A DNA stretch of 64,000 nt from Acinetobacter phage ABPH49. Shown one piece after another: positions 1 to 64,000 of this stretch. Made by a program: the position numbers and the translations under genes. The notes below the pieces were generated by a model that worked only from the letters and a program-made list of their open reading frames with translations, made no database searches and had not been told where the DNA came from. Position 1 is the first letter of the stretch; each line of letters opens with the position of its first letter. The DNA is taken from sequence record MH533020.1; one strand, given 5' to 3'.

Positions 1-10
1 GAACAGAGAG

Positions 11-259
11 TCATACAGCATCGGGAACCTCCTTAGGTAACGGGCCAGAAAGGGCCTCCAATTCAAGGTCTTCTCCGAAAACCACCGAAGAGCTGAAGCT
101 CAGGCCGGTATCATCAAGACACAGGTCTGTCCACAGGTTCATGACCTCTTTCTGGGCGATCCCCGCCGCATACTCGTAACTCTTGAACGGCCCGTAGGCC
201 TTGAACGCCACCAGATCACCATTTGAACCAACAACCATCACGTTTGCTACGTATTCCAT
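11..259 (-). CDS. hypothetical protein (82 aa)
   Basis: ORF in track; RBS GGGGAG upstream of ATG at 259. Confidence 0.6.
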   Translation of the reverse strand: MEYVANVMVVGSNGDLVAFKAYGPFKSYEYAAGIAQKEVMNLWTDLCLDDTGLSFSSSVVFGEDLELEALSGPLPKEVPDAV

Positions 260-267
260 AAACTCCC

Positions 268-537
268 CTATTTCAGTTTCTTGAGGTTCTTCTCTTGAAC
301 CCGCAGTGTTACCCAGCCACGGGACGTGCCAGTTTGGACCCTGACGGAGAACATTCTCTCCGTTGGATTCAACGGATGGGCATACGTCTCATACATCACG
401 TAGCCGCGTTTACCGGCGTACTTGCCGGTTGTTGGAGTTACATCATCGTCTGACTTTATCGTGGCAGGAACGGGGGTTTCCCCGTACTTCACCCTCGCTG
501 CCCCTCTGGCCGCATACCATTCTGAAAGGTCACTCAT
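268..537 (-). CDS. hypothetical protein (89 aa)
   Basis: ORF; RBS GGAGG upstream of ATG at 537. Confidence 0.65.
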   Translation of the reverse strand: MSDLSEWYAARGAARVKYGETPVPATIKSDDDVTPTTGKYAGKRGYVMYETYAHPLNPTERMFSVRVQTGTSRGWVTLRVQEKNLKKLK

Positions 538-749
538 TTCGCCTCCAGCAATGCCAGCCCTTTGCGGTGAATCAGGTCGCGAGCAGTGTACGGCTTACCT
601 GTACCTTCCCACCCAAGTACGAGATGAGGATTAGCGCAGGTGAAGCAGAACTTATCATACTTCCCGCCGGAGTAGTCACGGCGACAACGAAGGCAGTGAC
701 CTAAGTACCGGTCATCGTGCGGGTGATCCGCATTGCTGAATACTTTCAT
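534..749 (-). CDS. small Cys-rich (zinc-ribbon-like) protein, 71 aa
   Basis: internal ATG at 749 with GGAG RBS; motif HCLRCRR...CFTC; the track's longer N-extension lacks an RBS. Confidence 0.55.
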   Translation of the reverse strand: MKVFSNADHPHDDRYLGHCLRCRRDYSGGKYDKFCFTCANPHLVLGWEGTGKPYTARDLIHRKGLALLEAK

Positions 750-883
750 TATTTGAACTCCAAGTACCGAGGCTCTACGTTGCCAACCTCGATGTTGTTG
801 ACGAGGATGTCGTAGTTCCCATTGTCCCGCTTCCTCAATATTTCGCATTCAAAGCGATAGTGTTTTGGAAGGTATACACTCAT
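749..883 (-). CDS. hypothetical small protein (~44 aa)
   Basis: not in track (<60 aa); very strong RBS AAGGAGGAAAAAC-ATG at 883; TAATG overlap with downstream gene. Confidence 0.4.
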   Translation of the reverse strand: MSVYLPKHYRFECEILRKRDNGNYDILVNNIEVGNVEPRYLEFK

Positions 884-1163
884 GTTTTTCCTCCTTTAGT
901 TTCTTCCTCCGGGCAATAGCCCTCGCGGCCTGAATGTCCTGATCGGACGGTGGAGGGCCATCATACCCTCCATGCGCCCAGTATGCAAGAGTCCGACCGC
1001 AAGATTTGCACTGGTGGGAATACTCACAGACTGTGTAGTCAAGCCGGTCGTGGACGACCGTCTCAACCTCTTCACTGGAGCAGACGAAACACTTCTTGGC
1101 CCCGCCATCCTCGTCCCAGAATTCACTGCGGAGCTTGTATGTTTCAGGCCGCACCGGCTTCAT
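849..1163 (-). CDS. Cys-rich hypothetical protein (104 aa)
   Basis: ORF; RBS GAAAGAG; CxxC...CxxC motifs; 3' end overlaps the 749-883 candidate, so one of the two may be wrong. Confidence 0.5.
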   Translation of the reverse strand: MKPVRPETYKLRSEFWDEDGGAKKCFVCSSEEVETVVHDRLDYTVCEYSHQCKSCGRTLAYWAHGGYDGPPPSDQDIQAARAIARRKKLKEEKHECIPSKTLSL

Positions 1164-1512
1164 ACTCTTTCAGCAGGGCTATCACACCGGCCTTCAGAGG
1201 GTTATCAGCAATTGCAGAGTACCGTGGCACCTTCTCACCTTTAAACTCCGTGATGGCGTACCACAGCCCGTTCTGGAGCTTGATCTGGGTTACCCCGCCA
1301 TTCATCAGGAACCGGAAAGAGTCCCCCGCGTTGGAGCAGAAATCGTACCAGTGGTATTCGTCATTCTTTACCACACCAACGGAGCGATTGTCCCCGGCAT
1401 GTGGGTACCCGACAATTTTTGGTTCTTCCTGCCAGCCAGATTTTTCACGGATCATCTTCAGGAATTCCGCGTTCAGCTGGAAGGTTGTCATCTTGTCGTA
1501 ATTTTTCATCAC
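1144..1512 (-). CDS. hypothetical protein (122 aa)
   Basis: ORF; AAAGGG RBS. Confidence 0.6.
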   Translation of the reverse strand: MMKNYDKMTTFQLNAEFLKMIREKSGWQEEPKIVGYPHAGDNRSVGVVKNDEYHWYDFCSNAGDSFRFLMNGGVTQIKLQNGLWYAITEFKGEKVPRYSAIADNPLKAGVIALLKEYEAGAA

Positions 1513-1862
1513 AGTAGCCCTTTTGCCTTGTTGAGAACAGCGTTAACCCAGTCGCGATCGAAGCCCGGCATGGTTGGCAGAGGGGTGTCTTGAGGAACGG
1601 CGTCAATCCATTCCAGAGCCGCCTCCAGCGCCTCAACCATCTCGATGCTTACCGCCTTAGCATGTGAAGATCCAACGCGGATCAGTTTATCATCTTCCGA
1701 CGACCAAACCTCTACCGTATTTAACAGTTCGTCTTCCTCGTCGTCCGAAAATGCCGTGGAAGGGATCTCTTTGAATACGTGGGCATTTTCTTTCTTCTTT
1801 GTGTAGCCATAGCCCTTTTGTGCGTACCACCCGTGACTGGTGTCTCTGATCAGGTAACCCAT
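1509..1862 (-). CDS. hypothetical protein (start at MGYLIRD)
   Basis: RBS GGAGG before internal ATG at 1862; TAATG overlap with upstream gene. Confidence 0.6.
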   Translation of the reverse strand: MGYLIRDTSHGWYAQKGYGYTKKKENAHVFKEIPSTAFSDDEEDELLNTVEVWSSEDDKLIRVGSSHAKAVSIEMVEALEAALEWIDAVPQDTPLPTMPGFDRDWVNAVLNKAKGLL

Positions 1863-2134
1863 TATAAATCCTCCAGTATTTCCCAAACCTCGGAACGGAA
1901 TTCCGGGTCGCAGTTCAACAGCATTTTTATCGTCGTGTAAAGCTCACCAGATGAGTCAGGGAACGGCATCAAGTGGTACCGGCGAGCATTGATCTCCGCG
2001 ATGTAAATTTCACGTTCTTCCTCAACAGCAGACGGACTCTCCGTCATCACGTACCCTGTCCCGCTGAACATGGTGCCCTTCGGTGCAGGGATGCCACGGG
2101 AGATTCGACGATAGAACGCCTTGATTTCCGCCAC
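1862..2134 (-). CDS. hypothetical protein (start uncertain; GTG at 2134 or ATG near 2071)
   Basis: ORF; overlaps the 2047-2277 ORF in another frame. Confidence 0.45.
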   Translation of the reverse strand: MAEIKAFYRRISRGIPAPKGTMFSGTGYVMTESPSAVEEEREIYIAEINARRYHLMPFPDSSGELYTTIKMLLNCDPEFRSEVWEILEDL

Positions 2135-2277
2135 CGGGTACCCGAAGTAAACTCCGAGGCCACCCAGCGCAAAGCTTTGGCGTGGAGGTGTTTGAACTCC
2201 GGCAGAGGGATGTCGAATTCGTCACCGTCGTTAACCCGCTCGTTAAATTGCGGAAAATTTGGTCTTGTTTTGGTCAT
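2047..2277 (-). CDS. hypothetical protein (76 aa; C-terminal part may be out-of-frame)
   Basis: RBS AAAGGGG before ATG at 2277; N-terminal 47 aa look protein-like, the rest overlaps the 1862-2134 frame. Confidence 0.45.
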   Translation of the reverse strand: MTKTRPNFPQFNERVNDGDEFDIPLPEFKHLHAKALRWVASEFTSGTRWRKSRRSIVESPVASLHRRAPCSAGQGT

Positions 2278-2281
2278 TATT

Positions 2282-2485
2282 TTACCCCTTTACGTTGCCG
2301 AAGATGTTGTAAGCTTGCGATCTGTCGATCTCCCCGTGAACCCAGTGGTCCTCTTTCTCGTGGCACACCTTGCATATCCGGTACACCGTCGTAACGGGAC
2401 CATCAACCATGACGTTGTGGTCAAGGTGGGAGATCACCCAGTCGTGTTTGCACGACCTCGCCTTCTTCATGAAAAATCCGAACAT
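2282..2485 (-). CDS. small zinc-finger-like protein (67 aa)
   Basis: RBS GAGGAG; Cys/His spacing CKHDW...CKVCHEKEDH. Confidence 0.65.
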   Translation of the reverse strand: MFGFFMKKARSCKHDWVISHLDHNVMVDGPVTTVYRICKVCHEKEDHWVHGEIDRSQAYNIFGNVKG

Positions 2486-2487
2486 GG

Positions 2488-2736
2488 TTACTCCTCGCTG
2501 ACCCAGTATTTGTAAAACATAGAGTTAACAGCGACGCTTGACTGCTCGTAGAAGAAGTCCGCACCGGTACCTGTGTAGAATGTGGCGAGGTTTGGATGGT
2601 ACGAAGTTACCAAATTGAACAGCGCCTGACCGTAGCGGAGGTCAGGGTTCTTGATAGCCTCGTCATGCGCTCGAGAGGCAAGTTCCACGGCAACGAGTAA
2701 CGGAATCCGGTTGATTTCTTTATCCAGCTTTGACAT
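2488..2736 (-). CDS. hypothetical protein (82 aa)
   Basis: RBS AGGAGAGG. Confidence 0.65.
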   Translation of the reverse strand: MSKLDKEINRIPLLVAVELASRAHDEAIKNPDLRYGQALFNLVTSYHPNLATFYTGTGADFFYEQSSVAVNSMFYKYWVSEE

Positions 2737-2886
2737 ATCCTCTCCTAATGTGAGTTCTGTTTCGATATGGGGATTCTCTCACCTGAAGACATCCATGTCA
2801 ACAGAAAAGATCACAATTTTGCGAGGAGGAGAGTCAAGCCGACCGTGGCACCAATCCCAACGCAAAGAATCAACTCAATAATCTCG

Positions 2887-3522
2887 TTACTCATTGATTT
2901 CCTCAATCAGTTGGTTCAGTAAGTCTCTGAGTTTTATGATGTTTTTAACACCCATGATGGAAACCTCCTGATTTTTATTATCATCTCGCCTCAGGCTGAT
3001 GGTGCTGGCATTCCCGTTCGAGGTCGCCGTTACAATGGCATCATCGATCTTTCCGCATACCCTCATCGCAGGCCAAGCTACCGTAACCTCCTTTTCGAAG
3101 AAGTCTCGTACCAGCCTAACCACCACCGGTCCGTACATCTCCGCAACCTTGATGATGCGTTCCACACGGTGATATGCTACATCACGCTCACCAATAAACC
3201 GTGTAGTCAAGCATCGAGCTACCTGCACCAAGTGGTTATCGTTATCGGCGCGGAAGCTCCAGTAGCCCTCAGGGTAGGATGACGGCATCATCCGGGTAAG
3301 CAGGCGCTCCAACTGCTCGTCCACGATCTCAACATCTGGATGGATCATCATAGCCGAGAAGTGAAAAGACATCATGTTCCAGTCTACAGCTCCCGGCCCG
3401 CCGGGGAGGGCATCTGAATACATCAGGTAGCCGGACTCGCGAGCTTGACGAAGGTCCATTGTGGACATAAGCTCGTACTCTTTGCGTGGCACAACCACGG
3501 CCACTGATTGCGGCATACTCAT
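2887..3522 (-). CDS. hypothetical protein (~211 aa)
   Basis: ORF; start MSMPQS with GGGGTGG RBS. Confidence 0.6.
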   Translation of the reverse strand: MSMPQSVAVVVPRKEYELMSTMDLRQARESGYLMYSDALPGGPGAVDWNMMSFHFSAMMIHPDVEIVDEQLERLLTRMMPSSYPEGYWSFRADNDNHLVQVARCLTTRFIGERDVAYHRVERIIKVAEMYGPVVVRLVRDFFEKEVTVAWPAMRVCGKIDDAIVTATSNGNASTISLRRDDNKNQEVSIMGVKNIIKLRDLLNQLIEEINE

Positions 3523-4160
3523 TTGAACCACCCCTTTATTTTATCCACCACCGTCTGTCGTGGAGGTGCTGGCTTCAGCGTGAAGTTCTCTGGAACAACA
3601 ACCAGATCTTGGGTCAAGAGGTCGTGAGCCTCCTTCATCATCTTATCTAAGTTGTTGAATTTTCTATTCATTTTTGAAACTCTTGCAAACTTCTCGGTGA
3701 GTTCACCCACAGCCAGACTGTATTCACCCTCCAAGAATATCACATGTTCCATTAGGCCGGTTACTTTGTAGCCCCAATGACTGTGAGGATCAGGGCGAAT
3801 TCCAGTTTTCTGGCATACGGCATCTAGCTCATTGTAGGCCGCTGTCAGTGCGTTCCAGATTCCCTCTACACGCTCTGAAGAGCCTGACAATCGGTCCTTG
3901 TAGGGAGCCGTATCAAACTCTTCCAGCCGGGGGTAGATTCTCTTCGGAGGAGGGGCACTTACGGCCTGAGTTTCCAGAGCTTTCTTCGTTCCGATCGTCA
4001 GACTCAGCTGATCGATATCTGACACCCGATCAAGGATGTACCGGCGCAGGCCTACAACCCCGTCAGGACAAGACAGAATCTCTTTATACCCCCGCGAGGA
4101 GTTTACCTCGATCTTCGTCGTGTGTTTGGACAAGAAGTCCAGAATTTCTGTATCGGTCAC
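3519..4160 (-). CDS. hypothetical protein (213 aa)
   Basis: GTG start at 4160 with GAGGA RBS 7 nt upstream. Confidence 0.6.
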   Translation of the reverse strand: MTDTEILDFLSKHTTKIEVNSSRGYKEILSCPDGVVGLRRYILDRVSDIDQLSLTIGTKKALETQAVSAPPPKRIYPRLEEFDTAPYKDRLSGSSERVEGIWNALTAAYNELDAVCQKTGIRPDPHSHWGYKVTGLMEHVIFLEGEYSLAVGELTEKFARVSKMNRKFNNLDKMMKEAHDLLTQDLVVVPENFTLKPAPPRQTVVDKIKGWFK

Positions 4161-4170
4161 TTATTTATCC

Positions 4171-4530
4171 TCACCATTTTACGACTATTTGCACCGGGTA
4201 TTGTATAGAACCGCCCCGCTCGTATGCCTGCCGGTAGCCGAAATGCGCCTCGAATCCAAGATCTTTAAGGTTGGATATAAGGTTTTTGGCTCGCGTCAGA
4301 TAAGGCGATACATCGCGGTCTATGCCGTCTTCGTCCGGGTCAGCTACTGCTCCGGCAGTGCAGATGATGCATGAGTAATGTCCCTTGCTTGCTGCGGCGT
4401 GAATAGCATTTTTAACGACCTCTGGTACAAGCTTATCCTCCGCTTCTTTGGACTTACGACGGACATTCTCCGCATTAAATGCCTCAAGATCCACACCCTC
4501 TGGGTATGTTGTATCGTCTGTATGGATCAT
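4171..4530 (-). CDS. hypothetical protein (~119 aa)
   Basis: GGAGG RBS before ATG at 4530. Confidence 0.6.
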   Translation of the reverse strand: MIHTDDTTYPEGVDLEAFNAENVRRKSKEAEDKLVPEVVKNAIHAAASKGHYSCIICTAGAVADPDEDGIDRDVSPYLTRAKNLISNLKDLGFEAHFGYRQAYERGGSIQYPVQIVVKW

Positions 4531-4532
4531 TA

Positions 4533-4808
4533 TTACCTCCAACGGATGTGATCATCGCAGCTGTACTCGTACTGAGTCTGCAATGTTGTTTGTGGGACCA
4601 TGACCTTGCCGATGGTCAACCATGTTGTGACGGATTTGGTTTCTGACTGACCGGTCTTGACGCAATGTTGGGCATCCATCTCGACAGAGTCTTTGTACAT
4701 GGCGATCGGCAGTACAATGAACAGGAAGGCCACCAGCCAGACAGCAATGCCGATAAAGATGCCATCTTCAAACTTCATTGCGTCCCAAAGATCTTCAAAT
4801 ATCCACAT
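4533..4808 (-). CDS. membrane protein (91 aa, 1 TM)
   Basis: GGGAG RBS; hydrophobic segment VWLVAFLFIVLPIAM. Confidence 0.6.
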   Translation of the reverse strand: MWIFEDLWDAMKFEDGIFIGIAVWLVAFLFIVLPIAMYKDSVEMDAQHCVKTGQSETKSVTTWLTIGKVMVPQTTLQTQYEYSCDDHIRWR

Positions 4809-4810
4809 GA

Positions 4811-5146
4811 TTAGCTCCCATTGTCTTTAAGTCCTTGCAGCCCGGGAAGGGCCAGTCTACGGTTAAGCTCCTGTATTTCGCCCTCATACTGCTCGAAGAG
4901 GTCTTCGTACATTCTCATTGCCGGAGAGTCTACACCATGTTGGTCGGCAATGCCACCGCTTTCGTATTGTTTTCTTCGGATCTCCATTTGGGCATTGAGC
5001 AAGGTTCCGACGTTGGCGTCCCACATCGCCCGGGTGTAAATTATGTTGTTGTATTTCCTCACCTTTTCTTTCTCTGCCTTCAAAAGCAGGATTACCAGAA
5101 CAACGACAAGGGTGATGATGATCAACGCTCCAATTAATTCAGCCAT
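4811..5146 (-). CDS. membrane-anchored protein (111 aa)
   Basis: GGGGG RBS; N-terminal TM helix LIGALIIITLVVVLVILLL. Confidence 0.6.
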   Translation of the reverse strand: MAELIGALIIITLVVVLVILLLKAEKEKVRKYNNIIYTRAMWDANVGTLLNAQMEIRRKQYESGGIADQHGVDSPAMRMYEDLFEQYEGEIQELNRRLALPGLQGLKDNGS

Positions 5147-5321
5147 GAAACCCCCACTTCACCGGCATGATGCTGACATGACGATGACTGCGTTTTGGGA
5201 TGGTTTTCAGGTATTCTTCCCTAGCCATCTTAGCCTCTTCCTCGGTAGAATGAGCCGATACCGGCATATCTCGACAGCGGAACGATGTAGAGTCTCTCAT
5301 CACTACGTATATGTTTTTCAT
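5139..5321 (-). CDS. hypothetical protein (60 aa), paralog of 5318-5500
   Basis: internal ATG with GGGGGA RBS; shares NI(Y/H)VV..AH.T.E.A..A(R/K)EEYLK..VKWG with its neighbour. Confidence 0.55.
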   Translation of the reverse strand: MKNIYVVMRDSTSFRCRDMPVSAHSTEEEAKMAREEYLKTIPKRSHRHVSIMPVKWGFHG

Positions 5322-5500
5322 CCGATCCCCCACTTCACTTCTCGAACATGGACCTTGATGTTTCTCCATTTATCGAGGTCTTTCAGGTACTCTTCCTTTG
5401 CAGTTTCGGCACCTTCCGGCGTCTTGTGGGCAGACAGAAGCTGATCTCCGTACAGGCCAGTCAACGACGTCAAAACAACCACGTGTATGTTTTTACTCAT
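5318..5500 (-). CDS. hypothetical protein (60 aa), paralog of 5139-5321
   Basis: RBS AAGGAGAAAAC; tandem paralogy. Confidence 0.6.
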   Translation of the reverse strand: MSKNIHVVVLTSLTGLYGDQLLSAHKTPEGAETAKEEYLKDLDKWRNIKVHVREVKWGIG

Positions 5501-5509
5501 GTTTTCTCC

Positions 5510-5620
5510 TTACAGTGTCGACAGCAATTTTTCAAACCCAACCACCCCGGCAATGATGAGGAGGACAACTACCCATGCACCCATGAAGCGGAGGATGGTT
5601 GGTGGACTATCGTTCATCAT
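5510..5620 (-). CDS. small membrane peptide (~36 aa)
   Basis: not in track; RBS GGAGATAAAAG-ATGATG; hydrophobic core. Confidence 0.35.
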   Translation of the reverse strand: MMNDSPPTILRFMGAWVVVLLIIAGVVGFEKLLSTL

Positions 5621-5874
5621 CTTTTATCTCCTGTCCACTCGCCTTCGTGGTGTTTCACGGCAAACGTGTAATCCGGTCCGCCGAGATAACTCTCCCAGTG
5701 CAGGTCGGCGCATCCTGCCGCCCATTCTTGCTCAACAAGGTTGTACCCGCAAAGGGCTACAATTGCCAGCTTACCGGCGGCGATGGCCCCTGCCTCGGTA
5801 TCCGCGCCGCAGATGGTCCTAACCCAGCCACCGGCACAGCAGAAGTCTTTACAGCGTACTTGGACAACCCACAT
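5617..5874 (-). CDS. Cys-rich hypothetical protein (85 aa)
   Basis: GGAGG RBS. Confidence 0.6.
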   Translation of the reverse strand: MWVVQVRCKDFCCAGGWVRTICGADTEAGAIAAGKLAIVALCGYNLVEQEWAAGCADLHWESYLGGPDYTFAVKHHEGEWTGDKR

Positions 5875-6056
5875 TATCGATCCTCCAGAGAAATGAGAAT
5901 GATCTTTCCTACTTTCAGGAGGTACTGGAGATGAAACTGCTCATTTATGTACCCTTCGTCGTAGGCATAGGCCTCATCAGGATCTCGAGTAGTCCCTTTA
6001 TCAGGCGAAAGGTAATACTCTCCAGTAGCTACATGAAAAATAAGGAACTTTTTCAT
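5874..6056 (-). CDS. hypothetical protein (60 aa; start MKKFLIFHV), paralog of 6833-7045
   Basis: RBS GGAGAAGG before internal ATG; shared motif K.FLI...YYL.P with 6833-7045. Confidence 0.5.
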   Translation of the reverse strand: MKKFLIFHVATGEYYLSPDKGTTRDPDEAYAYDEGYINEQFHLQYLLKVGKIILISLEDR

Positions 6057-6352
6057 TATCGACCTTCTCCTTTTACGAGATGCTTCCAAGAGATGCGGAT
6101 GCTTACGATCTCTGTGAGGTGGTAATCATCACAGCTGTACGTCACTTCATACCCCAGAGACTTCAGCAGCTGACCTGCGGTCAACATTTCGTGGTTCAGA
6201 CTCGCCCCTACAATTTTGCGAGTCAGTTTGGTCTGGGTTTGTGTTGCCGGGACGTTGCGGATATGCTCCCATACTGCTTCTGGAAGAATAACTTCCTTTT
6301 GCAGCGCCTCTGTTGTCCGCTTCGCCATCTCTTCTGCTGTTGGTAAATTCAT
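6056..6352 (-). CDS. hypothetical protein (~98 aa; start MNLPTAEEM)
   Basis: RBS AAGGGGGA before internal ATG. Confidence 0.5.
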   Translation of the reverse strand: MNLPTAEEMAKRTTEALQKEVILPEAVWEHIRNVPATQTQTKLTRKIVGASLNHEMLTAGQLLKSLGYEVTYSCDDYHLTEIVSIRISWKHLVKGEGR

Positions 6353-6377
6353 TTTATCCCCCTTTGTTTTCAACATG

Positions 6378-6770
6378 TTAGTAGAATGAGTCTTCGTCTC
6401 TTTGCCAGAGATACTCCCAGCGCTCCTCCGCGTCTCGCATCCGAGACTCAAACCACTGAAGTTCGCGCTTCAGCTTGTCGTACTCCTCCTTTTTCTCCCA
6501 AGAGGCGTACTCGGTGCACTCGCTCTCGAAGTTACCTGAATCCGTGAATGAGGTTTGGTCCTCATTCCCACAGGAACACCGGTAGGATACACGAAGCATC
6601 CCACCGCTGTCAACAACTTCGCTGCCTTTTATTACTTGGTGGTTGCTCGAGATCCGGTCGCAGTTGTTACACATAAGCCGGGTTCTCGTCCCAAATCTTG
6701 CCTTTGTTCTTGGATGTTTTCTCACGCCCCCTCCAACTGTTGTGGTGTCCAAAATTGGTTGCAGTGGCAC
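6378..6770 (-). CDS. Cys-rich hypothetical protein (start uncertain)
   Basis: ORF; CNNC...CSCG zinc-ribbon-like motif; no clear RBS for the longest start. Confidence 0.4.
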   Translation of the reverse strand: MPLQPILDTTTVGGGVRKHPRTKARFGTRTRLMCNNCDRISSNHQVIKGSEVVDSGGMLRVSYRCSCGNEDQTSFTDSGNFESECTEYASWEKKEEYDKLKRELQWFESRMRDAEERWEYLWQRDEDSFY

Positions 6771-6832
6771 ACCAATATTGCCTAAAGAGGCAAACCAAGA
6801 CCCGCCTGAAGAGGCAGGCCAGTTTCCTCAGG

Positions 6833-7045
6833 TCACGCCACGGCCTGACCCTCTCCCCTCGGATTCAGCAGCACCAACCGGCATTCGCCGTACTTCAGAT
6901 TTTCCATGATGCTCCACGAACCGAGGATGGCACGCTCATCGTAGACGTGTGCCGAAACCCGTGATGGGGTAATCCCGCAAAACGGTGCAAGGTAATACTG
7001 GTCCTTTTCCACATCCTTGATCAAAAAGAGTTTACTGGTTTTCAT
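6833..7045 (-). CDS. hypothetical protein (~70 aa; start MKTSKLFLIKD)
   Basis: RBS AAGGAGGG before internal ATG; paralog of 5874-6056. Confidence 0.5.
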   Translation of the reverse strand: MKTSKLFLIKDVEKDQYYLAPFCGITPSRVSAHVYDERAILGSWSIMENLKYGECRLVLLNPRGEGQAVA

Positions 7046-7171
7046 TTGTCGCCCTCCTTTCCTGTACCCCATACCCATGAGCGGGTCACGGTACTTTGTC
7101 CAACTGTTAAGCCCAAACAGGCTCTTTGGTGTCACATCATAAAGCCCGTGTTCCCGCAGGATTGTCCCCTC

Positions 7172-7501
7172 TCAGTCAGACTCTTCATTCTGGGATACCT
7201 CCTTTTCCGGTATACCCCCGGTTTTAGAGGGGGTGGGGTCCAAAATATCACCACCAGAAATATCCCGTGGGGCTGTCTGGTCCCGTGGTGACTCGTCACG
7301 GGCGTGGTATCGCCAAATCCACAAGCTCCCGTGGGGTAAGCGCGTAGCAGGCTCACGAACTTCACCAAGGGCCTCGTCGATCGCATCGCGAAGTCTCAGC
7401 AGCTGCTCTTTCCCAACAAGGGTGACGACCTGTGTATTGCCACTCTTGAAGGTCTGGCAGACCACCAGTGATTCTCTGTCTGTTGCCAACTCAATGCTCA
7501 T
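7172..7501 (-). CDS. hypothetical protein (109 aa), first gene downstream of the 7536-7564 promoter
   Basis: GAGGA RBS; consensus sigma70 promoter just upstream. Confidence 0.6.
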   Translation of the reverse strand: MSIELATDRESLVVCQTFKSGNTQVVTLVGKEQLLRLRDAIDEALGEVREPATRLPHGSLWIWRYHARDESPRDQTAPRDISGGDILDPTPSKTGGIPEKEVSQNEESD

Positions 7502-7535
7502 ATTTTGTCCTCATGTCTGCTCATTTCTTTCCACC

Positions 7536-7564
7536 ACTATACCCAACCTAAAGAGGTCCGTCAA
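7536..7564 (-). promoter_or_regulatory. sigma70-like promoter TTGACG-N17-TATAGT
   Basis: read on the minus strand; about 32 nt upstream of the ATG at 7501. Confidence 0.6.
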
Positions 7565-8323
7565 CTGTTATCTTTCCTTGCCAAAATATCCTGCCCTTTG
7601 GAGGCGGACCGGAGGGAGGCCTCTGGGTCTTGGTGTTTCGGGGGAAATTACACTATTTGGATAGTGGTGCTTGACGGAACCTCTGGGCAGAACGGGGGTG
7701 GGGCGGATCTTTGCCAAATATCTGGGCAAAAATCAAAAAGGGTACCAGTTCCTCGCCGTTCTCAAGTTACAGACATTATAACATCGGCGTGCCAGAATAC
7801 AAGCTTTTTCTTTGCCTTTTTGTTGCAGGCATTCACCAACATTTGGGGTCAGATACAGCACTTTTTGCCAAGAAACCCGGGTTTACCTGTGCTTCACCCA
7901 ATTTAACATAAAACACGTTATACGCACCAACAAGGGACCGGCGGAGCGGGCCTGTTGCAATTGAGTCTCATTACCAACAAGGCAGGCCAGCTAAGGCGCG
8001 GCCAGTGATCAGCCACCTCCATTTGAGAACGCTTCTCATTCAACTTTTGCAATCTGAATCGCAATAATAATTATTCTCATTTGCATTTCGATCCGCATTC
8101 CGGGCACCAACTAAATTTAAAATAAAAATATTTGACAAGTAGCGAATACTGTGTTTTGCTAGGCAGCTTTGCCCTGCTGTTGGTCATCTTGTGAGCAAAT
8201 ACAGCCGCTATCCTGTGGAACCAGACCTCCGGGGCCTGTTGGTCTGCCTCTTCAGTCATCCCCTGATGCATTTCTATGCTAAGAAAACAAGATATTTATT
8301 CACTTAATTTGATAACAAAAAGC

Positions 8324-8351
8324 TTGACATACTGTAATTTGTCTCTATTAA
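8324..8351 (+). promoter_or_regulatory. sigma70-like promoter TTGACA-N16-TATTAA inside a non-coding gap
   Basis: plus-strand motif; no ORF downstream, only a structured region. Confidence 0.4.
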
Positions 8352-8357
8352 AGACAA

Positions 8358-8583
8358 AGGAAAATAGAGACAAGCGCCACCGCCGAAGGCGATGATCGCG
8401 GGGGAAGCAACACAGCCTAGCGCGTGATAGCGCTGGGTGTGGGGGTTACTCTATTTTCCTTTGTCGCTCGCTACGCTCGCGCCACCCTGATCGCGGGGGG
8501 AAAACTGCGACATCTGGTAAAGGTCAACAGCCGAAAAGCTGTGATCGTCTAAAACAGCCTGTGCGCTGTTTTAAGGCGTTTTC
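8358..8583 (+). ncRNA. candidate structured small RNA (about 220 nt), hypothetical
   Basis: promoter at 8324-8351; 17-bp arms 8353-8369 / 8449-8465 give a long-range inverted repeat; local hairpins; a repeated GATCGCGGGGG motif; terminator-like hairpin with T-run at 8553-8583; no coding potential. Confidence 0.25.
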
Positions 8584-8858
8584 ATGCTAAGGTGATAAAT
8601 GGTATGGCTTACAGCCCGAAAGCCTCGCAGTGGTCCGCCTGTGAAGCCGTTTAGATGATAATGGTTCTCAACAAGTTGGTGGTAGGATTTTTAGGGTGAT
8701 TGGTGGGTTTTGGGGGTTGTATTGATCATTGGTTGGTGATATTCTGTTAGATCGGTGTTGGTTGTGGGTGATACCATTCCGCCAGCGGCTAAGGCCGGTT
8801 TCCAACTGGTGGCAATGCCTCGAGGCTCGCCGCTGTTCGCCCTGGGTAATCTTGTGAC

Positions 8859-8888
8859 GAAAACAAGAAACCCGGCGCTGTGGCCGGG
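8859..8888 (-). terminator. rho-independent terminator (minus strand)
   Basis: hairpin CCCGGC-GCTGTG-GCCGGG followed by a U-tract on the minus strand (plus strand shows cgaaaacaagaaa). Confidence 0.5.
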
Positions 8889-8967
8889 CTTGTGGTGGGT
8901 GTTACTGTGGGTTACTGCTGGGTGTGAAACAACCATTTAGCCGCTTCATTGCGGGCCGCGACCTCTT

Positions 8968-9318
8968 CTAGAACTCTCCCCAGCTGATCCGGCTGATATG
9001 GCGGTTTTCCATTGCTGCCTGTACTGACAGATCAAAGGGGGAGAAACCATAGCGCACTATGCGGATCTCTTCAAAACCGGTGTAATACTCATTGCCGAAC
9101 TTCTTGGCTGAGAAGACCGCCTCGATCGTGTACTCCCGGTTGCCGTCGTTCACCTCTTCAATGAGGACAGTCTCACGCATTGCCCAATTCTGACAATCGC
9201 GGATAACTTGGCAAGCTTCAGGGCGGAGGGTGCCAAAATTCACGGCGTGAGCCAGCGCAGCAGGGCCAAAGGTGCGGGCAATAGCGATAACATCGGCGCG
9301 GGTTTCGATAGTGAACAT
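8968..9318 (-). CDS. hypothetical protein (~116 aa; start MFTIETRAD)
   Basis: RBS AAAGGAA before internal ATG. Confidence 0.55.
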   Translation of the reverse strand: MFTIETRADVIAIARTFGPAALAHAVNFGTLRPEACQVIRDCQNWAMRETVLIEEVNDGNREYTIEAVFSAKKFGNEYYTGFEEIRIVRYGFSPFDLSVQAAMENRHISRISWGEF

Positions 9319-9417
9319 GGTGTGATTCCTTTTTGTGGGTGGAGGCGGTATTGCCTCCCGATGTGTTAATAGTAGGTCATCTGGCGCAGGATGTAAAGCG
9401 GATAAGTGAAATAAATG

Positions 9418-9442
9418 CAAAAAACCCCGGCACTACGGCCGG
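9418..9442 (-). terminator. hairpin with U-tract (minus strand), possible terminator
   Basis: 5-bp GC stem, hexaloop, then an A-run on the plus strand (U-run on the minus transcript). Confidence 0.4.
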
Positions 9443-9705
9443 AGTTCGTTCGTGATTTCGTTGGCTGCGGCGATCTGCCGTAGGCGTGCCAATCTGTCAA
9501 GGTAGGTGCTATAAGCCTGCATTAGGGCGGCTGGCTCTTCCCGGTCATACTGCAAAGACACCCGGCGATCGTCTTCCATGCCAACGATCCAGAAATAGGC
9601 GTGATCGCTTTCTTCCACCGCAACCAGTTGTAACCAGTTAGGGGACATCCCGTCATCGTCAACAGGGGTTACGATACACTCTTCAAGCTTGATTGATTTG
9701 GTCAT
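9433..9705 (-). CDS. hypothetical protein (90 aa)
   Basis: GAGG RBS; ATGA overlap with upstream gene. Confidence 0.6.
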   Translation of the reverse strand: MTKSIKLEECIVTPVDDDGMSPNWLQLVAVEESDHAYFWIVGMEDDRRVSLQYDREEPAALMQAYSTYLDRLARLRQIAAANEITNELRP

Positions 9706-10020
9706 GATAAAGCCTCATTGGTTGGAAAATTTACTACCTGACACCGAACTTTATCAGGATAGGACCTTCCTGTTATAAAGTCAATAAAAATCGCATCTGT
9801 AAATTCAATGCTTACTGAATCATCACACCAGTTAACTATGTAATTTCTGTTTTCGAGTTGTTTGCGGGTGATGGGTTTTGCACCTGCGGCTTTCATAGAA
9901 GACCCAAGGATTTTATGGACTATCCACACATGCGCCGATCCCCGGTAAGATTTTTCTCCCTCGCTCAACAAATGGTCAAGGGCCTTTTCTGGACTGGTAA
10001 AGTTATAAGACATGTGCATG
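9702..10020 (-). CDS. hypothetical protein (~105 aa; start MHMSYNF)
   Basis: internal start preferred; the N-extension runs across an intergenic GC hairpin. Confidence 0.45.
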
Positions 10021-10059
10021 ATTAGGGTCTCATATAGGCCCCTTTCGGGGCCGGGTTGG

Positions 10060-10326
10060 TTACTTGTACAGTTTGACAAAGTCGCGGAAAATGTCGTTCC
10101 AGTCAGGACCGTTTTGCAGCTGGTAAGGCTTGCCGTGGTGGTCATAGTTCATGGCGCTAACTTCACCAGTGGCAAAGAAGCCGCTGTCATATGCTGCTTT
10201 CTCGGCCTTGCGGATCACGGCGTTGATCCGGTTTCCGTTCGGGTTGCCGTTGCTCTCAGCGTTCAATTGCTTGGCGGTAACTTCCAGATTTTTCAGGGCT
10301 GTTCTGATGAATTTAACTTTGTTCAC
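10060..10326 (-). CDS. hypothetical protein (88 aa; GTG start)
   Basis: ORF; AAAGGTAA RBS. Confidence 0.55.
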   Translation of the reverse strand: MNKVKFIRTALKNLEVTAKQLNAESNGNPNGNRINAVIRKAEKAAYDSGFFATGEVSAMNYDHHGKPYQLQNGPDWNDIFRDFVKLYK

Positions 10327-10423
10327 TTTACATTACCTTTCGGGGTGGCTGGCGGTGTGCCTTGCCTCTGGAAACAATAATAGGACCTTTCGGCCCTGAA
10401 GTCTTTAGCAAAAAGTGCTATTT

Positions 10424-10581
10424 TTATCGTTTACCGCTTGCACGGTTATTCAGCCAATCCCGAACCATGCGGATCGCCTCATAATTGTAACCTTCAGCCT
10501 GCATTCTGGCCTCTAACTGCATTTTGGTTAGGTTGAGCCTACGGATCCGCCGGGCGTACTGATAAGCCTGATCTTTTGTCA
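10424..10581 (-). CDS. hypothetical small protein (~52 aa; MTKDQAYQYARRIRR...)
   Basis: not in track; RBS GGGAGCGGG; directly abuts the downstream gene. Confidence 0.35.
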
Positions 10582-10764
10582 TTATACCCGCTCCCAAAAA
10601 GCATGATAATCAGATTCTGAGATAAAGACACGTTTACCCCGGTACAAGTAAAACCGGTGTTCGGTCCCGCGTTGCGGGTTGCGGCCCTTGTGAATGTTCA
10701 CGGTCTGGCCTGTTGCCGGGTTGGTGAAGCGCCCCAGCGGGCGCACATTTGTTAACTTAGACAT
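10582..10764 (-). CDS. hypothetical protein (~60 aa; start MSKLTNVRP)
   Basis: internal ATG with G-rich RBS. Confidence 0.5.
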   Translation of the reverse strand: MSKLTNVRPLGRFTNPATGQTVNIHKGRNPQRGTEHRFYLYRGKRVFISESDYHAFWERV

Positions 10765-10784
10765 AATCAACGATATTCCCCGGG

Positions 10785-11093
10785 TCAGTAGGTATAAAAA
10801 CCCTTTTCGGCACAAAATCCGAGATAACCGCCGGTTGTTGTTTCCCGTGCTAACAGGCCGGTTAAATCAACAGCGCCTACCCAGCGGCCCCACGCTTCAA
10901 TATAGAAAACAACATAGTTTGCCGGGCGGGCCTCAGCGTCGCCGTTTTTGTCAAAGTAAACAGCGGCGGCTTTTGCAATCTTAGCTACGGCCTTATCTGC
11001 GGCGGCCTCCGTTGCATAGTTTTTGCAAGGGTTTTTGTTATCTTTACGATACTCTTCAATGCGGGCGGTGATAGTTGCAATGATGTTAGCCAT
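10785..11093 (-). CDS. hypothetical protein (102 aa)
   Basis: follows a -10 TATAAT and the conserved 5' hairpin; AAAGAG RBS. Confidence 0.65.
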   Translation of the reverse strand: MANIIATITARIEEYRKDNKNPCKNYATEAAADKAVAKIAKAAAVYFDKNGDAEARPANYVVFYIEAWGRWVGAVDLTGLLARETTTGGYLGFCAEKGFYTY

Positions 11094-11112
11094 GATGTTT
11101 ACTCTTTAGTCT

Positions 11113-11147
11113 GGCGGGAACCATTCCCGCTTGATGTAATGATTATA
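11113..11147 (-). promoter_or_regulatory. -10 TATAAT plus conserved 5' hairpin GCGGGAA-TGG-TTCCCGC (copy 1 of 5)
   Basis: minus-strand order is -10, ATCAAG, hairpin, RBS, ATG 11093; the -35 is weak. Confidence 0.5.
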
Positions 11148-11261
11148 GCTGATCACGCGGGTGATGTTTAGCAATTCGTGCTATTTTGGGATATTTCTTC
11201 CAGATGATAAAGCTTATCATTTGCATTCTCACCTAAAAGGCCCTGAGAGCGATTCTAAGCG

Positions 11262-11370
11262 TTTTGCCGTTTTGGCTACCCTCTAAAACCGCCTGTAATC
11301 CATTCTAAGCCGCTTTTGCCTGAAGCCTAGCGGTTATACCTCTTTGAAGAGATCTCACTAATGCGAGCTA
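11262..11370. repeat. ~110-bp intergenic repeat copy A (partner at 12606-12715)
   Basis: shared blocks TAAAAC(C/G)GCCTGTAA and AGAGATCTC(A/G)CTAAT; ends in a GAGAA/TTCTC-type palindrome. Confidence 0.45.
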
Positions 11371-11385
11371 TTCTCATCTAGAAAA

Positions 11386-11646
11386 TCAGGAATTATGTGA
11401 TAAAAGCTTGTCAACGCTTGCCAAGTATGATTTAAGCAGGCTGATGCTCTTCATGTGGTCAACGTGCCCGGCCTTGCCGTTCTGGCTGTTGGTCTTAGTT
11501 TTCCTATACCGTGCCAACAACAACAGGTAAAGATCTGTGTTATGGCGGTTAGCGAAAGGCGGCGTTTGCCGCTCTGGTAAAGCCAGTATGTGACAGGGGG
11601 CAAATCGGCGGGATTGGTCCAGATCGTTACGGCGGTTAGCGCCCAT
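11386..11646 (-). CDS. hypothetical protein (86 aa)
   Basis: preceded by a GGGGCC-GTAA-GGCCCC hairpin and a GAGGA RBS. Confidence 0.45.
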   Translation of the reverse strand: MGANRRNDLDQSRRFAPCHILALPERQTPPFANRHNTDLYLLLLARYRKTKTNSQNGKAGHVDHMKSISLLKSYLASVDKLLSHNS

Positions 11647-11686
11647 GAGAAGATCCTCAAAGATGGGGCCTTACGGCCCCTGTTGG

Positions 11687-11920
11687 TTAACGTAAAGCCT
11701 TGACGGTTTCGCCATAGGAATAATCAATAGGCGATCCGGGGTGATCAGCGGTAATCACATCGACGCCGGTTTGCTTCAGCACGATCCCGGCGACCGTTTC
11801 GTAAATAGGCTGGCGGACGTCGTCGCCGCTTTCGTTTGTGGCGTCATAGTAGCCGGTTAGGATTTCGTCGCCCGCTTGAAGGTTTTCAGCGTTGATCAGT
11901 TGGCGCGTTTTAGTAGTCAT
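11687..11920 (-). CDS. hypothetical protein (~77 aa; start MTTKTRQ)
   Basis: AGAGG RBS; GC hairpin 11938-11955 just upstream. Confidence 0.5.
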   Translation of the reverse strand: MTTKTRQLINAENLQAGDEILTGYYDATNESGDDVRQPIYETVAGIVLKQTGVDVITADHPGSPIDYSYGETVKALR

Positions 11921-11963
11921 ACGTAAAGCCTCTATAGTGGGGCCTTGTGCGGCCCCTGTTAGG

Positions 11964-12446
11964 TTAGAAGTTGTGGTAACCGTCGATGCTATTAGGGTTG
12001 ACAAAGGGGAAATGATGATTCAGCGTGTTGCGGCCCCATTGTGCCATATTCATGGAGGCCAGATCCCGGCGCTCAACTGCTGCGGCGTATGCCTCGGCCT
12101 GTTCTGCGGCGTCATTCTCAACAAAGGCGCGGATCTTCTCGCATACGTTATCCGGTAGCCTTGCCAACTCATGATAGGCGAACATGTAGCCATTGAAAGC
12201 GGTGATAACCCGGCCTTGGAACTCAGCAAAGCGTGAATGGTGGTAATTGTAAGACGTTGGATCAATGAAATGCTCTACCGGTGAAACGCGGATATCATCT
12301 GGCTTGCAGAATTGCCAAACAGCCTTGCCAAGGTCTAAGCACAATTCGCCGTCAGCTGCAATATTGATGACGGTTGCATTGATGAGGCCTTTGCTGATGG
12401 AATCGAAAATAACTTTCTGGCCTACGCAATAGATTGACTTTTTCAT
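11964..12446 (-). CDS. hypothetical protein (~160 aa; start MKKSIYCVGQ)
   Basis: AAAGAGG RBS before internal ATG. Confidence 0.55.
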   Translation of the reverse strand: MKKSIYCVGQKVIFDSISKGLINATVINIAADGELCLDLGKAVWQFCKPDDIRVSPVEHFIDPTSYNYHHSRFAEFQGRVITAFNGYMFAYHELARLPDNVCEKIRAFVENDAAEQAEAYAAAVERRDLASMNMAQWGRNTLNHHFPFVNPNSIDGYHNF

Positions 12447-12605
12447 GGTGTTGCCTCTTTGTTGGCGTTGTTTCGTTCTGATGAGGTAATTATAGATCAA
12501 CGGGTGGGAGATGCAAGCGGATTTTTCAACTTTTTGCATCTTTTTCGTTGTTGAGAACGCTTATAGTTTACATTCTCATCTTGCGGGGTGTTTTGTCCAA
12601 ACTGG

Positions 12606-12715
12606 TGTTTTAGCTGTTGTCAAGCCGTCTTAAAACGGCCTGTAAGGGCCTATAAGGCGTTTTATCCGTTAGCCTTGCCGTTGTATGGCTTCGCAGAGAT
12701 CTCGCTAATAGGAAT
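12606..12715. repeat. ~110-bp intergenic repeat copy B
   Basis: see copy A; flanked by GAGAACGC...TTCTC at 12553-12578. Confidence 0.45.
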
Positions 12716-12740
12716 AATTCTCAATTGGAAAAGCCCGGAT

Positions 12741-13085
12741 TTACCGGACCTTTATTGGCAACACGCAACCCCATTCCGGGCGCTGCTTTTCTGCTACGCT
12801 TTCCAACTCTTCAGCCTCATAGCCTGACGTTCTCAGATCAAACAAGGCCGCGTCTATTTCTTCTATCTTCTTTACAAGCTCGTTTTTGCGGGCCTGTAAG
12901 GCATCGTCTAACGCTTCTATTGCCTGTTTGACCGTCTCCCCTTTTGCCTCTAGATAACCCCGATCCCTGCCGGGCAAGCTCCCGGCGCTGGTGCTGGCCG
13001 TCCAGCGTCCACGCTTAGACCAGAAAACCCGGAAGCCTTTAACCTCAAAGATGAAATTTTTCATTACGTGGCAAAAGCGGATCAT
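12741..13085 (-). CDS. putative DNA-binding protein (possible AP2-like domain), start uncertain
   Basis: segment FRVFWSKRGRWTASTSAG resembles the AP2 DNA-binding core (RG.R.R.WGKW.A.I); weak RBS. Confidence 0.4.
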   Translation of the reverse strand: MIRFCHVMKNFIFEVKGFRVFWSKRGRWTASTSAGSLPGRDRGYLEAKGETVKQAIEALDDALQARKNELVKKIEEIDAALFDLRTSGYEAEELESVAEKQRPEWGCVLPIKVR

Positions 13086-13297
13086 ATCTCTTTCCTCGCT
13101 TGTAAGTAAAGCACCGCCGTTAAGTAGGACTCATCGGCCCACTCTTTAACCGCATCCATAAAGGATGGGTATTTGTAGCTCTTAGCCTCGGGTGTTCCGT
13201 GCCAAGGGTAGATAGTCTGATAAACCTCTTTTAATACCTCTTCCCGGCGCTGTTGTGTCATGGATTCAGGATCATAACGCAAAGGTAAATTGTTCAT
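13082..13297 (-). CDS. hypothetical protein (71 aa)
   Basis: GGAG RBS; overlapping stop/start. Confidence 0.6.
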   Translation of the reverse strand: MNNLPLRYDPESMTQQRREEVLKEVYQTIYPWHGTPEAKSYKYPSFMDAVKEWADESYLTAVLYLQARKEI

Positions 13298-13740
13298 TTC
13301 TTGGCAAGCTCCCGATAAAGGCGATCATGGTAGGCCGGGCCGCGTTCGTTAACGTCGATATAAGCCTGCGTTGCGATCCGGCTCTGGTCTGGGTCACAAA
13401 TCAGAGTAGTAATGCCGCCAGCAACTACAGACACGCGGCCAAGATAATAAACATAAGCGCCGCACTCTGTGAAAATGGTGCAATTCTGGCGCAGGTATGG
13501 TAACAGGTATTTATCCCCCATTGCACGGGCCTTGTAAATAGCCTGTGAGCCGTTGATCAGGCGCTTGATGTGATGCGGGTCGTTGATCGCCTTGTTTGGG
13601 CTTCCCATGTACTGATAACGGGCCTCGGCGATGTTTTTGGCCTTGGCTTCAAGCTCTGGGATCATAACGTTGATCCGGGCCTGTTCCTGCGCCGCTGGCG
13701 TCAACTCATCAAAGTAAAACAGTTTTGAAAGATTCATCAT
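13294..13740 (-). CDS. hypothetical protein (~148 aa; start MMNLSKLF)
   Basis: AAGGGG RBS. Confidence 0.55.
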   Translation of the reverse strand: MMNLSKLFYFDELTPAAQEQARINVMIPELEAKAKNIAEARYQYMGSPNKAINDPHHIKRLINGSQAIYKARAMGDKYLLPYLRQNCTIFTECGAYVYYLGRVSVVAGGITTLICDPDQSRIATQAYIDVNERGPAYHDRLYRELAKK

Positions 13741-13836
13741 AAGCCCCTTGGCTTGTTGGTTACCTTTGACCGGTGAAGCCTCGCAAGGCCCCACCTCAAA
13801 GATATTATGGGACCAGTTCGGCCCCTTGTCAACACT

Positions 13837-14226
13837 TTAAATATAAACTTTCCCGTCGTCGCCGACGTATGGATCACAGCTCCCGGCTTTTTTGCTCATC
13901 GCTGTAAGAACGTCGCCAGTGTTGCCAAGGCCGCGATCCCAGAATCCTACGCCGTGCCCGTTGCGAGTTAACCAAAAGTCATGCCCGGACAATTCGAAAG
14001 AGTGGAGGCCGTCGGCGTCTAGACGTTCCATAATGGTATAAGCATCTTTCCAAAACGCATGGCACTCTAATTTCACCTGCTCCACAGTCTCGGCGGCCAG
14101 CTCAAAGGCTTGGAGATCCTCCACCTCTTCACCAGTGGCGGGATCCGTGCCCGGCGTGCTCCACAGCATGGCGGTGATATAGGCCTTTACAAAAGCGTTG
14201 AATTGTGGGTTATCTGAGTATTGCAT
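13837..14226 (-). CDS. hypothetical protein (~129 aa; start MQYSDNPQF)
   Basis: ATG with AAGAG RBS; the track start is a TTG. Confidence 0.5.
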   Translation of the reverse strand: MQYSDNPQFNAFVKAYITAMLWSTPGTDPATGEEVEDLQAFELAAETVEQVKLECHAFWKDAYTIMERLDADGLHSFELSGHDFWLTRNGHGVGFWDRGLGNTGDVLTAMSKKAGSCDPYVGDDGKVYI

Positions 14227-14279
14227 AATGGTATCTCTTTTCAAAGGGGCCGGGGTATCCGGCCCTTGTGGTTAGTATT

Positions 14280-14495
14280 TTACGCCAATTCGGTGATGGT
14301 TGCAACAGCGCCAAGCATTACATATTCCGAACCTTCAGCGGTGAAGTGACGATCGCCGATATAGCTTACAAAATCAGACTCGCCGACGTTACGCATAAAA
14401 CACTTATTGTCAGAATCACGAACAAAGAATTGAACCTTCTCTTTCTTGTTGGTGTAGAACTTGCCAGCGCTGCGAGTGGTTTTGGTCTGGTACAT
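14280..14495 (-). CDS. hypothetical protein (71 aa)
   Basis: RBS AAGAGGAAA; upstream TTGCGT-N16-TATAAT embedded in an inverted repeat at 14503-14543. Confidence 0.6.
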   Translation of the reverse strand: MYQTKTTRSAGKFYTNKKEKVQFFVRDSDNKCFMRNVGESDFVSYIGDRHFTAEGSEYVMLGAVATITELA

Positions 14496-14568
14496 TTGGG
14501 ATTTCCTCTTGTTGTCCCGTTTCGATATAAAAGATTATACATCACCCACGGGACAACGCAAGCACATT

Positions 14569-14721
14569 TTAGAGATAAGTGATCGAAAACTCCCAACTGA
14601 TTGAAAACGTTTTGTAAACCAGCCAGCAAATCAGACCTACAAGTGCCAGATCACACAGGACAGACAAGCCAAGGGCGGCTAGGTATTTACGGCGCAGGCG
14701 CTTTGTGGTTGAATTTTCCAT
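14569..14721 (-). CDS. small membrane protein (~50 aa; MENSTTKRL...)
   Basis: RBS AAGGGGGAA before internal ATG; TM segment. Confidence 0.45.
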   Translation of the reverse strand: MENSTTKRLRRKYLAALGLSVLCDLALVGLICWLVYKTFSISWEFSITYL

Positions 14722-14731
14722 GTGTTCCCCC

Positions 14732-15016
14732 TTAGAACCAGTTGGCTGAGTCGTTGAATTTTTGATCGCCGTAGCGGCCGGTAAAGTACAGGCGAACCAG
14801 TGTTGAGAATCGCTCACAGGTCACTGATACAATCAAAAGCGACAAGGTAGCATCCATTTGATCCCACTCCTCAAGCTTCAGTCCGCCAGCCTGCGCCGCC
14901 TGTTGTATGCGCTTCAATTCATCATGGCACGCCGCCCGGGTCCAGCCTGTAAGGCTACCAGTCCCGATCACTTGCTGCAATACGGCATTGTTTACGGGTA
15001 AAGGTTGGTTTGTCAT
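14732..15016 (-). CDS. hypothetical protein (94 aa)
   Basis: RBS AAGAGGA. Confidence 0.6.
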   Translation of the reverse strand: MTNQPLPVNNAVLQQVIGTGSLTGWTRAACHDELKRIQQAAQAGGLKLEEWDQMDATLSLLIVSVTCERFSTLVRLYFTGRYGDQKFNDSANWF

Positions 15017-15028
15017 GGTGCTATCCTC

Positions 15029-15160
15029 TTAGAAGTTGGCCGCGTGGCCGGTTTGGTAAATAGAATCAAGTGCCTTAAAGATCCCGATCATTCTGTCGGC
15101 GTCAAGTCGGTTTACTGATAACTCAACCAGCTTGTAAATCAGTTCGTGGATGATTGACAT
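15029..15160 (-). CDS. hypothetical small protein (43 aa; MSIIHELIYK...)
   Basis: not in track; AGGAGCC RBS; preceded by hairpin GCGGGCC-GTGGT-GGCCCGC. Confidence 0.35.
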   Translation of the reverse strand: MSIIHELIYKLVELSVNRLDADRMIGIFKALDSIYQTGHAANF

Positions 15161-15205
15161 CTTTAAGGCTCCTGTGCGGGCCGTGGTGGCCCGCTGTAGT
15201 TTGGG

Positions 15206-15625
15206 TTAGCGCTGATAGCCGATCAGCTCAAAACGGGCACCGGCAGCGCGGTAATTGCAACATTCACAGGCTGCGGGGGTGAAGTCCGTCTCTTTCTCAC
15301 CATTGCCCAAAAATTTATAAAGGCGATCCAGTCGCAAAACAGACTTTTCGATCTTGGCTTCCCACTCCGCCGGGATTTCTTCGCGGTGTTCACCATTGGC
15401 CCAGAACAGGCGGCAATCTTCGCACACCATGAGACTGATCGGATCTTTTGATGGCTCCAATTCGAAACCGTTGTTTAAGATCACGTGCTTCACGGCTTCC
15501 ACCATAGACGGGCTTTCGTTGTATTTGCCGGATACCGGGTCGATCTCGATCATTCCGATAAATGAACCTTCACGCTCTACAGCCATGCGGTTTGATGTGA
15601 CGCGGGTCAAAGTGCAGTTATACAT
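15206..15625 (-). CDS. Cys-rich hypothetical protein (139 aa)
   Basis: AAAGGA RBS; CEDC ... CECC motifs. Confidence 0.6.
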   Translation of the reverse strand: MYNCTLTRVTSNRMAVEREGSFIGMIEIDPVSGKYNESPSMVEAVKHVILNNGFELEPSKDPISLMVCEDCRLFWANGEHREEIPAEWEAKIEKSVLRLDRLYKFLGNGEKETDFTPAACECCNYRAAGARFELIGYQR

Positions 15626-15705
15626 GGTAAAATCCTTTGTTTCTGTTGGTTGATAACTCTTTATATGCGGCTATCTTAGCAATGATCATAACCGCATGTA
15701 AAGGA

Positions 15706-15852
15706 TTATTTTTCGGTAATGTGTAAAATTTTTGGCGCTTTGTTCACTGGTGCGGGCTTCTCGCCGTACTGGTGGATAAAGAAAGCAAAAACACAGGCTA
15801 ACATGATATGCTTTTTCCAGTCAATACGCACCGTATGCTTTTTTGTGCTCAT
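15706..15852 (-). CDS. hypothetical small protein (~48 aa)
   Basis: not in track; GGGGGCG RBS; ATGA overlap. Confidence 0.35.
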   Translation of the reverse strand: MSTKKHTVRIDWKKHIMLACVFAFFIHQYGEKPAPVNKAPKILHITEK

Positions 15853-16064
15853 AGGTAACGCCCCCACACCTTAGGGATCATGGCATCGATCACCATCGCC
15901 AGACCCGCCAGCGGCCCGGCAACAAACAGGGCAACCGCTCCGCATACCGCCACCGAATCGGCGGACCCGGTTGTCATAATCCCGATCCCGGCGGCAATGT
16001 ACGCCACAGGGACCGCAACTAACATTAAGAATATTGCAGCGGATACTGTGATTAAGCAATTCAT
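15849..16064 (-). CDS. membrane protein (~71 aa; start MNCLITVSAA)
   Basis: AGAGA RBS before internal ATG; two hydrophobic helices. Confidence 0.5.
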   Translation of the reverse strand: MNCLITVSAAIFLMLVAVPVAYIAAGIGIMTTGSADSVAVCGAVALFVAGPLAGLAMVIDAMIPKVWGRYL

Positions 16065-16372
16065 TTTTCTAATCTCTGGGGCGGTGTCCGCCCCGTTGGG
16101 TGTCAACTTACCGGCACCGCGTGCCAACTATTGACTATGGTTTTATCTTTACCGCGTGCCTCTTCAAGGTCGCGATAGTGTTTCAAGGCCCGATCCTTGT
16201 CAGTGTATACGCCTTTCACCTCGGCGGCAAGCGGGGCCGCCGTGGCTTGCGTGACAATGTAAATCACGTTAGTGATCCGCCGGGATCGTATCGTTAGCGA
16301 TGGCGGCGATAACGCCTTGCACCATATGATCCGGCAGGTAATCGCTCTCCGCCTCGGCGATGCGCTGGCCGT

Positions 16373-16576
16373 TCACCTCGCATCATAGCCGATCTTGAAC
16401 CCTTCAGCGGTACGGTAAACCATAACCACCAGCGGGCAAGTTTTGGATTCGTCCTTGTGGTGTTTAAAGGTGATCATGGTGACGTGCCCGGAGATCTTCA
16501 CCTCTGCATCGATGTGACGTTCTACAGCGGACAGGAAGAAAAATTGATTTGCTTGGCTCATGCGTTGGATAGTCAT
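16373..16576 (-). CDS. hypothetical protein (67 aa)
   Basis: downstream of promoter TTGACA-N18-TATACT and the conserved 5' hairpin; RBS AGAGGAAA. Confidence 0.65.
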   Translation of the reverse strand: MTIQRMSQANQFFFLSAVERHIDAEVKISGHVTMITFKHHKDESKTCPLVVMVYRTAEGFKIGYDAR

Positions 16577-16592
16577 TTTAGTTTCCTCTGTT

Positions 16593-16652
16593 GGCGGGAA
16601 CCATTCCCGCCGCTTGATAAGAAGTATAGGCGATTGTTCGCGGTGCTGTCAA
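16593..16652 (-). promoter_or_regulatory. sigma70 promoter TTGACA-N18-TATACT plus conserved 5' hairpin (copy 2)
   Basis: -35 at 16647-52, -10 at 16623-28, hairpin GGCGGGAA-CCA-TTCCCGCC at 16593-16611. Confidence 0.65.
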
Positions 16653-17186
16653 CTAAATAAACAGGACTTTATCAATTAATTTTTCCACCAGATCCGCGCG
16701 GTGTGCTGCGTTGCCGTTCGTCTGGCTCAGGGATACGGCGCAGGCGGCGCGGTATGCGGCGATCATGGGTTTAAGCTGCACGCGGTTAACCGTGGCTCGG
16801 GCGGCGGTGTCTGCGTTGTCACTCTGGCCTTTCATGAAGGTTATAGCGTTCTCTTCGCCGACCTTATATTTTGTAATGATCCGGCGATCTTTGAGGTAGG
16901 AAACGATCTCTTTCTGGAAGGAATAGAACCCCTCGAGGCTTCCACGTTCCAACATTTCCCCAGCAACAGACCAGACACAAGCGGCGGCGTAGGTCCCGGT
17001 TTGGCATGAGTCGGCCAGAACGTTTACCGCGTGGCGGAATTCACCGGCGGCGATCAGCTGGCGGATCTCATAAGCGCGGAATTTATAAAAGGTATGCATG
17101 GCGCTTCCAACGGGCGCTGTTCGGCGCTCGGCGATCGCCTGATCAACGATGTCAAATTTCGGCTGCAATTCGTTTAAAGTGTACAT
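16653..17186 (-). CDS. hypothetical protein (177 aa)
   Basis: GAGGA RBS. Confidence 0.65.
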   Translation of the reverse strand: MYTLNELQPKFDIVDQAIAERRTAPVGSAMHTFYKFRAYEIRQLIAAGEFRHAVNVLADSCQTGTYAAACVWSVAGEMLERGSLEGFYSFQKEIVSYLKDRRIITKYKVGEENAITFMKGQSDNADTAARATVNRVQLKPMIAAYRAACAVSLSQTNGNAAHRADLVEKLIDKVLFI

Positions 17187-17273
17187 GGTAGATCCTCAAC
17201 TGTTTTTGTGGGTTAACTTCTTTAACTGATGCCGCCATTGTATAGCGGCACCTTAAAGAATGCAACCTTTATT

Positions 17274-17432
17274 TTACCTCGCAAAGTATGCCGGGTTAAC
17301 CTTGATCCCGTGGCGGGTCAGTTCGTCAGACCGCACACGTTGACCAGCGGTAAAGCGGAAAACCCCCGCGCCTGTCCCGATCGTTACATCTACCAGACAA
17401 AACAGCAATTTACAGATTGAGCCTTTCATATT
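17274..17432 (-). CDS. hypothetical small protein (~52 aa; MKGSICKLL...)
   Basis: AAGAGG RBS before internal ATG. Confidence 0.4.
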   Translation of the reverse strand, partial: NMKGSICKLLFCLVDVTIGTGAGVFRFTAGQRVRSDELTRHGIKVNPAYFAR

Positions 17433-17505
17433 GTTACCTCTTAAAAAATGTATTGTAAAAGTGAACCTACACCATACCAGAACGCCGCACACAAAACAAG
17501 GATTG

Positions 17506-17652
17506 CGGCATAAACTTTTTGATTAAACGTGAAGCGTTGACCCATTGCCGTTCCCCCCGCTAGGTTTCTTGTTTAGCTGCTGAACCATCCACGCCGGGAC
17601 CTTCTGGCCCGCTGGCTTGTGGGTGAATTTCGTGGTTTTCTTGGTGATGCGG
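17506..17652 (-). CDS. hypothetical basic small protein (~48 aa), frame uncertain
   Basis: not in track; AAAGGGA RBS; an alternative overlapping frame exists. Confidence 0.25.
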
Positions 17653-17750
17653 ATAAATACAGATGGCATTTTGTAGTCCCTTTTGGTTTGCTTTCGTTTG
17701 CATATGCCGCCATTCTACACGACGGCATAAACCAACGTCAAGCTATTATT

Positions 17751-17936
17751 TTATGGCATTGGCTCAACTTCAGGGCCGGGGATACACTGCGCCAAAATGT
17801 AGCGGTGATCCTTGCGGCGCTCGGCTGCTACGATCTCACAGGTTACGCGGTCGTCGTAGGAGTCAATAACGTAATCTTCACAGTTCATATAACCGAAGTT
17901 TGACAAAAAGCACATAGTTGCGAATACTTCAAACAT
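17751..17936 (-). CDS. hypothetical protein (61 aa)
   Basis: GGGAGGG RBS. Confidence 0.55.
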   Translation of the reverse strand: MFEVFATMCFLSNFGYMNCEDYVIDSYDDRVTCEIVAAERRKDHRYILAQCIPGPEVEPMP

Positions 17937-18092
17937 TTACACACCCTCCCGAACATAAAATTTTGTGCCTGCTGGCAGGCGTTTGCCGTAGCCCTCTCGA
18001 TCTCTCAGTCGCTGGCGGGCTTCTTTCTCATTGTGGCCGTGAACCTTGAGGGGGTGAGCCACGCCGGGGATATTTACAAAATAGTGTTTCAT
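17937..18092 (-). CDS. hypothetical small protein (~51 aa; MKHYFVNIPG)
   Basis: internal ATG with AAAAGG RBS. Confidence 0.45.
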   Translation of the reverse strand: MKHYFVNIPGVAHPLKVHGHNEKEARQRLRDREGYGKRLPAGTKFYVREGV

Positions 18093-18094
18093 AG

Positions 18095-18202
18095 TTACCA
18101 GCCTTTTACAATTGCGATTGCTGCACATGATACCAGAGCAACCAGAGTGAAGAAAACAGCGCCGATCGCGCTAACAGGTACTTGTGTCAATTCATAAGTC
18201 AT
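18095..18202 (-). CDS. small membrane peptide (~35 aa)
   Basis: not in track; AAGGAAATG; downstream of promoter 18254-18282. Confidence 0.35.
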   Translation of the reverse strand: MTYELTQVPVSAIGAVFFTLVALVSCAAIAIVKGW

Positions 18203-18253
18203 TTTACATTTCCTTGTCGGTTTGGTCGGGGCCTTTCCCGTCCTGATGTAAGT

Positions 18254-18282
18254 AATATACACCTACTCGATCGGGGTGTCAA
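18254..18282 (-). promoter_or_regulatory. sigma70 promoter TTGACA-N17-TATATT
   Basis: consensus hexamers with ideal spacing on the minus strand. Confidence 0.6.
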
Positions 18283-18306
18283 CAAGGAAACAGAAAATAA
18301 TTTAGA

Positions 18307-18531
18307 TTATTTTCGTGTGACTCGGATCGCCGTAAAAATCTGCTTTCCCTCTTCACAGATCAGGATCTGCGAGGTACTAACCCGGATACCTTCACGCGAT
18401 GCCGTAGCTGTCAGCGAGCTAACCGCCTGCGCGTAGGTTTTTGGAGCCTCCACAAAATAAACCAGTGAATAGCCTAGCTGTTGCGCCTTCAGGTGGCGGA
18501 TAAAAGCGGTTAGACTAAGAATGTTTTCCAT
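18307..18531 (-). CDS. hypothetical protein (74 aa)
   Basis: ORF; AAAGGTAA RBS. Confidence 0.5.
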   Translation of the reverse strand: MENILSLTAFIRHLKAQQLGYSLVYFVEAPKTYAQAVSSLTATASREGIRVSTSQILICEEGKQIFTAIRVTRK

Positions 18532-18589
18532 CGTGTCGCATTACCTTTGTTTGTGGGTCAAAAGCGGCCCGTGTGGGCCGCTACGCTGT

Positions 18590-18730
18590 TTAATCCTTCA
18601 GGCCTTCCCAGTGCCACGCCTTGCCGCGTTGCGTCTTGTTGGCCTTGCTACGCTTAACCTTGTCGCGGTCGTGGTAGCCAAATTTTTCTTTGCTTGCCGC
18701 GTTGCGGGTTACTGCATTGTTGGTGATCAT
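18590..18730 (-). CDS. highly basic small protein (~46 aa)
   Basis: internal ATG with AGGATAA RBS. Confidence 0.4.
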   Translation of the reverse strand: MITNNAVTRNAASKEKFGYHDRDKVKRSKANKTQRGKAWHWEGLKD

Positions 18731-18740
18731 GCTTATTATC

Positions 18741-19046
18741 CTATTTGTTTGATTTAAGTTCAAGTGCATAACGGCGATCAATCTCATCCTGCACCAGTTC
18801 CAACGATTGGCGGGTGTAATGGTATAGCACCTCGCCGCCTAACTTCTCGAGCCGGGACAATACTGCATCGGCTACGAATTCATTTAACGCGCCGTTTTCC
18901 CGCGTGGTGTACACATCACCAAACAACTCATATTCAATATAATGAAACACTTTATGCTTTCTCCGCATAAGCTCCCGTTTGATGAGGGGCGGCGCATAGT
19001 ACGCCACCACCGCCACGGCCGCAAGGCCTGTTATCATATCAATCAT
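18741..19046 (-). CDS. hypothetical protein (101 aa), N-terminal TM
   Basis: ATGA overlap with upstream gene. Confidence 0.55.
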   Translation of the reverse strand: MIDMITGLAAVAVVAYYAPPLIKRELMRRKHKVFHYIEYELFGDVYTTRENGALNEFVADAVLSRLEKLGGEVLYHYTRQSLELVQDEIDRRYALELKSNK

Positions 19047-19461
19047 TCATCGCGTCATCCAGTAAACGGGCGATATCTTCCACGATGACGGCGCAGATCG
19101 TCCAGCTGATTACCTCCCAATCATCACCCTTTTGAGCATAGAGCGCCTTGCCGATTTCGTCAAGGTTGAAGTCCGCCAAGCCTCGGCACTCTTTGAGCAT
19201 TTCCAGAGATGATCCGTTGCCACAGTTTGCGGCCAGATTGGACAAATGATCTTGCACCTGATCCGCATACTTTTTGAGGAAAGCGCCGCACTCAGTATAG
19301 TAAATGAAACTTGTACCGCCTGCCGCGCCGTGGTTGGCGATGTCTGAAGCTTTCTCCTTGAAGTCTGCCCAGCTGCCGTGCACATTGGCAACCGCGCGGA
19401 TCAGTTTTGCATTCAGAGCGTTGTCAGTAACAAAAGATTTCAGAGTGATATTCTTAGCCAT
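19039..19461 (-). CDS. hypothetical protein (140 aa)
   Basis: AAGGTAAA RBS; promoter 19535-19562 upstream. Confidence 0.6.
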   Translation of the reverse strand: MAKNITLKSFVTDNALNAKLIRAVANVHGSWADFKEKASDIANHGAAGGTSFIYYTECGAFLKKYADQVQDHLSNLAANCGNGSSLEMLKECRGLADFNLDEIGKALYAQKGDDWEVISWTICAVIVEDIARLLDDAMND

Positions 19462-19534
19462 GATATTTACCTTATATAAAATGCCTGTCGGCGGTTGTTT
19501 GGGTTAGGGTGTTTCCCTTCCCCTGATGCCACCT

Positions 19535-19562
19535 ATTATAGGGCGGCACCGGGAAGAGTCAA
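19535..19562 (-). promoter_or_regulatory. sigma70 promoter TTGACT-N16-TATAAT
   Basis: minus-strand consensus. Confidence 0.6.
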
Positions 19563-19571
19563 CAACTATTT

Positions 19572-19937
19572 TTAATTTTCTTCGTCTTCCTCTTCGTTTT
19601 CCAACTCTTCGATCTTCTCTTCCAGATCGCTGATCTCGTTTTCTAATTCCTCTTCCTCTTCCATTAAGCCCTTATAATCCTCCTCGTCCTCTTTATCAAG
19701 GCTGTCGGTCCAGTCATTCAGGCCGCCACGGAAAGCGGTCGGGTCCAGCTGTTGGAGCGCGTAGCCCGTGTTGTAGGTTCCACCGGCGATCTCAACCGTC
19801 CCGTAGACCTCATCAAGATACTCCATGTAATCCTCATCGCTGCGGCTGATTTCGTAGGATTCCATTTCAGCCTGTTTTTCCTTCAGGTTATTGCGGGCGA
19901 TGATCAGTTGAGCGTTCAAAGTTTCGATGTTAGCCAT
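19572..19937 (-). CDS. acidic coiled-coil protein (121 aa, E/D-rich)
   Basis: downstream of promoter plus conserved hairpin; strong composition bias. Confidence 0.6.
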   Translation of the reverse strand: MANIETLNAQLIIARNNLKEKQAEMESYEISRSDEDYMEYLDEVYGTVEIAGGTYNTGYALQQLDPTAFRGGLNDWTDSLDKEDEEDYKGLMEEEEELENEISDLEEKIEELENEEEDEEN

Positions 19938-19958
19938 TATATTTATCTCTCATATTGT

Positions 19959-20019
19959 GGCGGGAACCATTCTCGCCTTGATGTGTCGTATCTTACTACT
20001 ACCTGTTTTGCGTGTCAAA
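19959..20019 (-). promoter_or_regulatory. promoter TTGACA-N18-TAAGAT plus conserved 5' hairpin (copy 3, one mismatch)
   Basis: hairpin GGCGGGAA-CCA-TTCTCGCC at 19959-19977. Confidence 0.5.
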
Positions 20020-20026
20020 CTTATTT

Positions 20027-20221
20027 TTAAATCTTTTTGCCTTGCCAATCAAACTTGAAAATCACTTTTAAATCAGGGCCTAGCAGGTTTCCGGCGGCAC
20101 TCAGTGCGGCGATCCGCTGGCTGGCTTCTTTCTCTATGTCGTTAAGAGTCTTTACCTCGCCTTTGTGGTTTACCGGCTGTATATACAAAACCGGCCCCGT
20201 TGATAAGCTTATGCTGTACAT
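20027..20221 (-). CDS. hypothetical protein (~64 aa; MYSISLSTG)
   Basis: AAGGAGG RBS before internal ATG. Confidence 0.55.
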   Translation of the reverse strand: MYSISLSTGPVLYIQPVNHKGEVKTLNDIEKEASQRIAALSAAGNLLGPDLKVIFKFDWQGKKI

Positions 20222-20541
20222 TGTGAAACCTCCTTGAACCGTGCGGCCTCGTCTGGGTGTGCGTAGCGACCGAGGCCTATCACATACTCCCAATTTTCGG
20301 CAGTCATTACAAAAGTTTGGTGACGGCGGTCAAGTATGCCGCTTAATGCCGCCTGATCATTATAGACCGTTGGGCTTTTTGCGTCGATAACATAGCGGTT
20401 TAAGCTTGCCGCCTCGCCAGCCGTCAACACGTGGCCGGTATAACATGTATAACCCTCACAAAGCGGGTTTTTAGCCAAGTGATCGACCCGGCCTTGTAAA
20501 GACTCCAAAGAAGGGAGATCAGGATTCTGATTGTATTTCAT
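20209..20541 (-). CDS. hypothetical protein (110 aa)
   Basis: GAGG RBS. Confidence 0.6.
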   Translation of the reverse strand: MKYNQNPDLPSLESLQGRVDHLAKNPLCEGYTCYTGHVLTAGEAASLNRYVIDAKSPTVYNDQAALSGILDRRHQTFVMTAENWEYVIGLGRYAHPDEAARFKEVSQCTA

Positions 20542-20606
20542 AGTTTAACCTCGTGTCAACAAAACTTTTATGAGTGGGACCAGACAAGATCCCACTGGTA
20601 AAAGCC

Positions 20607-20786
20607 TTAGTGACGGTTTAAGCTCAAAGTGCCGCCGGTATGGGTTAGGCCCACCGTCCAGCCGTCGCGGCCCTTAACCGGTTGTTTGGTTTTGCCGCCT
20701 ACCTTGCGGAGGATAGCCGCTTCTTTGCGGGCCTGTTCGCGGGTGGTGTGAGTTGCGCCGATAGTAACGATAGTAACGTTTTTCAT
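20607..20786 (-). CDS. hypothetical basic protein (59 aa; MKNVTIVTIGATH...)
   Basis: not in track (the plus-strand shadow ORF 20682-20879 is listed instead); RBS AAAGGAAAGG; follows promoter plus hairpin. Confidence 0.5.
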   Translation of the reverse strand: MKNVTIVTIGATHTTREQARKEAAILRKVGGKTKQPVKGRDGWTVGLTHTGGTLSLNRH

Positions 20787-20806
20787 AATGCCTTTCCTTT
20801 TGGTCT

Positions 20807-20866
20807 GGCGGGAACCATTCCCGCCTTGATATTGAGTATATTAGATTATCTTGTTTTGCCTGTCAA
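20807..20866 (-). promoter_or_regulatory. sigma70 promoter TTGACA-N17-TAATAT plus conserved 5' hairpin (copy 4)
   Basis: -35 at 20861-66, -10 at 20838-43, hairpin 20807-20825. Confidence 0.6.
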
Positions 20867-21216
20867 CCGATCATTTTAGTTTTTACTGAAATTTTCGGGT
20901 GTGGAAGGATCGACCCGTCCAGCAATTCCCCGCCTGCGTGGCGCTGGCGGAAGCGATCCACAAAGTTCAACAATTCGGTATAGCTCGAGATCCTGCCGCG
21001 TGCTGATCTGTTTAGCCCTGCGTACTTAGGATCCCCATGAGACGATGATACGGTCGCCACGCGGCCCGGGGTGATAGGTTGGAAGTATACCGCACGCGCG
21101 GCGCGGATTGACTCAATACCCGGGGCGGCTTTCTTGGCTACGGTTTCGCCATGCTTTACAAACAAGATCTTGTTAAGTTCTGGGGCGTAGGCGTGGATCT
21201 CGATAACCATTTTCAT
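20863..21216 (-). CDS. hypothetical protein (117 aa)
   Basis: downstream of promoter plus hairpin; AGGTAA RBS. Confidence 0.6.
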   Translation of the reverse strand: MKMVIEIHAYAPELNKILFVKHGETVAKKAAPGIESIRAARAVYFQPITPGRVATVSSSHGDPKYAGLNRSARGRISSYTELLNFVDRFRQRHAGGELLDGSILPHPKISVKTKMIG

Positions 21217-21238
21217 CTGTCATTACCTTTTTGATTTT

Positions 21239-21297
21239 GGCGGGAACCATTCCCGCCGCTTGATAACTAATTTACGCCCTTATCTTGTTGGCGTCAA
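21239..21297 (-). promoter_or_regulatory. sigma70 promoter TTGACG-N17-TAAATT plus conserved 5' hairpin (copy 5)
   Basis: -35 at 21292-97, -10 at 21269-74, hairpin 21239-21257. Confidence 0.6.
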
Positions 21298-21305
21298 CTA
21301 CTATT

Positions 21306-21596
21306 TTAAATCTTTTTTACGTCTTTTCCTGCAACAACCCGGACACGTGCGCCGGGGTGGCGGGCCTGATACGTGGCCGCGCCGTCTTCGCATTCGCGCT
21401 TTGTTCCCACGTGGATTACAGATATTTCCCCGTCCAGCTTATCAGTGGTTACGGCGGCGTGCGACCGGTCAACGGACAACCATCCCGCCTCGAAAGCTGC
21501 GATATTTTCCGCCTTGTTGTAGCGGCTTTTCATGATCAGGCCTTGGCGGGCACACTTCACGCCATACTGATAAGCCGGGGTGTTTACGTCGATCAT
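21306..21596 (-). CDS. hypothetical protein (96 aa)
   Basis: AAGGAG RBS. Confidence 0.65.
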   Translation of the reverse strand: MIDVNTPAYQYGVKCARQGLIMKSRYNKAENIAAFEAGWLSVDRSHAAVTTDKLDGEISVIHVGTKRECEDGAATYQARHPGARVRVVAGKDVKKI

Positions 21597-21610
21597 TTTG
21601 CATTTCTCCT

Positions 21611-21901
21611 TTACAGTATGCGGGAACCTTTGAATCTAAGAATGTAGCGTTCTGTTTTGGCCGCGATGTTTTCCACCGTCTGGCGGTCATAGCCTTGGAT
21701 CTGGATGTAACAACATACCGGCGTGTTGTATGTTTCGATATCTACCAGACATGGCGGAAGGAAACCATTTACCGGCGGAAACTTTTTCCTGATCGTGTCG
21801 TGGAATTTTTCCGCCGCGTCTAGGACCTGATCAACCTCGAGATTTTCGCCCGGCTCAAAGTCTATACTACAGCGGTAAATGGTTTCAATTGTGCTTTTCA
21901 T
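21611..21901 (-). CDS. hypothetical protein (~96 aa; start MKSTIETIY)
   Basis: internal ATG; upstream extension is unsupported. Confidence 0.5.
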   Translation of the reverse strand: MKSTIETIYRCSIDFEPGENLEVDQVLDAAEKFHDTIRKKFPPVNGFLPPCLVDIETYNTPVCCYIQIQGYDRQTVENIAAKTERYILRFKGSRIL

Positions 21902-21910
21902 TGTCTGGCC

Positions 21911-22063
21911 TTTATCGGGTTTCGATATGCTCCATTCTAAGCCACGGCCCGGCGTTGTCAACTTCTTTTTTAATCAGCGCTTTGGCCTCAACCGCCGATC
22001 CGGCCTTGATCCATTGCCGCCCGTAGTGCTGGCCGACTTGCCAGCGGATCAAATATTCTTTCA
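21911..22063 (-). CDS. hypothetical small protein (~50 aa; MKEYLIRWQVGQHYG)
   Basis: not in track; GAGGGCAACAAAATG. Confidence 0.35.
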
Positions 22064-22074
22064 TTTTGTTGCCC

Positions 22075-22380
22075 TCATCTTAATTGTGAATCTTTAGACC
22101 CGCGCCGGTTGTACGTTGACGCGATCGCCCGATCGTGGTCCTGTTGGCACGTGATGCAATACCGGCAACCCGGCACGGCCGCCCGGCGGCGCTCTGGTAT
22201 AGGCTCCCCGCAATCGTCACAGTGAGTTAATGATTCACCCCGGCGGATCTGGGACCGTGCAAAATCGATCGCGTTGTCTATTGTTGCTTGGATCATGTTT
22301 AGATGATCGTCAGCACCTGCAAAACCACTAGCCATAAAATAGAGTCCCTTGTAAAGTTTCGGACAGTCTACGCCAGCCAC
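22075..22380 (-). CDS. TraR/DksA-family C4 zinc-finger protein
   Basis: CDDCGEPIPERRRAAVPGCRYCITCQ matches the TraR/DksA C4 zinc-finger signature; start uncertain (22380 or ~22335). Confidence 0.6.
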   Translation of the reverse strand: MAGVDCPKLYKGLYFMASGFAGADDHLNMIQATIDNAIDFARSQIRRGESLTHCDDCGEPIPERRRAAVPGCRYCITCQQDHDRAIASTYNRRGSKDSQLR

Positions 22381-22416
22381 CGGAGCAAAGCAAGCAAAAA
22401 TATTTTAATTTTGTTG

Positions 22417-22444
22417 TTGACTGCTGCAACACAGGGCCTATAAT
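22417..22444 (+). promoter_or_regulatory. sigma70 promoter TTGACT-N16-TATAAT (plus strand)
   Basis: perfect -10; drives the small plus-strand gene at 22476. Confidence 0.6.
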
Positions 22445-22475
22445 GGAGGTACAAACAACGCGGAGAATTGAAACA

Positions 22476-22685
22476 ATGTTGAACCTTGACCAGTTGAAAG
22501 CAGCAATAAATAACGGGGAGCTTGAAACGGCTTACAAGGATTGCCGCCGGTACGGGGTGATAACCTCCAAAGAGGATCGCCAGTGGTTTGGCGACATTAT
22601 CACCACGGTTTGGATAAGTTATCTGGGTAGGCCCTTTAAATTCTCCTTGCGGTTAGGTGTGGTAACGGCGGCAACTCTTTATTAA
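22476..22685 (+). CDS. hypothetical protein (69 aa), the only plus-strand gene inside the left arm
   Basis: promoter upstream, GGAG RBS, terminator hairpin downstream. Confidence 0.5.
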   Translation: MLNLDQLKAAINNGELETAYKDCRRYGVITSKEDRQWFGDIITTVWISYLGRPFKFSLRLGVVTAATLY

Positions 22686-22697
22686 ATTGTGTTGACA

Positions 22698-22726
22698 ACC
22701 CAGCGCAAGCTGGGTTATTCTGTTGT
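22698..22726 (+). terminator. rho-independent terminator ACCCAGC-GCAA-GCTGGGT plus T-rich tail
   Basis: 7-bp stem, GCAA loop, TATTCTGTTGT tail. Confidence 0.5.
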
Positions 22727-23027
22727 CAGCAGGAAACGCCACCCCACGGCGAAAAGGCGGGGCTAACGCAGCCGGGCACGGCGCGGAAGGTTAATCGCCG
22801 GTAGCTCGTCCAAAATTTCTTTTGTAAAGATTGAGAAAAAGCTTGATCGTGGGTGTGAGTGTGCTATTCTTATCACATGGCACCGGATGACGGGGAAGAC
22901 AAACACCACCCCTGCCTGTCATTCTGCAAACGAGAATGATTATCATTCAACATCCTAAATGAGAACCATTCTCATCCCGACCGGGAGAGATCTAGACCGA
23001 AAAACTGATTTACAAAAACAGGATACC

Positions 23028-23240
23028 CTAGAAAAATTTTTCGCCCTCCCCTCTTCTGATATAATACGATCGGAAATTTAAAAAATCGATCGAGATCCTA
23101 AAAATTTTTCGCCCTGCCCTTCTGTAGATTACGAAACCGAAAATGAAAAACCGATCGAGTACCAGAAAATTTTTTCGCCCTCCCCTGCCCGGGGTATTTC
23201 GATCTCGATTTTGAAAAACCGATCGAGAACTCAAGTTTTT
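23028..23240. repeat. three-plus tandem direct repeats of ~67 bp
   Basis: each unit carries TTTTTCGCCCT(C/G)CCC and AAAAACCGATCGAG; the units start near 23028, 23097 and 23162, in a 1.1 kb non-coding region. Confidence 0.6.
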
Positions 23241-23471
23241 TTTAATCCCACGAGGTTGGTAGGAGCGGGCCGATGGAGACCCTTCCGGTGGGTCAAGGTG
23301 TTGGGATACGTGGCGAAGTTATCCACACTTGGAGGTAAGTGGGTGGTAAGCTGTAGGTGGATGGAGGCCCTGAGTGGGTGATTACCGGCAACCGAGTGGC
23401 CGCCGGGATCTCAATTTGAATCTCGATTTGGATTTGATTTTGATTCAGGTTTTATAATATCCTGAAAAATA

Positions 23472-24251
23472 TCAAATATCTCCAAATATCTTGTCGAGAT
23501 TGTACTGGTGGGACGGGTAAATCATCTGGAAAAGATCTCCCTCTTCTTTCGTAGGCTTCGTCCAGTCAACAAATATCTTCTTCACCTCTGCGATAGGGAT
23601 CGTTAAATATCCGCTATCACCGGGCAGCTGCATCCCGACCTTACCCTCTGTAAGGTTCAACACACATCCATTGCGGTAAACGTAGAAGCCGTGGCCGCAC
23701 CACACGGCACGAATACCCTGCACTGGGTCCATGATCTGATACTCACCACGCTTCAAGTCAGGGTACATGGTGCAACGCCTCAGGCCGAGCGACGTAATTA
23801 CCTCAACAAACAACGGGGCGACTTTATGTGCGGCTATGTGGGAATCAACAGTCATGGCGTATGGGAGGTTTCTAGTAAGTTCTTCCCTCATGTGGGTCAC
23901 CATAATCTTCAGCTGTTCCAGAGACAGCTCGTCAAGGTCTGGTTCCTCATGTAAGCCGCCTGACGCCTCTAGGGCACATACCACGTCATGGCGGAAGTCA
24001 TCCATCTTCTCGTAGACTTTGTCGTGGTACTCCATGAAGTCACTGAAGTCGGGGGCCGAAAGGCTGTTAAGCTCCTTCACCAATGGGTGCACGTCATCAA
24101 GATCATCAGCATTATCGAGATTGTTGGCAATCGTGGCAATCTCCGACATCAGGTCATCCGCACTCGGAGAGGCTGGAGTCTTGCAATTGTAATTGGCATA
24201 GTATTCGGTAACACCCAATACGTGATCCATAGTGATATGGTTTAGTGGCAC
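23472..24251 (-). CDS. hypothetical protein (~259 aa; GTG start)
   Basis: GGAGG RBS 5 nt before an in-frame GTG (MPLNHITMDH); the upstream part of the track ORF is low-complexity. Confidence 0.55.
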   Translation of the reverse strand: MPLNHITMDHVLGVTEYYANYNCKTPASPSADDLMSEIATIANNLDNADDLDDVHPLVKELNSLSAPDFSDFMEYHDKVYEKMDDFRHDVVCALEASGGLHEEPDLDELSLEQLKIMVTHMREELTRNLPYAMTVDSHIAAHKVAPLFVEVITSLGLRRCTMYPDLKRGEYQIMDPVQGIRAVWCGHGFYVYRNGCVLNLTEGKVGMQLPGDSGYLTIPIAEVKKIFVDWTKPTKEEGDLFQMIYPSHQYNLDKIFGDI

Positions 24252-24355
24252 AAAACCTCCTGTACGCCATTCTAAAGACGTTGATTGTTTACTGGTGTGG
24301 TTGGATGGGTTGGGGGTTGAAAGTTGAATAGCGGCCCGCAGGGGCCGCACAGAAG

Positions 24356-24658
24356 CTACAGCAGGTACGCCACCAACCAGCACCGGGTCTTCATGAACTC
24401 AAGGGTCCAATCAACCGCTTCGTTGAACTCCGCGACGTGCTCGGCGCTGGCGCTGATCCGAAGGATATTGAAGGTATTATCGTCAACATCCAGAGTCACG
24501 TGACTGTTGAAGTCCTGACTCTCAAATTCGGCAACCACCAAATCTTCCATCTCAGCGTTGTCCGACCAAACGTTTTCAGGGTCGGTGCTCTCGAATGCCA
24601 GCCGGGCGGTAGAGATTATCGACTTGATCCCGAGATCTTTTCTTTCGTGATGTTTCAT
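24356..24658 (-). CDS. acidic hypothetical protein (100 aa)
   Basis: GGGGAGAAC RBS. Confidence 0.6.
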   Translation of the reverse strand: MKHHERKDLGIKSIISTARLAFESTDPENVWSDNAEMEDLVVAEFESQDFNSHVTLDVDDNTFNILRISASAEHVAEFNEAVDWTLEFMKTRCWLVAYLL

Positions 24659-24666
24659 GTTCTCCC

Positions 24667-24816
24667 CTATCGATGCAGGATGTATGCGAAGTACGCGCTG
24701 TTGCGGTTGGCCTTCACGCCATAATACGCCTCATGCCCGTAGCCAAACAGCCAGCCGGTGACGATCAGGATGTACTCCCACATCTTCCAGCGTGCTTTGA
24801 GTGCCAGCTTTTTCAT
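24667..24816 (-). CDS. small membrane protein (~49 aa; MKKLALKARWKMWEY...)
   Basis: not in track; GGAGGGG RBS; ATGA overlap. Confidence 0.4.
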   Translation of the reverse strand: MKKLALKARWKMWEYILIVTGWLFGYGHEAYYGVKANRNSAYFAYILHR

Positions 24817-24977
24817 TTCCCCTCCGGGTGGTTGATTGTCGTCAATGTCTCACCCAGAGTCCGGGCCAGCTGCTCACGGAGTTGTTGGGTGCCTTGGTAT
24901 TTCACGGCCGTGTCACGGAGCCTGTTTACAAGCTCCCGAAACACGTGCGGCTTTACGTGGGTCTTAGTCTCGTTCAT
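24813..24977 (-). CDS. hypothetical small protein (~54 aa; MNETKTHVKPHVF...)
   Basis: not in track; AAAGAAAG RBS. Confidence 0.35.
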   Translation of the reverse strand: MNETKTHVKPHVFRELVNRLRDTAVKYQGTQQLREQLARTLGETLTTINHPEGK

Positions 24978-25416
24978 CTTTCTTTGCCGGTGCGATGAAG
25001 TAGTTCTGACCCTGTTTCACTTGCACAAAGAAGCCACGGAACCACACGCTACCGTCCAGCATGTCTGTATTCATAGCCACATCGTACAGATCGAGGGTTT
25101 CACGGGATGGGCGCATGGTGGCCGTCAGAAGAGTGTCGAATGCACTCATTGAAAGCTCGTACATGTGGCCGTCTTTGTCTTCCAGATGGATGTTGGCTGC
25201 GCTACGCCCACGGCTGTAAGTGTTGTAACGGAGTTCCAGCTTCCGACTGATGTGCTGATCCACAATCTTGTGCGTCTGCGAAGGCATCCAGTGATATTTG
25301 TCCCGATCCTCCTCGATCCGGATGTCGCCTTCCCAGCCAGTATACCACTTGCCGTCTTTTTCCCCGCCATCGTAAACTACCGCAGGATACTTTCGTTTGT
25401 TCAGCTTTTTGTTCAT
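24964..25416 (-). CDS. hypothetical protein (150 aa)
   Basis: GGAGG RBS. Confidence 0.65.
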   Translation of the reverse strand: MNKKLNKRKYPAVVYDGGEKDGKWYTGWEGDIRIEEDRDKYHWMPSQTHKIVDQHISRKLELRYNTYSRGRSAANIHLEDKDGHMYELSMSAFDTLLTATMRPSRETLDLYDVAMNTDMLDGSVWFRGFFVQVKQGQNYFIAPAKKDERD

Positions 25417-25505
25417 TTTACCTCCACAGCGTTATCAGTAGGTGGAGTGTACCACACACAACCACCAATGCAAGCCCTAATCTGATCATCCAAAATGAGA
25501 TCAGG

Positions 25506-25727
25506 TCACCCATGCGATCCTTTTCGATTTTTGGCCTCCTTTTGGTTTATTGCAATAAACCATGCCACTGTAAATGCTATGCACGTTATGGATCTGGCGA
25601 TCTTGTCATTCTCGACACCGAACAGGTGGTTCAACAACATGTGGGTGCCGACACCAAATGCAGCCAGTAAGGCTCCACACAGGGCCATCCAAAACATCAC
25701 GACCAGAAACTGTAAGAAAATCTTCAT
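25506..25727 (-). CDS. membrane protein (~73 aa, 2 TM)
   Basis: AAGGAG RBS before internal ATG. Confidence 0.55.
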   Translation of the reverse strand: MKIFLQFLVVMFWMALCGALLAAFGVGTHMLLNHLFGVENDKIARSITCIAFTVAWFIAINQKEAKNRKGSHG

Positions 25728-25924
25728 TTCTTTATGAACTCCTTCTCTATCATATTCCCCAACAAGTAGCAAGTGACAAATACAGCAGCTATTCCAACGA
25801 ACTTAATGAACATCCACAAGTTATTGTTTATTAGCCATGCGGCACTGATCATCAAAGCTGCAACGATCATGATCACAATGATAGCACACAACCCATAAAA
25901 CATACGCTTTAGAAAATTAGACAT
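25724..25924 (-). CDS. membrane protein (~66 aa, 2 TM)
   Basis: GGAGG RBS before internal ATG (MSNFLKRMF). Confidence 0.55.
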   Translation of the reverse strand: MSNFLKRMFYGLCAIIVIMIVAALMISAAWLINNNLWMFIKFVGIAAVFVTCYLLGNMIEKEFIKK

Positions 25925-26112
25925 GAAAACCTCCAACATTTAGTAAAGATCCGTTATAATTAGGAGATCAATAATGACGACCGGTTAGGGAGTTATTATT
26001 GATCGAATAATTATCATGAGCGACCAGCGGGAGCGAGTGTTCTTATGTTAATACTTGTGTTCCTTTTTAAGAACACCACTCCACGCCGATCTTGTAGCTG
26101 TTGACTACAACA

Positions 26113-26493
26113 TCATCTCTCGAGACGCTTGGTGAACTTCCTCACCGCGTTGTCAACCTCCTCATCATCGGTACCGGCCTGCCAGTGGATAACGAGAAGT
26201 GATCCCAACTCTATCATCTCTCGGTCCACGTCGTCAAACCTTTCCGTCAACATTTGGATCAGATCCTTCTCACTGTCCTGAACGTCGTCTGGATAGGTGA
26301 AACTGTTGAACTTGACATACGTGTCTTCGAATCCATCACTGAACTTCCGCTCAATTTGGAAACCTTTCCCGTTGGCCGTGATGTTGTACACGATGCTTGA
26401 CTCTTCCCCTGAGTCTGGGATATCCGTTACTGTGAAGATCCCGTACATCCCTGTACGAACGGCGATTGCTTCGCCAGATACGTTTCTTGCCAT
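26113..26493 (-). CDS. hypothetical acidic protein (126 aa)
   Basis: AAGGAGAG RBS. Confidence 0.65.
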   Translation of the reverse strand: MARNVSGEAIAVRTGMYGIFTVTDIPDSGEESSIVYNITANGKGFQIERKFSDGFEDTYVKFNSFTYPDDVQDSEKDLIQMLTERFDDVDREMIELGSLLVIHWQAGTDDEEVDNAVRKFTKRLER

Positions 26494-26502
26494 GAACTCT
26501 CC

Positions 26503-28269
26503 TTACATGAACTCATCGAAGTAGATCACCTCGCCAAATGGCGCTATCCACGGTGCCCGTCGCCCACCCAGCTTGACCCACAAGGTTTGGTTGTACTTGT
26601 GGTACCAATCTTTCTCGTTGGCTGGAGAGTGGAACTCGCAGTCAGTGAAGATTATCAGCTGATCAACCCGCTCGTCAAGCGTGTCGAGGTAATTAAACAC
26701 GCAGAACACGTCAGTCCCCCACGAAGTCTCGATCTTGTAATCGTTGATCTCGAAGGCATTCTCTTTCGTGTACCGGCATACCTTGCCCACGTGCGTTGAC
26801 CAGCAGAACAATACCACCTCGAACTCGTCGAACTGGTTCATCAGTCCACCGATCTCATTTCGAACATGGCGGAGAAGGCCGTCGTTAAATGACCCTGACA
26901 CGTCGAAACCAATGAATACCTTGATGATCTTCTTGGTATCCTTGCCCGGCAACACGACCGACTGGTTCGGCTTAATGTACCCACCTGACCGCAGTGAGCG
27001 AGTCAATGACCACGACCGACGATGTGGACGGCGATACGACACGTTTTCCTTACGCAGAGACATCAGGGTCTTACGGATCATCTCCATGTAGTTGATACAG
27101 GCTTGTTGGCCGTCTTCCAACCACTCGCGGGCCTCTTTTGGTGCAGCTGCCCCAGCGTTAATGATCGCAACCTCGCATGTGCGACGCATAACCGCCTGAT
27201 TTTCTTTCATCTCCTCTTCGGAAATCTCAGGCTGCTTTGATGTGTCTACGCCCAGTGCACTTTGGATATCCCCGAGGGAAGTCTTTCCGTCATCATCCTC
27301 TTCACCTTCCTGATCGGAGGATCCCTTTCCGCCGACGCCGGATCCTTCTCCCTCTTCTTCACCCTCGCCCTCTTCAGGTTCGCCTTCCCCGTCGCCAGAA
27401 TCTGCTTCGCCTGAGCCTTCCAAATCCCCCTCGTCGTCCTCTTCTTCCTCGGTATCATCGTCTTCATCCGGGGAAGACCCGCCACCTTCTTCTTCTTCGG
27501 GTTCCTCAGGTGGTGGAGTGCCAGAATCATCCTCTTCTCCCTCCGGCTTGTTGCCGGATCCGTCTTCATTGAGGTGGACGTCGTGGGACTTGTCTGGAAC
27601 ATCCTCGCCAGACTCTACACGCTTGTAGATGTCTCGGTAAATGTCTTCAGTCGCCCAGTTCAGGTACTTGAAGTCTACGCAGCACAGGGACAACCATCCG
27701 AACTCTTCACCACGGACAAAGACAGTTTTCTCTGCATCAGGGAACCACGCCTTGCCGAGGGCATCAGTTTTACTGTGCTCGATTACCAGACTTGTGTTGA
27801 TGCCGTGATCCGCAGCGATGTTGAACTCATCATTGTTGAACTCTTTACCACGGAAGATGTGTTCGTTCAGTACGTGGCGCACCTCATGCTCCATGACAAA
27901 GACAACCTCGCGAGGGGTCTTCTCTTTGAACCAAACATCCAGCTCCTCCTTCAGCCGCTGCCGCTTAGCGAAGGACATACCCAGACTGTCGATGCGCTTG
28001 TGGACCATCTCACGGCGCTTCTCTGACATCCCGGCGATGAACTCGACGGAGTAGTAGAAGTTGCGACCATCAGTGGCGCAGGTACTTAACCACTCTGTGG
28101 CCTCAACAACCGGCATGGATGCGAGCATGGTGCCGTAGAACGGGCGAACACGCTGAAGCTGTATGGATGCCATCTCCAACAGGCGGGTCGCCTTCTCGGA
28201 GTTTATACGCGCCTCTGCAAGCTCTTCTTGGGTCATGTGTTTTGGTGCAGTTAACAACTCGATAGACAT
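26503..28269 (-). CDS. CobT-like VWA-domain protein with N-terminal HExxH metallopeptidase-like domain (DUF2201-type) and ~100-aa acidic linker
   Basis: N-terminus HEVRHVLNEH (HExxH); C-terminus DVSGS (MIDAS DxSxS) with VWA-like beta-alpha pattern; central D/E/G/P-rich tract; start MSIELL with GGAGGAAAGA RBS. Confidence 0.75.
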   Translation of the reverse strand: MSIELLTAPKHMTQEELAEARINSEKATRLLEMASIQLQRVRPFYGTMLASMPVVEATEWLSTCATDGRNFYYSVEFIAGMSEKRREMVHKRIDSLGMSFAKRQRLKEELDVWFKEKTPREVVFVMEHEVRHVLNEHIFRGKEFNNDEFNIAADHGINTSLVIEHSKTDALGKAWFPDAEKTVFVRGEEFGWLSLCCVDFKYLNWATEDIYRDIYKRVESGEDVPDKSHDVHLNEDGSGNKPEGEEDDSGTPPPEEPEEEEGGGSSPDEDDDTEEEEDDEGDLEGSGEADSGDGEGEPEEGEGEEEGEGSGVGGKGSSDQEGEEDDDGKTSLGDIQSALGVDTSKQPEISEEEMKENQAVMRRTCEVAIINAGAAAPKEAREWLEDGQQACINYMEMIRKTLMSLRKENVSYRRPHRRSWSLTRSLRSGGYIKPNQSVVLPGKDTKKIIKVFIGFDVSGSFNDGLLRHVRNEIGGLMNQFDEFEVVLFCWSTHVGKVCRYTKENAFEINDYKIETSWGTDVFCVFNYLDTLDERVDQLIIFTDCEFHSPANEKDWYHKYNQTLWVKLGGRRAPWIAPFGEVIYFDEFM

Positions 28270-28343
28270 TCTTTCCTCCAAAAGAAAATGGGCCATCTGT
28301 TAAGATGACCCATTGTTTCATGTGTTGATTACGAAGTCAACAC

Positions 28344-29618
28344 CTATTTGAATGCACTCGCCATCGATGCATATCGCGCCATGTACATCGAGACGATATT
28401 CGACAGGTCTTTCACTTTTCGCAGCAAGCTGGTGATCAGGTTATCGCCACGCAGTGGGTTCATGTCCAGAATCGCCTCTTCCTCTTTGGCAACCTGACGC
28501 ATCAGCTTCATGGAGACAGCAATGATCGAGTCCTTGGCTTCATGGATGTGGTTTTTCATCATGAATTTCAGGAAGTTAGCTACACGACTCAGGAACTCGT
28601 CGTTGCTGTACTTGTCGATATTCATCACATCTTTCTTCAGCTGGCGCAGGCAGTAATACACCAACACGGACACCAGATCGATCTCGTTAGGTGCCAGTTT
28701 GTTTTTGTGCTCTGTTACCTTCCCGCTGAGTACGTCCTCGGCGTCTGGAAGCTTCTTAGACCGCACGTGGTGGTCCATCAGGGCAGTTACCATGTCTGAA
28801 CCAACCAGACCTTGAATAGCCACTTCTGCCAACTCACGGTCCAGCTCTCCGGCATCATAATCATCGAGAACATTGCCGCAGTCTACCAGTTGGCGAGGTG
28901 ACGAGAAGCATGGCCCTTCGAAGCCTTGTGTACCAACCAGATGGCCGGTATAGATTTTGTCCGGGTTTTTCTTGATGAAGGTTACGACGCTCTGGTGCAC
29001 GTTCTGAGGAACAGCGAAGTCCTCGATCCACACAGTTGCGTTATAATCAACCTCAACAATCATCATTCGGTTAACCAACGGACCCAACAGCTCGGTTGTT
29101 GCACCGTTGTCGCCCGGGCGGTTACCAGCACCGATAAAGACGGACTTCGGGAAGGTGAACTCGCCGATACGGTGATCCAGCATGATCTGGTATGCCGCCT
29201 GTTGACACGCCGGGCTGGCGTTTGTCAGCTCGTCAAGGAAGACGAATCCGCGCCAGTTTGGGTCGGTAGGCCAGAAGCTTGGCGTTGCGTACACGGTTCT
29301 GACGATAGTCTTTCCGTTCTCGACAACCTCAACTGGGATCTGCACACCGGCCAAGTCGGCAGGTTCTTTATCCGACAGGCGGATATCACAGACTGACCCC
29401 CACGACGTACCGATGTAATCTGGGAACATCTCCGCCGCGAGTTGGGCAATCTTTTGGGATTTACCAAGACCGGCACCGCCGAAGAAGAAGATCGCCTTGC
29501 CAGTTTTGGCACAGTGTTTGATCAGGGGTTCCATCTGGCGCATGGTTATGCGACGAGTGAAGATGTTTTGCTTTTTGTACTGAGCCACAATATTTCCTCT
29601 TTCATGTGAATGAGGCCC
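28344..29618 (-). CDS. CobS-like MoxR-family AAA+ ATPase
   Basis: Walker A GGAGLGKSQ, Walker B FVFLDE; directly upstream of the VWA partner; start MGPHS with AAAGG RBS. Confidence 0.75.
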   Translation of the reverse strand, partial: GPHSHERGNIVAQYKKQNIFTRRITMRQMEPLIKHCAKTGKAIFFFGGAGLGKSQKIAQLAAEMFPDYIGTSWGSVCDIRLSDKEPADLAGVQIPVEVVENGKTIVRTVYATPSFWPTDPNWRGFVFLDELTNASPACQQAAYQIMLDHRIGEFTFPKSVFIGAGNRPGDNGATTELLGPLVNRMMIVEVDYNATVWIEDFAVPQNVHQSVVTFIKKNPDKIYTGHLVGTQGFEGPCFSSPRQLVDCGNVLDDYDAGELDRELAEVAIQGLVGSDMVTALMDHHVRSKKLPDAEDVLSGKVTEHKNKLAPNEIDLVSVLVYYCLRQLKKDVMNIDKYSNDEFLSRVANFLKFMMKNHIHEAKDSIIAVSMKLMRQVAKEEEAILDMNPLRGDNLITSLLRKVKDLSNIVSMYMARYASMASAFK

Positions 29619-29644
29619 CATGATAAGGACCTTTTGACAGGATG

Positions 29645-29866
29645 TCAAATTACTTTTTCGTACCCTTCTGCATAGAGGTCAGTGACAAACCATGCAACCA
29701 ACTTGACTCCACCTTCAGAGAATGGATCCAGTGCCGACGGGTATGGGGTAGCCATAGTTCCATCTCGCCTTTCAAACCAATTTGTCAGGGTTTTGTTTGC
29801 GAAGTCGAATCGGTAAGTATGTCCCGAGATTGGTTCGCGAAAAGTCAAGGTATCATCTTGATTCAT
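29645..29866 (-). CDS. hypothetical protein (73 aa)
   Basis: GGAGAG RBS. Confidence 0.6.
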   Translation of the reverse strand: MNQDDTLTFREPISGHTYRFDFANKTLTNWFERRDGTMATPYPSALDPFSEGGVKLVAWFVTDLYAEGYEKVI

Positions 29867-30062
29867 AGATGCTCTCCAAGTCTAACCACTGATCAAGACC
29901 AACAGCCTTTCCATCGGTCTTCCGGTATTTAGTAATCTTGCCAGTTGAGCACTGGACCGCACTGACCCAGTATTTCTGACCCCCGTCCCGCAGTTGCTCT
30001 GACCAACCCCACCCGAGGGTGTTGCTGATCTTGCCTCTGTGAGTGAATTCTTTCTTAGCCAT
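29853..30062 (-). CDS. hypothetical protein (69 aa)
   Basis: GGAGG RBS. Confidence 0.6.
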   Translation of the reverse strand: MAKKEFTHRGKISNTLGWGWSEQLRDGGQKYWVSAVQCSTGKITKYRKTDGKAVGLDQWLDLESIYESR

Positions 30063-30116
30063 TATTTACCTCCAGAACAACCCCAACTCCGCCGCAAGTT
30101 TGGCATGGGCCAACCT

Positions 30117-30407
30117 TCATGTCCGATTCATCATAGAAGAATCCTTGGTGGCACCCATTTCCCCGGCAAACATGGGCTTTAGCTTTTTTCGTTGCCGGAT
30201 GATCCAGAATCCACTGTGACCACCTTTCCCAACCTCCTCGAGGTAACCTTTGGAGATCAGGCCTTCCGCCACCTTTCCGATTTTAACAGGTAACAGGCAG
30301 TCCCCGTCCCAATACTGGGTTTTTCGACGAGGACTGGCCTCTATCTCCCAGCCAAATACAACAGCAGCTTGGAGGAAACTTGCCTCGCGTTTGTTAATCT
30401 TGCTCAT
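30117..30407 (-). CDS. hypothetical protein (~96 aa; start MSKINKREAS), possibly DNA-binding
   Basis: GGGGG RBS; TGATG overlap with upstream HD gene. Confidence 0.5.
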   Translation of the reverse strand: MSKINKREASFLQAAVVFGWEIEASPRRKTQYWDGDCLLPVKIGKVAEGLISKGYLEEVGKGGHSGFWIIRQRKKLKPMFAGEMGATKDSSMMNRT

Positions 30408-30886
30408 CACTGACCCCCGTGAAGGATTTCGTGCAGCTGGCGGGCAGAGTCCAGACGAACCCACATCGCGTGGTATTTACGCATACGCAGCAGATCCTTG
30501 TCGGTAATGCCCTTCAGGCGGCGAATGTCGGTATTGTGGCGCAGGTCGGCCAGCTTAACCAGTGTTGCATTCGGGCTTTGCATCAGGCCATTGAGGTATT
30601 CCTCAGGCGTCTGACCTTCCTTCTTGGTCATGCGGTCGACAATGTCCACGACGGACTTGTCAAATCCGGCCTCGAGGAGGTATTCCAAAGTGACGTTGGT
30701 ATCTTCCACCAGATCGTGCATTACCGCAGCCGCTTTCACCAACGGGTCCTGCGACTTGACGTAGTGCATCACTTTCAAGCAGTGCAGGATGTATGGTTGA
30801 CCACCCTTGTCAAACTGGCCGTGGTGATGGGTAGCTGCCAGATAGATTGCTTTAGCCAGTTGTTCTTCTTTGCTCATCAGTTCCAT
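30407..30886 (-). CDS. HD-domain (p)ppGpp hydrolase (Mesh1/SpoT-hydrolase-like small alarmone hydrolase)
   Basis: motifs HHHGQFDKGGQPYILHCLKV ... HDLVEDT match the HD hydrolase signature of RelA/SpoT/Mesh1; AGGAGAAG RBS. Confidence 0.75.
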   Translation of the reverse strand: MELMSKEEQLAKAIYLAATHHHGQFDKGGQPYILHCLKVMHYVKSQDPLVKAAAVMHDLVEDTNVTLEYLLEAGFDKSVVDIVDRMTKKEGQTPEEYLNGLMQSPNATLVKLADLRHNTDIRRLKGITDKDLLRMRKYHAMWVRLDSARQLHEILHGGQ

Positions 30887-30898
30887 TATCTTCTCCTA

Positions 30899-31846
30899 TT
30901 AAAACATCTGTGGTGGCGGGAAGTATCTAATTTCTTCGTACTTAGGATATGAAGGATATCCTAACTTCTCCCCCTCGTCAACAAAAAACTGACCATCAGG
31001 CCAAACCATCCGAACCAGTGGTGGGATCTCTGGAAGGTTTTTAATCTCCTCGTCGAGCATCTTTGCAACATCCTGCGTCCGGCAGAAGGAAGCACATACC
31101 CTGTCATTTGGGAAAATAACAGATTCATGCTCTGTGCCGATCTCCATCCACATGTGGGTGTCACGATTGGACCAGCTGGAATAGTCCCTGACATTGGACC
31201 CATAATCCGGCCGCGCCGGTGCATTGCCGAAGTTTATCCGCAAGCCACCCAGCTGCGTCCTAACCCTATTGACGCCATACCCGAATTCCTTCGTCACCAG
31301 AGAGATCTCTGTCCCGAGCGTCAGCTCTTTGTGTTCTTCGGTGAGAAGACTACTCACCGCACTTAAACCCTCTATGCAGTACCAGAGGGACCCAACTTTT
31401 GGGCCACTACCCTGTTGGGAATCGAGCTTATAGAAATGCTCGAAAAGCTCCTCCAGAACGGTTTTTATGGAGGTGTTGTAGAATTTAACCATCCCAGTCC
31501 CGCTGACTGTCGGCATCAGATTAGGGCTTGCATTGGTGGTGGTGTGGTATCGGATAGATGGAGCCTCACGATAGAGAACAAAGGAAACGTCATCCCTTTC
31601 CTGATGCTTTACTGAATAGGCAGCGGCGCTGCCCATATTGATCATCGCATCAAGAATGCGCTCATGGAACTGAACAGACCGGTAATTTGGTATTTTACGC
31701 AAGGCTGAGTAAAACAGTGACTCATTTTTGTCGTTGGTCTGAGTGTCCCAATTGCCATTCAACATCGCCTTCATCTCCCTTTCTGAGAAGTTTGGTGTGC
31801 GTATGGATCGTTGTCCGACCCACCACGGATTTTTGTCAATTTTCAT
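30899..31846 (-). CDS. hypothetical protein (~315 aa), first gene of the left arm
   Basis: AAGGAGGG RBS before ATG (MKIDKNPWW); no recognisable domain. Confidence 0.65.
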   Translation of the reverse strand: MKIDKNPWWVGQRSIRTPNFSEREMKAMLNGNWDTQTNDKNESLFYSALRKIPNYRSVQFHERILDAMINMGSAAAYSVKHQERDDVSFVLYREAPSIRYHTTTNASPNLMPTVSGTGMVKFYNTSIKTVLEELFEHFYKLDSQQGSGPKVGSLWYCIEGLSAVSSLLTEEHKELTLGTEISLVTKEFGYGVNRVRTQLGGLRINFGNAPARPDYGSNVRDYSSWSNRDTHMWMEIGTEHESVIFPNDRVCASFCRTQDVAKMLDEEIKNLPEIPPLVRMVWPDGQFFVDEGEKLGYPSYPKYEEIRYFPPPQMF

Positions 31847-31904
31847 ATTCCCTCCTTCATTAGATTCACATAAAGGTACCATGATATTTTTATGATTTCA
31901 AGTG

Positions 31905-31933
31905 TTGACTTCGGATAATTCGACATGTAATAT
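31905..31933 (+). promoter_or_regulatory. sigma70 promoter TTGACT-N17-TAATAT that launches the right arm
   Basis: consensus hexamers; a divergent minus-strand promoter probably overlaps at 31870-31900. Confidence 0.6.
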
Positions 31934-31965
31934 TGGCACATCTTAAACGAACTGAGGGTATGAAT

Positions 31966-32664
31966 ATGTCTCGAGTTATGACCAAGAAAGAAAAGATGGC
32001 CTACATCCAAGAAACCAAGAAGATCTTGGCCGGAGCACCGACAGACTTTATCGCGGGGTTTGATCATCAGAAAGGTACGGACTTCATGGCTTACCGCGAC
32101 AACCCATACACCCGTGAAGATGGGGACAAGGGCCGCCACTGGGCCGCTGGTTTTGAACGGGCAACCATTACCAATCGGGTACGGGAGGAACTGAAGAACA
32201 CCGTTCCTGTGACCTTCGGCGAGATCCTTGCTCTGCCACGTAAAGATATGGAGTCTTGGGACACATCTCGTATTTGCAGCCTGATCGAGCACCACATGAT
32301 CCAAGGTGTCTATAACGCAACAAGCGTCTGGGTGGAAGATAAGGCCTTTGAGCGCATCGACGTCGAGACGATCTTCTACGACAATGGTGATGGAGAACGT
32401 ACCCGCACTATCGGCCTGTTGAGCTTCGACAGTATCCCTGTGATGCTTTACAACCACTCTGGTCGTGGTAGTTTTGAATACTCCAACGAATTTGTTTTGA
32501 ATTCGCTTGTGTTCAAGAACATGGCGTTGTATATTCAAAGTGTTCTTTTGGAACACGACGATGATGCGGATATTGTTGAGTATTCGCCAGATGATGACGC
32601 GGAGCACCTGATCAACTTCTATGGGTCCCGTCTGGAAATTGTAAAAGGAGAGGAAAATGTCTAA
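31966..32664 (+). CDS. hypothetical protein (~232 aa)
   Basis: GAGGG RBS; ATG at 31960 or 31966; the 276-aa antisense ORF is treated as a shadow. Confidence 0.6.
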   Translation: MSRVMTKKEKMAYIQETKKILAGAPTDFIAGFDHQKGTDFMAYRDNPYTREDGDKGRHWAAGFERATITNRVREELKNTVPVTFGEILALPRKDMESWDTSRICSLIEHHMIQGVYNATSVWVEDKAFERIDVETIFYDNGDGERTRTIGLLSFDSIPVMLYNHSGRGSFEYSNEFVLNSLVFKNMALYIQSVLLEHDDDADIVEYSPDDDAEHLINFYGSRLEIVKGEENV

Positions 32665-32914
32665 GACAATCAAGCGCCACCCTGCTGTTTACGAGTGTGA
32701 TCCGGGTGAATCTCTCGGAGGAGAGGCCAAGTACGATGTCCTGCTCAAATCGGGTTGGCACTTCTCTGACCTTGACGAGATGCCTGATGACACCCCGGTA
32801 GGTCACCCTAACCTCCGCCGGGAGGCTCGTTTCGAGACGGTGAAGGAGTTCTTTGATGCCAAACCTCGCCGTCTTAAAGACAAGAATGGAAATCCAGTTG
32901 CGGAGGGCGTGTGA
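32657..32914 (+). CDS. hypothetical protein (85 aa)
   Basis: AAAGGAGAGG RBS. Confidence 0.65.
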   Translation: MSKTIKRHPAVYECDPGESLGGEAKYDVLLKSGWHFSDLDEMPDDTPVGHPNLRREARFETVKEFFDAKPRRLKDKNGNPVAEGV

Positions 32915-33261
32915 TGAAAACCTCTAAAATCGATGAGGCGTTGATACTTTTCCTGTTGTGCTGGGCTATCATCGCCACGTGGTTTGCTATTCCAAGCGGC
33001 CCGCGATCGGATCTTCTTCAATCCAAAGAGGAGATCGCTGCCATCATGAAGGCCAGTGGCTACCGGGACGTAACTTTTGGACCGGAAGTTAAGCAGATGG
33101 GCAAGGAGTGGGGTCCTTGCCTGATCTTTGATGCCCGATATGAGAAGTCTCATGTCAGTGGTGGATACTGCACACCGAAATTTATGGACTGGGGTGTTGT
33201 CATTACTGACTACAAAGTTTCCGATATGGAACATAAAATCGAGGAGAGTTATCAAAAATGA
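32914..33261 (+). CDS. membrane-anchored protein (115 aa)
   Basis: ATGA overlap; N-terminal TM helix. Confidence 0.6.
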   Translation: MKTSKIDEALILFLLCWAIIATWFAIPSGPRSDLLQSKEEIAAIMKASGYRDVTFGPEVKQMGKEWGPCLIFDARYEKSHVSGGYCTPKFMDWGVVITDYKVSDMEHKIEESYQK

Positions 33262-33515
33262 AAAAGTTACTGATTCTGGTCACCGCCGTTCTGCTGTCTG
33301 GCTGCGATCCAACAACAAGGGACGTCAGTGGGACATTTGCAATCCCACAGGAGCTGAAGGACAAAGGCTGTACAATGTACCGCATGAAGAATGAGTACGC
33401 AGAGGCTATTTATGTCCTGTACTGTCCGAATGCGAACACAACAACGCAGCTGCAAGCCAAGCATCCCGCAAACGGATCAGTCATCAATGGTGTGTATTAT
33501 GAAGAAAACCATTAA
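33258..33515 (+). CDS. lipoprotein (85 aa)
   Basis: signal peptide plus lipobox LLSGC. Confidence 0.65.
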   Translation: MKKLLILVTAVLLSGCDPTTRDVSGTFAIPQELKDKGCTMYRMKNEYAEAIYVLYCPNANTTTQLQAKHPANGSVINGVYYEENH

Positions 33516-33720
33516 GTATGAGTACCGGATTGCCCGGTTTACGGTGTCTCTATATCCGACCCCGAGAATGTCTTTCCGTATAGAGCGTCGCCGAACCGAT
33601 AAGTACCTGTTTGTTTTCCCATACGCATGGGTGCCGGTGCGGCACAACGCATGGGTAACAATCTCTGGTGTTGGGTGCTGCTTAGTCCCTCCCGAGGGGG
33701 GATTACTTTGCGGAGTATGA
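33499..33720 (+). CDS. hypothetical protein (~73 aa)
   Basis: ATG inside a track ORF; weak RBS; overlaps the lipoprotein 3' end. Confidence 0.3.
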   Translation: MKKTIKYEYRIARFTVSLYPTPRMSFRIERRRTDKYLFVFPYAWVPVRHNAWVTISGVGCCLVPPEGGLLCGV

Positions 33721-33857
33721 AACTTTGGAGGAGGCCGTGGATTCTATTAAAAAGGCTCTTGACAAGCAGACGGATCCCGAGGTAACATTAACCTACTTTG
33801 ACGCAGCCGGTAATAAAATCGGCTCTGAAAAAGAAGGAACTGACCTATATTAAGGCC

Positions 33858-33888
33858 TTGACAACTGAAGTGGGAAGATGAGATACTC
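33858..33888 (+). promoter_or_regulatory. promoter TTGACA ... GATACT, with its -10 inside a hairpin
   Basis: TTGACA at 33858; -10-like GATACT lies in the loop of hairpin GGGAAGA-TGAGATAC-TCTTCCC. Confidence 0.4.
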
Positions 33889-33921
33889 TTCCCAACGCAA
33901 ACAACAAAGAAGGATAAAATT

Positions 33922-34929
33922 ATGACTCTGCAAACTCAAATCTCTACTATCAAAGATGTAAACCGCGCTTATGGCTACACCGATTGTGGCTCTCTGGTCC
34001 GCAAACTGGGTAACAAGAAGCTGAATGCAGCTGACCGAAACATCGCGTATGACCTGAACTTTGACGACCTCCTGATGATGGGTTATAAACTCTCTGGCAA
34101 CGGCACCTGTGACTATACCGGCTTACCTTTCTTCGGTACCGATAACGAAGCCTTCGCCCCGACCATCGAGCGTATCGACGACTGCAAGGGCTATGTCCGT
34201 GGCAATATCGCCATTGTTGGTGCCCGGGCAAACTATCTCAAAGATAAGTTTATCGACAAGAACCATCAGGACCCTTCCGATCTGGAGCTGAGCAAAGACG
34301 ACATCAAGATCATCAACGCCATGCTGCCGCGTGTACACGCCAAGGGTTATCTGGAAGCCCTGAAGGGGAAATACATCCCTAACTTCGCAACCGAAGAAGA
34401 ACTGGTAAAAATGCTGGACGAGAAGTGGTTCTTACCATCACTCCACCGCATCAACGACCAGCTGGAAGAGATCGCCAAAGGATCTGCTCCAGAGGATGGT
34501 AACATTTCCCTTCAGGGCGTGGGTGCGAAACTGGAAGTTCCTGAGGTGGATACCTCAGAAGAGGTTGATGCAGCACCTCTGGAGATCGACACCTCAACCC
34601 CGGCAGAAGATGAAGCAGAGAAGCCTTCTTTGCCAGATGATGTGGAGATTGCCGCGAGTTACGCAAAACTCTGCCGGGCACTGGGTAAAGTGATGACTGT
34701 GAATATCACCTTCAGCCAGTACAAGAGTATCTACACCAACAAGCGTTGCCCGTTCACCGGTGAAGAGTTGACAGAGCGTTACCCTCTGATCCTCGACCGA
34801 TCGTTGCCTCTGGAGTCTGGCAACGTGAAGATGACCAGCAACCGAGTTGGGCAGGCAATGAACGAATTTATCGACGCCACAGGCCTGTCTGTTTTCGAAC
34901 TGGCTAAAAACCTGAAGAAGTTGGCGTAA
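33922..34929 (+). CDS. protein with two degenerate Endonuclease VII-like (beta-beta-alpha-Me) repeats
   Basis: internal duplication; KGYVRGNIAIVGARANYLKDKF and SGNVKMTSNRVGQAMNEF resemble T4 Endo VII GKVRGLLCNLCNAAEGQ.KHKF, but the Cys/His ligands are mostly absent. Confidence 0.65.
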   Translation: MTLQTQISTIKDVNRAYGYTDCGSLVRKLGNKKLNAADRNIAYDLNFDDLLMMGYKLSGNGTCDYTGLPFFGTDNEAFAPTIERIDDCKGYVRGNIAIVGARANYLKDKFIDKNHQDPSDLELSKDDIKIINAMLPRVHAKGYLEALKGKYIPNFATEEELVKMLDEKWFLPSLHRINDQLEEIAKGSAPEDGNISLQGVGAKLEVPEVDTSEEVDAAPLEIDTSTPAEDEAEKPSLPDDVEIAASYAKLCRALGKVMTVNITFSQYKSIYTNKRCPFTGEELTERYPLILDRSLPLESGNVKMTSNRVGQAMNEFIDATGLSVFELAKNLKKLA

Positions 34930-34960
34930 CACCACAGGGCAAACAACAAAGAGGATAGCA

Positions 34961-35167
34961 ATGAACGAAGAACTGATAGTTGATAGCGGGGAATATCCCG
35001 GCGTAGCCACCCCAAAGTTTAAGGTTGGTGACCGGGTACGCGACCTCGTAACTCAAAATGTGTTTTACATTGCGAGTGCGGTGTGGCAACCAGCCTTCGA
35101 AAACTGGTGCTACTCTTCCGGCGAAGATACGATGTTTATCTCGGAAGTCGATCTCGAAGGGGTGTAA
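34961..35167 (+). CDS. hypothetical protein (68 aa)
   Basis: AAAGAGGA RBS. Confidence 0.6.
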   Translation: MNEELIVDSGEYPGVATPKFKVGDRVRDLVTQNVFYIASAVWQPAFENWCYSSGEDTMFISEVDLEGV

Positions 35168-35174
35168 AAACCCT

Positions 35175-35203
35175 TGACACTGAAACAGGAGCATGTAACA
35201 ATG
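35175..35203 (+). promoter_or_regulatory. promoter TTGACA-N16-TAACAAT with hairpin GGAGCAT-GTAACA-ATGCTCC
   Basis: motifs read directly on the plus strand. Confidence 0.4.
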
Positions 35204-35236
35204 CTCCTGTTCTCACATAAACCCAAGGAGTTATAA

Positions 35237-35833
35237 ATGGTCACTTTTGAAGAAATGAACAATATTATCAGTATCGAGCGTGTTAAAATCGAGGATTGTT
35301 CGAAGCCTCTCCGAGTTTTCCGCCTGAAAGTCCGCGAAGATGGTTCTATGGAGCATGAAGAGCAGGGCTACGCACTGACAGAAGAGTCCCTGAATACCAT
35401 CCGCCAGTCAGGCTATGATATTGTTCAGGTGGAAGATATCATCGCTGCGGACATGCCTGCTCGGATATTTTACGATCTGGACCAATTGGCTGCGACAACC
35501 GGTGCGGTTGCTTTCCTTGAGGAAGAAGCGCGCCGCCTGCGCCTTGCTTGGGATATTGCGTCGGCAAAGCGCGTCATGGAAGAGGAAGAGAAAAAAGAGT
35601 CCCTTAAAAAGTCGGTGGCTGTTCTCGGCCTTTGTGGGGTAAGTGGCAAACTGATAAGGGACATCCTTGCCGAGCGCCACGGGGTCAGCTGCCTGATGGC
35701 TCGCCCAAACGATGTTTGGGATTTCCCGCAAGAGATGTTGGCGGACACCCCGCAGGAAAGCTGGAAACAGACAAAGCTTCGCCGGGGGCCGGGCCACAAT
35801 AAATTCAGCAAGCGTAAGGGGAAGAAAAAATAA
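35237..35833 (+). CDS. hypothetical protein (198 aa) with basic C-tail
   Basis: AAGGAG RBS. Confidence 0.65.
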   Translation: MVTFEEMNNIISIERVKIEDCSKPLRVFRLKVREDGSMEHEEQGYALTEESLNTIRQSGYDIVQVEDIIAADMPARIFYDLDQLAATTGAVAFLEEEARRLRLAWDIASAKRVMEEEEKKESLKKSVAVLGLCGVSGKLIRDILAERHGVSCLMARPNDVWDFPQEMLADTPQESWKQTKLRRGPGHNKFSKRKGKKK

Positions 35834-36192
35834 TGAAAGACGTAGACTATTACCGGTCTATTTACAACCGGGATGAACTCAATCTTGAGAAAATCCTGAT
35901 GCTTCTTGACGAGACCTGTAAGGACCGTGACAACGATTCACTCATCGACCGTCCACTTGGATACCTTCGTGACATTCTCGCCCTTGGCGAGGCGTACAGG
36001 AAGGAATTGTACGCAGTTCGTGTGGTTGGTCTGTCGAAGTTTGTTTCTGGCGACTTGGTTGTCGATAAGGTTCTCGGATTTAAGTTCGAGGTAACAGACG
36101 CGCAGGTCGAACTTAACGACGGCGCTTACAAATGGATGTACCGCCGTGGTGCATACTGGATCCCAGAGGAAGACTTGGAGGAAGTGCAATGA
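35833..36192 (+). CDS. hypothetical protein (119 aa)
   Basis: ATGA overlap. Confidence 0.6.
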   Translation: MKDVDYYRSIYNRDELNLEKILMLLDETCKDRDNDSLIDRPLGYLRDILALGEAYRKELYAVRVVGLSKFVSGDLVVDKVLGFKFEVTDAQVELNDGAYKWMYRRGAYWIPEEDLEEVQ

Positions 36193-36464
36193 AAAGTGCA
36201 GATGCAGCAATCCGCGAAGCCATTTCAGCTTTGCGTTATCTGGCAAAACACGAACGCCCTGTCGGTGGTGAAAGCCTGTTCAACTCGGCTCACCTCGAAC
36301 AGCTGGCTCAGCAACTGGTACCAGTCCAATACGAGGTTGGGTTTGTTGTTCAGTTGCCGAAAGGTCTGGCGAAGAATATCAAAGATGACGGGTATTACCG
36401 TGGGGTCTGCGATATGATGGACTGTGTTCGCGCCGCAGGTAGTAAGATGGTAGGGGACGAATGA
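36189..36464 (+). CDS. hypothetical protein (91 aa)
   Basis: ATGA overlap; start MKSADAAIRE. Confidence 0.55.
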   Translation: MKSADAAIREAISALRYLAKHERPVGGESLFNSAHLEQLAQQLVPVQYEVGFVVQLPKGLAKNIKDDGYYRGVCDMMDCVRAAGSKMVGDE

Positions 36465-36646
36465 TGACAAAATCTCATGAAGAGCGTATCCTGTTTGCAC
36501 AGGTTAACGATATGCCGATGGACTTTGTTGATTGGTTCTTCGATAACAAAGCCCCGGCAATCAGCAGCTCGATGGTTCTGTGTGCAGCGGCCTTCATGTA
36601 TGAAGGTTGGAAAGGTCGTGACGATCAAGATGGCCGGGGGTGTTAA
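36461..36646 (+). CDS. hypothetical protein (61 aa)
   Basis: ORF, overlap-coupled to its neighbours. Confidence 0.5.
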   Translation: MMTKSHEERILFAQVNDMPMDFVDWFFDNKAPAISSSMVLCAAAFMYEGWKGRDDQDGRGC

Positions 36647-37093
36647 ATGAGTATGACTCCAGAGCAAAAGAAGATCCTGATTGACACCTGCAACGTGTTA
36701 ATAAAAAGGGAGAATACCTCCGAGTATTCTGATAACCTGCGTGAAGTGGCGAAGGTCGCACTGTCCGTTCTGACTGACAGCAAAGACCCGATCGCATACC
36801 TGACTTGGCATCAGGGTTGCCGGGCACCGGATGATTGTGAGTATTATCTGGAAGCTTGGATGCACAAAACTGAAGAGCGCAGCATTGACGGGAGTCCTGC
36901 AATTCCCGTGTACGCCAATCCGTGGGAAGTTCGTAATCCTGATTATTGGATCACTTATTACCCGGAAGTGGTCGGCTTCGATGACAAAGCCCACTCCCAA
37001 AGTGGCGCGGAGTCCTGTGCGAAACGTATTGCCAAAGAGATCGGCGGTTTTGTCCGCCCTGTCTATATTGGCGACATCCAAAAAGTGGTCTGA
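36647..37093 (+). CDS. hypothetical protein (148 aa)
   Basis: ORF. Confidence 0.6.
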   Translation: MSMTPEQKKILIDTCNVLIKRENTSEYSDNLREVAKVALSVLTDSKDPIAYLTWHQGCRAPDDCEYYLEAWMHKTEERSIDGSPAIPVYANPWEVRNPDYWITYYPEVVGFDDKAHSQSGAESCAKRIAKEIGGFVRPVYIGDIQKVV

Positions 37094-37109
37094 CCGAGGA
37101 GATAAAATC

Positions 37110-37472
37110 ATGGGTTTTGAAAAGGATAAGCAGTACAAGTTCCTGAGTGCAACCACCCGTCAGCGCTTCGTTGACCGAGGTGTCGCAGATGCTGACGATT
37201 ATGTGGCTAACGAGATAATTGGCGATAAATCCTTCACCGTTCTGCATATCGATTCAGCGGGTTGTGTGACGGAGATTAAAGTTGGAGAGAAAGTGTTCAC
37301 CAGCGATGATATCGACCAGTCTTTCCTCTTTGATGAGGAAGAGATCGAGTTCTTCTACGAGTACGTTCCCGTAGATGACCCGGCGTACCGGTCGTATCTG
37401 GTGGGTAAGCTGGCCGCACTCCGTGAAGAGTGCGATGCAATCGAGCAAGAAATCAACAACCTTAAAAAGTGA
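37110..37472 (+). CDS. hypothetical acidic protein (120 aa)
   Basis: GAGGAG RBS before ATG 37110 (MGFEKDKQYKF). Confidence 0.6.
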   Translation: MGFEKDKQYKFLSATTRQRFVDRGVADADDYVANEIIGDKSFTVLHIDSAGCVTEIKVGEKVFTSDDIDQSFLFDEEEIEFFYEYVPVDDPAYRSYLVGKLAALREECDAIEQEINNLKK

Positions 37473-37480
37473 GGTGACAA

Positions 37481-37666
37481 ATGGTAATGCATGAAGTTAT
37501 GAATCCGATTATGGACCTGATCGACGACATCTGCGATGGTAATACAGAGCTGGCAATGAAGGCATTGGTTCTGTGCACAGCAACCTTGCTGGCGCAAAAC
37601 GACATGGATGGTGTTGAGATCGGCGTTGCCGGTCAAAAGATCACAGTAACGATCGAGGAAGAGTAA
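37481..37666 (+). CDS. hypothetical protein (61 aa)
   Basis: GAGGTG RBS. Confidence 0.55.
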   Translation: MVMHEVMNPIMDLIDDICDGNTELAMKALVLCTATLLAQNDMDGVEIGVAGQKITVTIEEE

Positions 37667-37667
37667 T

Positions 37668-37985
37668 ATGTGGTACGTCACACTGACGTCACTTCTCTTC
37701 CATGCATTGGTTCTGGTATTCATAGTCTGGCCGGTGATTCGTGAGACGTCGAGGGCGATCGCCCGCTGCGCCTCCATCTACCGCTGGACAATGGCTGGCC
37801 GCGAAGCAAACGGCCTGCCGAAATACCGGTGGAAGGTGTTCAAGTACAGCTGCGGCTGGTTCTGGAACTTCTTCGGGAGTGAAATAACCCGGGTGTCATC
37901 TAACCACGGAGAGTGGTTCGGCATTGGCGATTGGAAGGTCTACACAGGGGATAAAGATGAGAGCGCTGCTGAAGATCGAATGTAA
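37668..37985 (+). CDS. membrane protein (105 aa)
   Basis: N-terminal TM helix. Confidence 0.6.
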   Translation: MWYVTLTSLLFHALVLVFIVWPVIRETSRAIARCASIYRWTMAGREANGLPKYRWKVFKYSCGWFWNFFGSEITRVSSNHGEWFGIGDWKVYTGDKDESAAEDRM

Positions 37986-38145
37986 AGGGAAGGTCTTGTT
38001 CAACAGCGGGGTCCAGCACGATGTCCCCGAGGTTGGAGAGAAGATCTGGGTGAACTTCAAAGAGGTGGAGGTTACTGAGATAAAGAAACTGTACAGCCGC
38101 GACGAAGTCGTTGCACTGGTGGAGGTAAAGAAAAATGAACAATAA
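37957..38145 (+). CDS. hypothetical protein (~62 aa; MRALLKIECKG)
   Basis: GGGGATAAAG RBS. Confidence 0.5.
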   Translation: MRALLKIECKGKVLFNSGVQHDVPEVGEKIWVNFKEVEVTEIKKLYSRDEVVALVEVKKNEQ

Positions 38146-38362
38146 TGAGCGTCCAACAGTCATGTACGCAGTATATGACACCGTACTCAACGAGATCCCG
38201 CAGATGGGTCACGTACTGACACCAACTCAAAAGGCGGTGTTTGGTATTGAACGAGATGCAGCATACATTGTTGCGAACTGCAACTTTAAGCATCCCAATC
38301 GGTTCCGAGTAGTTCCTGTTGAGATTTTCCATGTTGACAACGTGGAACAACCCATGCAATAA
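38135..38362 (+). CDS. hypothetical protein (75 aa)
   Basis: GGAGG RBS. Confidence 0.6.
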   Translation: MNNNERPTVMYAVYDTVLNEIPQMGHVLTPTQKAVFGIERDAAYIVANCNFKHPNRFRVVPVEIFHVDNVEQPMQ

Positions 38363-38376
38363 TGCTCCACATGAAG

Positions 38377-38402
38377 ACGGCCCACACCGGGCCGTTATTT
38401 AG
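38377..38402 (+). terminator. rho-independent terminator ACGGCCC-ACACC-GGGCCGT-TATTT
   Basis: 7-bp GC stem plus T-run. Confidence 0.55.
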
Positions 38403-38411
38403 GAGTTTGAA

Positions 38412-38846
38412 ATGCAATTCGATATTGATGATTACCGTGTGACAATCAAAGACAGCAAGTCTGACACGATTATCGATGCCCTCTTTGGACACCACCCGGG
38501 CAATAAGTTTGCGGTGATCTCCCTCCCAGATGAGTTGATGCACCCCGCCATAATCCCTTTTGTGAAGTTTAAGATAAAAATGATGATTGACTTCACGGAG
38601 AGAAAGAGTAAGATGAATTCCACTTCTCGATACATTCCCAACCGGGATCGTCCAACGAAGTGGGTGGTGCGGAAGTTCAAGTCCGAGTTTGAAAAGGTTC
38701 ATGGTCACGACATTGAGGTCGCGAAGACAAACTGGGATTACAACAAGGCACCAAAGCATAACAACACAGGCCGGTTTGGGGACCTGAAAGCATTCTGCGG
38801 GATGCGAAAAGGACAGGAACTTGACCTCGTAGCGAAAGGAGAGTGA
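38412..38846 (+). CDS. hypothetical protein (144 aa)
   Basis: AGGAG RBS. Confidence 0.65.
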   Translation: MQFDIDDYRVTIKDSKSDTIIDALFGHHPGNKFAVISLPDELMHPAIIPFVKFKIKMMIDFTERKSKMNSTSRYIPNRDRPTKWVVRKFKSEFEKVHGHDIEVAKTNWDYNKAPKHNNTGRFGDLKAFCGMRKGQELDLVAKGE

Positions 38847-38847
38847 G

Positions 38848-39363
38848 ATGACTACGCCATACTCAGAGTACATGGCCCGTCAGTTGGAGGGGTGTGTAAA
38901 CGACCCAGAGGGTCCTCGATACTACGGTAATATTGAGGTGGATCTCGAAGATATAACTGATCAGCAAGAAAAAGCGTTGATGGAACAGTTCAAATCTATC
39001 GGCGTGTCCTGTCAGATGATAAACAATCTGGACAGGCCGGTATTGATAGGTTTTGAGAGTGAAGAATACATAGGTTGGTCAATTTTATCCTGCGTAACTC
39101 TCGGCCTGTTTAACAAGACTCATTACGATGTTGGTCGAGATCTTGTCCGGGTGAGTATGTATGCCATGAAGTATGGACTGCAAAAATACACCGTGGAGGA
39201 GAATGCGGTGTATCTCGAGTTCATGATTTATTTGGCAAACAACCAGTTCTGTAATTGGGAAGATGCGGTAACACGGGTAAACTCTGTGTACCCAGATCTC
39301 CCCCGGTCAGAGATCAACAAGGCTGGGGATCGTATTCGTCGTGAAGTTGCGGGGTTGGAATAA
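38848..39363 (+). CDS. hypothetical protein (171 aa)
   Basis: GGAGAG RBS. Confidence 0.65.
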   Translation: MTTPYSEYMARQLEGCVNDPEGPRYYGNIEVDLEDITDQQEKALMEQFKSIGVSCQMINNLDRPVLIGFESEEYIGWSILSCVTLGLFNKTHYDVGRDLVRVSMYAMKYGLQKYTVEENAVYLEFMIYLANNQFCNWEDAVTRVNSVYPDLPRSEINKAGDRIRREVAGLE

Positions 39364-39860
39364 TGATTGATTACCAAATTGGGGATTTGTTCCCACACGC
39401 TTACGCCTCGGTACTGGAAGGCCACCCAACGGTTGTTGCACACTGTTGCAACTGCTTCAACACGATGAAGTCTGGGATTGCACCGCTGGTTGCGAAGAAC
39501 TTCCCAGAGGCAGAGTCCGTTGATAAGCTGACCACCAAAGGTGATCGTGGCAAACTGGGAACCACAACAGAGGCCTTCAGTCAGGGCATTCTGGTGTTCA
39601 ACCTGTACGGCCAGTTTGGCTACTGGAAACGTCGTGAAGGTAAGATGGACCTCGAGTACCCAGCCCTTGACTCTGCCCTCGGTCAAATGGCCGCAAGCAT
39701 TCACGCAAAGTGCCGGGTCAATGATATCCGTCCCAACGAGGTGAAGGTACTCTTGCCGATGATCGGTGCCGGTCTGGCAGGTGGTGATTGGAACGTAATT
39801 TCCCAGCTGATCGAGAAAAATCTCGGTAAATTCAGCGTTACTGTTTTCAAATTGAAATAG
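39363..39860 (+). CDS. macro-domain protein (ADP-ribose binding/processing; Poa1p/YmdB-like)
   Basis: N-terminal VVAHCCNCFNTMKSGIA and C-terminal LLPMIGAGLAGGDWNVI match the two glycine-rich macro-domain motifs. Confidence 0.7.
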   Translation: MIDYQIGDLFPHAYASVLEGHPTVVAHCCNCFNTMKSGIAPLVAKNFPEAESVDKLTTKGDRGKLGTTTEAFSQGILVFNLYGQFGYWKRREGKMDLEYPALDSALGQMAASIHAKCRVNDIRPNEVKVLLPMIGAGLAGGDWNVISQLIEKNLGKFSVTVFKLK

Positions 39861-39868
39861 GAGAGAAG

Positions 39869-41236
39869 ATGAGCGAGTACAAAGATCAGTACGAAGGTAA
39901 AGTGTTTGGTGGTGAGTTGGCCCTGATGGCCTGCTATGCTTGCAACCTGTACGGTAATCTGCGTAAAGACATGCGGGGCCGATTCAAAGACAACACTTCT
40001 GTGGAGACGTCTTCCGTGGAGAAGCTGGTTGTTGACAACGACACCATGATCGCGATCACCCGCAACACCGCGTATGCGTTGGTCGGCCCGTTGGTTGAGA
40101 GAGCGGTTAGTAAATCCTACGGCATGATGGCTCTATGGGACGCTGCTGTAGCAGAGCACAAAGTGGCTGTCGTTGCAGGGTTCAAAGGCCGCAAGTACCC
40201 AAGTACCGGCCAATTCCGCAATGCGATCCGCCATGCAAAACAAGTGCTGTCGTTCGAAGGCCTTGACGCCGAGGGTAATCCGATGTACGCTCCCGGCCCA
40301 TACCCGAAAATTGCCTACGGCGGTACTGTTAAGATCCACGGCACCAACGGGAGTTTCTTCAAGCTTCACCCGGAAGCCGAGATCGTTTACCAGTCCAAAG
40401 AGCGCGTTCTGTCTCTGGAGAGCGACAACTATGGCTTCTATGCCAAGTACAAGCCGAAAGAGGACGTAATTAACGGCATCTTCGGTGAGGTCGTCGAATA
40501 CCTGAAAGGATCCGGCCTTGATGATGGTGAGATTTATCCGATCCGCATCAGTGGTGAGTACGCCGGTGAAGGTATCCAGCGCGGGGTTGCAGTTGGTGAA
40601 GTGCCACGCTTCTTTGCCATCTTCGGTATTGCCTTTGGCCCAGAGCAGAACTGGTTGCCGGAAGTTGATGGTTTCGGTCATGATCTTGAAGATCATCGCA
40701 TCTTCAACATCGTCGACCTCGGCGGCGTAGACATTCTGTATCTGGACGTGGAAAACCCTCAGGCAATCCAGAATGAGCTGATTGAGCGGACGCTCGCGGT
40801 AGAGAAAGAGTGCCCGGTTGGTAAGTTCTTCGGCGTGACTGGTGTCGGAGAAGGTAAGGTATGGAAGCCTCTGGCTGCGGAATACGCAGGGGACACTGGC
40901 CTGTGGTTCAAGGTGAAGGGTGAGAAGCACTCCACCACCAAGGTCAAGACACTGGCGGAGATCGACCCGGTTAAGCTGGCTAACATCGCGGAGTTTGTTG
41001 AGTACGCACTGACCGATGCTCGTCTGGATCAGGGGTTGGCAGAACTCTTCCCAGATGGTAAGCTGGATATCCGTCGCACTGGTGACCTGCTGCGTTGGGT
41101 TAACCGCGACATCCACAAAGAAGAGTCTGACGTTCTGGAGAAGTCCGGCCTGACGATGAAGGATATCTCCAACGCCGTCGGTCTGAAGACCCGCACTTGG
41201 TTCTTCGAGCAGATTAACAATCAGGAGGTGGTGTAA
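39869..41236 (+). CDS. ATP-dependent RNA ligase (Rnl2-like nucleotidyltransferase)
   Basis: motif I KIHGTN (adenylated lysine, as in T4 Rnl2), motif IV-like EYAGEGIQ, motif V-like LWFKVKGEKH. Confidence 0.75.
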   Translation: MSEYKDQYEGKVFGGELALMACYACNLYGNLRKDMRGRFKDNTSVETSSVEKLVVDNDTMIAITRNTAYALVGPLVERAVSKSYGMMALWDAAVAEHKVAVVAGFKGRKYPSTGQFRNAIRHAKQVLSFEGLDAEGNPMYAPGPYPKIAYGGTVKIHGTNGSFFKLHPEAEIVYQSKERVLSLESDNYGFYAKYKPKEDVINGIFGEVVEYLKGSGLDDGEIYPIRISGEYAGEGIQRGVAVGEVPRFFAIFGIAFGPEQNWLPEVDGFGHDLEDHRIFNIVDLGGVDILYLDVENPQAIQNELIERTLAVEKECPVGKFFGVTGVGEGKVWKPLAAEYAGDTGLWFKVKGEKHSTTKVKTLAEIDPVKLANIAEFVEYALTDARLDQGLAELFPDGKLDIRRTGDLLRWVNRDIHKEESDVLEKSGLTMKDISNAVGLKTRTWFFEQINNQEVV

Positions 41237-41592
41237 TGGACATCATTCAAAGCCGTGATGGTAAGGTGGTGATCGCTGGAAACAGCCAGAGCTTGGTTAT
41301 CTCCAACTCCAACGGGGTTGTGACAGTGAATGGTGTGGAGATCTCACAGGTTTCCAACTGCTCGCTGGTCATCAAAATCGATGGCAACGCCGGACCAGTA
41401 ACCCTGAATGGCAGCGGCAATGTCGAAGTTTGGGGCAGTGTTGACGGCAACGTGCAGTCAATGTCTGGTGACATCGATATTCGCGGTTCGGTAGGTAGCG
41501 GTGTAACAAGTGCATCCGGCAATATCGAGGTCGGTGAAGAAGTCTGGGGCAACGTAACAACAATGTCCGGGGATATCCTCACCAAGCGATAA
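41236..41592 (+). CDS. beta-helical repeat protein (bactofilin/DUF583-like periodicity)
   Basis: 118 aa made of about 6-residue G-x-V/I repeats (GNVEVWGSVDGNVQSMSGDIDIRGSVGSGV...). Confidence 0.6.
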   Translation: MDIIQSRDGKVVIAGNSQSLVISNSNGVVTVNGVEISQVSNCSLVIKIDGNAGPVTLNGSGNVEVWGSVDGNVQSMSGDIDIRGSVGSGVTSASGNIEVGEEVWGNVTTMSGDILTKR

Positions 41593-41602
41593 GAACCTTT
41601 TG

Positions 41603-41628
41603 CCGCCCTTAGGTGGGCGGCTTTTCCC
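41603..41628 (+). terminator. rho-independent terminator GCCGCCC-TTAGGT-GGGCGGC-TTTTCC
   Basis: GC stem plus T-run. Confidence 0.6.
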
Positions 41629-41640
41629 ATTGGAGGTAAA

Positions 41641-42078
41641 ATGCGATTATGTGCCACTCTGTTGGCCTTTACACTGTCTTTGGCACCAGCTTTATCGTAT
41701 GCCCAAGAGAGTGCAAAGAAACCCCATCAGCGCGTCATACACACGTGCAGCACTAAAGACAACTCGACGTATGCCCTTGCCTGCAACATCTACAAGGAGG
41801 CCGAAGGAGAGGGTCTGGAGGGGCAAATGGCGATCGGTTTTGTGACGATCAACCGGGCGCAGCATGATAAGTTCCCGACGTCGGTCCGAAAAGTAGTTTA
41901 CCAGCACAAACAATTCAGCTGGACAATCTACAAAAACGGGTATAAGATTCGTAATCAAGAGGTGTGGGAACAGAGCATTAAAATCTCTAAGTTCCTGATA
42001 AAGATAAGGAATATGCCGGTGCTGTATAATTACCTTGACAACACACATGGTTCCCTGTACTTTCACACCACGCAATAA
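41641..42078 (+). CDS. secreted cell-wall hydrolase (SleB/CwlJ family, Hydrolase_2), candidate endolysin
   Basis: signal peptide MRLCATLLAFTLSLAPALSYA; ALACNIYKEAEGEGLEGQMAIGFVTINRAQHDKFPTSVRKVVYQHKQFSW matches the SleB-type signature. Confidence 0.7.
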   Translation: MRLCATLLAFTLSLAPALSYAQESAKKPHQRVIHTCSTKDNSTYALACNIYKEAEGEGLEGQMAIGFVTINRAQHDKFPTSVRKVVYQHKQFSWTIYKNGYKIRNQEVWEQSIKISKFLIKIRNMPVLYNYLDNTHGSLYFHTTQ

Positions 42079-42154
42079 AGCCTTACTGGTCAAAGTCTTT
42101 TAAGAAGACAGTGGTGATCGGTAACCACCAGTTTTATAAACTAAAGGAGCCATC

Positions 42155-42397
42155 ATGAAAGGTCGTCTGTTCAAGTCCCTCAAGTCACTGCAAATCGTTG
42201 CAATCTTCCTTGCACCAATGGCGATTTGGATCTTCGTGGGACAGTTCGTCGCAGGGATGTTTTTCTCCGGCGTGTACGCTGAACACCCAAGCATCGTGCC
42301 GTTTATGTTCATGGCTGGGTTTGCAGTTGGACGCATCGCAGAGTTGGTAATGTGCGGCATGGTGGAAGTATTCAAAAGAAAAGAGGGGATCGAGTGA
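42155..42397 (+). CDS. small 2-TM membrane protein (holin-like candidate)
   Basis: 80 aa, two hydrophobic helices, charged C-terminus; follows the cell-wall hydrolase. Confidence 0.55.
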   Translation: MKGRLFKSLKSLQIVAIFLAPMAIWIFVGQFVAGMFFSGVYAEHPSIVPFMFMAGFAVGRIAELVMCGMVEVFKRKEGIE

Positions 42398-43725
42398 GCT
42401 ACGAAATCGGCAGTGAGTCCGCCATCAAGAGCATCATGAGCGGAAAAAATACATTCATTACAGGCCCGGGTGGCTCTGGTAAGTCACAGATCATCCACAC
42501 GGTACAGGACATGTTGGGAGAATCTTCCCTGTCTCTGGCACCAACGGGTATCGCGGCATTGAACATCAACGGCATGACAGCACACCGTGCGATGGGACTG
42601 TCGATGGGTGTGACAATGGACGAAGACATTACAAAGGTCCGTTCCAACAAACAGGCCAAGCTGTTGTCTTCTCCGGCAATCAAGCGTATCATTCTGGACG
42701 AGGTCAGTATGATCCGTGCAGACAAGCTGTACGAAATGGACCACAAGTTCCGCCACTTCCGCAAAAACAGTAAGCCGTTTGGTGGTTTGCAGGTTGTAGC
42801 GTTTGGCGACGGATTCCAGATCAGCCCGGTCCTGACGCAGCGTGAAGCGATGGATTTCAGAAACCTGTATGGTTCAGAGATCCCGTTCGACTCGCAGACG
42901 TGGTCAGAAGCAGGGTTCCATAACATCCTGCTGGACAAGGTTTGGCGTCAGGAGGACAAGGAGTTTAGTGGTGCCCTGAACAATCTTCGTGTTGGCCGGG
43001 ACATTGATGCGGCGATCGCCTTCATCAACAACCGCTGCGCTAACAAGGGGATTCATTCGGACGCGGTAACCCTGACTTCGACCAACAAATTGGCCGACGA
43101 GATCAACTTGCGGGAGTTTAATGCTCTCCCGGGCAAGAAGTCTACCCACAGGGCGAGTATCTTGGGCGACTTCAAGGATCGACCAGTTGCTGAGGTTCTG
43201 GAATTGAAGGAGGGTTTGAAGGTGATGATCACCGCCAATGACCAAGCCGTTCCTTCCCGGTACGTCAATGGTACGGTCGGAATCGTCCGGCGCATGGCCT
43301 CGAGCTACATTCTTGTTGATATCGACGGGGATCTGGTTGAAATCATGCCGAAAGAGTGGAAGAATATCGGTTATGAGATCCAACGTCATCAGGAAGAGGT
43401 GTTTGACAAGGAAGGTAATCCGAAGTTCGTGATGGTGGATAAGAAGGTTGAGGTAAATCTCGGCCAGTACACTCAGTTCCCTTTGAAGTTGGGTTACGCC
43501 ATCACCACCCACAAGTCCCAAGGCCTGACTCTGGGTCGTGTGAACATTGACCTCGGTCACGCTGGTGCATTCACCGCCGGTCAGGCTTACGTGGCGCTGT
43601 CACGTGCTCGCTCCACCGAAGGCCTGCGGATGGTTAAACCTCTGCGAAGAAAAGATATCATCGTAGATAAGCGTGTGGTAGACTTCTACCTGAAGACATT
43701 CCCAACGCTGAGAGGAGAAGGTTGA
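42394..43725 (+). CDS. SF1B DNA helicase (Dda/PIF1/RecD-like)
   Basis: Walker A ITGPGGSGKSQ, Walker B ILDEVSM, motif III VAFGDGFQ, C-terminal TTHKSQGLT; GTG start overlaps the upstream stop (GTGA) with an AAGAGGGGA RBS. Confidence 0.8.
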   Translation: MSYEIGSESAIKSIMSGKNTFITGPGGSGKSQIIHTVQDMLGESSLSLAPTGIAALNINGMTAHRAMGLSMGVTMDEDITKVRSNKQAKLLSSPAIKRIILDEVSMIRADKLYEMDHKFRHFRKNSKPFGGLQVVAFGDGFQISPVLTQREAMDFRNLYGSEIPFDSQTWSEAGFHNILLDKVWRQEDKEFSGALNNLRVGRDIDAAIAFINNRCANKGIHSDAVTLTSTNKLADEINLREFNALPGKKSTHRASILGDFKDRPVAEVLELKEGLKVMITANDQAVPSRYVNGTVGIVRRMASSYILVDIDGDLVEIMPKEWKNIGYEIQRHQEEVFDKEGNPKFVMVDKKVEVNLGQYTQFPLKLGYAITTHKSQGLTLGRVNIDLGHAGAFTAGQAYVALSRARSTEGLRMVKPLRRKDIIVDKRVVDFYLKTFPTLRGEG

Positions 43726-43916
43726 TGGAAGACGAATACGTTAACCACACTATCGTGTTGCCGGGTCCGTGCCCGGTAATCATTGCAGTTTCCAAAACTA
43801 TCGCCGTAGATGCTGCAAAAAGCATGTATGGTGAGAAATGGGAAAGTAAAGGGGTAACTGTGCGTAAGACCACGGTGAATGATTTCCGACTGCTGAATCC
43901 AAGGGGTACAAAATGA
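43722..43916 (+). CDS. hypothetical protein (64 aa)
   Basis: ATGA overlap. Confidence 0.55.
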   Translation: MMEDEYVNHTIVLPGPCPVIIAVSKTIAVDAAKSMYGEKWESKGVTVRKTTVNDFRLLNPRGTK

Positions 43917-44119
43917 GCATACCGTTTTATGATGACGGGGTGTCAGCTTTCTACTTCCCCCCGGAAGATAAAGATCAGGGTGGTAACATCCAGATTATCG
44001 ATGAAGAGGGTGGGGAGATTTGGCTGACAACTGATCAGGCAGCTGCACTGCGTGAGGTCCTTAACAAGGCACTCAAGATCGCAGACGAGAAAGAGGGGAC
44101 CTTCGATGTCAACAATTAA
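43913..44119 (+). CDS. hypothetical acidic protein (68 aa)
   Basis: ATGA overlap. Confidence 0.55.
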   Translation: MSIPFYDDGVSAFYFPPEDKDQGGNIQIIDEEGGEIWLTTDQAAALREVLNKALKIADEKEGTFDVNN

Positions 44120-44339
44120 AGATTGCTTCGGCAACGAGGTGCGTCTGGGAGACACGATTTACTTCTCCCGGGGTAATGCTGGTGCCAAGCCGTGGGAAAA
44201 GTCGGTGGTTACCAAGATCACTGCAAAAACCATCACCTTCCACGGTAAGACGGGAAGTATGTACCGGTCAGAGTCAGAGGAGCTTCGGCGGGGTGAAGGT
44301 TGTTTCGTAATTGACATGGGAGCACGTGCAGATGGCTAA
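44106..44339 (+). CDS. hypothetical protein (77 aa)
   Basis: internal ATG MSTIKDCFG. Confidence 0.5.
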   Translation: MSTIKDCFGNEVRLGDTIYFSRGNAGAKPWEKSVVTKITAKTITFHGKTGSMYRSESEELRRGEGCFVIDMGARADG

Positions 44340-44517
44340 GAAATTCAAGGGTGGCGATGTTGTAATCCTGAACAGCGGTGGTCCCCACATGACCATCAGT
44401 CGCTACGAAGACGATGAAATTTGCAGCGCTACATGGTGGAACGGCTCAGAGTTCACTGCCGCCCGGTTCCATCAGGAATCTCTGACCAAGGTGGAGAAGA
44501 AGGAGGCCAAGCAATGA
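44332..44517 (+). CDS. DUF2158 (YodC-like) small protein, paralog 1
   Basis: MAKKFKGGDVVILNSGGPHMTI matches the DUF2158 signature FK.GD.V.LKSGGP.MTV. Confidence 0.65.
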   Translation: MAKKFKGGDVVILNSGGPHMTISRYEDDEICSATWWNGSEFTAARFHQESLTKVEKKEAKQ

Positions 44518-44702
44518 TGGTTAAGGACCTGTCAAAGGATCTGACTGCACTGAGCAATGATAAATTGCTGAAGATGCGAGACGTCGCCAACGATAACTAC
44601 TTGGAAGCCAAGATCGAGATGGCGAAGGCAGAACAGTACCTGTACCAGATTTTCGGTGAAATTGATCGTCGCCGGATGTTGGAAGGGCAGAGGCAAGCAT
44701 AA
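44514..44702 (+). CDS. hypothetical protein (62 aa)
   Basis: AGGAGG RBS. Confidence 0.55.
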   Translation: MMVKDLSKDLTALSNDKLLKMRDVANDNYLEAKIEMAKAEQYLYQIFGEIDRRRMLEGQRQA

Positions 44703-44896
44703 TGGCACCGGCAGACTTCACATACCAGATTAACGAACGGCTGAAGTTCGATCAGGGCGACAAGTCTTATCATTTCCGTGGAGAAGGCAAGGTCCTTCTC
44801 CAACAGAACTACCCGCAGTGCAACTGCTATCTGGTGGAAATGGACGACGGTCGCAAGGTGCAGGTCGTCGAGGAGCACATCCTCGGCAAGATTTGA
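44702..44896 (+). CDS. hypothetical protein (64 aa)
   Basis: ATAATG overlap. Confidence 0.55.
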   Translation: MAPADFTYQINERLKFDQGDKSYHFRGEGKVLLQQNYPQCNCYLVEMDDGRKVQVVEEHILGKI

Positions 44897-44905
44897 GGAG
44901 TTCCA

Positions 44906-45142
44906 ATGGAAAGCAAAGAGTTAGGGCTGTACTGTATTGAGGTCCGGGGTGCAGCCCCGGAGAGTGGTAAATTAGAGACTGCCCGCCAAGTTTACGTGGT
45001 GGCAGACTCTCCAGAGCACGCAAAATTGCAAGTTAGCGGCTTGTCTGGTGTGGTTTGCACCTTCGATAACGACAAGCATGAAAGTAAACTGGTTGGTTTT
45101 GGCAGCACGACTGATCCGAAGAAGTCAAAAATTTATCACTAA
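44906..45142 (+). CDS. hypothetical protein (78 aa)
   Basis: GAGGAG RBS. Confidence 0.6.
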   Translation: MESKELGLYCIEVRGAAPESGKLETARQVYVVADSPEHAKLQVSGLSGVVCTFDNDKHESKLVGFGSTTDPKKSKIYH

Positions 45143-45154
45143 GGAGTAGCACAA

Positions 45155-45424
45155 ATGACTCAAAGTATCGAGATTGCAACATTCGTAGAAGGTATTGGCG
45201 CAGTGGTTCTGGACGTTCAATACAACTACCTCCCCGCCGTGATCGGTGCCAATTCCGACTGGGATTCCCGCAACCACATCGAAATTGTCGAAGCATCTTT
45301 GTGGCAAAAAGGTGAAAAGCTGGACGTTGACATTGATCTGAATCAGGTGTACCCTGTAGTTTCGGCTCGACTTCAGGAAGTTGAGATGGAACAGGCATTC
45401 GAAGAAGAGGAAGGGGGCTTTTGA
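45155..45424 (+). CDS. hypothetical acidic protein (89 aa)
   Basis: AAGGAG RBS. Confidence 0.6.
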   Translation: MTQSIEIATFVEGIGAVVLDVQYNYLPAVIGANSDWDSRNHIEIVEASLWQKGEKLDVDIDLNQVYPVVSARLQEVEMEQAFEEEEGGF

Positions 45425-45594
45425 TGGATGATGTTTACATCATCACTCATGCAGACTCCACCGTTCTTTCCAAGGAAATCGTGCGGGTAAGTGACCTGTT
45501 TGGTTACCGATTCGTAGGTCCAGTCAGTACAGCAACCTGTATGAAGACTGGCAAGATCATGTACACGGCAACACTGGTGCGAGGGAAAGAATGA
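45424..45594 (+). CDS. hypothetical small protein (~56 aa)
   Basis: not in track; overlap-coupled (TGATGG). Confidence 0.4.
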   Translation: MDDVYIITHADSTVLSKEIVRVSDLFGYRFVGPVSTATCMKTGKIMYTATLVRGKE

Positions 45595-47789
45595 GCGGTG
45601 GAATCTTTGGTGATGGCCTGCTAGGCGGGTACAAGTTGGGGTACAAAAACCCTAAAGCATCGGCGACACGAAGCTCAGGGGGCGGTAGAATGGAAAAGTA
45701 TCAGGAAACGTTGGAGGATATCCTGACATATCCTTCGAAGGCAATCCCAGAACGAGGAATCTCCGAGGAGACAGCACGTCACTTCGGTATCCGGGTAAAG
45801 CTTTCAGCTAAGGATGGCCTGACGCACGAAGCACACTATTTCCCTTACTACATCGAGGGCAAGGTGTGTGGCTACAAAAAGCGTGATCTGACGATCCCTA
45901 AACTCCAGAACGGTCACTTCTCGACCATCGGGTATCAGGGCGTACAGTGCGAGCTGTTTGGTATGCACGCTGCCAACAAAACATCCAAACGGATGATCGT
46001 TATCACCGAAGGTGAGTATGACGCGGCGATTGCATGGCAGACGATCCGCGAGAACTACAAGAAAGACGGTAAGCCGGTAAAAATCAACCCGACGGTGGTT
46101 TCAATCACCAACGGTACCAGCAACGCAGTGCAGTGTTTGTCCCAAAAGGTCAACTACAAGCTGGTGAATAAGTTCGAGCAGGTGATCGTTGCATTCGATG
46201 GTGACAAAGCCACCGAGGCAGAGAAAGCCAAGGGCATCATGAAGGGTAAAGACGCCACGGCGGCGGTGTACTCGGTAATCCCGCAGATGAAAGTCTCGGA
46301 CATCCCTGAGGACATGGACCCTTGTGACATGTACAACAAAGGCATGGCCGTCCAGCTGTTCTGGTCGTTCTTCAAGCCAAAAGAGTACGTCCCTGAGGGC
46401 TTCAGCCTGTACGAGCAGTTCCGCGACAAAGCGCATGAACTTCCAACGCTGGGCCGTCCGTGGCCTTGGCCGACGATGACCAAGAAGACTCTGGGCCGAA
46501 GACTCGGCGAGGGCTACTTCATTGGTGCAGGCGTCAAGATGGGTAAGTCGGAGTGGCTTAACCAGTTGGTAGAGCACATCATTGTCACGGAGAGGACAAA
46601 GGTTGCGGTGTTCAAGTTCGAGGAAGAGAACAAGATCACCTGTCAGAAGGTTGCCGGGAAGCGGTACCACAAGGACTTTACAAACGCTGAGAAGGTGTTG
46701 TACCCTCAAGAAGATGGGTCTTACAAGGACATCTGGGGTAATGAGGTCCACCCGGGGATGCGTGGATACTTCACGCAGGAAGAGCTGGTTGAAGCAACGG
46801 ATAGTGTTGGAGACAACATCATCTATTACAACAACTACGGTCGAGCAGTTTGGGACGAAGTTAAGGGCGCGATCCGACACGCCGTGTTGGTAGAGGGCTG
46901 TCTTGACATCTTCATCGACCCAATCACTCGTCTGGTGCAGGGTATGAGCGCCAGTGACGCGAACATCGAGCTTGAACGCTTCTCTGATGAAATCAGTAAG
47001 ATGGCGAAAGAGTTGGGCTTCACGTACTACTGCTTCTGCCACCTGAACAAGCCAGAGAACGGCAAGCCGCACGAATTCGGCGGTCAGGTTCAGTCTGCAC
47101 AGTTCGCCGGTTCTCGTTCGATGATGCGTAACACGTACTACATGATTGGTATTGAGCGATCGAAAGATCCTGAGTTGTCACTGAAGCAACGCAACACCTC
47201 TCATTTCGTTATCCTTGATGACCGTAAGCATGGTCGTTCTGGTAAATTCCCGGTCTTCTACGACATTGATACCGGTGATTACCTCGAACCACCTGAAGGT
47301 TTCTTGGATTCTCAGTACGAGACGCTGAGGGAGTGGTATCTGGCCTATCCAGACTCCGATCCTACCAAGCTGGCACCGCGTGATGCATCCGTGCCTCTGT
47401 CGCCGGAGCAAGAGGTGGTGACCGAGTCGGACCTGACGCAGGACGACATTCCGGCCATGCGTGATCAGGACAAAGAGCCTGTTTACCCGGAAGAGGAAGA
47501 GGACGAGCCAGAGTTCAATCAGGATGATGAACCAGTAGCTGAGGAAAAGACTGACACTCCGACGGAGGAACCAAAAACTCCAGAGGTTGTGAGTGAAGAA
47601 CCAAAACCGGAACCACAGCAGGAAGCCCCTGTAGAGCCTGTGGCTGAACCGGTAGTCGAACCAGTGCAACCGGAAGGTCGTGAAGAGATCTCTTCTCCTG
47701 CCGCCCCTGCGGAGCCGCCTGAACCACCTGTGGCGAGTTTCGGAGAGTGGCAAGAGGATGACGACGACGATGACTCCTGCCCGTTCTAA
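45591..47789 (+). CDS. bifunctional primase-helicase (TOPRIM primase + DnaB/gp4-type helicase) with acidic P/E-rich C-tail
   Basis: TOPRIM-like ITEGEYDAAI ... VIVAFDGDKA; Walker A GAGVKMGKSEW; about 150-aa E/P/D-rich tail; no N-terminal Cys4 zinc ribbon seen. Confidence 0.8.
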   Translation: MSGGIFGDGLLGGYKLGYKNPKASATRSSGGGRMEKYQETLEDILTYPSKAIPERGISEETARHFGIRVKLSAKDGLTHEAHYFPYYIEGKVCGYKKRDLTIPKLQNGHFSTIGYQGVQCELFGMHAANKTSKRMIVITEGEYDAAIAWQTIRENYKKDGKPVKINPTVVSITNGTSNAVQCLSQKVNYKLVNKFEQVIVAFDGDKATEAEKAKGIMKGKDATAAVYSVIPQMKVSDIPEDMDPCDMYNKGMAVQLFWSFFKPKEYVPEGFSLYEQFRDKAHELPTLGRPWPWPTMTKKTLGRRLGEGYFIGAGVKMGKSEWLNQLVEHIIVTERTKVAVFKFEEENKITCQKVAGKRYHKDFTNAEKVLYPQEDGSYKDIWGNEVHPGMRGYFTQEELVEATDSVGDNIIYYNNYGRAVWDEVKGAIRHAVLVEGCLDIFIDPITRLVQGMSASDANIELERFSDEISKMAKELGFTYYCFCHLNKPENGKPHEFGGQVQSAQFAGSRSMMRNTYYMIGIERSKDPELSLKQRNTSHFVILDDRKHGRSGKFPVFYDIDTGDYLEPPEGFLDSQYETLREWYLAYPDSDPTKLAPRDASVPLSPEQEVVTESDLTQDDIPAMRDQDKEPVYPEEEEDEPEFNQDDEPVAEEKTDTPTEEPKTPEVVSEEPKPEPQQEAPVEPVAEPVVEPVQPEGREEISSPAAPAEPPEPPVASFGEWQEDDDDDDSCPF

Positions 47790-48237
47790 GGTGTGTAAGA
47801 AGTGCGGGGCTGAAAAGCCCCTCACTGACTTTTACCGCCACAGTGGAATGCTTGATGGGTTCTTAAACCACTGCAAGTCGTGCGTCAAGTCTCGGGTTAA
47901 GAATCACCGGGATGAGAACATAATGGAAGTTCGACAAAAAGATCAGGAAAGGGCTGCGAGAAGGGATATGGTTGCAGCTACCAAATCAGGAAAGAAGTAT
48001 CGTCAGCGAAACCCAGAGAAATACAGGGCACACACGGCGGTAGGTAATGCAGTTAGGGATGGAACCCTTATTAAACCTACCAATTGTGAGAGGTGTGGGT
48101 CTGGAGGCAGGATTACCGGACACCACCACTCTTACGCTGAAGAATTCCATCTTGACGTACTGTGGTTATGCTATCCTTGCCACTCGGCAGAGCATAAAAG
48201 GTTAAACCTTCTGGGGATTGACCCAGACAATGGTTGA
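47758..48237 (+). CDS. HNH endonuclease (homing-endonuclease-like)
   Basis: CKKCG...CKSC then CERCGSGGRITGHHHSYAEEFHLDVLWLCYPCHSAEH (HNH motif); its start overlaps the primase-helicase tail in another frame. Confidence 0.7.
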   Translation: MTTTMTPARSKVCKKCGAEKPLTDFYRHSGMLDGFLNHCKSCVKSRVKNHRDENIMEVRQKDQERAARRDMVAATKSGKKYRQRNPEKYRAHTAVGNAVRDGTLIKPTNCERCGSGGRITGHHHSYAEEFHLDVLWLCYPCHSAEHKRLNLLGIDPDNG

Positions 48238-48245
48238 CTTTTCCA

Positions 48246-48276
48246 AAGGGGTGGCGTAAGCTGCCCCTTAGTTTTA
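48246..48276 (+). terminator. terminator hairpin GGGG...CCCC plus T-run
   Basis: AAGGGGTGGCGTAAGCTGCCCCTT then AGTTTTAT. Confidence 0.5.
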
Positions 48277-48291
48277 TCCACGGAGGACAAG

Positions 48292-48456
48292 ATGAAGAAG
48301 AAATATATCATTTTTGGAAGGATGGGTGTTGACTATGACTGGCATCAGGTCGGCACCGTGTATGCTGAGTTCTTGGACCAGCGCATGAAGCACTATTACA
48401 AAACATGGCGACAGCTGAAAACTGAGGAGATTACGTATGACCGTGATGAAGGGTAA
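48292..48456 (+). CDS. hypothetical small protein (54 aa)
   Basis: not in track; GGAGGACAAG-ATG. Confidence 0.5.
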   Translation: MKKKYIIFGRMGVDYDWHQVGTVYAEFLDQRMKHYYKTWRQLKTEEITYDRDEG

Positions 48457-48823
48457 AGAAGAACTGGGCGTTCTGTTGGAAGACGGAAAGAAGTACGCGC
48501 GAATTGTCGGAGCGATCGGTCAGGCTGCTGACCTCCACATTGGGTCCGGTAAGGCAGAAGACGCTGAGTCAATCATCACCTTCGCCCAGCTGATAAATGA
48601 CACCTCTGGGTTGCTGGAAACCCTCGTCTCCGAGTTGGATAAAACCCGACAGGCAGCGGATGCACGTCTGGAGTGTGTCCAGATTTATCACCGCCGCCAG
48701 CAATACATCACCAATATTGCTGCAAAATACCCTGATCTGCCTGTAAGCGAGGTCATGGAGATGACGCGTCAGTACATGATCCGAACAAATAAAGAGGTTG
48801 CCGATGGCGCAGAGTCGGCATGA
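48437..48823 (+). CDS. hypothetical protein (128 aa)
   Basis: GAGGAG RBS. Confidence 0.6.
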   Translation: MTVMKGKEELGVLLEDGKKYARIVGAIGQAADLHIGSGKAEDAESIITFAQLINDTSGLLETLVSELDKTRQAADARLECVQIYHRRQQYITNIAAKYPDLPVSEVMEMTRQYMIRTNKEVADGAESA

Positions 48824-49004
48824 ATTGATTGCGATGGGTATTCGCATGGCTATGGATGTTGTCCAGCAGGCTCGGGATAACATCTGCGCCGGTGGCGATG
48901 CAACATCTCGCCAGTACGAAGAGTCCATCGTAGGGCCGTATCTCGATGGGGTACACGACGAGTTGAACGACATAGCAAGTGACCTGCATAAAAAGGGAGA
49001 GTAG
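48804..49004 (+). CDS. hypothetical protein (~66 aa)
   Basis: AAAGAGG RBS. Confidence 0.55.
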   Translation: MAQSRHELIAMGIRMAMDVVQQARDNICAGGDATSRQYEESIVGPYLDGVHDELNDIASDLHKKGE

Positions 49005-49006
49005 TG

Positions 49007-49291
49007 ATGGCAAGAATAACAAGACCAAAAGACCGTATCGCACACCTCACCGATGAGGCGATAAAAGAGGCTTTCGAGGGGACAAACTTTGGCCGCGAGG
49101 ATTACGATGTGATCTTGGCCGAGGTTGTTGTCAAGCGTGCCGCCGGGTATTGGTGCGGACACACCGCAACCTACCTCGCCGAGAAACTGGGCCTGATCTC
49201 ACCTAAGACCCACAACCCGACAAAAGCTGGTTATGAGTGGGCCTGCGAAGTGTTCTATTCCCGCCGGGAGAGAAAGGGGGCGACTTCATGA
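49007..49291 (+). CDS. hypothetical protein (94 aa)
   Basis: GGGAGAG RBS. Confidence 0.6.
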   Translation: MARITRPKDRIAHLTDEAIKEAFEGTNFGREDYDVILAEVVVKRAAGYWCGHTATYLAEKLGLISPKTHNPTKAGYEWACEVFYSRRERKGATS

Positions 49292-49593
49292 CAAAATTCA
49301 AAGGAACCAAAGGGCCTTGGGAGGCATTCGTCGGGCATGGTGGGTTGACACTCGCAATCCACACTCCCGGGGACAGAGGCTGCGATAATGTTGTGGGGTG
49401 GATGGGTTTCGACAGTATTGACGAAACAGCCAAGGTCAAGGTTGCGAATGCAAGACTGATAGCTGCCGCCCCAGAGCTGCTTGAGGTACTGGAATCAATA
49501 ATCTCTTGCCAAGAAAACAATGGTGCCATTTCGGCAGCGCACCTAATCGCTGCGAAGGCTGTTGTACGTAAAGCTCTTACTCAAAGAGGTTGA
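49288..49593 (+). CDS. hypothetical protein (101 aa)
   Basis: ATGA overlap; start MTKFKGTKGPW. Confidence 0.55.
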   Translation: MTKFKGTKGPWEAFVGHGGLTLAIHTPGDRGCDNVVGWMGFDSIDETAKVKVANARLIAAAPELLEVLESIISCQENNGAISAAHLIAAKAVVRKALTQRG

Positions 49594-49594
49594 C

Positions 49595-49861
49595 ATGTAC
49601 AGAAATGAAGACGAATGCCTTGCTGCGGGGCTTGACCCCAAAGAGGTAGAGAAAATTGCCAGAGGTCTGAGCCGCTATGGAAAGATGGCGAAGGATCTGG
49701 GAATCTCTGTTTTCGGTGGGTCTGGGTCGGGATCTTTGCGATTCAACCAGATGAACGGAAAGCCAGAGCTTATTGTTGCCGACCTCGTCGGTGGCATTTT
49801 TGACGGCGGAGACGGGGCAACGGATTACGATTCTGATGGCCTGCGACGCGGAGAGATGTAA
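49595..49861 (+). CDS. hypothetical protein (88 aa)
   Basis: AAAGAGG RBS. Confidence 0.6.
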   Translation: MYRNEDECLAAGLDPKEVEKIARGLSRYGKMAKDLGISVFGGSGSGSLRFNQMNGKPELIVADLVGGIFDGGDGATDYDSDGLRRGEM

Positions 49862-49870
49862 GGAGAGTGA

Positions 49871-52543
49871 ATGAAGGGGTTGTTCATTGGAGATCTGGAG
49901 GCCAACGGCCTGCTGGATGAATTGACTCACTTCCACTGTGTCCTGTTCAAAGAGTACGAGAAGGAGAACTACCACCTTTTCCTGAACAAGGCGCATGAGG
50001 AATTTGAGTCTGCATTGGCTTATGCCGAGGACAGGGCAAATGTGCCCGGCACCAACCTGACCGTGTATGATTTCACGGAATTGAACACATGGTTTGTTAC
50101 TTGTCCAAGATCAATCGCGATCCACAACCTGTTTGGTTACGACCTGCGGGCGATGAAGATGTTGTACAACACAGAGTACGATATGTTCAAGGATCCGAAG
50201 TGCATGGGCACCATCAACGGGAAGCAGGTGAACCTGTTCGACACGCTGTCTATGTCGAGAACCCTGTTCCCTGACCGACCGCTACCACGTGGTTGCCCTG
50301 ACCAGATGAAAAACCCGGTCACCGGCAAGATGAAAAAGATGGGTCCTCACGGTCTGGAAGCTTGGGGTCTGCGAGTAGCCAACCTGAAGCCGTCGATCGA
50401 GGACTGGCGTGACCTCCCGCTGTGGAAATACGTTGACCGTGTTTGGGAAGACGTAACCATCAACGAATTGGTGTGGACTGCACTGATCGCTGAGACACGG
50501 AGCGATAACACCCCGGAAGACAAGCGCTTCTATTACGACGAGGTCCCAGACCCGAAACGTATGAAGCTGATCAACTGGAAAAACGCCCTGCGTCGTGGTA
50601 TGTTGACCGACTACCTGATGGTTGAGCAGGAAATCCAAGGGGTCGTGTTCGATATCGAGAAGGCCTTGAAGCTTCGCGATGTGATCGACGCCCTGATGCG
50701 GGACATTGAGGAGGACGTTGAGCCGAAACTTCCGATGAAGGAAATGACGGCATCCGCCCGGCCAAACTTCCCGGCCAGCCCGTTCAAGGCTGATGGCACT
50801 ATCTCGGGCAATGGTTGGAAATGGTTGGAACGTCTCGGGTATAAAGTCGATTGGGACGCACTGAACTTCAAAGGCCCACCGGCCAAGGCATTCAAGGCTG
50901 ATGGATCGCTGAGTGCATCAGGCATCAAGTATTGTAATGAGCACGGGATTGAAGATGAGGATGTGATGCCTAACTTCATCCGTAATCAGAACAAGCGTGG
51001 TGAAAACCTGTCGCCGCTCCCGGCAGACCAGTTGGAAAAAGCACATCAGGATCTTCGTGACAAGAAAGAACCTGACTTCCTGATCCCGATGCGAATTGGT
51101 AACCAAGACGACATCAAGAAATACCTGATCAGGGACGCTGGGTGGAAGCCTACGCTGTGGCGAACCAACGACGTAACCAAGGACCAGTTCAAGAAACAGC
51201 GTCCAGACAGTGACGTTGACGCGCTGGTTAAGCTGTACATCCAGAAACTGGACGAGTCGGAGTACCGAGATCTGATCCTGAACAACATTGGTTTCCCGTT
51301 GTCTAAGTTCAAGAACCCGGATCAGGCTTACAAGTTCTTCCGCAAGAAAGCGCGGCAGTTGCCTTCCTCGCCGAAGCTGAAGGATGAGCGTGGGGAGTTG
51401 TGTCCAAACCTCGAGAAGATCGATGGTGAGCTGGCAAAACAGATCGTTAAGTGGCTGTCTTCACGTAACCGCCGTTCTGTTCTTGACCCGCTGAAAGAGG
51501 ACAAGGTTGATACCGGCTGGCTGAACCACCCACGACTGAAGATCGATGGTAAACTCCCGGCCAGATTCTCGGGGATTACCAACACCGGACGTCGTAAGCA
51601 CACGATCGTAGCCAACGTTCCGAAGCCGGATCCGAAGGTTCTCTTCGGTTACGAGATGCGTGAGTTGTTTACGGTACCAAAAGGCCATTATCAGGTTGGT
51701 ATCGACGGTTCTAACCTCGAGGGGATGATCGCCGCATGGGGCGCTTATGAGTTCGATGGTGGTGAATACCTGCGGATCATGGAGTCCGGTGACGCCCACG
51801 CCCGAAATGCCGAGGCATACTCGAAGGCAGCTGGGGTTACGGTAACACGTAACGGCGGTAAGAGCATCACCTACGGCATCATGTATGGTGCACAGGCCGC
51901 GAAGATTGCAGCGATGTTGGGCATATCCTTGGAGAAAGCACAGGCTGTAATCGACGCATTCTGGGACAGCAACATCGGGTTGAAAGGTCGTAAAGAGGCC
52001 CTCGAGAAGTTCTGGGAGTCGAATGGTAAGCGCTTCATCTACGGTCTGGACGGTCGTAAAATCTACACCCGCTCCAAGCACAGCCTGTTGAACGCCTACC
52101 AGCAGAACGGCGGCGCAAGCCTGTTCGACCTTGTTGGTATCCTGCTGCACAACCAGCTGGTCAAGAAGGGTTGGTACGATCAGGGTGTTCGTCGGACGAT
52201 TTACTATCACGATGAATACCAGCTTCAGGTTCCAAACAGCTTCAAAAAGGTGTGGGAGTTCGACACGCTGGAACAAGCAGATGCGTTCGTTGCAGACATG
52301 ACGAGCAAGAAGCGTGTTCTGGATGGTCACGACTACAAGAAGCAGTGCAAGGATGAGAACGGCGACAAGATCAAGGGTAAGTTCGACCCAATCTTGAACG
52401 CCAGAGGGAAGATCGAGATCGGGTACTGCCCGGTCGGCGAGATGGTTGTGAAGTGTGTTGAGCAAGCGGCACGCCTCATGAAGTCTCCAGTACACATCAC
52501 CGGTGCATACCTGACGGGTATGAACTGGGGAGACTGCCACTGA
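49871..52543 (+). CDS. family A DNA polymerase with N-terminal 3'-5' exonuclease domain
   Basis: Exo I DLEANGL; polymerase motif A/B/C equivalents incl. KSITYGIMYGAQAAKIA (motif B) and YHDEYQLQV (motif C HDE); AAGGAGAG RBS. Confidence 0.9.
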   Translation: MKGLFIGDLEANGLLDELTHFHCVLFKEYEKENYHLFLNKAHEEFESALAYAEDRANVPGTNLTVYDFTELNTWFVTCPRSIAIHNLFGYDLRAMKMLYNTEYDMFKDPKCMGTINGKQVNLFDTLSMSRTLFPDRPLPRGCPDQMKNPVTGKMKKMGPHGLEAWGLRVANLKPSIEDWRDLPLWKYVDRVWEDVTINELVWTALIAETRSDNTPEDKRFYYDEVPDPKRMKLINWKNALRRGMLTDYLMVEQEIQGVVFDIEKALKLRDVIDALMRDIEEDVEPKLPMKEMTASARPNFPASPFKADGTISGNGWKWLERLGYKVDWDALNFKGPPAKAFKADGSLSASGIKYCNEHGIEDEDVMPNFIRNQNKRGENLSPLPADQLEKAHQDLRDKKEPDFLIPMRIGNQDDIKKYLIRDAGWKPTLWRTNDVTKDQFKKQRPDSDVDALVKLYIQKLDESEYRDLILNNIGFPLSKFKNPDQAYKFFRKKARQLPSSPKLKDERGELCPNLEKIDGELAKQIVKWLSSRNRRSVLDPLKEDKVDTGWLNHPRLKIDGKLPARFSGITNTGRRKHTIVANVPKPDPKVLFGYEMRELFTVPKGHYQVGIDGSNLEGMIAAWGAYEFDGGEYLRIMESGDAHARNAEAYSKAAGVTVTRNGGKSITYGIMYGAQAAKIAAMLGISLEKAQAVIDAFWDSNIGLKGRKEALEKFWESNGKRFIYGLDGRKIYTRSKHSLLNAYQQNGGASLFDLVGILLHNQLVKKGWYDQGVRRTIYYHDEYQLQVPNSFKKVWEFDTLEQADAFVADMTSKKRVLDGHDYKKQCKDENGDKIKGKFDPILNARGKIEIGYCPVGEMVVKCVEQAARLMKSPVHITGAYLTGMNWGDCH

Positions 52544-52547
52544 CCAC

Positions 52548-52578
52548 AAGGCCACCTTCGGGTGGCCTTTTCTATTTG
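52548..52578 (+). terminator. rho-independent terminator AAGGCCACC-TTCG-GGTGGCCTT-TTCTATTT
   Basis: 9-bp stem, UUCG tetraloop, T-run. Confidence 0.7.
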
Positions 52579-52628
52579 CATCGTAAAACAGATGGTGATA
52601 TACTGCACGAAACTTTAAAGGGGCTATT

Positions 52629-53186
52629 GTGAACTATTCAGATTTTCCAGATATTCAGCAAGATGAGTGGAGCTTGACAAGACCTACGTTCCCAACGCCA
52701 AAGGGTGGGGATTTAACGGTTGTTGGGTGGTCGGGCAGGGTAGGTAGGATAGGTGCACATAAAGCCTATATCGTGGAGTGCAGTGAATGTAAAAAGGATC
52801 CATGCTTGCATGGGGGTGGCGTTTTTAAAATCTCTAAACAAGGCCTCAGCAAAGGGGGAATACCCTGCGGCTGTGCAAGAAGGGTGTATTGGACACCAGA
52901 GCAATATAAGGTGTTGATCGAAAGAATCCTGAATGGGAGCGAATTAAAATTTTTAGGCTTCGTAGATAACAATGTGGAAAATGGGAACAAGACAAAGGTG
53001 AGGGTATTTTGTCAAAAACATGGTGAGTGTAACAAAACTTCGATAAGACAAGCTCTGAGATCAGGAATAAGTTGCCCTTCGTGCACTGCCGATAGGCTGG
53101 TGAAAATAATTAATCTCAAAAAGTCATCTCGCCACGCCGGATTGCGAAAGATATTTTGGAAGCCTCCCCAAAAAGCTATACTTTGA
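52629..53186 (+). CDS. Cys-rich zinc-ribbon protein, truncated paralog of 53219-53884 (homing-endonuclease-like)
   Basis: GTG start with AAAGGGG RBS; shares ECS.C.KD...G.PC.C.RR.YT.EQ and C.KHG...SG.SCPSC with its neighbour; low-GC region. Confidence 0.55.
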   Translation: MNYSDFPDIQQDEWSLTRPTFPTPKGGDLTVVGWSGRVGRIGAHKAYIVECSECKKDPCLHGGGVFKISKQGLSKGGIPCGCARRVYWTPEQYKVLIERILNGSELKFLGFVDNNVENGNKTKVRVFCQKHGECNKTSIRQALRSGISCPSCTADRLVKIINLKKSSRHAGLRKIFWKPPQKAIL

Positions 53187-53218
53187 GAACCTCAGACAAA
53201 AAGTCGGGTGGGAAGAAT

Positions 53219-53884
53219 ATGGTACAAATTGAGTGTTCGATCTGTGCAAAAGACATGTATGCAGAGGCAGGACTTTGTGATGGGGTATTTTATACTCTTC
53301 CGAGACACTTGCTGAGAGAACCTCCGCAGCTCCCTTGTCGTTGTTCTAGAAGACCCAGTTACACTAAAGAGCAATTGGACTACAGGGCAAAAAAGGTCTG
53401 TGAGGGGTTAGGTTATGAATTTGTTGAGTGGGTTAAAGAAATAAGGACATCAGGGAAGATACGTTACAGATGCAAAATCCACGGAATTCACTCAATAAGG
53501 ATGAAAAATATGGTTAATGGAACAGGGTGCCCAGAGTGTGCAGGAAAAAACCAAAAACAATGCTACATAAATACGGTATACGACAACCGTACAGCTGTAG
53601 CTATTAAGTTTGGTATCACCAAAGACAGCGACAAGAGGGTTAAACATCAGAATTACAGAAACCTCTTCCAGATGGAACAATCTGCGGTGTACGAGTTCAA
53701 AACCGTTAAGGCGTGCAAGGATGCAGAGAAGGCCTGCAAGGGCGAGCTGAAGTGCGGGGTTCTGTCAAAGAGAGAGCTGAAGGATGGGCACTCAGAGACT
53801 GTTTCTCTGTTGGATCTGGAGAAGGTAATTGCCATTTACGAGAGATTTGGTGGTGTGAGGGTGTTGACACCAGCCAAGGAGTAG
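53219..53884 (+). CDS. T5orf172/MUG113-type (GIY-YIG-superfamily) domain protein with N-terminal Cys-rich zinc ribbon
   Basis: C-terminal AIKFGITKDSDKRVKHQNYRNLFQ ... AEKACKGEL ... GHSETV matches the T5orf172 signature (IKIGIT..R..); N-terminus is paralogous to 52629-53186. Confidence 0.6.
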   Translation: MVQIECSICAKDMYAEAGLCDGVFYTLPRHLLREPPQLPCRCSRRPSYTKEQLDYRAKKVCEGLGYEFVEWVKEIRTSGKIRYRCKIHGIHSIRMKNMVNGTGCPECAGKNQKQCYINTVYDNRTAVAIKFGITKDSDKRVKHQNYRNLFQMEQSAVYEFKTVKACKDAEKACKGELKCGVLSKRELKDGHSETVSLLDLEKVIAIYERFGGVRVLTPAKE

Positions 53885-53924
53885 TCCACAATGCAGAAAA
53901 TCAACCACAAGATAGGAGATTGAA

Positions 53925-54608
53925 ATGTTTAAACAGCTGATCGAACTGAAAGACAAATACTTCCCAAGCAAAAAGTCACTGGAGCGGGAGGCCCGCAAAG
54001 AACGGACCAAAAAGGCCATCGACTACTACGAGGAGCTGTGTACCCTGACCAATAGTCTGGGGATTCCCTGTGATAGTGGGTATTATATCGAAATTGAAGA
54101 TCGGTGTACTCAGCTACTCAGGAACATAATCGTCTCGGATTGCTCTGTATCGAAGCCCGGGAGCACCAAGATCTACATCGCTACCTTTGAAGAGGCATAC
54201 CGGTTCAGGAACAGCTTAGAACTTCTCCTGCCGGAGCTTGACGAACCGGCGACATCGATGATTGCAGAGATCACTGCTGCTACTGAGCGGGTGAAGCAGG
54301 GTTTGTGGTCTGAATCCGATCGCATATCCCCGATCATCAAGCGGGATGAAAATGGTTGGGTTATCTGCAAGGGGGTTGAAGATAGCGAAGTAAGTCTCGT
54401 ACTTCATATTGATGACGCCCATCCACCGAAGCTGTGTAAGATCGAGGATCGTGACATGGATAAGGATGTCACAGACCTCTCTTGGCTATCTTCTTACGAG
54501 AGACACCAGATCGGAAAAGCGATCGATGAATTCCTCTCCGAATACGACAAGGCTGATGCCCGTGAGATGCGTAAGTTCTACACCGGCGTGTACAACGGGT
54601 CAGTCTGA
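53925..54608 (+). CDS. hypothetical protein (227 aa)
   Basis: AGGAGA RBS; terminator follows. Confidence 0.65.
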   Translation: MFKQLIELKDKYFPSKKSLEREARKERTKKAIDYYEELCTLTNSLGIPCDSGYYIEIEDRCTQLLRNIIVSDCSVSKPGSTKIYIATFEEAYRFRNSLELLLPELDEPATSMIAEITAATERVKQGLWSESDRISPIIKRDENGWVICKGVEDSEVSLVLHIDDAHPPKLCKIEDRDMDKDVTDLSWLSSYERHQIGKAIDEFLSEYDKADAREMRKFYTGVYNGSV

Positions 54609-54613
54609 ATAAG

Positions 54614-54643
54614 AAAGCCACCTTCGGGTGGCTTTATTTTTAT
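54614..54643 (+). terminator. rho-independent terminator AAAGCCACC-TTCG-GGTGGCTTT-ATTTTTAT
   Basis: near-identical to the terminator at 52548. Confidence 0.7.
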
Positions 54644-54650
54644 CTGGGGG

Positions 54651-54679
54651 TTGACTCCCGGCTTTGGGGGTGCCATAAT
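54651..54679 (+). promoter_or_regulatory. sigma70 promoter TTGACT-N17-CATAAT
   Basis: plus-strand motifs. Confidence 0.5.
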
Positions 54680-54705
54680 CTCTCCATCGAAACACAGGAG
54701 GCTAT

Positions 54706-54894
54706 ATGGTAATTTACAACAAAGAGGGTATACGGGTCCTTCAACATGACCATTTGCAACTCTTCCACGTCCAACAATGGATGGAGGGGGATTGCCCACG
54801 GTCATACGGCCGCAGCTACGACTACCACACGGTTCTGGAAACGAGAAGTATCGAAGAGGTCAACAAGAAGGTGAAGGAGCTTTCTGATGCTTAA
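54706..54894 (+). CDS. hypothetical protein (62 aa)
   Basis: AGGAGG RBS. Confidence 0.6.
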   Translation: MVIYNKEGIRVLQHDHLQLFHVQQWMEGDCPRSYGRSYDYHTVLETRSIEEVNKKVKELSDA

Positions 54895-55141
54895 AGAAGA
54901 TTTCTTTTACCACCTTGGGCAAACGTCTCAAAAGTTTGAACCGAAGGGAATAAGAATCTCGTCGAAGTGGGAAGAGCACAAACTCTTTATTTGCGGACCT
55001 TCCAGCATCGACCCGACACTGGTGCTCGGGATTGACATCTGGCCCGCTGAGCGTACTGTGTATAAAAGTGAGAGCCGGGCATTGTTGCAGTTGAACAAGC
55101 TCCAGCGCTGGTTTAAAGAATGGGAAAAGGAGTATAAATAA
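54887..55141 (+). CDS. hypothetical protein (84 aa)
   Basis: overlap-coupled. Confidence 0.55.
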   Translation: MLKEDFFYHLGQTSQKFEPKGIRISSKWEEHKLFICGPSSIDPTLVLGIDIWPAERTVYKSESRALLQLNKLQRWFKEWEKEYK

Positions 55142-55485
55142 TGAAAGTTGGCGATATTGTTGTTCTGAAGAGTGGCGGACCTAACATGGTGATCAGTGCC
55201 CTCAACAACCGAGGGTCTGCTGAAGGTAAGCAAGGTACTGCGATCTGTAACTGGATGCATGAGGGTAATTACCACTGCTCTGAGATACCGAAGAATGCTT
55301 TGCAGTTGTACCATGAGCCAAAGCATAACGAGACGGGGATCTTCGTCACGGCAAGCAGCCCTCACTATCGGTATGGTAGAAAGGTTGAGATGAGTGGAGA
55401 CATCTCCATGTCCCAGTTTAAAGAAGCATTCTCGGATATCCTGTCTCTGGGCGCAACTTTCAGATTCTCCTCGGAGGAAGATTAA
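55141..55485 (+). CDS. DUF2158 (YodC-like) protein, paralog 2 with C-terminal extension
   Basis: MKVGDIVVLKSGGPNMVISAL matches the DUF2158 signature. Confidence 0.65.
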   Translation: MKVGDIVVLKSGGPNMVISALNNRGSAEGKQGTAICNWMHEGNYHCSEIPKNALQLYHEPKHNETGIFVTASSPHYRYGRKVEMSGDISMSQFKEAFSDILSLGATFRFSSEED

Positions 55486-55887
55486 ATGTTAGAACTTAAA
55501 AATTGGGTGGAGTTCACGAAGAAATACCCACCGGCGGAGATCTTCTTCCAGCAGAACAAAGAAAAGCAGGAGAAGCGCTGCAAGCAGCTGTGCGAGATCC
55601 TTTTCACACTGGAGCCTACCAACAGTGATCACCCGGCGGCAAAGCTGCGCCTGATGTGGCAATGGTGGCGTGAGTTTGAGGTCCTTCTCAAGCTGGGCAT
55701 CGACGACATGAAGCGCGAAGAGGTCGTCACCACGGCAGCTTGCTTCAAGCAGACGGCAAAAGATGCCATCCGGCTGATGGAAATGTATTACAAGGCTGAT
55801 CAGTACCTGTGGGCGCATTATCAAACCGGCGGCATCTCTATCAAGAAGATGACCGAACTTGTCGAAAAAGAGATTGGGAGGGGTTGA
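55486..55887 (+). CDS. hypothetical protein (133 aa)
   Basis: ORF. Confidence 0.6.
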   Translation: MLELKNWVEFTKKYPPAEIFFQQNKEKQEKRCKQLCEILFTLEPTNSDHPAAKLRLMWQWWREFEVLLKLGIDDMKREEVVTTAACFKQTAKDAIRLMEMYYKADQYLWAHYQTGGISIKKMTELVEKEIGRG

Positions 55888-55888
55888 G

Positions 55889-56326
55889 ATGGAACATTAT
55901 TTAGTTTCTCACAAAGACGGGTTCAAGGGTATTCAGGACATCATTACGATCTGCAACAATGGCGACCTCCTTACCTATTCCAAAGAAACCCGGTGGGTGA
56001 AGTGTCACCTGTGGTCTGAAGATTACATTCGTGAGCACGGAGAGCGGATCTCCCGCTATTCGTTGAAAAGTTCAGGCATCACTCCGCCAGTCCGAGATTT
56101 TAAGGATCTGGCTTGGGAGTGGAATGAAGAGCGTCAAGAATACCATGCAGTTGCCCACATTCAGGGCTATGTAGACCTGATTATCTTCCACGATGGGTCT
56201 GACTGGTGCCTGCATTACGAAGACCGGGACCCTAGTGAGCTAATCTTCAAAGGTGAGTTTTATCAGCTTCAAGATAAGGCCCAATCTCTTCACGAAGAGT
56301 CTTTGATGGCTGAATTCTTCGAATAA
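55889..56326 (+). CDS. hypothetical protein (~145 aa)
   Basis: GGGAGGGG RBS before ATG (MEHYLVSHKD). Confidence 0.6.
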   Translation: MEHYLVSHKDGFKGIQDIITICNNGDLLTYSKETRWVKCHLWSEDYIREHGERISRYSLKSSGITPPVRDFKDLAWEWNEERQEYHAVAHIQGYVDLIIFHDGSDWCLHYEDRDPSELIFKGEFYQLQDKAQSLHEESLMAEFFE

Positions 56327-56330
56327 TCGG

Positions 56331-56358
56331 TTGACGGAAGGAAAGGGGTATGTAATAA
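56331..56358 (+). promoter_or_regulatory. promoter TTGACG-N16-TAATAA with hairpin AGGGGTAT/ATGCCCCT around the -10
   Basis: plus-strand motifs. Confidence 0.45.
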
Positions 56359-56388
56359 TGCCCCTATCTTGAAACGAGGAGTCATATT

Positions 56389-56640
56389 ATGGACATGAAG
56401 AAGCAAAAAGAAGAGCTGTCTGCAAAAAGAGTTGCCGAGATTGATCGTACCAAGCGTCAACGTCTAAGTTTGGAGATGGTAAGGGCGCTCGTCAAGAAGG
56501 AATCCAGAAAGGGGGTTCTCTCGATGATTGAGGCAAAAAGGGCGCTCGAAGCGATCGACAAGTTGGACCACCACACGATGGTTGTTCTGTCACAACAGCA
56601 GGAAAATCACCGTATTCGGGAGAAGCGTAATGGAAAATAA
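56389..56640 (+). CDS. hypothetical basic coiled-coil protein (83 aa)
   Basis: GAGGAG RBS. Confidence 0.6.
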   Translation: MDMKKQKEELSAKRVAEIDRTKRQRLSLEMVRALVKKESRKGVLSMIEAKRALEAIDKLDHHTMVVLSQQQENHRIREKRNGK

Positions 56641-56851
56641 AGAAATCAGTTTAGAAGACCTTCAGGAAAATCTGCGCCAAGACCTGAAGAAGCTGACCAA
56701 GTCGCAGCTGATCGAGGTGGTTATCCAATCGCAGATGCAGGTGATGGATCTGGTTTGGTCTTTGGATAACGAGAGAAAAGACCACCGCCGGTTGAAGCAG
56801 GTAGCCAGCTCCCGCCCTCTGCGCTCCGTCGGCGGGGTAACTCTCCCATGA
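56630..56851 (+). CDS. hypothetical protein (~73 aa)
   Basis: internal ATG MENKEISLED. Confidence 0.5.
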   Translation: MENKEISLEDLQENLRQDLKKLTKSQLIEVVIQSQMQVMDLVWSLDNERKDHRRLKQVASSRPLRSVGGVTLP

Positions 56852-57027
56852 ATAAGCCAGACACTGATTACTGTGCTCATGCTATCATCATCGGTCGCTG
56901 CCTTATGGGGATCTGGTCTACCAAGCACGGGGCTATCTCTGTTGCGGAGGCAATGTACCCACACCGGGGCTGGGAGGTTACGATTGCAACGCGGGAACAT
57001 TACAGACTTTTGGGGGTACGTCCATGA
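56848..57027 (+). CDS. hypothetical small protein (~59 aa)
   Basis: not in track; ATGA-coupled at both ends. Confidence 0.4.
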   Translation: MNKPDTDYCAHAIIIGRCLMGIWSTKHGAISVAEAMYPHRGWEVTIATREHYRLLGVRP

Positions 57028-57389
57028 AAAACTACAATGAACTTTCCGACGTCCAGATCAACCGGATGGTTGCCGGAACCTTAGGTTTCGACGAATTCGG
57101 CTTTGGATGGGTAGACGGGTATGACGGCATGTACCAGTACATGTCGAAGAAGGGATCTGAGTGGCGTTCCATGCTGCCGGATTACTGCAACAATATCGCC
57201 TACGGGGCAGAGCTGGCCTTCAACGAGAAGATCACGATCATGTTTGATGGTGGTATCAACCCGATCGCCGGTACGGTTGATAGCGTTGGGCAGTGCTTCG
57301 AGGTATCCTTTGAGCACCTGATCGAGGACAAAAATCCTCTGCGGGCAGCGATGATCGTTTACTTACTGAAGAAGAGGGTTTTGCTATGA
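57024..57389 (+). CDS. hypothetical protein (121 aa)
   Basis: GGGGG RBS. Confidence 0.6.
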   Translation: MKNYNELSDVQINRMVAGTLGFDEFGFGWVDGYDGMYQYMSKKGSEWRSMLPDYCNNIAYGAELAFNEKITIMFDGGINPIAGTVDSVGQCFEVSFEHLIEDKNPLRAAMIVYLLKKRVLL

Positions 57390-57688
57390 ACACACCTGTG
57401 GTCACTGCGTTGGTAAAATACGACCTGTTCCCACATTATGTGGTATGTACCGGGACCCTCCGTAATGACGGCGGTATTCAAATGTCCGGGGCTTCTTACT
57501 ATCCGGCGGGGAGCGTTCTTCGTATCCTCCCTGAATCCTGTTATCAGGAGGAACGGCGCAAGCGAGGGGAACTCGAGCGCCGCCACTCGGCAGGGGTTGA
57601 GCGTCTTCGCTATGAACTCTTGTCGGAGGCTGGGGTTTTGGAACTCGTAGGACGAGGAGAGGGGAATGGCGCGGATACGGGTTACTGA
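57386..57688 (+). CDS. hypothetical protein (100 aa)
   Basis: ATGA overlap. Confidence 0.55.
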   Translation: MNTPVVTALVKYDLFPHYVVCTGTLRNDGGIQMSGASYYPAGSVLRILPESCYQEERRKRGELERRHSAGVERLRYELLSEAGVLELVGRGEGNGADTGY

Positions 57689-57857
57689 CCGGGGAGGCTG
57701 CTACATCCCGTCCTCTGAGATAAGAGAACTTCCAGAGGTCAAGGAAATGCAGCGCCTTGCCAAAATAATTGTTGAAAAGTCTCGGGAAATGTCTTACCGT
57801 ATGTTGGAAGGATTGCCGGAGAAGATGGAAGAAGAGAACTTCAACAATCCCGAATAA
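57666..57857 (+). CDS. hypothetical protein (63 aa)
   Basis: GGAGAGGGG RBS. Confidence 0.5.
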   Translation: MARIRVTDRGGCYIPSSEIRELPEVKEMQRLAKIIVEKSREMSYRMLEGLPEKMEEENFNNPE

Positions 57858-57863
57858 AAGTTG

Positions 57864-57892
57864 TTGACAGCAGAAATTCACCGGGTTAATAT
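57864..57892 (+). promoter_or_regulatory. sigma70 promoter TTGACA-N17-TAATAT
   Basis: consensus; upstream of the 667-aa gene. Confidence 0.6.
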
Positions 57893-57924
57893 ACTCGCAC
57901 ATTCACTGAAGAGGAGTTTTAAAG

Positions 57925-59928
57925 ATGGCAAATTTCGCCAAGTTCGCAGAAGCAGTTAAAGCACGTTTCGTTCAACTGGAAGCACGCGGTCTGTTCAAGG
58001 TCGAGCTGTCGAAAGACGAGATCTGGGACGCATATATGGCAGCGTTCCCGGCGGGCACCAACGAAATGTTCCGTGAGCGCCGTGAGTACGACTGTAACAC
58101 CTGTAAGCAATTCCTGCGTACCGCCGGTGGGTCTGTGGCAATCGGCGACAACGGTGAGCTGCTGTCAATCTGGGAAGTCGACGCTGAAGGTTACTACCAA
58201 GAAGTGGCCGACAAGATGGCGGCGCTGGTCAAGTCTGCTCAGATCCGTGGCAAGTTCTACCACTACGAAAACCGTGTGGGCATGAAAGAAACCCGCAACC
58301 TGTCCAATGTGGGTGACAAAGTTGAAGTGTACAACCACTTCTACGCTCCGCTGGCAAACAGCAGTGTCAAGCGTAAAGACGACATCGCAACTCAGCTGGG
58401 CCGCGAGCGTGCCAACAAAGACGTGCTGCTGCGGACGATGGAAGAGATCAGTCTCGATTCGGCAGAAACCGTACTGGAGCTGATTGCCCAGAACAGCCTG
58501 TACCGTGGAGAAGAGCACAAGCGCACCATCGAGCTGTTTGTACGACTGAAGCGTGCGTTCGATAAAGCCGACAACAAAGACACGTTCGCGTGGGTTGAGA
58601 GCCAGAAACTGGGTGAAGCTTCCAAGATCCGTAACACCGTGATCGGCACCCTGCTGTCCGACCTGTCAGAAGGTCAGGATCTGGAGAAGGCGGTTAAGTC
58701 GTTCGAAAGCAAAGTGGCACCGACCAACTACAAGCGCCCTACCGCGCTGGTAACTCCGGCCATGATCAAAAAGGCACAGGAGAAGGTTGAAGAGTTGGGC
58801 CTGATCGATGCACTGCCGCGCCGCTTCGCAGTGGCTACTGACCTGAACATCACGAACGTACTGTTCGCTGACCGTTCCGTCAAGCCTGCGATGAACGTGT
58901 TCGAAGAGCTGGCGCAGGGTACCGGCGTCAAAGCCAAGGACTTCGGCAAGGTTGAAGAGATCGGCATCGAAGACTTCCTGACCAAGGTACTGCCGTCGGC
59001 AGAATCTCTGGAAGTTCTGGTGGAGAACGGCCACACTGGCAACCTGATGAGCCTGATCGCTCCTCAGCACGCAGACGCTCCGAACCTGATGAAGTGGGGC
59101 AATAAGTTCAGCTGGTCGTACAACGGCGATGTTACCGACTCCATTAAGGAGCGTGTGAAGTCTGCCGGTGGTTGTGTCGAAGGTGCACTGCGTGTGTCTC
59201 TGGCATGGAGCAACCCGGACGATCTGGACCTGCACATGCGTACCCCGGACGGCCACCACATCTACTACGGTAACAAGCGTGGGGGCGGTGCGGAGCTGGA
59301 TCTGGACATGAACGGCATGGACAAACATGATGCCAACAACCCGGTAGAGAACATCATCTTCGTCAGCGAAGGTAAGATCAAAGAGGGTGTCTACACCGTG
59401 TGGGTAAATCAGTTCCGCCGTCGTTCTGGTGACCGTGTTGGTTTCACCGTGCAGCTGGATCACAAAGGTACGCAGTTTGACTTCAGCCACCCGAAAGAGC
59501 ACCGCTCCGGCGATGTGAATGTGGTTAAGTTCAACTACAGCCGTAAGGATGGCATCAAGATCATCGAATCGATGCCTCATACCAAGCAGTCGAAGGAAGT
59601 GTGGGGCGTAACCACCGAGAAGTTCCAGAAGGTCAGTATGGTGATGAACTCGCCAAACCACTGGGACGGTGAGCAGACCGGCAACAAGCACGTGTTCTTC
59701 ATCCTGCAAGGTTGTAAGAACCCTGACGCGGCACGCGGCTTCTACAATGAGTACCTGCGTGGCGATCTGGAAGAGCACCGTAAAGTGTTCGAGCTGCTGG
59801 GTGGCAAGATGAAGGTTGAGCCGTCCGACGATCAACTGAGTGGTGTTGGCTTCTCCAGCACGAACCGCAATAAAGTTGTCGTAAAAGTGACTGGAAAGGT
59901 TGCACGAACCCTGAAAGTTGTGTTCTAA
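57925..59928 (+). CDS. large hypothetical protein (667 aa), probably highly expressed
   Basis: AAGAGGAG RBS, own promoter, strongly biased codon usage (CGT/CTG/CCG), hairpin downstream. Confidence 0.8.
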   Translation: MANFAKFAEAVKARFVQLEARGLFKVELSKDEIWDAYMAAFPAGTNEMFRERREYDCNTCKQFLRTAGGSVAIGDNGELLSIWEVDAEGYYQEVADKMAALVKSAQIRGKFYHYENRVGMKETRNLSNVGDKVEVYNHFYAPLANSSVKRKDDIATQLGRERANKDVLLRTMEEISLDSAETVLELIAQNSLYRGEEHKRTIELFVRLKRAFDKADNKDTFAWVESQKLGEASKIRNTVIGTLLSDLSEGQDLEKAVKSFESKVAPTNYKRPTALVTPAMIKKAQEKVEELGLIDALPRRFAVATDLNITNVLFADRSVKPAMNVFEELAQGTGVKAKDFGKVEEIGIEDFLTKVLPSAESLEVLVENGHTGNLMSLIAPQHADAPNLMKWGNKFSWSYNGDVTDSIKERVKSAGGCVEGALRVSLAWSNPDDLDLHMRTPDGHHIYYGNKRGGGAELDLDMNGMDKHDANNPVENIIFVSEGKIKEGVYTVWVNQFRRRSGDRVGFTVQLDHKGTQFDFSHPKEHRSGDVNVVKFNYSRKDGIKIIESMPHTKQSKEVWGVTTEKFQKVSMVMNSPNHWDGEQTGNKHVFFILQGCKNPDAARGFYNEYLRGDLEEHRKVFELLGGKMKVEPSDDQLSGVGFSSTNRNKVVVKVTGKVARTLKVVF

Positions 59929-59989
59929 TACACACATGGCCCCGGTGCTCGGGGCCTAAACAACAAATTCCATTGAGAGGAGAATAAAG

Positions 59990-60388
59990 ATGACTACTAC
60001 CGCAAACCTGTTCGAACTGGCTGCACGTCGTAAGTTCCGTTTCGAGTCCCCACGTGGCCTGCTGACCGTAGAAGACCTGTTCGAGCTGCCGCTGACCGGC
60101 AAGCTGTCCCTGAACACCGTGGCGCAGCTGGTTAACCGCGACGTTAAGGCGCTGACCGAGGAAAGCTTCGTCGATACCCCGACCATTCAGGCATCTCTGG
60201 CGACTGACAAGCTGGAACTGGTTAAGCGTGTAATCGCTATCCGTAAAGAAGAAGGCGAACAGCAAGATCGTGCCCGCAACGCTGCGGCTCAGAAACAAAT
60301 CCTGCTGGCGGCGCTGGAGCGTAAAGACCAGCAAGATATCAACGAGCTGACCCGCGAAGAGCTGCTCGCTAAGCTGAAAGACCTGTAA
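59990..60388 (+). CDS. hypothetical protein (132 aa), highly expressed-type codon usage
   Basis: GAGAGGAG RBS; terminator follows. Confidence 0.7.
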   Translation: MTTTANLFELAARRKFRFESPRGLLTVEDLFELPLTGKLSLNTVAQLVNRDVKALTEESFVDTPTIQASLATDKLELVKRVIAIRKEEGEQQDRARNAAAQKQILLAALERKDQQDINELTREELLAKLKDL

Positions 60389-60401
60389 GGTAAAATCCCA
60401 G

Positions 60402-60428
60402 AGGCCCCTTCCGGGGCCTTTCTTACAT
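60402..60428 (+). terminator. rho-independent terminator AGGCCCC-TTCC-GGGGCCT-TTCTT
   Basis: 7-bp GC stem plus T-run. Confidence 0.65.
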
Positions 60429-60441
60429 TAGGAGAGAAGAG

Positions 60442-60981
60442 ATGATTACTATTCGTATCCCTGCTCAGATTCGTGGTGAAGAGCGAACCAACGTGAAAGA
60501 CCTGAACCTTGGCTTTGTTCGCCTTTCCTCTGTGTTCCAGCACCAGTTCGACCAGAAACTGGCCCGTGCCGTTCGTGGCATCACTCTGGAAAAGCGCCCA
60601 ACTGTTGGCAATACCCGATTCTTCCCGATCGACCTTGACCTGTCGCAGGAAGATATCGAAGAGTTCCGCATTGCCTCCGCCACCCAAGACCTGAGCCGAT
60701 ACACTACCAAGGTCCACAAGAAAGCCCAGAGTCTGGTAGACCTGATGGTTAGCCAGTGGGTAGCCATGATCCGTGATGAGCTGGCAGTATTCTCTGAGCA
60801 GAACCCGGGCAAGGCCGCCGCCGTAACTGCCGTAATCGAAGGCGCAGATACCGTGCTGAATGAAGAAATCCTGCCGGTCAACGTGTTCCTCCGTGACTAC
60901 GCCGACCGCACACCTCAGCTTCAGGTGGAAACATCTGTTAACTTCGTGGTCACCGAGGCTGAAGTAAAACAGGAAGGCTAA
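60442..60981 (+). CDS. hypothetical protein (179 aa)
   Basis: AGGAGAGAAG RBS. Confidence 0.7.
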   Translation: MITIRIPAQIRGEERTNVKDLNLGFVRLSSVFQHQFDQKLARAVRGITLEKRPTVGNTRFFPIDLDLSQEDIEEFRIASATQDLSRYTTKVHKKAQSLVDLMVSQWVAMIRDELAVFSEQNPGKAAAVTAVIEGADTVLNEEILPVNVFLRDYADRTPQLQVETSVNFVVTEAEVKQEG

Positions 60982-61328
60982 TGGCAAAGGTCCTCAACTT
61001 CTACAAAGAGGGCCTAAAGATCCCAGACGGTGCTGTGTACATTGGCAGGCGCATGGTTAAACACGGGCTTTCTGCCAGCAAGTTTGCCAACCCCTTCCGT
61101 TTATCTGACGATGAACCAAGGGGTGCTACCATTGAGCGGTACCGGCACTGGCTCTGGGAAAATATCAGGTCCGGCAAGATAACAGAGAAAGATCTGCTTG
61201 CATTGGAAGGTAAAGATGTAGTATGCTTCTGTCATCCGGCACCATGTCATGGTGATGTGGTGGTAAAGGCTGTTGAATGGGCAATTAGGAGAAGAGATGA
61301 AAGATTATCGTCGTACAAAAAGAAGTGA
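60981..61328 (+). CDS. DUF4326-like protein (conserved C.C.P.PCHGDV motif)
   Basis: VVCFCHPAPCHGDVV near the C-terminus. Confidence 0.55.
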   Translation: MAKVLNFYKEGLKIPDGAVYIGRRMVKHGLSASKFANPFRLSDDEPRGATIERYRHWLWENIRSGKITEKDLLALEGKDVVCFCHPAPCHGDVVVKAVEWAIRRRDERLSSYKKK

Positions 61329-61713
61329 TAACTCCCCTGTCGAGTACATGATGGGCACCGGTGAGATCTGCATGGTGATTCACGCAGACGGTAATACCAA
61401 CATCATGACCGATGCTGACCGTGTCGTCATTTCCACCAAGTATGCCGCAGTGGCCCTGCGTAATATGCTGAATGATGCGTATTCTCGCGGTGAGCTGGGT
61501 GTCGAACCAGAGAAGAAGGTTAGTGTATTCTGTGAGTGGGATATCGGCCAAGAGAACCTTGTGTTTAACAGCAAGGAAGAGGCTAAACAGTGGCTGATCG
61601 ACAACACCAATCTGGAAGAGTGCTACGAAGAAGGCCTCGAGGGCGTTGAAGCCGTTGATGACCTGATCGGCGCGGGTCTGGTTGGATTCACAGAACTGAC
61701 TGGCGGCCACTAA
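61297..61713 (+). CDS. hypothetical protein (~138 aa)
   Basis: GGAGAAGAG RBS before ATG (MKDYRRTKR); overlaps the upstream gene by ~30 nt. Confidence 0.5.
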   Translation: MKDYRRTKRSDNSPVEYMMGTGEICMVIHADGNTNIMTDADRVVISTKYAAVALRNMLNDAYSRGELGVEPEKKVSVFCEWDIGQENLVFNSKEEAKQWLIDNTNLEECYEEGLEGVEAVDDLIGAGLVGFTELTGGH

Positions 61714-62003
61714 TGCGTCGCTCAGCCCGGTTTGACACCGGCACTCCAAAATTGTTCAAAGGTTGGTTTGCGTTTGTTGGGATCATGATTGTCGCTATGG
61801 TTTCATTGACCGCAACGCATATGTATCTTGACGTGCAGGACGACATCAAGTATAACTGTCAACCTACCGGACAGCAGCGCATGGTGAACTCCATGCTGCA
61901 CGCATCAGATTCGGCTATGTCCACACTGGTAGTTCAAGACCAGTTTGAATGCGACGGTGGCCGCATCAAGTGGAAAACTCAGTACAACCAGTTTGGAGGT
62001 TAA
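61713..62003 (+). CDS. membrane protein (96 aa)
   Basis: TAATG coupling; TM helix WFAFVGIMIVAMVSL. Confidence 0.55.
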   Translation: MRRSARFDTGTPKLFKGWFAFVGIMIVAMVSLTATHMYLDVQDDIKYNCQPTGQQRMVNSMLHASDSAMSTLVVQDQFECDGGRIKWKTQYNQFGG

Positions 62004-62004
62004 A

Positions 62005-62238
62005 ATGGCACAGAACTTGCACATCAACAACTATCAAGAGCGTGTAACCATGCTGGCGCGGGAGATCTTTATTGCCGCCGGGGGTAAAATGGTACCATCG
62101 GATGCCTTCATCCACGCTAAGCGGTTCATCGAAGAACAGCAGTGGCAAGAAGATAAGGCTCGTAAGGAGTCAGAAGAGGAGTTGGCACGCACGCTGGCCC
62201 GAGCAAACAAACCACACGGGGGTACGTTACGTGGCTAA
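62005..62238 (+). CDS. hypothetical protein (~77 aa)
   Basis: GGAGG RBS. Confidence 0.6.
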   Translation: MAQNLHINNYQERVTMLAREIFIAAGGKMVPSDAFIHAKRFIEEQQWQEDKARKESEEELARTLARANKPHGGTLRG

Positions 62239-62245
62239 GAATCAC

Positions 62246-62845
62246 ATGATGTTGGATATTGAGACTCTCGATCTCAAACCAACGGCTGCGGTATTGAGCA
62301 TCGCGGCGACATTCTTCGATCCGCTTACCGGCGAGCTGGGTGAAAGCTTTGATAAGCAGATCAACCTGAAGTCGTGCACGGACCTCGGCCTGACTGTTGA
62401 TCCTTCCACAATTATGTGGTGGATGGAGCAGTCGAAGGAGGCTCAGGACGCCTTCAAAGGTAACAACAAGGCGCAGGCCTTGTCAGAGGTACTCATCAAC
62501 TTCCACAACTGGGTAACTCTGCATAGAGGCTATCTGTTTTCAGATGGTGAGTCAGACCTCTGTGTATGGGGAAACGGCAAAGACTTCGATTGCGTAATCA
62601 TCGAAAATGCCTACCTCGCTGCGGGGATTAAACGCCTGTGCCCTTGGAAATTCTGGGAAACAATGGATGTTAGAACCCTTGTCCAGCTCGGGTCAATGGC
62701 TGGTGTTCCTGACTTCAAGAAAATGGCACTTGACAACTTCAAAGGTGTCAAGCACAATGCTCTCGATGACGTGCAGAACCAGATTAAGTACGTTGTCCAG
62801 TACACACAGGCGCTGGTAGGCAAAGGTGGTGTTGATGCTCAGTAA
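62246..62845 (+). CDS. DEDDh-family 3'-5' exonuclease (DnaQ-like)
   Basis: Exo I LDIETLDL, Exo II VWGNGKDFDCVII, Exo III HNALDDV; start at ATG 62246 or GTG 62231. Confidence 0.7.
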   Translation: MMLDIETLDLKPTAAVLSIAATFFDPLTGELGESFDKQINLKSCTDLGLTVDPSTIMWWMEQSKEAQDAFKGNNKAQALSEVLINFHNWVTLHRGYLFSDGESDLCVWGNGKDFDCVIIENAYLAAGIKRLCPWKFWETMDVRTLVQLGSMAGVPDFKKMALDNFKGVKHNALDDVQNQIKYVVQYTQALVGKGGVDAQ

Positions 62846-63356
62846 ATTGAAAGCGTGGTTCGCCAAGTGGCTGCATGGTAAAGTTGAAAAGGTTTCGGTT
62901 CAGGATCCTTATCTTCGACAATTCGTAACTTTGGAAAAGGAACGAAAAGAAGATGTTTCCCCGACCGGACGTCGAAATCTTGAAGCCCTTCGGCACCAAA
63001 AAGAGATCGACAAAGCCATCTCGCAGATGGCGAGTCTTCGCAAACGAAACATCGTGAAGCCGAAGCCGGGTAACCACCCGGGTTGGCGTAGCCAAGGATC
63101 TCCATACGACGCTACGTTTGGTATTCGTTCGAATGAAAGACCGCGCCAGAGTGATGGTGGAACTATTGACCCGGCAACCGCCGTGACAATGGGATACATG
63201 CTGGGTTCTATGCCTGATGTGTCTACCTCACACTCAACGCGGTCCAGCAGCAGTAGTGATAGCTGTGATTACCACAGCAGTCATAGCAGCTCATCATCGA
63301 GCAGTTATGACAGCAGCTCTTACGACAGTGGGTCTTCCTACTCAAGTTCAAGCTGA
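62835..63356 (+). CDS. hypothetical protein with Ser/Tyr-rich low-complexity C-tail
   Basis: AAGGTGG RBS; last ~45 aa are Ser/Tyr/Asp-rich (SSSSSDSCDYHSSHSSSSSSSYDSSSYDSGSSYSSSS). Confidence 0.55.
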   Translation: MLSKLKAWFAKWLHGKVEKVSVQDPYLRQFVTLEKERKEDVSPTGRRNLEALRHQKEIDKAISQMASLRKRNIVKPKPGNHPGWRSQGSPYDATFGIRSNERPRQSDGGTIDPATAVTMGYMLGSMPDVSTSHSTRSSSSSDSCDYHSSHSSSSSSSYDSSSYDSGSSYSSSS

Positions 63357-63405
63357 GATTAAACCGAGCAAACGCTCATCATAAACTGGGAATAGGAGAA
63401 GTATC

Positions 63406-63798
63406 ATGGGAACACAAACAAACAAAGCGCCACAACGACTGACCGACGAAGAGTTTCAGGGTTGCCTGAAGCACTGGCCTACCGCTTATGCCACCGGGCA
63501 GAGCGAAGACCCACATCAGTTGTTTGCGTCATTGATGGGCGTAACTCGTAACGAGGCCAAGCGCATTTCGTGGACTTACATCTACACGAACAAAAAGCCG
63601 TGGGTTATGGACCACATGGCTTACGAACGGCACCGTATCAGCGTCCTGTCTCGAGAACTGATCAAGATGCACCGTGCCAACGGGGTGGACATGTCAGTTT
63701 ATCAACTGCTCAATTGGGCGGATGACGAGGTTCAAAAAGAGAAAGCGGCCCGGGCAGAACGTATTGCCAAGCAAAAGGAGGAGGCTAAAAATGTTTGA
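63406..63798 (+). CDS. hypothetical protein (130 aa)
   Basis: AGGAGAAG RBS. Confidence 0.65.
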   Translation: MGTQTNKAPQRLTDEEFQGCLKHWPTAYATGQSEDPHQLFASLMGVTRNEAKRISWTYIYTNKKPWVMDHMAYERHRISVLSRELIKMHRANGVDMSVYQLLNWADDEVQKEKAARAERIAKQKEEAKNV

Positions 63799-64000
63799 TC
63801 TTCTTATCACGATCTCTACTCCGCCGACAGGTAGCGTCCTCCTGTCCGCGATCCTGAAGGTATTCTTCACGGCGGCACTGATCAGCCTGTTCATCCTCCC
63901 GATGATAATTGCTGGTGCCCGCCGGGTTAAGAACTGGTTCTGGACCAGCATGTTCGTCTGGATCAGTGTCCTTCCGTTGGTGATCCCTTCGAAAGACCCC
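63791..64000 (+). CDS. membrane protein, 3'-truncated by the window edge
   Basis: AAGGAGGAGG RBS; multiple hydrophobic helices; no stop inside the window. Confidence 0.55.
   Translation, partial: MFDLLITISTPPTGSVLLSAILKVFFTAALISLFILPMIIAGARRVKNWFWTSMFVWISVLPLVIPSKDP

Follow-up and report, generated by a model that had tools for sequence, protein, structure and literature searches.

Three tandem repeats followed by an AT-rich tract in a non-coding gap of Acinetobacter phage ABPH49 (MH533020.1) raise the question of whether the gap is a replication origin or a regulator-binding array, as a sequence-only reading had proposed, or an element of another kind. The window analyzed here is a stretch of 64,000 nucleotides, to which all positions refer. 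Its source phage is a Vequintavirinae-like myovirus with 97% identity to Serratia phage Kashira at the repeat locus. The gap is free of open reading frames (ORFs) over 786 bp (22686-23471), and the 1.1 kb of non-coding DNA claimed earlier is reached (1.09 kb) only by counting a small ORF. The corresponding gaps of relatives span 0.6-1.2 kb and contain the same modules. In at least six genera these follow one order: plus-strand sigma70-type promoters, a pseudoknotted RNA, Fur-box-like palindromes, three tandem units, a variable tract, and AT-rich short repeats.

Next to the gap lie genes for a DksA/TraR-like protein and for a 303-aa protein without an assigned function, together with a small ORF that is swappable. 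The left neighbor was correctly recognized as TraR/DksA-like (PF01258, E=1e-13). The suggestion that the array binds this protein is unsupported, since the DksA/TraR family binds RNA polymerase rather than DNA and since the array is also found in phages with other neighboring genes. The small plus-strand ORF (80 aa, 22443-22685) and its sigma70-type promoter TTGACT-16-TATAAT (22417-22444, score 11/12) together occupy 22417-22685. This gene had been credited with its own promoter and terminator; the promoter stands, but the hairpin taken for a terminator (22697-22716) is part of the spacer of the following promoter, P1. In relatives the slot holds ORFs from at least five unrelated PHROG/Pfam families, a fixed slot with swappable cargo, and the small ORF is therefore not a dedicated initiator. 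The GAGAGATCT motif reported at 11349 and 12696 was located at 22985 and 31300 instead. GATC sites are over-represented across the whole genome (467 observed vs 250 expected), so a local GATC cluster is not distinctive, and a SeqA-type methylation cluster was rejected on this ground.

The tandem repeats, described earlier as about 67 bp long, are real. Tandem Repeats Finder (TRF) and a repeat search delimit three units of 66-69 bp at 23030-23097, 23098-23163, and 23164-23232, with no strand assigned. Each consists of a left block GAAAAATTTTTCGCCCTSCCC (starting at 23030, 23098, and 23164), a variable spacer, and a right block GAAAAACCGATCGAGWAC (starting at 23060, 23125, and 23193). TRF alone reports 23030-23186 with a period of 66, 2.3 copies, and a score of 182. 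The window contains three copies each of TTTTTCGCCCTSCCC and AAACCGATCGAG, all of them at the array, a number reached in none of 100 shuffles. An array of about three units with a period of 66-69 is found at the same place in Kashira, ChuuTotoro, Mydovirus, Seunavirus, Certrevirus, Henunavirus, Vequintavirus, and Justusliebigvirus. Absence of the repeats from close relatives, which would have spoken against the earlier proposal, was thus not observed; the relatives retain three units. In the comparison with ChuuTotoro the conserved blocks are 96% identical and the spacers 76%. A role of the units as structured RNA was rejected, as their fold z-scores (-0.87 to +1.27, both strands) are no better than those of shuffled sequences, and the promoter scan found no sigma70-like promoters within them. 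In our best reading, the gap would be a conserved non-coding control region that acts in cis, with the units as its central array of protein-binding sites.

Promoters in the part of the gap preceding the array point toward it. P1 (plus strand, 22692-22721, TTGACA-18-TATTCT, score 10/12) carries the GC hairpin 22697-22716 in its spacer, and a TTGACA-hairpin-TATACT arrangement is present in the gaps of 13 of 15 relatives. Downstream of P1, covariation and a covariance model define a structured plus-strand RNA at 22732-22816. It comprises a stem S1 (22737-22740 pairing with 22748-22751), a pseudoknot (22743-22746 with 22759-22762), a stem S3 (22767-22774 with 22779-22785, loop GGCA), and an invariant 3' tail GAAGGTnnATCGCCGGTAG. 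In an alignment of 27 distinct sequences, with slid pairing partners and 500 shuffles as controls, 85% of the cells pair vs 27-48% with slid partners. The covariation score is 0.270 vs at most 0.092 for the slid versions and is equaled by none of the 500 shuffles; in S3, six of seven pairs have changes on both sides. The covariance model scores 101 bits at the locus, its single copy in the window, and does not find the RNA in the genus Vequintavirus. No Rfam family matched (best 15 bits vs gathering thresholds of 44-80). With its covarying pseudoknot, the P1 RNA is a candidate for a new family of structured RNAs.

Further inward, a TTGTAAAG motif and a candidate promoter P2 occupy 22822-22870 on the plus strand (TTGATC at 22843-22848, a 16-nt spacer, and TATTCT at 22865-22870). 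P2 was read directly from the sequence, as its score of 8/12 lies under the promoter-scan threshold; relatives have better matches at this position, e.g., TTGATC or TTGCAA with TATTAT or TATATT. The GC-rich plus-strand segment that follows (22880-22919) contains AAGACAAACACC at 22896-22907, conserved in all lineages. Covariation of a P2 hairpin seen by eye was rejected, as RNAalifold gave no support for a consensus fold of the GC-rich segment (-0.04 kcal/mol). No Vequintavirus transcriptome was found in the literature.

The palindromes noticed earlier at 22932-22973 are present and resemble Fur boxes. Within 22921-22975 (no strand assigned), CGAGAATGATTATCA (22931-22945) and TGAGAACCATTCTCA (22960-22974) lie 29 bp apart and differ from TGATAATNATTATCA by two and three mismatches, respectively. 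The first box sits between a minus-strand TTGAAT (22950-22945) and CAGAAT (22926-22921). Every relative has one to five such boxes in its gap vs at most 0.3 expected, and perfect cores occur in phiWec187 (TGATAATCATTATCA) and Kpn13-P3 (GATAATCATTCTCATTATC). The window as a whole contains 10 sites within three mismatches of the 7-1-7 core vs 2.2 expected, two of them at the locus; no site in the window comes within three mismatches of the 19-mer Fur consensus. The phage 7-1-7 inverted repeat TGAGAATnATT(A/C)TCA agrees with TGATAATnATTATCA at 12-14 of 14 positions. Like known Fur sites, which occur clustered (PMC2189734), the phage boxes form a cluster, and one lies within a promoter spacer. The phage consensus differs at half-site position 4, where a G stands symmetrically in both halves in place of the T of the Fur ideal. 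The spacing of 29 bp also departs from overlapping 6-bp arrays, and no iron-related gene is close to the boxes.

Beyond the units lies a G-rich, C-poor variable tract (23240-23400, no strand assigned), whose G-richness was rightly noted before (GC skew +0.44 to +0.46). [quoted passage not shown] The box is shared with Kashira, and other genera have none or unrelated ones. ChuuTotoro has other sequence in place of the tract itself, and in GAP31, SSE121, and CR9 the tract lacks the richness in G. The AT-rich short-repeat tract was likewise seen correctly: it extends over 23400-23492 (no strand assigned) with a GC content of 0.33, has GATTT(G/C) four to five times and then (C)AAATATC three to four times (the GATTT and CAAATATC repeats), and extends into the minus-strand ORF 23472-24383 at the 3' end of that ORF. 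Of all 60-bp duplexes in the 64-kb window, the least stable lies here (23432-23491; dG -65.5 vs a mean of -85.1, SD 5.0), and among 100-bp windows the locus ranks second (at 23407) and sixth (at 23008). Motifs of this tract also occur in GAP31, CR9, CB7, Hena1, SSE121, ChuuTotoro, and Bas54.

Transposon insertion data are available for the homologous locus of Bas54 (phage MaxBurger, MZ501093), for which the HIDEN-SEQ supplementary tables give TA-site counts per feature; our own TA counts per feature agree exactly with the published table. In the pseudo-ORFs over the locus, insertions occur at 0 of 11 TA sites in bas54_0101, 1 of 3 in bas54_0100, and 5 of 15 in bas54_0102, vs about 86-100% of the sites in the flanking genes (bioRxiv 10.1101/2025.11.20.689424). 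By these counts, the locus is intolerant of transposon insertion in Bas54. Within Bas54 81181-82200, 22 TA sites lie in the G-rich and AT-rich intergenic part, outside the gene-level tables. The segment with 0 of 11 consists of a 30%-GC stretch plus tandem unit 1, the homologous units overall having 0 of 11 and 1 of 3. The fully insertion-free part corresponds to the units and not to the modules of promoter and RNA. The intolerance is not accounted for by polarity, because the downstream minus-strand genes are non-essential in Bas54. A bound protein can shield DNA from transposon insertion, as known from the effects of H-NS on Tn-seq, and the absence of insertions could reflect such protection rather than essentiality. 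The HIDEN-SEQ authors do not comment on the intolerance of this locus.

The position of the locus can be related to a genome end through KPP-1, for which PhageTerm gave a DTR of 514 bp (PMC9862379). Short similarities place the KPP-1 DTR region at ~7.67-8.1 kb of the window, and the locus would therefore lie ~14.6 kb inward here, or ~10% of the genome, as judged from the KPP-1 matches; in KPP-1 the distance is 8.1 kb. The figure for comparison in T5 is 7.9% of the genome inward, and the two loci have the same orientation relative to the genome end.

The nearest described counterpart is Repeat Region 3 of T5, the iss region (AY587007, 9194-10856), whose known association is with the arrest of DNA injection and not with an origin. 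Published accounts present it as untranslated, essential in cis, and full of conserved repeats and palindromes. The iss was assigned by position only, and the region resembles oriC in its DnaA boxes and iterons. Both regions are untranslated over ~0.8-1.7 kb, lie an estimated 6-10% of the genome inward from a terminal repeat or genome end, and separate outward- from inward-facing gene blocks. The phage boxes belong to the same palindrome family as T5 DRC1-4/palE-I (AAATGAGAATCATTATCATTTGCATTTC), and 3' of the palindromes both regions have direct-repeat arrays with an A5T5 element and then a G-rich tract. In several Vequintavirinae genera, TTGAGATAA motifs and DnaA-box sequences are present as well, and order and orientation agree throughout. 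The succession of boxes, A4T4-containing direct repeats, and TTGAGATA on one strand is common to T5, K45, Hena1, and GAP31, against background rates of 0.016 per kb for the box and 0.016 per kb for TTGAGATA. The T5-like phage Kpn13-P3 was retrieved directly through similarity to the boxes of the window, and essentiality in cis has been considered or observed for both regions.

The likeness has limits. In T5 the DnaA boxes come in pairs within large inverted repeats, whereas the window and Kashira have one perfect box; T5 has nine 15-nt DRD repeats and a site-specific nick, whereas three composite units of 66-69 bp are found here, and the 67-bp units have no T5 homologue. The pseudoknotted RNA and the sigma70-type promoters set the window phage apart from T5. 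The T5 region lies inside a 10-kb terminal repeat, whereas the DTR here is short (514 bp in KPP-1) and separate, and T5 is a siphovirus, the window phage a myovirus. Among the 10 largest ORFs at 9-22.4 kb of the window, no A1-, A2-, or dmp-like proteins were recognized, all matches being PHROGs of unknown function, and no report of two-step DNA transfer in Vequintavirinae was found. Circumstantial support for the T5 link comes from daunorubicin: hypersensitivity to it is common to Demerecviridae and Vequintaviruses, and under its action infection by a T5-like phage stops once first-step transfer has taken place (PMC13250531).

Our best reading, from the shared motifs and their order, is that the region is probably the Vequintavirinae counterpart of T5 Repeat Region 3. 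Its role may be in staged genome entry, or in the switch from the first-entering early segment to the remaining genome, an assignment we put forward tentatively and at somewhat less than even chances. We rank staged entry as most likely and an origin as nearly as likely; the two roles are not mutually exclusive, and neither is proven. Inward from the nearest genome end, three sigma70-type promoters, which would fire non-coding plus-strand transcripts, are followed by the Fur-box-like cluster, the three units, the variable (here G-rich) tract, and the easily melting AT-rich repeats. Host factors, possibly Fur, would bind the boxes, some phage or host protein would bind the unit blocks, and a nucleoprotein complex would form at the inward limit of the genome's first ~6-10%. 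A stronger version is that the box cluster of T5-like and rV5-like phages (TGAGAATnATTMTCA, spaced by 29 bp) might bind host Fur and, together with the direct-repeat array, form the T5 injection-stop determinant, with Vequintavirinae and their relatives likewise entering in two stages; we regard this as a long shot.

A replication origin, the identity first proposed, is a possible alternative, with somewhat poorer prospects than staged entry. The units would act as iterons for some initiator, inward transcription would activate or prime replication, and the AT-rich tract 23400-23492 would unwind for loading of a T7-like primase-helicase. At least three direct repeats with conserved blocks lie beside the least stable DNA of the window, promoters aim into the array, and T5 Repeat Region 3 resembles oriC. 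The intolerance in Bas54 is compatible with an origin without being specific for it. The replisome encoded by the phage is T7-like, comprising a DnaB_C-type helicase of 732 aa, a polymerase of family A, and a Pif1-like helicase, and no initiator was recognized; this fits transcription-activated origins. Such origins are known from T7 and T4. They are also described for lambda and ColE1 (PMC5043065). Compared with lambda ori, the T7 primary origin, T4 oriF/oriG, and ColE1 RNA II, the locus would, like RNA II (PMC5043065), yield a long non-coding RNA whose 5' domain is structured.

Other features do not fit. The blocks are spaced 65-68 bp apart and out of helical phase, which is atypical for iterons (typically 17-22 bp and helically phased), and no initiator gene adjoins or encloses the locus. 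In the co-oriented gene block the GC skew changes from -0.015 left of 23 kb to -0.068 right of it, a difference opposite in sign to that expected. The cumulative GC-skew minimum falls at the strand switch at ~31.4 kb, although skew is a weak test for phages; the HIDEN-SEQ data contain no insertion-free gap at the counterpart of this switch. The ~2.5-kb insertion-free gap to which the HIDEN-SEQ paper draws attention was rejected as an alternative origin site, as it corresponds to the DTR region (window ~7.5-9.0 kb). A DnaA-dependent origin was rejected because the single perfect box, limited to the window and Kashira, is not conserved across genera, and R-loop priming via the G-rich tract because the tract is lineage-specific. 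The T5 origins, moreover, are reported only as multiple internal sites without a tie to Repeat Region 3. Of the earlier proposal, a cis-acting DNA element is favored by the conserved array and its modular surroundings, the greater conservation of blocks than spacers, the meltable tract, and the Bas54 intolerance; a skew signal, an adjoining initiator, and a conserved DnaA box are missing.

Less likely than an origin is a locus that controls transcription or makes a non-coding RNA, where the RNA output (the P1 RNA, the P2 transcripts, and possibly a Fur-controlled antisense promoter) would be what matters and the units would be regulator sites or promoter-proximal elements. The P1 RNA is clearly structured and widely conserved, and the promoters are conserved. 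Box 1 lies in the spacer of the conserved minus-strand TTGAAT-18-CAGAAT, which would be a classical repressed-promoter layout, and the authors of FBKp34 annotated a minus-strand promoter there. The genus Vequintavirus has no P1 RNA, yet the locus is insertion-intolerant; the fully insertion-free part is made up of the units, which are neither sigma70-like promoters nor structured RNA, and the non-essential downstream minus-strand genes of Bas54 leave no polar explanation.

It is improbable that the region is primarily a termination or insulator zone between convergent units, in which C-rich minus-strand RNA from 23400-23240 would load Rho after the stop codon at 23472 and C-rich, G-poor plus-strand RNA over the units would end the P1 and P2 transcripts. 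Composition is strongly skewed in a strand-asymmetric manner on either side of 23240, minus-strand genes and plus-strand promoters do converge, and a single intrinsic-terminator-like site was found in the region. Termination leaves the thrice-repeated blocks, the boxes, the insertion intolerance, and the motifs shared with T5 unexplained, and the G-rich tract is not conserved across genera.

The chance that the repeats encode a small repetitive protein, as annotated in relatives (e.g., GAP31_043A and bas54_0100/0101), is very slight. Stop-free stretches of 45-77 codons do cover the array in all phages, but several frames are open on both strands, which is a composition effect, and the unit lengths of 65, 66, and 68 are not all multiples of 3. 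These ORFs are not genes, because the window and Kashira, at 97% DNA identity, do not share the same open frame and because the translations are unrelated across genera, common snippets being repeat-derived only. Equally remote are a packaging (pac) site or physical terminus, for which the GATC-containing repeats of the phage P1 pac offer a parallel but which was rejected because the KPP-1 DTR, 8.1 kb away in that phage, maps elsewhere (window ~7.7-8.1 kb, ~14.6 kb from the locus), and decayed tRNA genes, as tRNA-Ile and tRNA-Met are annotated over the homologous block in one relative's record but ARAGORN, also with thresholds relaxed to 70%, found none there and none in the window.

Kinship with the T5 iss at the level of motifs connects two unrelated phage families and would offer a comparative handle on a question about T5 that is some 50 years old, namely what causes the stop of first-step transfer. 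The boxes form a cluster of Fur-like candidate operators in strictly virulent phages, and, if the Fur reading is true, a host factor and perhaps the iron status would have a hold on entry or the early program. Vequintavirinae and Stephanstirmvirinae (relatives of rV5, PVP-SE1, phi92, and phAPEC8) are widely used as candidate therapeutic phages, and for this group the locus provides a defined candidate cis element of ~0.8 kb with which questions of origin and genome entry may be approached.

Tandem repeats were confirmed at 23030-23232, where TRF reports 23030-23186 with a period of 66 and a repeat search recovers both conserved blocks three times. Each block motif occurs three times in the 64 kb, confined to this locus, a count equalled in 0 of 100 shuffles. 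As in the sequence-only reading, a G-rich tract (23240-23400; GC skew reaching +0.46) and an AT-rich tract of short repeats (23400-23492) follow (TRF, repeat search, skew scan). The ORF-free gap (22686-23471) measures 786 bp, not the 1.1 kb of that reading. Its motif GAGAGATCT lies at 22985 and 31300 and at neither 11349 nor 12696, and its "terminator" is a hairpin within a promoter spacer. The closest sequences at the locus are those of two Vequintavirinae with ~144-kb genomes, Serratia phage vB_SmaM-Kashira (97% identity to the window) and ChuuTotoro (82%). Identity in blocks versus spacers is 96% versus 76% with ChuuTotoro and 71-74% versus 49% with Seunaviruses. Because about three copies are kept throughout genera and the blocks diverge less than the spacers, the unit pattern is what selection on binding sites would leave, rather than recent slippage.

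DNA-level conservation of block 22731-22975 extends to 358 phage records, and the gaps of at least 15 phages share one module order, all modules lying on the window's plus strand. A small ORF slot with cargo from at least five unrelated families is followed by promoter P1 (TTGACA-hairpin-TATACT; in the window TTGACA-18-TATTCT at 22692-22721), a highly conserved ~85-nt block, TTGTAAAG motifs with a further promoter-like site, the GC-rich stretch that holds GAGACAAnCACC, one to five palindromes (consensus TGAGAATGATTATCA, spacing usually 29 bp) where chance predicts no more than 0.3 per gap, three tandem units (66-69 bp each), a variable tract, and GATTT and AAATATC short repeats. The slot beside the locus is a cassette-exchange hotspot. 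The plus-strand ORF 22443-22685 is swapped between the window and Kashira (3076-3342 of its locus) within flanks that are 97-99% identical, and the families across genera are small proteins (phrog_23636, 19316, 33408, 4653/DUF7170 and 37537).

The locus homologous to this gap was covered, and not discussed, in a HIDEN-SEQ transposon-insertion study of Bas54, whose supplementary tables give TA sites hit per feature (bioRxiv 10.1101/2025.11.20.689424). Locus tags and coordinates identify Bas54 as phage MaxBurger (MZ501093), and our TA recount for bas54_0103 to 0099 (14, 15, 11, 3 and 21) equals the published totals. Insertions hit 12/14 sites in bas54_0103, 5/15 in bas54_0102 (class "Strong fitness defect"), 0/11 in bas54_0101 ("Essential"), 1/3 in bas54_0100, 18/21 in bas54_0099 and ~95-100% in bas54_0104 to 0109 (bioRxiv 10.1101/2025.11.20.689424). 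Placed on MZ501093, two promoter-hairpin-box modules fall within bas54_0102, tandem unit 1 and a stretch of 30% GC within bas54_0101, and units 2 and 3 within bas54_0100. Polar effects do not explain this pattern, as same-strand downstream genes are dispensable. The sole gene scored essential between the DTR (terminal repeat) region and the locus in Bas54 is bas54_0110 (84643-84996; 9/31 TA sites hit), whose 117-aa product may act in trans on the cis element.

Downstream of P1, a conserved sigma70-type promoter, 22732-22816 (plus strand) is a candidate for a new structured RNA family. Aligned over 27 distinct sequences, it forms a hairpin, an H-type pseudoknot and a second hairpin, with 85% of cells paired versus 27-48% in slid controls and a covariation score of 0.270 versus at most 0.092 in slid versions, matched by 0 of 500 shuffles. 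Six of the seven second-hairpin pairs are altered on both sides, the pseudoknot varies as CCCC/GGGG, CCAA/TTGG, CCAG/CTGG and CCAT/ATGG, and the 3' tail GAAGGUnnAUCGCCGGUAG is invariant. By covariance model, the window has a single copy, and the RNA also occurs in Mydovirus, Seunavirus, Henunavirus, Stephanstirmvirinae, an Aeromonas Plateaulakevirus and, in two copies, one IMG/VR locus, but in none of the Vequintavirus loci; an Rfam search returned no family match. Since the locus is insertion-intolerant in Vequintavirus, a genus without this RNA, the RNA is not the essential core.

The palindromes at 22931-22945 and 22960-22974 resemble Fur boxes. With up to three mismatches, the Fur 7-1-7 core TGATAATNATTATCA matches 10 sites in the window (2969, 8065, 8656, 11205, 18724, 21201, 22931, 22960, 35256 and 45991) versus 2.2 expected, and 0 of 100 shuffles reach 10. 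Eight of these lie in the first 23 kb, the end-proximal block of small genes, which suggests that one operator recurs through the early region. Small E. coli plasmids (13-40 kb) match the box cluster of phiWec187 over 29-35 nt at 86-90% identity, in places that carry no annotation; at E-values of 1-5, these hits may be chance.

The box core also matches the T5-like Klebsiella phage Kpn13-P3 (114 kb), in which boxes, DnaA boxes and iterons at ~9.8-10.6 kb (Fur-box-like stretch ~1530-2060 of the extracted locus) lie where the long terminal repeat of T5 relatives has its inner border. T5 itself (AY587007) carries the same box family in its annotated direct repeat C (copies 1-4) and palindromes E-I (e.g., TTCTTAAATGAGAATCATTATCATTTGCATTTC). 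These elements (9468-9637), in the injection stop signal region, are Fur-box-like, TGAGAATCATTATCA lying one mismatch from the 7-1-7 core; Fur is unmentioned in a published analysis of that region. After them come the direct repeat D array, which includes an A5T5 element, a G-rich tract holding two TTGAGATAA motifs and, beyond it, CCGCCCTCCC and CCGCCCTG. A motif map of T5, K45, Hena1 and GAP31 gives a common order and strand of boxes, A4T4 repeats and TTGAGATA, with background rates of 0.016 per kb for the box and likewise for TTGAGATA. This T5 region is Repeat Region 3, which the literature places at 7.9% of the genome and describes as essential, cis-acting and untranslated; it is conserved in 25 T5-like phages, the function of its repeats and palindromes having been left unresolved. 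It is the closest described relative of the control region. The 10 largest ORFs of the end-proximal segment include no recognisable A1, A2 or dmp-like protein. Daunorubicin hypersensitivity is common to Demerecviridae and Vequintaviruses, and in a T5-like phage the drug blocks infection after first-step transfer (PMC13250531), a parallel that is only circumstantial.

A replication origin, as first proposed, is partly supported and is an uncertain reading, ranked slightly below staged genome entry. The promoters are directed toward the array, the window's least stable 60-bp duplex starts at 23432, the locus ranks second and sixth among the least stable 100-bp windows, and the phage encodes a T7-like replisome (a DnaB_C-type 732-aa protein, a family A polymerase and a Pif1-like helicase). 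However, the cumulative GC skew minimum is at the strand switch (~31.4 kb), and the small skew difference across the locus, within a co-oriented block, has the wrong sign for an origin. None of the large ORFs tested was recognised as an initiator, the perfect DnaA box (23319) is limited to the window and Kashira, and the G-rich tract is lineage-specific. The case for an origin comes from its generic architecture and has neither skew nor initiator support. For T5 itself, the only origins described are multiple internal sites.

A pac or terminus role is ruled out, as the genome end maps elsewhere. The HIDEN-SEQ paper highlights another intergenic region of ~2.5 kb, bas54_0134/0135 (bioRxiv 10.1101/2025.11.20.689424), and PhageTerm places the 514-bp DTR of the Mydovirus relative KPP-1 at 116,316-116,829 (PMC9862379), in a gap configured like that region. 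This DTR maps to window 7666-8081, including 27 nt at 100% (7901-7927), and the gap in Bas58 that corresponds to the one in Bas54 hits this short element too, so ~7.5-9.0 kb is taken as the terminal-repeat region, with the repeat probably within 7502-8967. The array, by this mapping ~14.6 kb farther inward (8.1 kb in KPP-1), is a separate locus. The 7502-8967 stretch, a second one of ~1.4 kb lacking convincing ORFs, is homologous to the KPP-1 DTR gap and the insertion-free 2.5-kb gap of Bas54/Bas58. It also carries the box family (8021-8044, 8062-8090, 8656-8670), sigma70-like plus-strand promoters (~8133, ~8325), a GC-rich hairpin-prone segment (8365-8480) and G-rich tracts (8670-8760, 8890-8925).

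Binding of the array by the adjacent DksA/TraR-like protein, the other initial proposal, is not supported. Coding units were rejected: several frames are open on both strands, the frame left open in the window is not the one left open in Kashira despite 97% identity, unit lengths are not divisible by three, and translations are unrelated across genera. Also rejected were structured RNA (fold z-scores -0.87 to +1.27, both strands), general promoters (the motifs are unique to the locus and do not resemble sigma70 sites), a notable GATC cluster (GATC is over-represented genome-wide) and tRNA remnants (ARAGORN detects no tRNA). The tRNA features annotated over the conserved non-coding block of Klebsiella phage K45PH128C2 (OY978796.1; 3099-3252 of the locus and others) lack ARAGORN support and are probably misplaced.

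The repeats are the core of a conserved, cis-acting control region that is probably bound by protein. Because the T5 region also has the look of an origin and no function has been assigned to particular sequences within it, the entry and origin readings may converge. The region may serve entry of the genome in stages, or as a boundary of the early segment; this reading is tentatively placed slightly above an origin, since the similarity to T5 is multi-motif, same-order and same-position.

Follow-up and report, generated by a model that had tools for sequence, protein, structure and literature searches.

The closest described relatives of the hydrolase analyzed here are small alarmone hydrolases (SAHs) from phages and from toxin–antitoxin operons. 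Aph1 (adenosine 3′-pyrophosphohydrolase 1), from a Bacteroides caccae prophage (PDB 7SMG), is an immunity protein whose gene lies beside a MuF-Apk2 toxin gene in a temperate phage, and it forms a homotetramer, a feature of the Aph family (Ahmad et al., 2023). This family was defined through a C-terminal region lacking the HD motif. Aph1 and all 12 tested homologs hydrolyze ppApp but act little or not at all on ppGpp, modest ppGpp hydrolysis having been recorded for two of the 12 (Ahmad et al., 2023; PMC10083569). Wild-type Aph1 showed no detectable ppGpp activity, and both the D24R and the R119A substitutions were needed to gain it (PMC10083569). A second SAH, gp220 of Salmonella phage PVP-SE1 (ADP02616.1), belongs to the PbcSpo subfamily and neutralizes five toxic alarmone synthetases (toxSAS) in E. 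coli, namely FaRel, CapRel, PhRel, PhRel2, and FaRel2, as observed upon over-expression and not during phage infection; it was described as stand-alone, and no toxin is linked to it (Jimmy et al., 2020; PMC7229694). FaRel makes (pp)pApp, and CapRel, PhRel, PhRel2, and FaRel2 pyrophosphorylate tRNA. In the same subfamily, ATfaRel, the antitoxin of the three-gene faRel toxin–antitoxin operon of Cellulomonas marina, neutralizes all five toxSAS tested and strips the 3′-pyrophosphate from tRNA CCA ends (bioRxiv 10.1101/2021.04.30.441581); it is also reported to degrade both ppGpp and ppApp. The SAH of Salmonella phage SSU5, likened here by description, is also a stand-alone phage enzyme that neutralizes all five of the toxSAS assayed and reverses the modification of tRNA, but it is assigned to the PaSpo and not the PbcSpo subfamily. 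The hydrolase domains of SpoT and Rel, together with Mesh1, PaSAH, and RelH, share the superfamily, the HD/ED chemistry, and the cleavage of a 3′-pyrophosphate. CapRel systems assayed against coliphages have come from Salmonella phage/prophage (SJ46), Enterobacter, and Klebsiella (PMC9712102).

We analyzed a stretch of 64,000 nucleotides from sequence record MH533020.1 (Acinetobacter phage ABPH49), hereafter the window, in which an earlier note had reported a 159-aa open reading frame for a phage-encoded (p)ppGpp hydrolase. The frame lies on the minus strand at exactly the coordinates reported, with an ATG start (Table 1), and its translation contains the metal-binding string THHHGQFDKGGQPYILHCLKV...HDLVEDT. 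It is not a chance frame, because a deposited protein of Serratia phage vB_SmaM-Kashira (Vequintavirinae) is 100% identical to it, a search at E ≤ 1e-5 recovered 3455 homologs, and homologs occur in 330 phage records. A homolog is also carried by T4-like Aeromonas phages. The protein matched Pfam HD_4 (2.8e-9; 37.3 bits against a gathering cut-off of 27.2) and PHROG 990 (5e-57), and its score for Pfam HD was likewise above the gathering cut-off. The metal-binding and catalytic residues H35, H57-D58, E61-D62, D114, and N118 vary little or not at all among the 120 closest homologs, and H35, H57-D58, E61-D62, and D114 align with their counterparts in Aph1 and BsRel. The full HD-domain set is therefore kept on alignment, and the placement in the RelA/SpoT/Mesh1-type HD hydrolase superfamily proved correct on the basis of Pfam, the PDB match, and these residues. 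The 159 aa comprise a lone hydrolase domain, from which synthetase and regulatory domains are absent; TIGR00691 aligned only at profile positions 1–118 of 687, with 57.9 bits against a cut-off of 499. As the hydrolase domain alone is present, the GenBank label “GTP pyrophosphokinase” is a misnomer.

Table 1. Features of the hydrolase locus (positions are those of the window)
Feature	Position	Strand	Basis
Small alarmone hydrolase gene, predicted Aph1/PbcSpo type, 159 aa, single-domain	30407..30886	-	ORF, Pfam, PHROG, PDB, AF2, Foldseek, conservation
Shine-Dalgarno AGGAG	30893..30897	-	6 nt upstream of hydrolase ATG, read from sequence
First gene of leftward operon, function unassigned, 327 aa from first ATG (314 aa in Kashira annotation)	30899..31882	-	ORF and Kashira comparison
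Gene for a 96-aa protein, downstream, PHROG 24592, function unassigned	30117..30407	-	ATG overlaps hydrolase stop (TGATG)
Strand-switch intergenic region, presumed divergent promoter site	~31844..31965 (~120 bp)	.	Local GC minimum 33%, sigma-70-like hexamer pairs on both strands

The PVP-SE1 enzyme, also from a member of the Vequintavirinae, shares 53% identity with the hydrolase over 156 aa (E 3e-57) and is its sole homolog in the PVP-SE1 genome. Its gene, a positional ortholog of the hydrolase gene, occupies the same place, second after a strand switch and upstream of a MoxR-like ATPase gene; the PbcSpo placement of our protein was made by orthology to this classified SAH. The two loci differ in host, Salmonella as opposed to Serratia, and in the first gene of the operon, the 327-aa frame being unrelated to PVP-SE1 gp219. 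Aph1 and the hydrolase have in common a compact HD fold, the set of catalytic residues, and five of six signature residues, including those equivalent to D24 and R119, at an identity of ~35%. Aph1 is shorter (~143 against 159 aa, the C-terminal helix being longer in the hydrolase), and it is encoded beside a toxin in a temperate phage, whereas the hydrolase is toxin-less and belongs to a Vequintavirinae phage. The stand-alone arrangement likewise sets the hydrolase apart from ATfaRel.

The TAA stop of the upstream gene is 12 nt before the hydrolase ATG, and because of this short gap the two genes are probably co-transcribed; similarly, the TGATG stop/start overlap suggests translational coupling of the hydrolase gene to the 96-aa gene downstream. 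The hydrolase gene had been placed third from a divergent promoter hub, but it is in fact the second gene leftward of the strand switch, the 327-aa frame (Table 1) being the first. No Pfam, PHROG, PDB, or PADLOC match was obtained for this first frame, of which the C-terminal ~70 aa alone resemble the positional counterpart in the metagenomic genome L008, and the first gene of the operon differs among related phages. With regard to the hub, the strand-switch junction is low in GC and has hexamer pairs on both strands, but the promoter hits did not exceed chance (five sigma-70-like matches in the region versus 4.1 expected) and for this reason were not counted as evidence. Divergent promoters at the strand switch are presumed here, and a promoter is annotated at the corresponding place in PVP-SE1. 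The order of strand switch, one gene, HD gene, small genes, and MoxR-like ATPase is shared with PVP-SE1, 4MG, Kashira, and L008, and a DUF2201/VWA gene follows the ATPase gene in the window, Kashira, and L008. The hydrolase gene lies among small uncharacterized genes and genes of host-takeover type. From its position we infer early expression; our literature search found no transcription data for Vequintavirinae. The PADLOC defence models gave no match for the hydrolase or for either neighbor.

Sequence comparison and structure prediction both point to a grouping of the hydrolase within the Aph1 family, which is specific for (p)ppApp, and outside the (p)ppGpp hydrolases. The best PDB sequence match was 7SMG (E 6e-26), and Rel, SpoT, and Mesh1 gave weaker matches, with E values from 2e-11 to 4e-7, that is, 1e-11 or weaker. 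When residues 94–159 (66 aa, without the HD motif) were searched alone against the whole PDB sequence set, 7SMG was the sole match (E 2e-4), and no Rel, SpoT, Mesh1, or PaSAH appeared even at E ≤ 10. An AF2 model of the monomer (pLDDT 93.3, pTM 0.88) gave a consistent picture, the fold comparisons being those of a prediction. Its top Foldseek match was again 7SMG (E 9e-10; target-normalized TM 0.90; rmsd 1.5–1.7 Å), followed by MESH1 (3e-7; rmsd ~4 Å), and superposition on Mesh1, Rel, and PaSAH gave rmsd values of 3.2–8 Å. The model covers the whole of 7SMG, its longer last helix being the sole extra element, and it has a compact all-helical fold without helices 0 and 9 of the (p)ppGpp hydrolases, most of which are dimeric.

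The residues expected to contact the base are in line with this grouping. The Aph signature is kept at five of its six residues, D26, D120, R123, K137, and Y138 corresponding to Aph1 D24, D116, R119, K133, and Y134, and among the 120 closest homologs D26, R123, and Y138 are each present in all 120, D120 in 119, and K137 in 118. D26 and R123 are both of the positions that set adenine over guanine specificity, where BsRel has R and T. The sixth residue, Aph1 R96, is replaced by G100, and the homologs have G there in 85 of 120 cases and R in 10; the five retained residues are those placed near the active site, R96 not being among them (PMC10083569). Conversely, the positions by which Rel contacts guanine (R-R/K-S and T) are occupied by D26-K27-G28 and R123, so that R43, R44, S45, and T153 of TtRel are not matched and only the shared ribose contact, N118, is retained. 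In addition, the 11-residue insertion of BsRel is absent from the hydrolase and from all Aph-type proteins. A substrate of the adenosine type, (p)ppApp and/or the 3′-pyrophosphate on tRNA ends, thus appears most likely. Subfamily membership is not proof of strict specificity, and some activity on ppGpp is conceivable.

We propose that the gene probably encodes a stand-alone Aph1/PbcSpo SAH, a metal-dependent adenosine 3′-pyrophosphohydrolase that counters toxSAS abortive infection. In this model, the enzyme would be expressed, as the second gene of its operon, probably from the strand-switch promoter region. During infection it would cleave the 3′-pyrophosphate off adenosine nucleotides, converting (p)ppApp to ADP/ATP, and/or remove the 3′-pyrophosphate at A76 of pyrophosphorylated tRNA; such cleavage would reverse the effects of abortive-infection toxSAS and leave translation and ATP pools at the disposal of the phage. 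The anti-defence activity raised in the earlier note gains support here, because the positional ortholog from PVP-SE1 neutralizes toxSAS in E. coli (PMC7229694). Our literature search found no study that challenged a phage SAH with CapRel or any other toxSAS during infection, and no paper in which deletion of a phage SAH sensitizes the phage to toxSAS. Within this proposal, we put forward more tentatively that tRNA repair may be the foremost role of the enzyme in lytic Vequintavirinae and T4-like Aeromonas phages, with the D26/R123 pocket reading A76 of tRNA and removing the 3′-pyrophosphate that CapRel-type toxSAS immunity proteins attach.

The alternative closest to the earlier note is that (p)ppGpp is the main substrate, so that the host is kept from mounting a stringent response or pppGpp-producing defence effectors are defeated. 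The hydrolase does lie within the RelA/SpoT superfamily, its homologs are labelled ppGpp hydrolases in databases, and its PbcSpo relative ATfaRel breaks down ppGpp in vivo; the modest ppGpp activity of two of the 12 Aph homologs can be added to this. Moreover, an antiphage toxSAS that produces pppGpp is known (PANGU type I; bioRxiv 10.64898/2026.04.06.716658), and restriction of phage by the stringent response has been described. Three observations argue in the opposite direction: the guanine contacts are replaced, Aph1 with the same D/R signature shows no detectable activity on ppGpp unless both residues are changed, and every (p)ppGpp hydrolase is clearly farther away in both sequence and fold. 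The superfamily part of that claim was borne out, whereas the Aph1 grouping and the residues at the guanine-contact positions speak against the substrate, and we regard a shutdown of the stringent response as unlikely, ranking below the adenosine 3′-pyrophosphohydrolase reading.

A metabolic role was also considered, in which the enzyme clears basal or stress-derived (p)ppApp, which inhibits purine synthesis, or (p)ppApp due to T6SS toxins delivered by neighboring bacteria, and thereby spares ATP and purines for phage DNA synthesis. The predicted substrate would be identical to that of the counter-defence model, Aph1 shields against the T6SS toxin Tas1, and the phage has many nucleotide-metabolism genes; (pp)pApp is also cited as an inhibitor of PurF in bioRxiv 10.1101/2021.04.30.441581. 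However, the hydrolase gene is located outside the nucleotide-metabolism cluster (75–82 kb in Kashira), and a limitation of phage growth by basal (p)ppApp is unsupported. The “thymidylate kinase” gene that adjoins the hydrolase gene in some relatives was considered as a sign of nucleotide metabolism and rejected, for it is absent here, the 327-aa frame being unrelated, and in PVP-SE1 the label is not backed by any Pfam kinase match. We consider such a role quite improbable.

It is very doubtful that the substrate is a different phosphorylated nucleotide, such as NADPH, pAp/PAPS, dNTPs, or an adenosine-based immune signal, and not an alarmone or tRNA. HD domains are versatile in catalysis, and MESH1 doubles as an NADPH phosphatase and is a binder of PAPS, but ppApp was hydrolyzed by every one of the 12 Aph-family members assayed, known substrates explain the toxSAS rescue by the ortholog, and profile searches reported no similarity to HD families of the dNTPase type.

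The last explanation, immunity to a (p)ppApp-synthetase toxin of the phage itself, is scarcely credible and already largely refuted on sequence grounds: Aph1 acts in this way in B. caccae and S. pneumoniae prophages, within the apk2-iapK-aph1 modules of temperate phages, and a homolog in Streptococcus phage IPP46 (40% identity) directly follows a MuF-family protein and a small ORF, but here the gene is in an early-type region that does not adjoin head genes, its PVP-SE1 counterpart was described as stand-alone (Jimmy et al.; PMC7229694), and no Phage_Mu_F or RelA_SpoT domain was found by Pfam among the 53 larger ORFs of the window. Very divergent synthetase toxins may escape such a search, and since Pfam misses the known Apk2 toxin domain of IPP46, the IPP46 MuF-toxin and IapK were also used as direct tblastn and phmmer queries on the window and on the remainder of the Kashira genome; these searches gave only chance-level matches (best E ~0.3). 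The “FluMu protein” annotated in Kashira, examined as a MuF-toxin candidate, is a Portal_Mu portal protein instead.

The idea that phage SAHs counter toxSAS dates from 2020, and characterization of the enzyme family followed in 2023. Given its Aph-type sequence and fold, and a PVP-SE1 counterpart already shown to disarm toxSAS, the hydrolase joins a known family. The analysis corrects the database labels “GTP pyrophosphokinase” and “(p)ppGpp hydrolase” (GenBank, IMG) to a predicted adenosine-specific 3′-pyrophosphohydrolase. If tRNA repair is indeed the foremost role, a phage could multiply even where abortive infection has already been triggered in the host, which would be the first case of a toxSAS defence enzymatically reversed during infection, and the commonness of a “(p)ppApp-specific” family in phages without a (p)ppApp toxin would be explained. 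More broadly, if the proposed counter-defence role holds, the gene would be a ready-made answer to CapRel, FaRel, and related toxSAS, which would bear on host-range prediction for therapeutic Vequintavirinae phages.

The hydrolase gene is real and conserved. The open reading frame described in the earlier note was recovered with exactly the claimed span, and its translation contains the quoted string THHHGQFDKGGQPYILHCLKV...MHDLVEDT. An AGGAG ribosome-binding site, read from the sequence, lies 6 nt before the start codon, only 12 nt separate the stop codon of the upstream gene from the hydrolase ATG, and the hydrolase stop is overlapped by the ATG of the downstream gene (TGATG), so that the three genes look like one operon. 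Serratia phage vB_SmaM-Kashira (Vequintavirinae) shares ~98% identity with the window, and its KASHIRA_02420 matches the hydrolase at 100% identity. Serratia phage ChuuTotoro carries a copy at 81% identity, a large protein collection yielded 3455 homologs at E<=1e-5, and 330 phage genome records contain a homolog. The name "GTP pyrophosphokinase", deposited in GenBank for KASHIRA_02420 and the ChuuTotoro homolog, is a misannotation, because the protein is a hydrolase domain alone, without a synthetase domain; elsewhere, homologs are labelled "metal-dependent phosphohydrolase" or "ppGpp hydrolase".

Features around the strand switch of the window
Feature	Coordinates	Strand	Remarks
Strand-switch junction	about 31844-31965		~120 bp; local GC minimum, 33%
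First gene after strand switch	30899-31882	-	327 aa; 314 aa in Kashira annotation
Hydrolase gene	30407-30886	-	ORF of 159 aa, ATG start
ORF directly downstream of hydrolase	30117-30407	-	96 aa
MoxR-like AAA ATPase	28344-29648	-	downstream of hydrolase gene in PVP-SE1, 4MG, Kashira and L008 (uncultivated relative)
DUF2201 metallopeptidase/VWA-like protein	26503-28296	-	long acidic low-complexity linker

The assignment to the RelA/SpoT superfamily made in the earlier note was right: Pfam HD_4 and HD both exceed their cut-offs, the NCBIfam RelA/SpoT model is matched in its N-terminal hydrolase part only, and PHROG 990 ("metal-dependent phosphohydrolase") is matched at 5e-57. The nearest characterised relative is Aph1, the (p)ppApp hydrolase of a Bacteroides caccae prophage, and not a (p)ppGpp hydrolase. 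Among all PDB sequences, Aph1 (7SMG) is the best match (E 6e-26), with Rel, SpoT and Mesh1 ranking after it (2e-11 to 4e-7). Similarly, a Foldseek search with a confident AlphaFold2 model (pLDDT 93.3, pTM 0.88; input of 59 homologs) placed 7SMG at the top (E 9e-10, TM 0.90 on target, rmsd 1.5-1.7 A), followed by MESH1 (3e-7, rmsd ~4 A) and then by Rel, SpoT, PaSAH and RelH.

The Aph family has been defined by a search with the C-terminal third of Aph1, without the HD motif (Ahmad et al., 2023; PMC10083569). When this C-terminal search was rerun with residues 94-159 of the window protein against the whole PDB sequence set, Aph1 was the sole match (E 2e-4), and zero (p)ppGpp hydrolases were matched even at E<=10. 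The Aph signature comprises D24, R96, D116, R119, K133 and Y134 (PMC10083569). Five of these six positions are kept in the alignment as D26, D120, R123, K137 and Y138, each present in 118-120 of the 120 closest homologs, while R96 of Aph1 corresponds to G100; the five other signature residues have been placed near the active site, and R96 is not among them (PMC10083569). The catalytic residues H35, H57-D58, E61-D62, D114 and N118 show no or almost no variation, in line with the metal-binding signature reported earlier. At the positions of D26 and R123, B. subtilis Rel has R and T, respectively, and it contains an 11-residue insertion that is absent from every Aph-type sequence aligned. Wild-type Aph1 is inactive on ppGpp and its D24R + R119A variant is active; ppApp was hydrolysed by all 12 representative Aph homologs, with modest ppGpp activity in 2 of the 12 (PMC10083569). 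Based on the Aph-type C-terminal match and the signature residues, we predict that the window protein is an adenosine-specific 3'-pyrophosphohydrolase. The prediction is not absolute, because ATfaRel, a small alarmone hydrolase (SAH) of the same PbcSpo subfamily, reportedly degrades both ppGpp and ppApp. A (p)ppGpp hydrolase that blocks the stringent response, or defences that produce pppGpp (for example PANGU type I), would make biological sense, but both the ranking of matches and the residues that set specificity speak against it; we consider this reading unlikely, and the (p)ppGpp substrate of the earlier note is probably wrong, ppApp and tRNA-3'-PP being likelier.

Salmonella phage PVP-SE1 encodes a stand-alone SAH of the PbcSpo subfamily, which, when assayed in E. 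coli, neutralised all five validated toxic small alarmone synthetases (toxSAS), CapRel, PhRel2, FaRel2, PhRel and FaRel (Jimmy et al., 2020; PMC7229694; summary in PMC7644958). PVP-SE1 also belongs to the Vequintavirinae; the window protein has a single homolog there, gp220 (E 3e-57; 53% identity over 156 aa), which shared gene order marks as a positional ortholog. The order of strand switch, one gene, HD gene, small genes and MoxR-like ATPase is common to PVP-SE1, 4MG, Kashira and L008, with a DUF2201/VWA gene after the ATPase in the window, Kashira and L008.

Of the five toxSAS that the PVP-SE1 SAH neutralises, four (CapRel, PhRel, PhRel2 and FaRel2) make no alarmone and instead pyrophosphorylate tRNA. 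ATfaRel and human MESH1 undo tRNA pyrophosphorylation by toxSAS, so that aminoacylation is regained (Kurata et al., bioRxiv 10.1101/2021.04.30.441581), and the SAH of phage SSU5 reportedly also strips the tRNA modification (PMC11559606). FaRel produces (pp)pApp, and ATP is depleted. The two kinds of product, free nucleotides and tRNA modified at A76, have in common a pyrophosphate on an adenosine 3'-OH, which we infer would fit an adenine-specific pocket. CapRel is an antiphage abortive-infection system whose tested variants originate in Enterobacter, Klebsiella and the Salmonella phage SJ46 (PMC9712102). As the PVP-SE1 SAH neutralises toxSAS and CapRel is antiphage, the most likely function would be enzymatic reversal of toxSAS action in infected cells, in which the hydrolase would remove the 3'-pyrophosphate from (p)ppApp and/or tRNA-3'-PP. 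An anti-defence role is thus plausible, given the activity of the ortholog, and the stringent response as the target is probably wrong, toxSAS reversal being likelier.

A metabolic role, in which basal or T6SS-delivered (p)ppApp is cleared and the purine and ATP supply protected, would rely on the same chemistry as toxSAS reversal with a different purpose; we regard it as quite improbable, and some other nucleotide as the substrate as very improbable. Protection of the phage from a toxin of its own, as with Aph1, recalls the homolog of Streptococcus phage IPP46, which comes after a MuF-family protein and a small ORF in the published apk2-iapK-aph1 layout, but is hardly credible here: MuF and RelA_SpoT domains are absent from the 53 larger window ORFs scanned, the IPP46 toxin and IapK are unmatched in the window or the remaining Kashira genome (best E ~0.3), and the Kashira "FluMu" protein, rejected as a MuF-toxin candidate, is a portal. 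In the IPP46 MuF-family protein (2198-3781 of its DNA, L006), Pfam finds a Phage_Mu_F domain only. The C-terminal part, expected from its position and the published layout to be the toxin domain of Apk2, a (p)ppApp synthetase, is undetected by the Pfam RelA_SpoT model at E<=0.01; negative Pfam scans are thus weak evidence against toxSAS-type toxins.

The hydrolase gene had been counted as third from a divergent promoter hub; it is the second leftward of the strand switch, one gene closer, with the 327-aa ORF preceding it. Sigma-70-like hexamer pairs occur on both strands of the junction and are not evidence alone, because 5 sites were observed against 4.1 expected by chance (3.2 kb scanned); in PVP-SE1, a promoter is annotated at the corresponding junction. 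A literature search found no transcription data on Vequintavirinae, and thus we can only infer that the hydrolase is made immediately on infection. The rightward arm encodes an Srd-like, CapR-domain protein, which fits a host-takeover region and suggests that this arm carries functions for host-transcription takeover. The CapR homology domain (Pfam PF21817) occurs in two window ORFs, one of which, 33922-34929 (+), has PHROG matches to the Srd anti-sigma factor and a sigma-70 decoy.

The slot directly upstream of the conserved hydrolase is variable between related phages. The 327-aa ORF has no match in Pfam, PHROG, PDB sequences or PADLOC and is unrelated to the same-position gene of 4MG and of PVP-SE1 (gp219, "thymidylate kinase" in some records); a conserved kinase partner, or a nucleotide-metabolism context, was therefore rejected. 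Its C-terminal ~70 aa alone are similar to the positional counterpart in L008 (E 1e-11). The ORF directly downstream of the hydrolase has 117 aa in the Kashira record, and in the window codon 97 is a stop that shortens it, a minor difference in otherwise near-identical genomes. Further downstream, the ATPase is labelled "replication factor protein" (Kashira) or "MoxR ATPase" (PVP-SE1), and the VWA protein "putative metallopeptidase" (Kashira) or "HNH endonuclease" (PHROG 1314).

In addition, a stretch of the Kashira genome outside the window (57616-60330; 7617-10331 of L004) has adjacent nicotinamide phosphoribosyltransferase and ribose-phosphate pyrophosphokinase annotations, resembling the phage NAD+-reconstitution counter-defence pair, and >20 tRNA genes, which together suggest a phage well armed against abortive-infection and tRNA-targeting defences. 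Among the 53 ORFs scanned in the window, one has a strong Rv2179c-like 3'-5' exoribonuclease domain (Pfam 4e-53), which could be of interest in view of the tRNA 3'-end theme; judged by the offset of its coordinates to KASHIRA_00210 (annotated "3' exoribonuclease"), this ORF is probably 62072-62845 (+).

The enzyme family, its specificity determinants, stand-alone phage copies and toxSAS neutralisation by the 53%-identical positional ortholog are already published, and the window protein is a new family member with a predicted function. Reversal of toxSAS by phage SAHs was suggested in the discussion of Jimmy et al. (2020; PMC7229694), and a literature search for an infection-level test of it found none. 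Although the idea itself is not new, protection of lytic phages by SAHs from CapRel-type immunity during infection, via tRNA or (p)ppApp, is worth testing.
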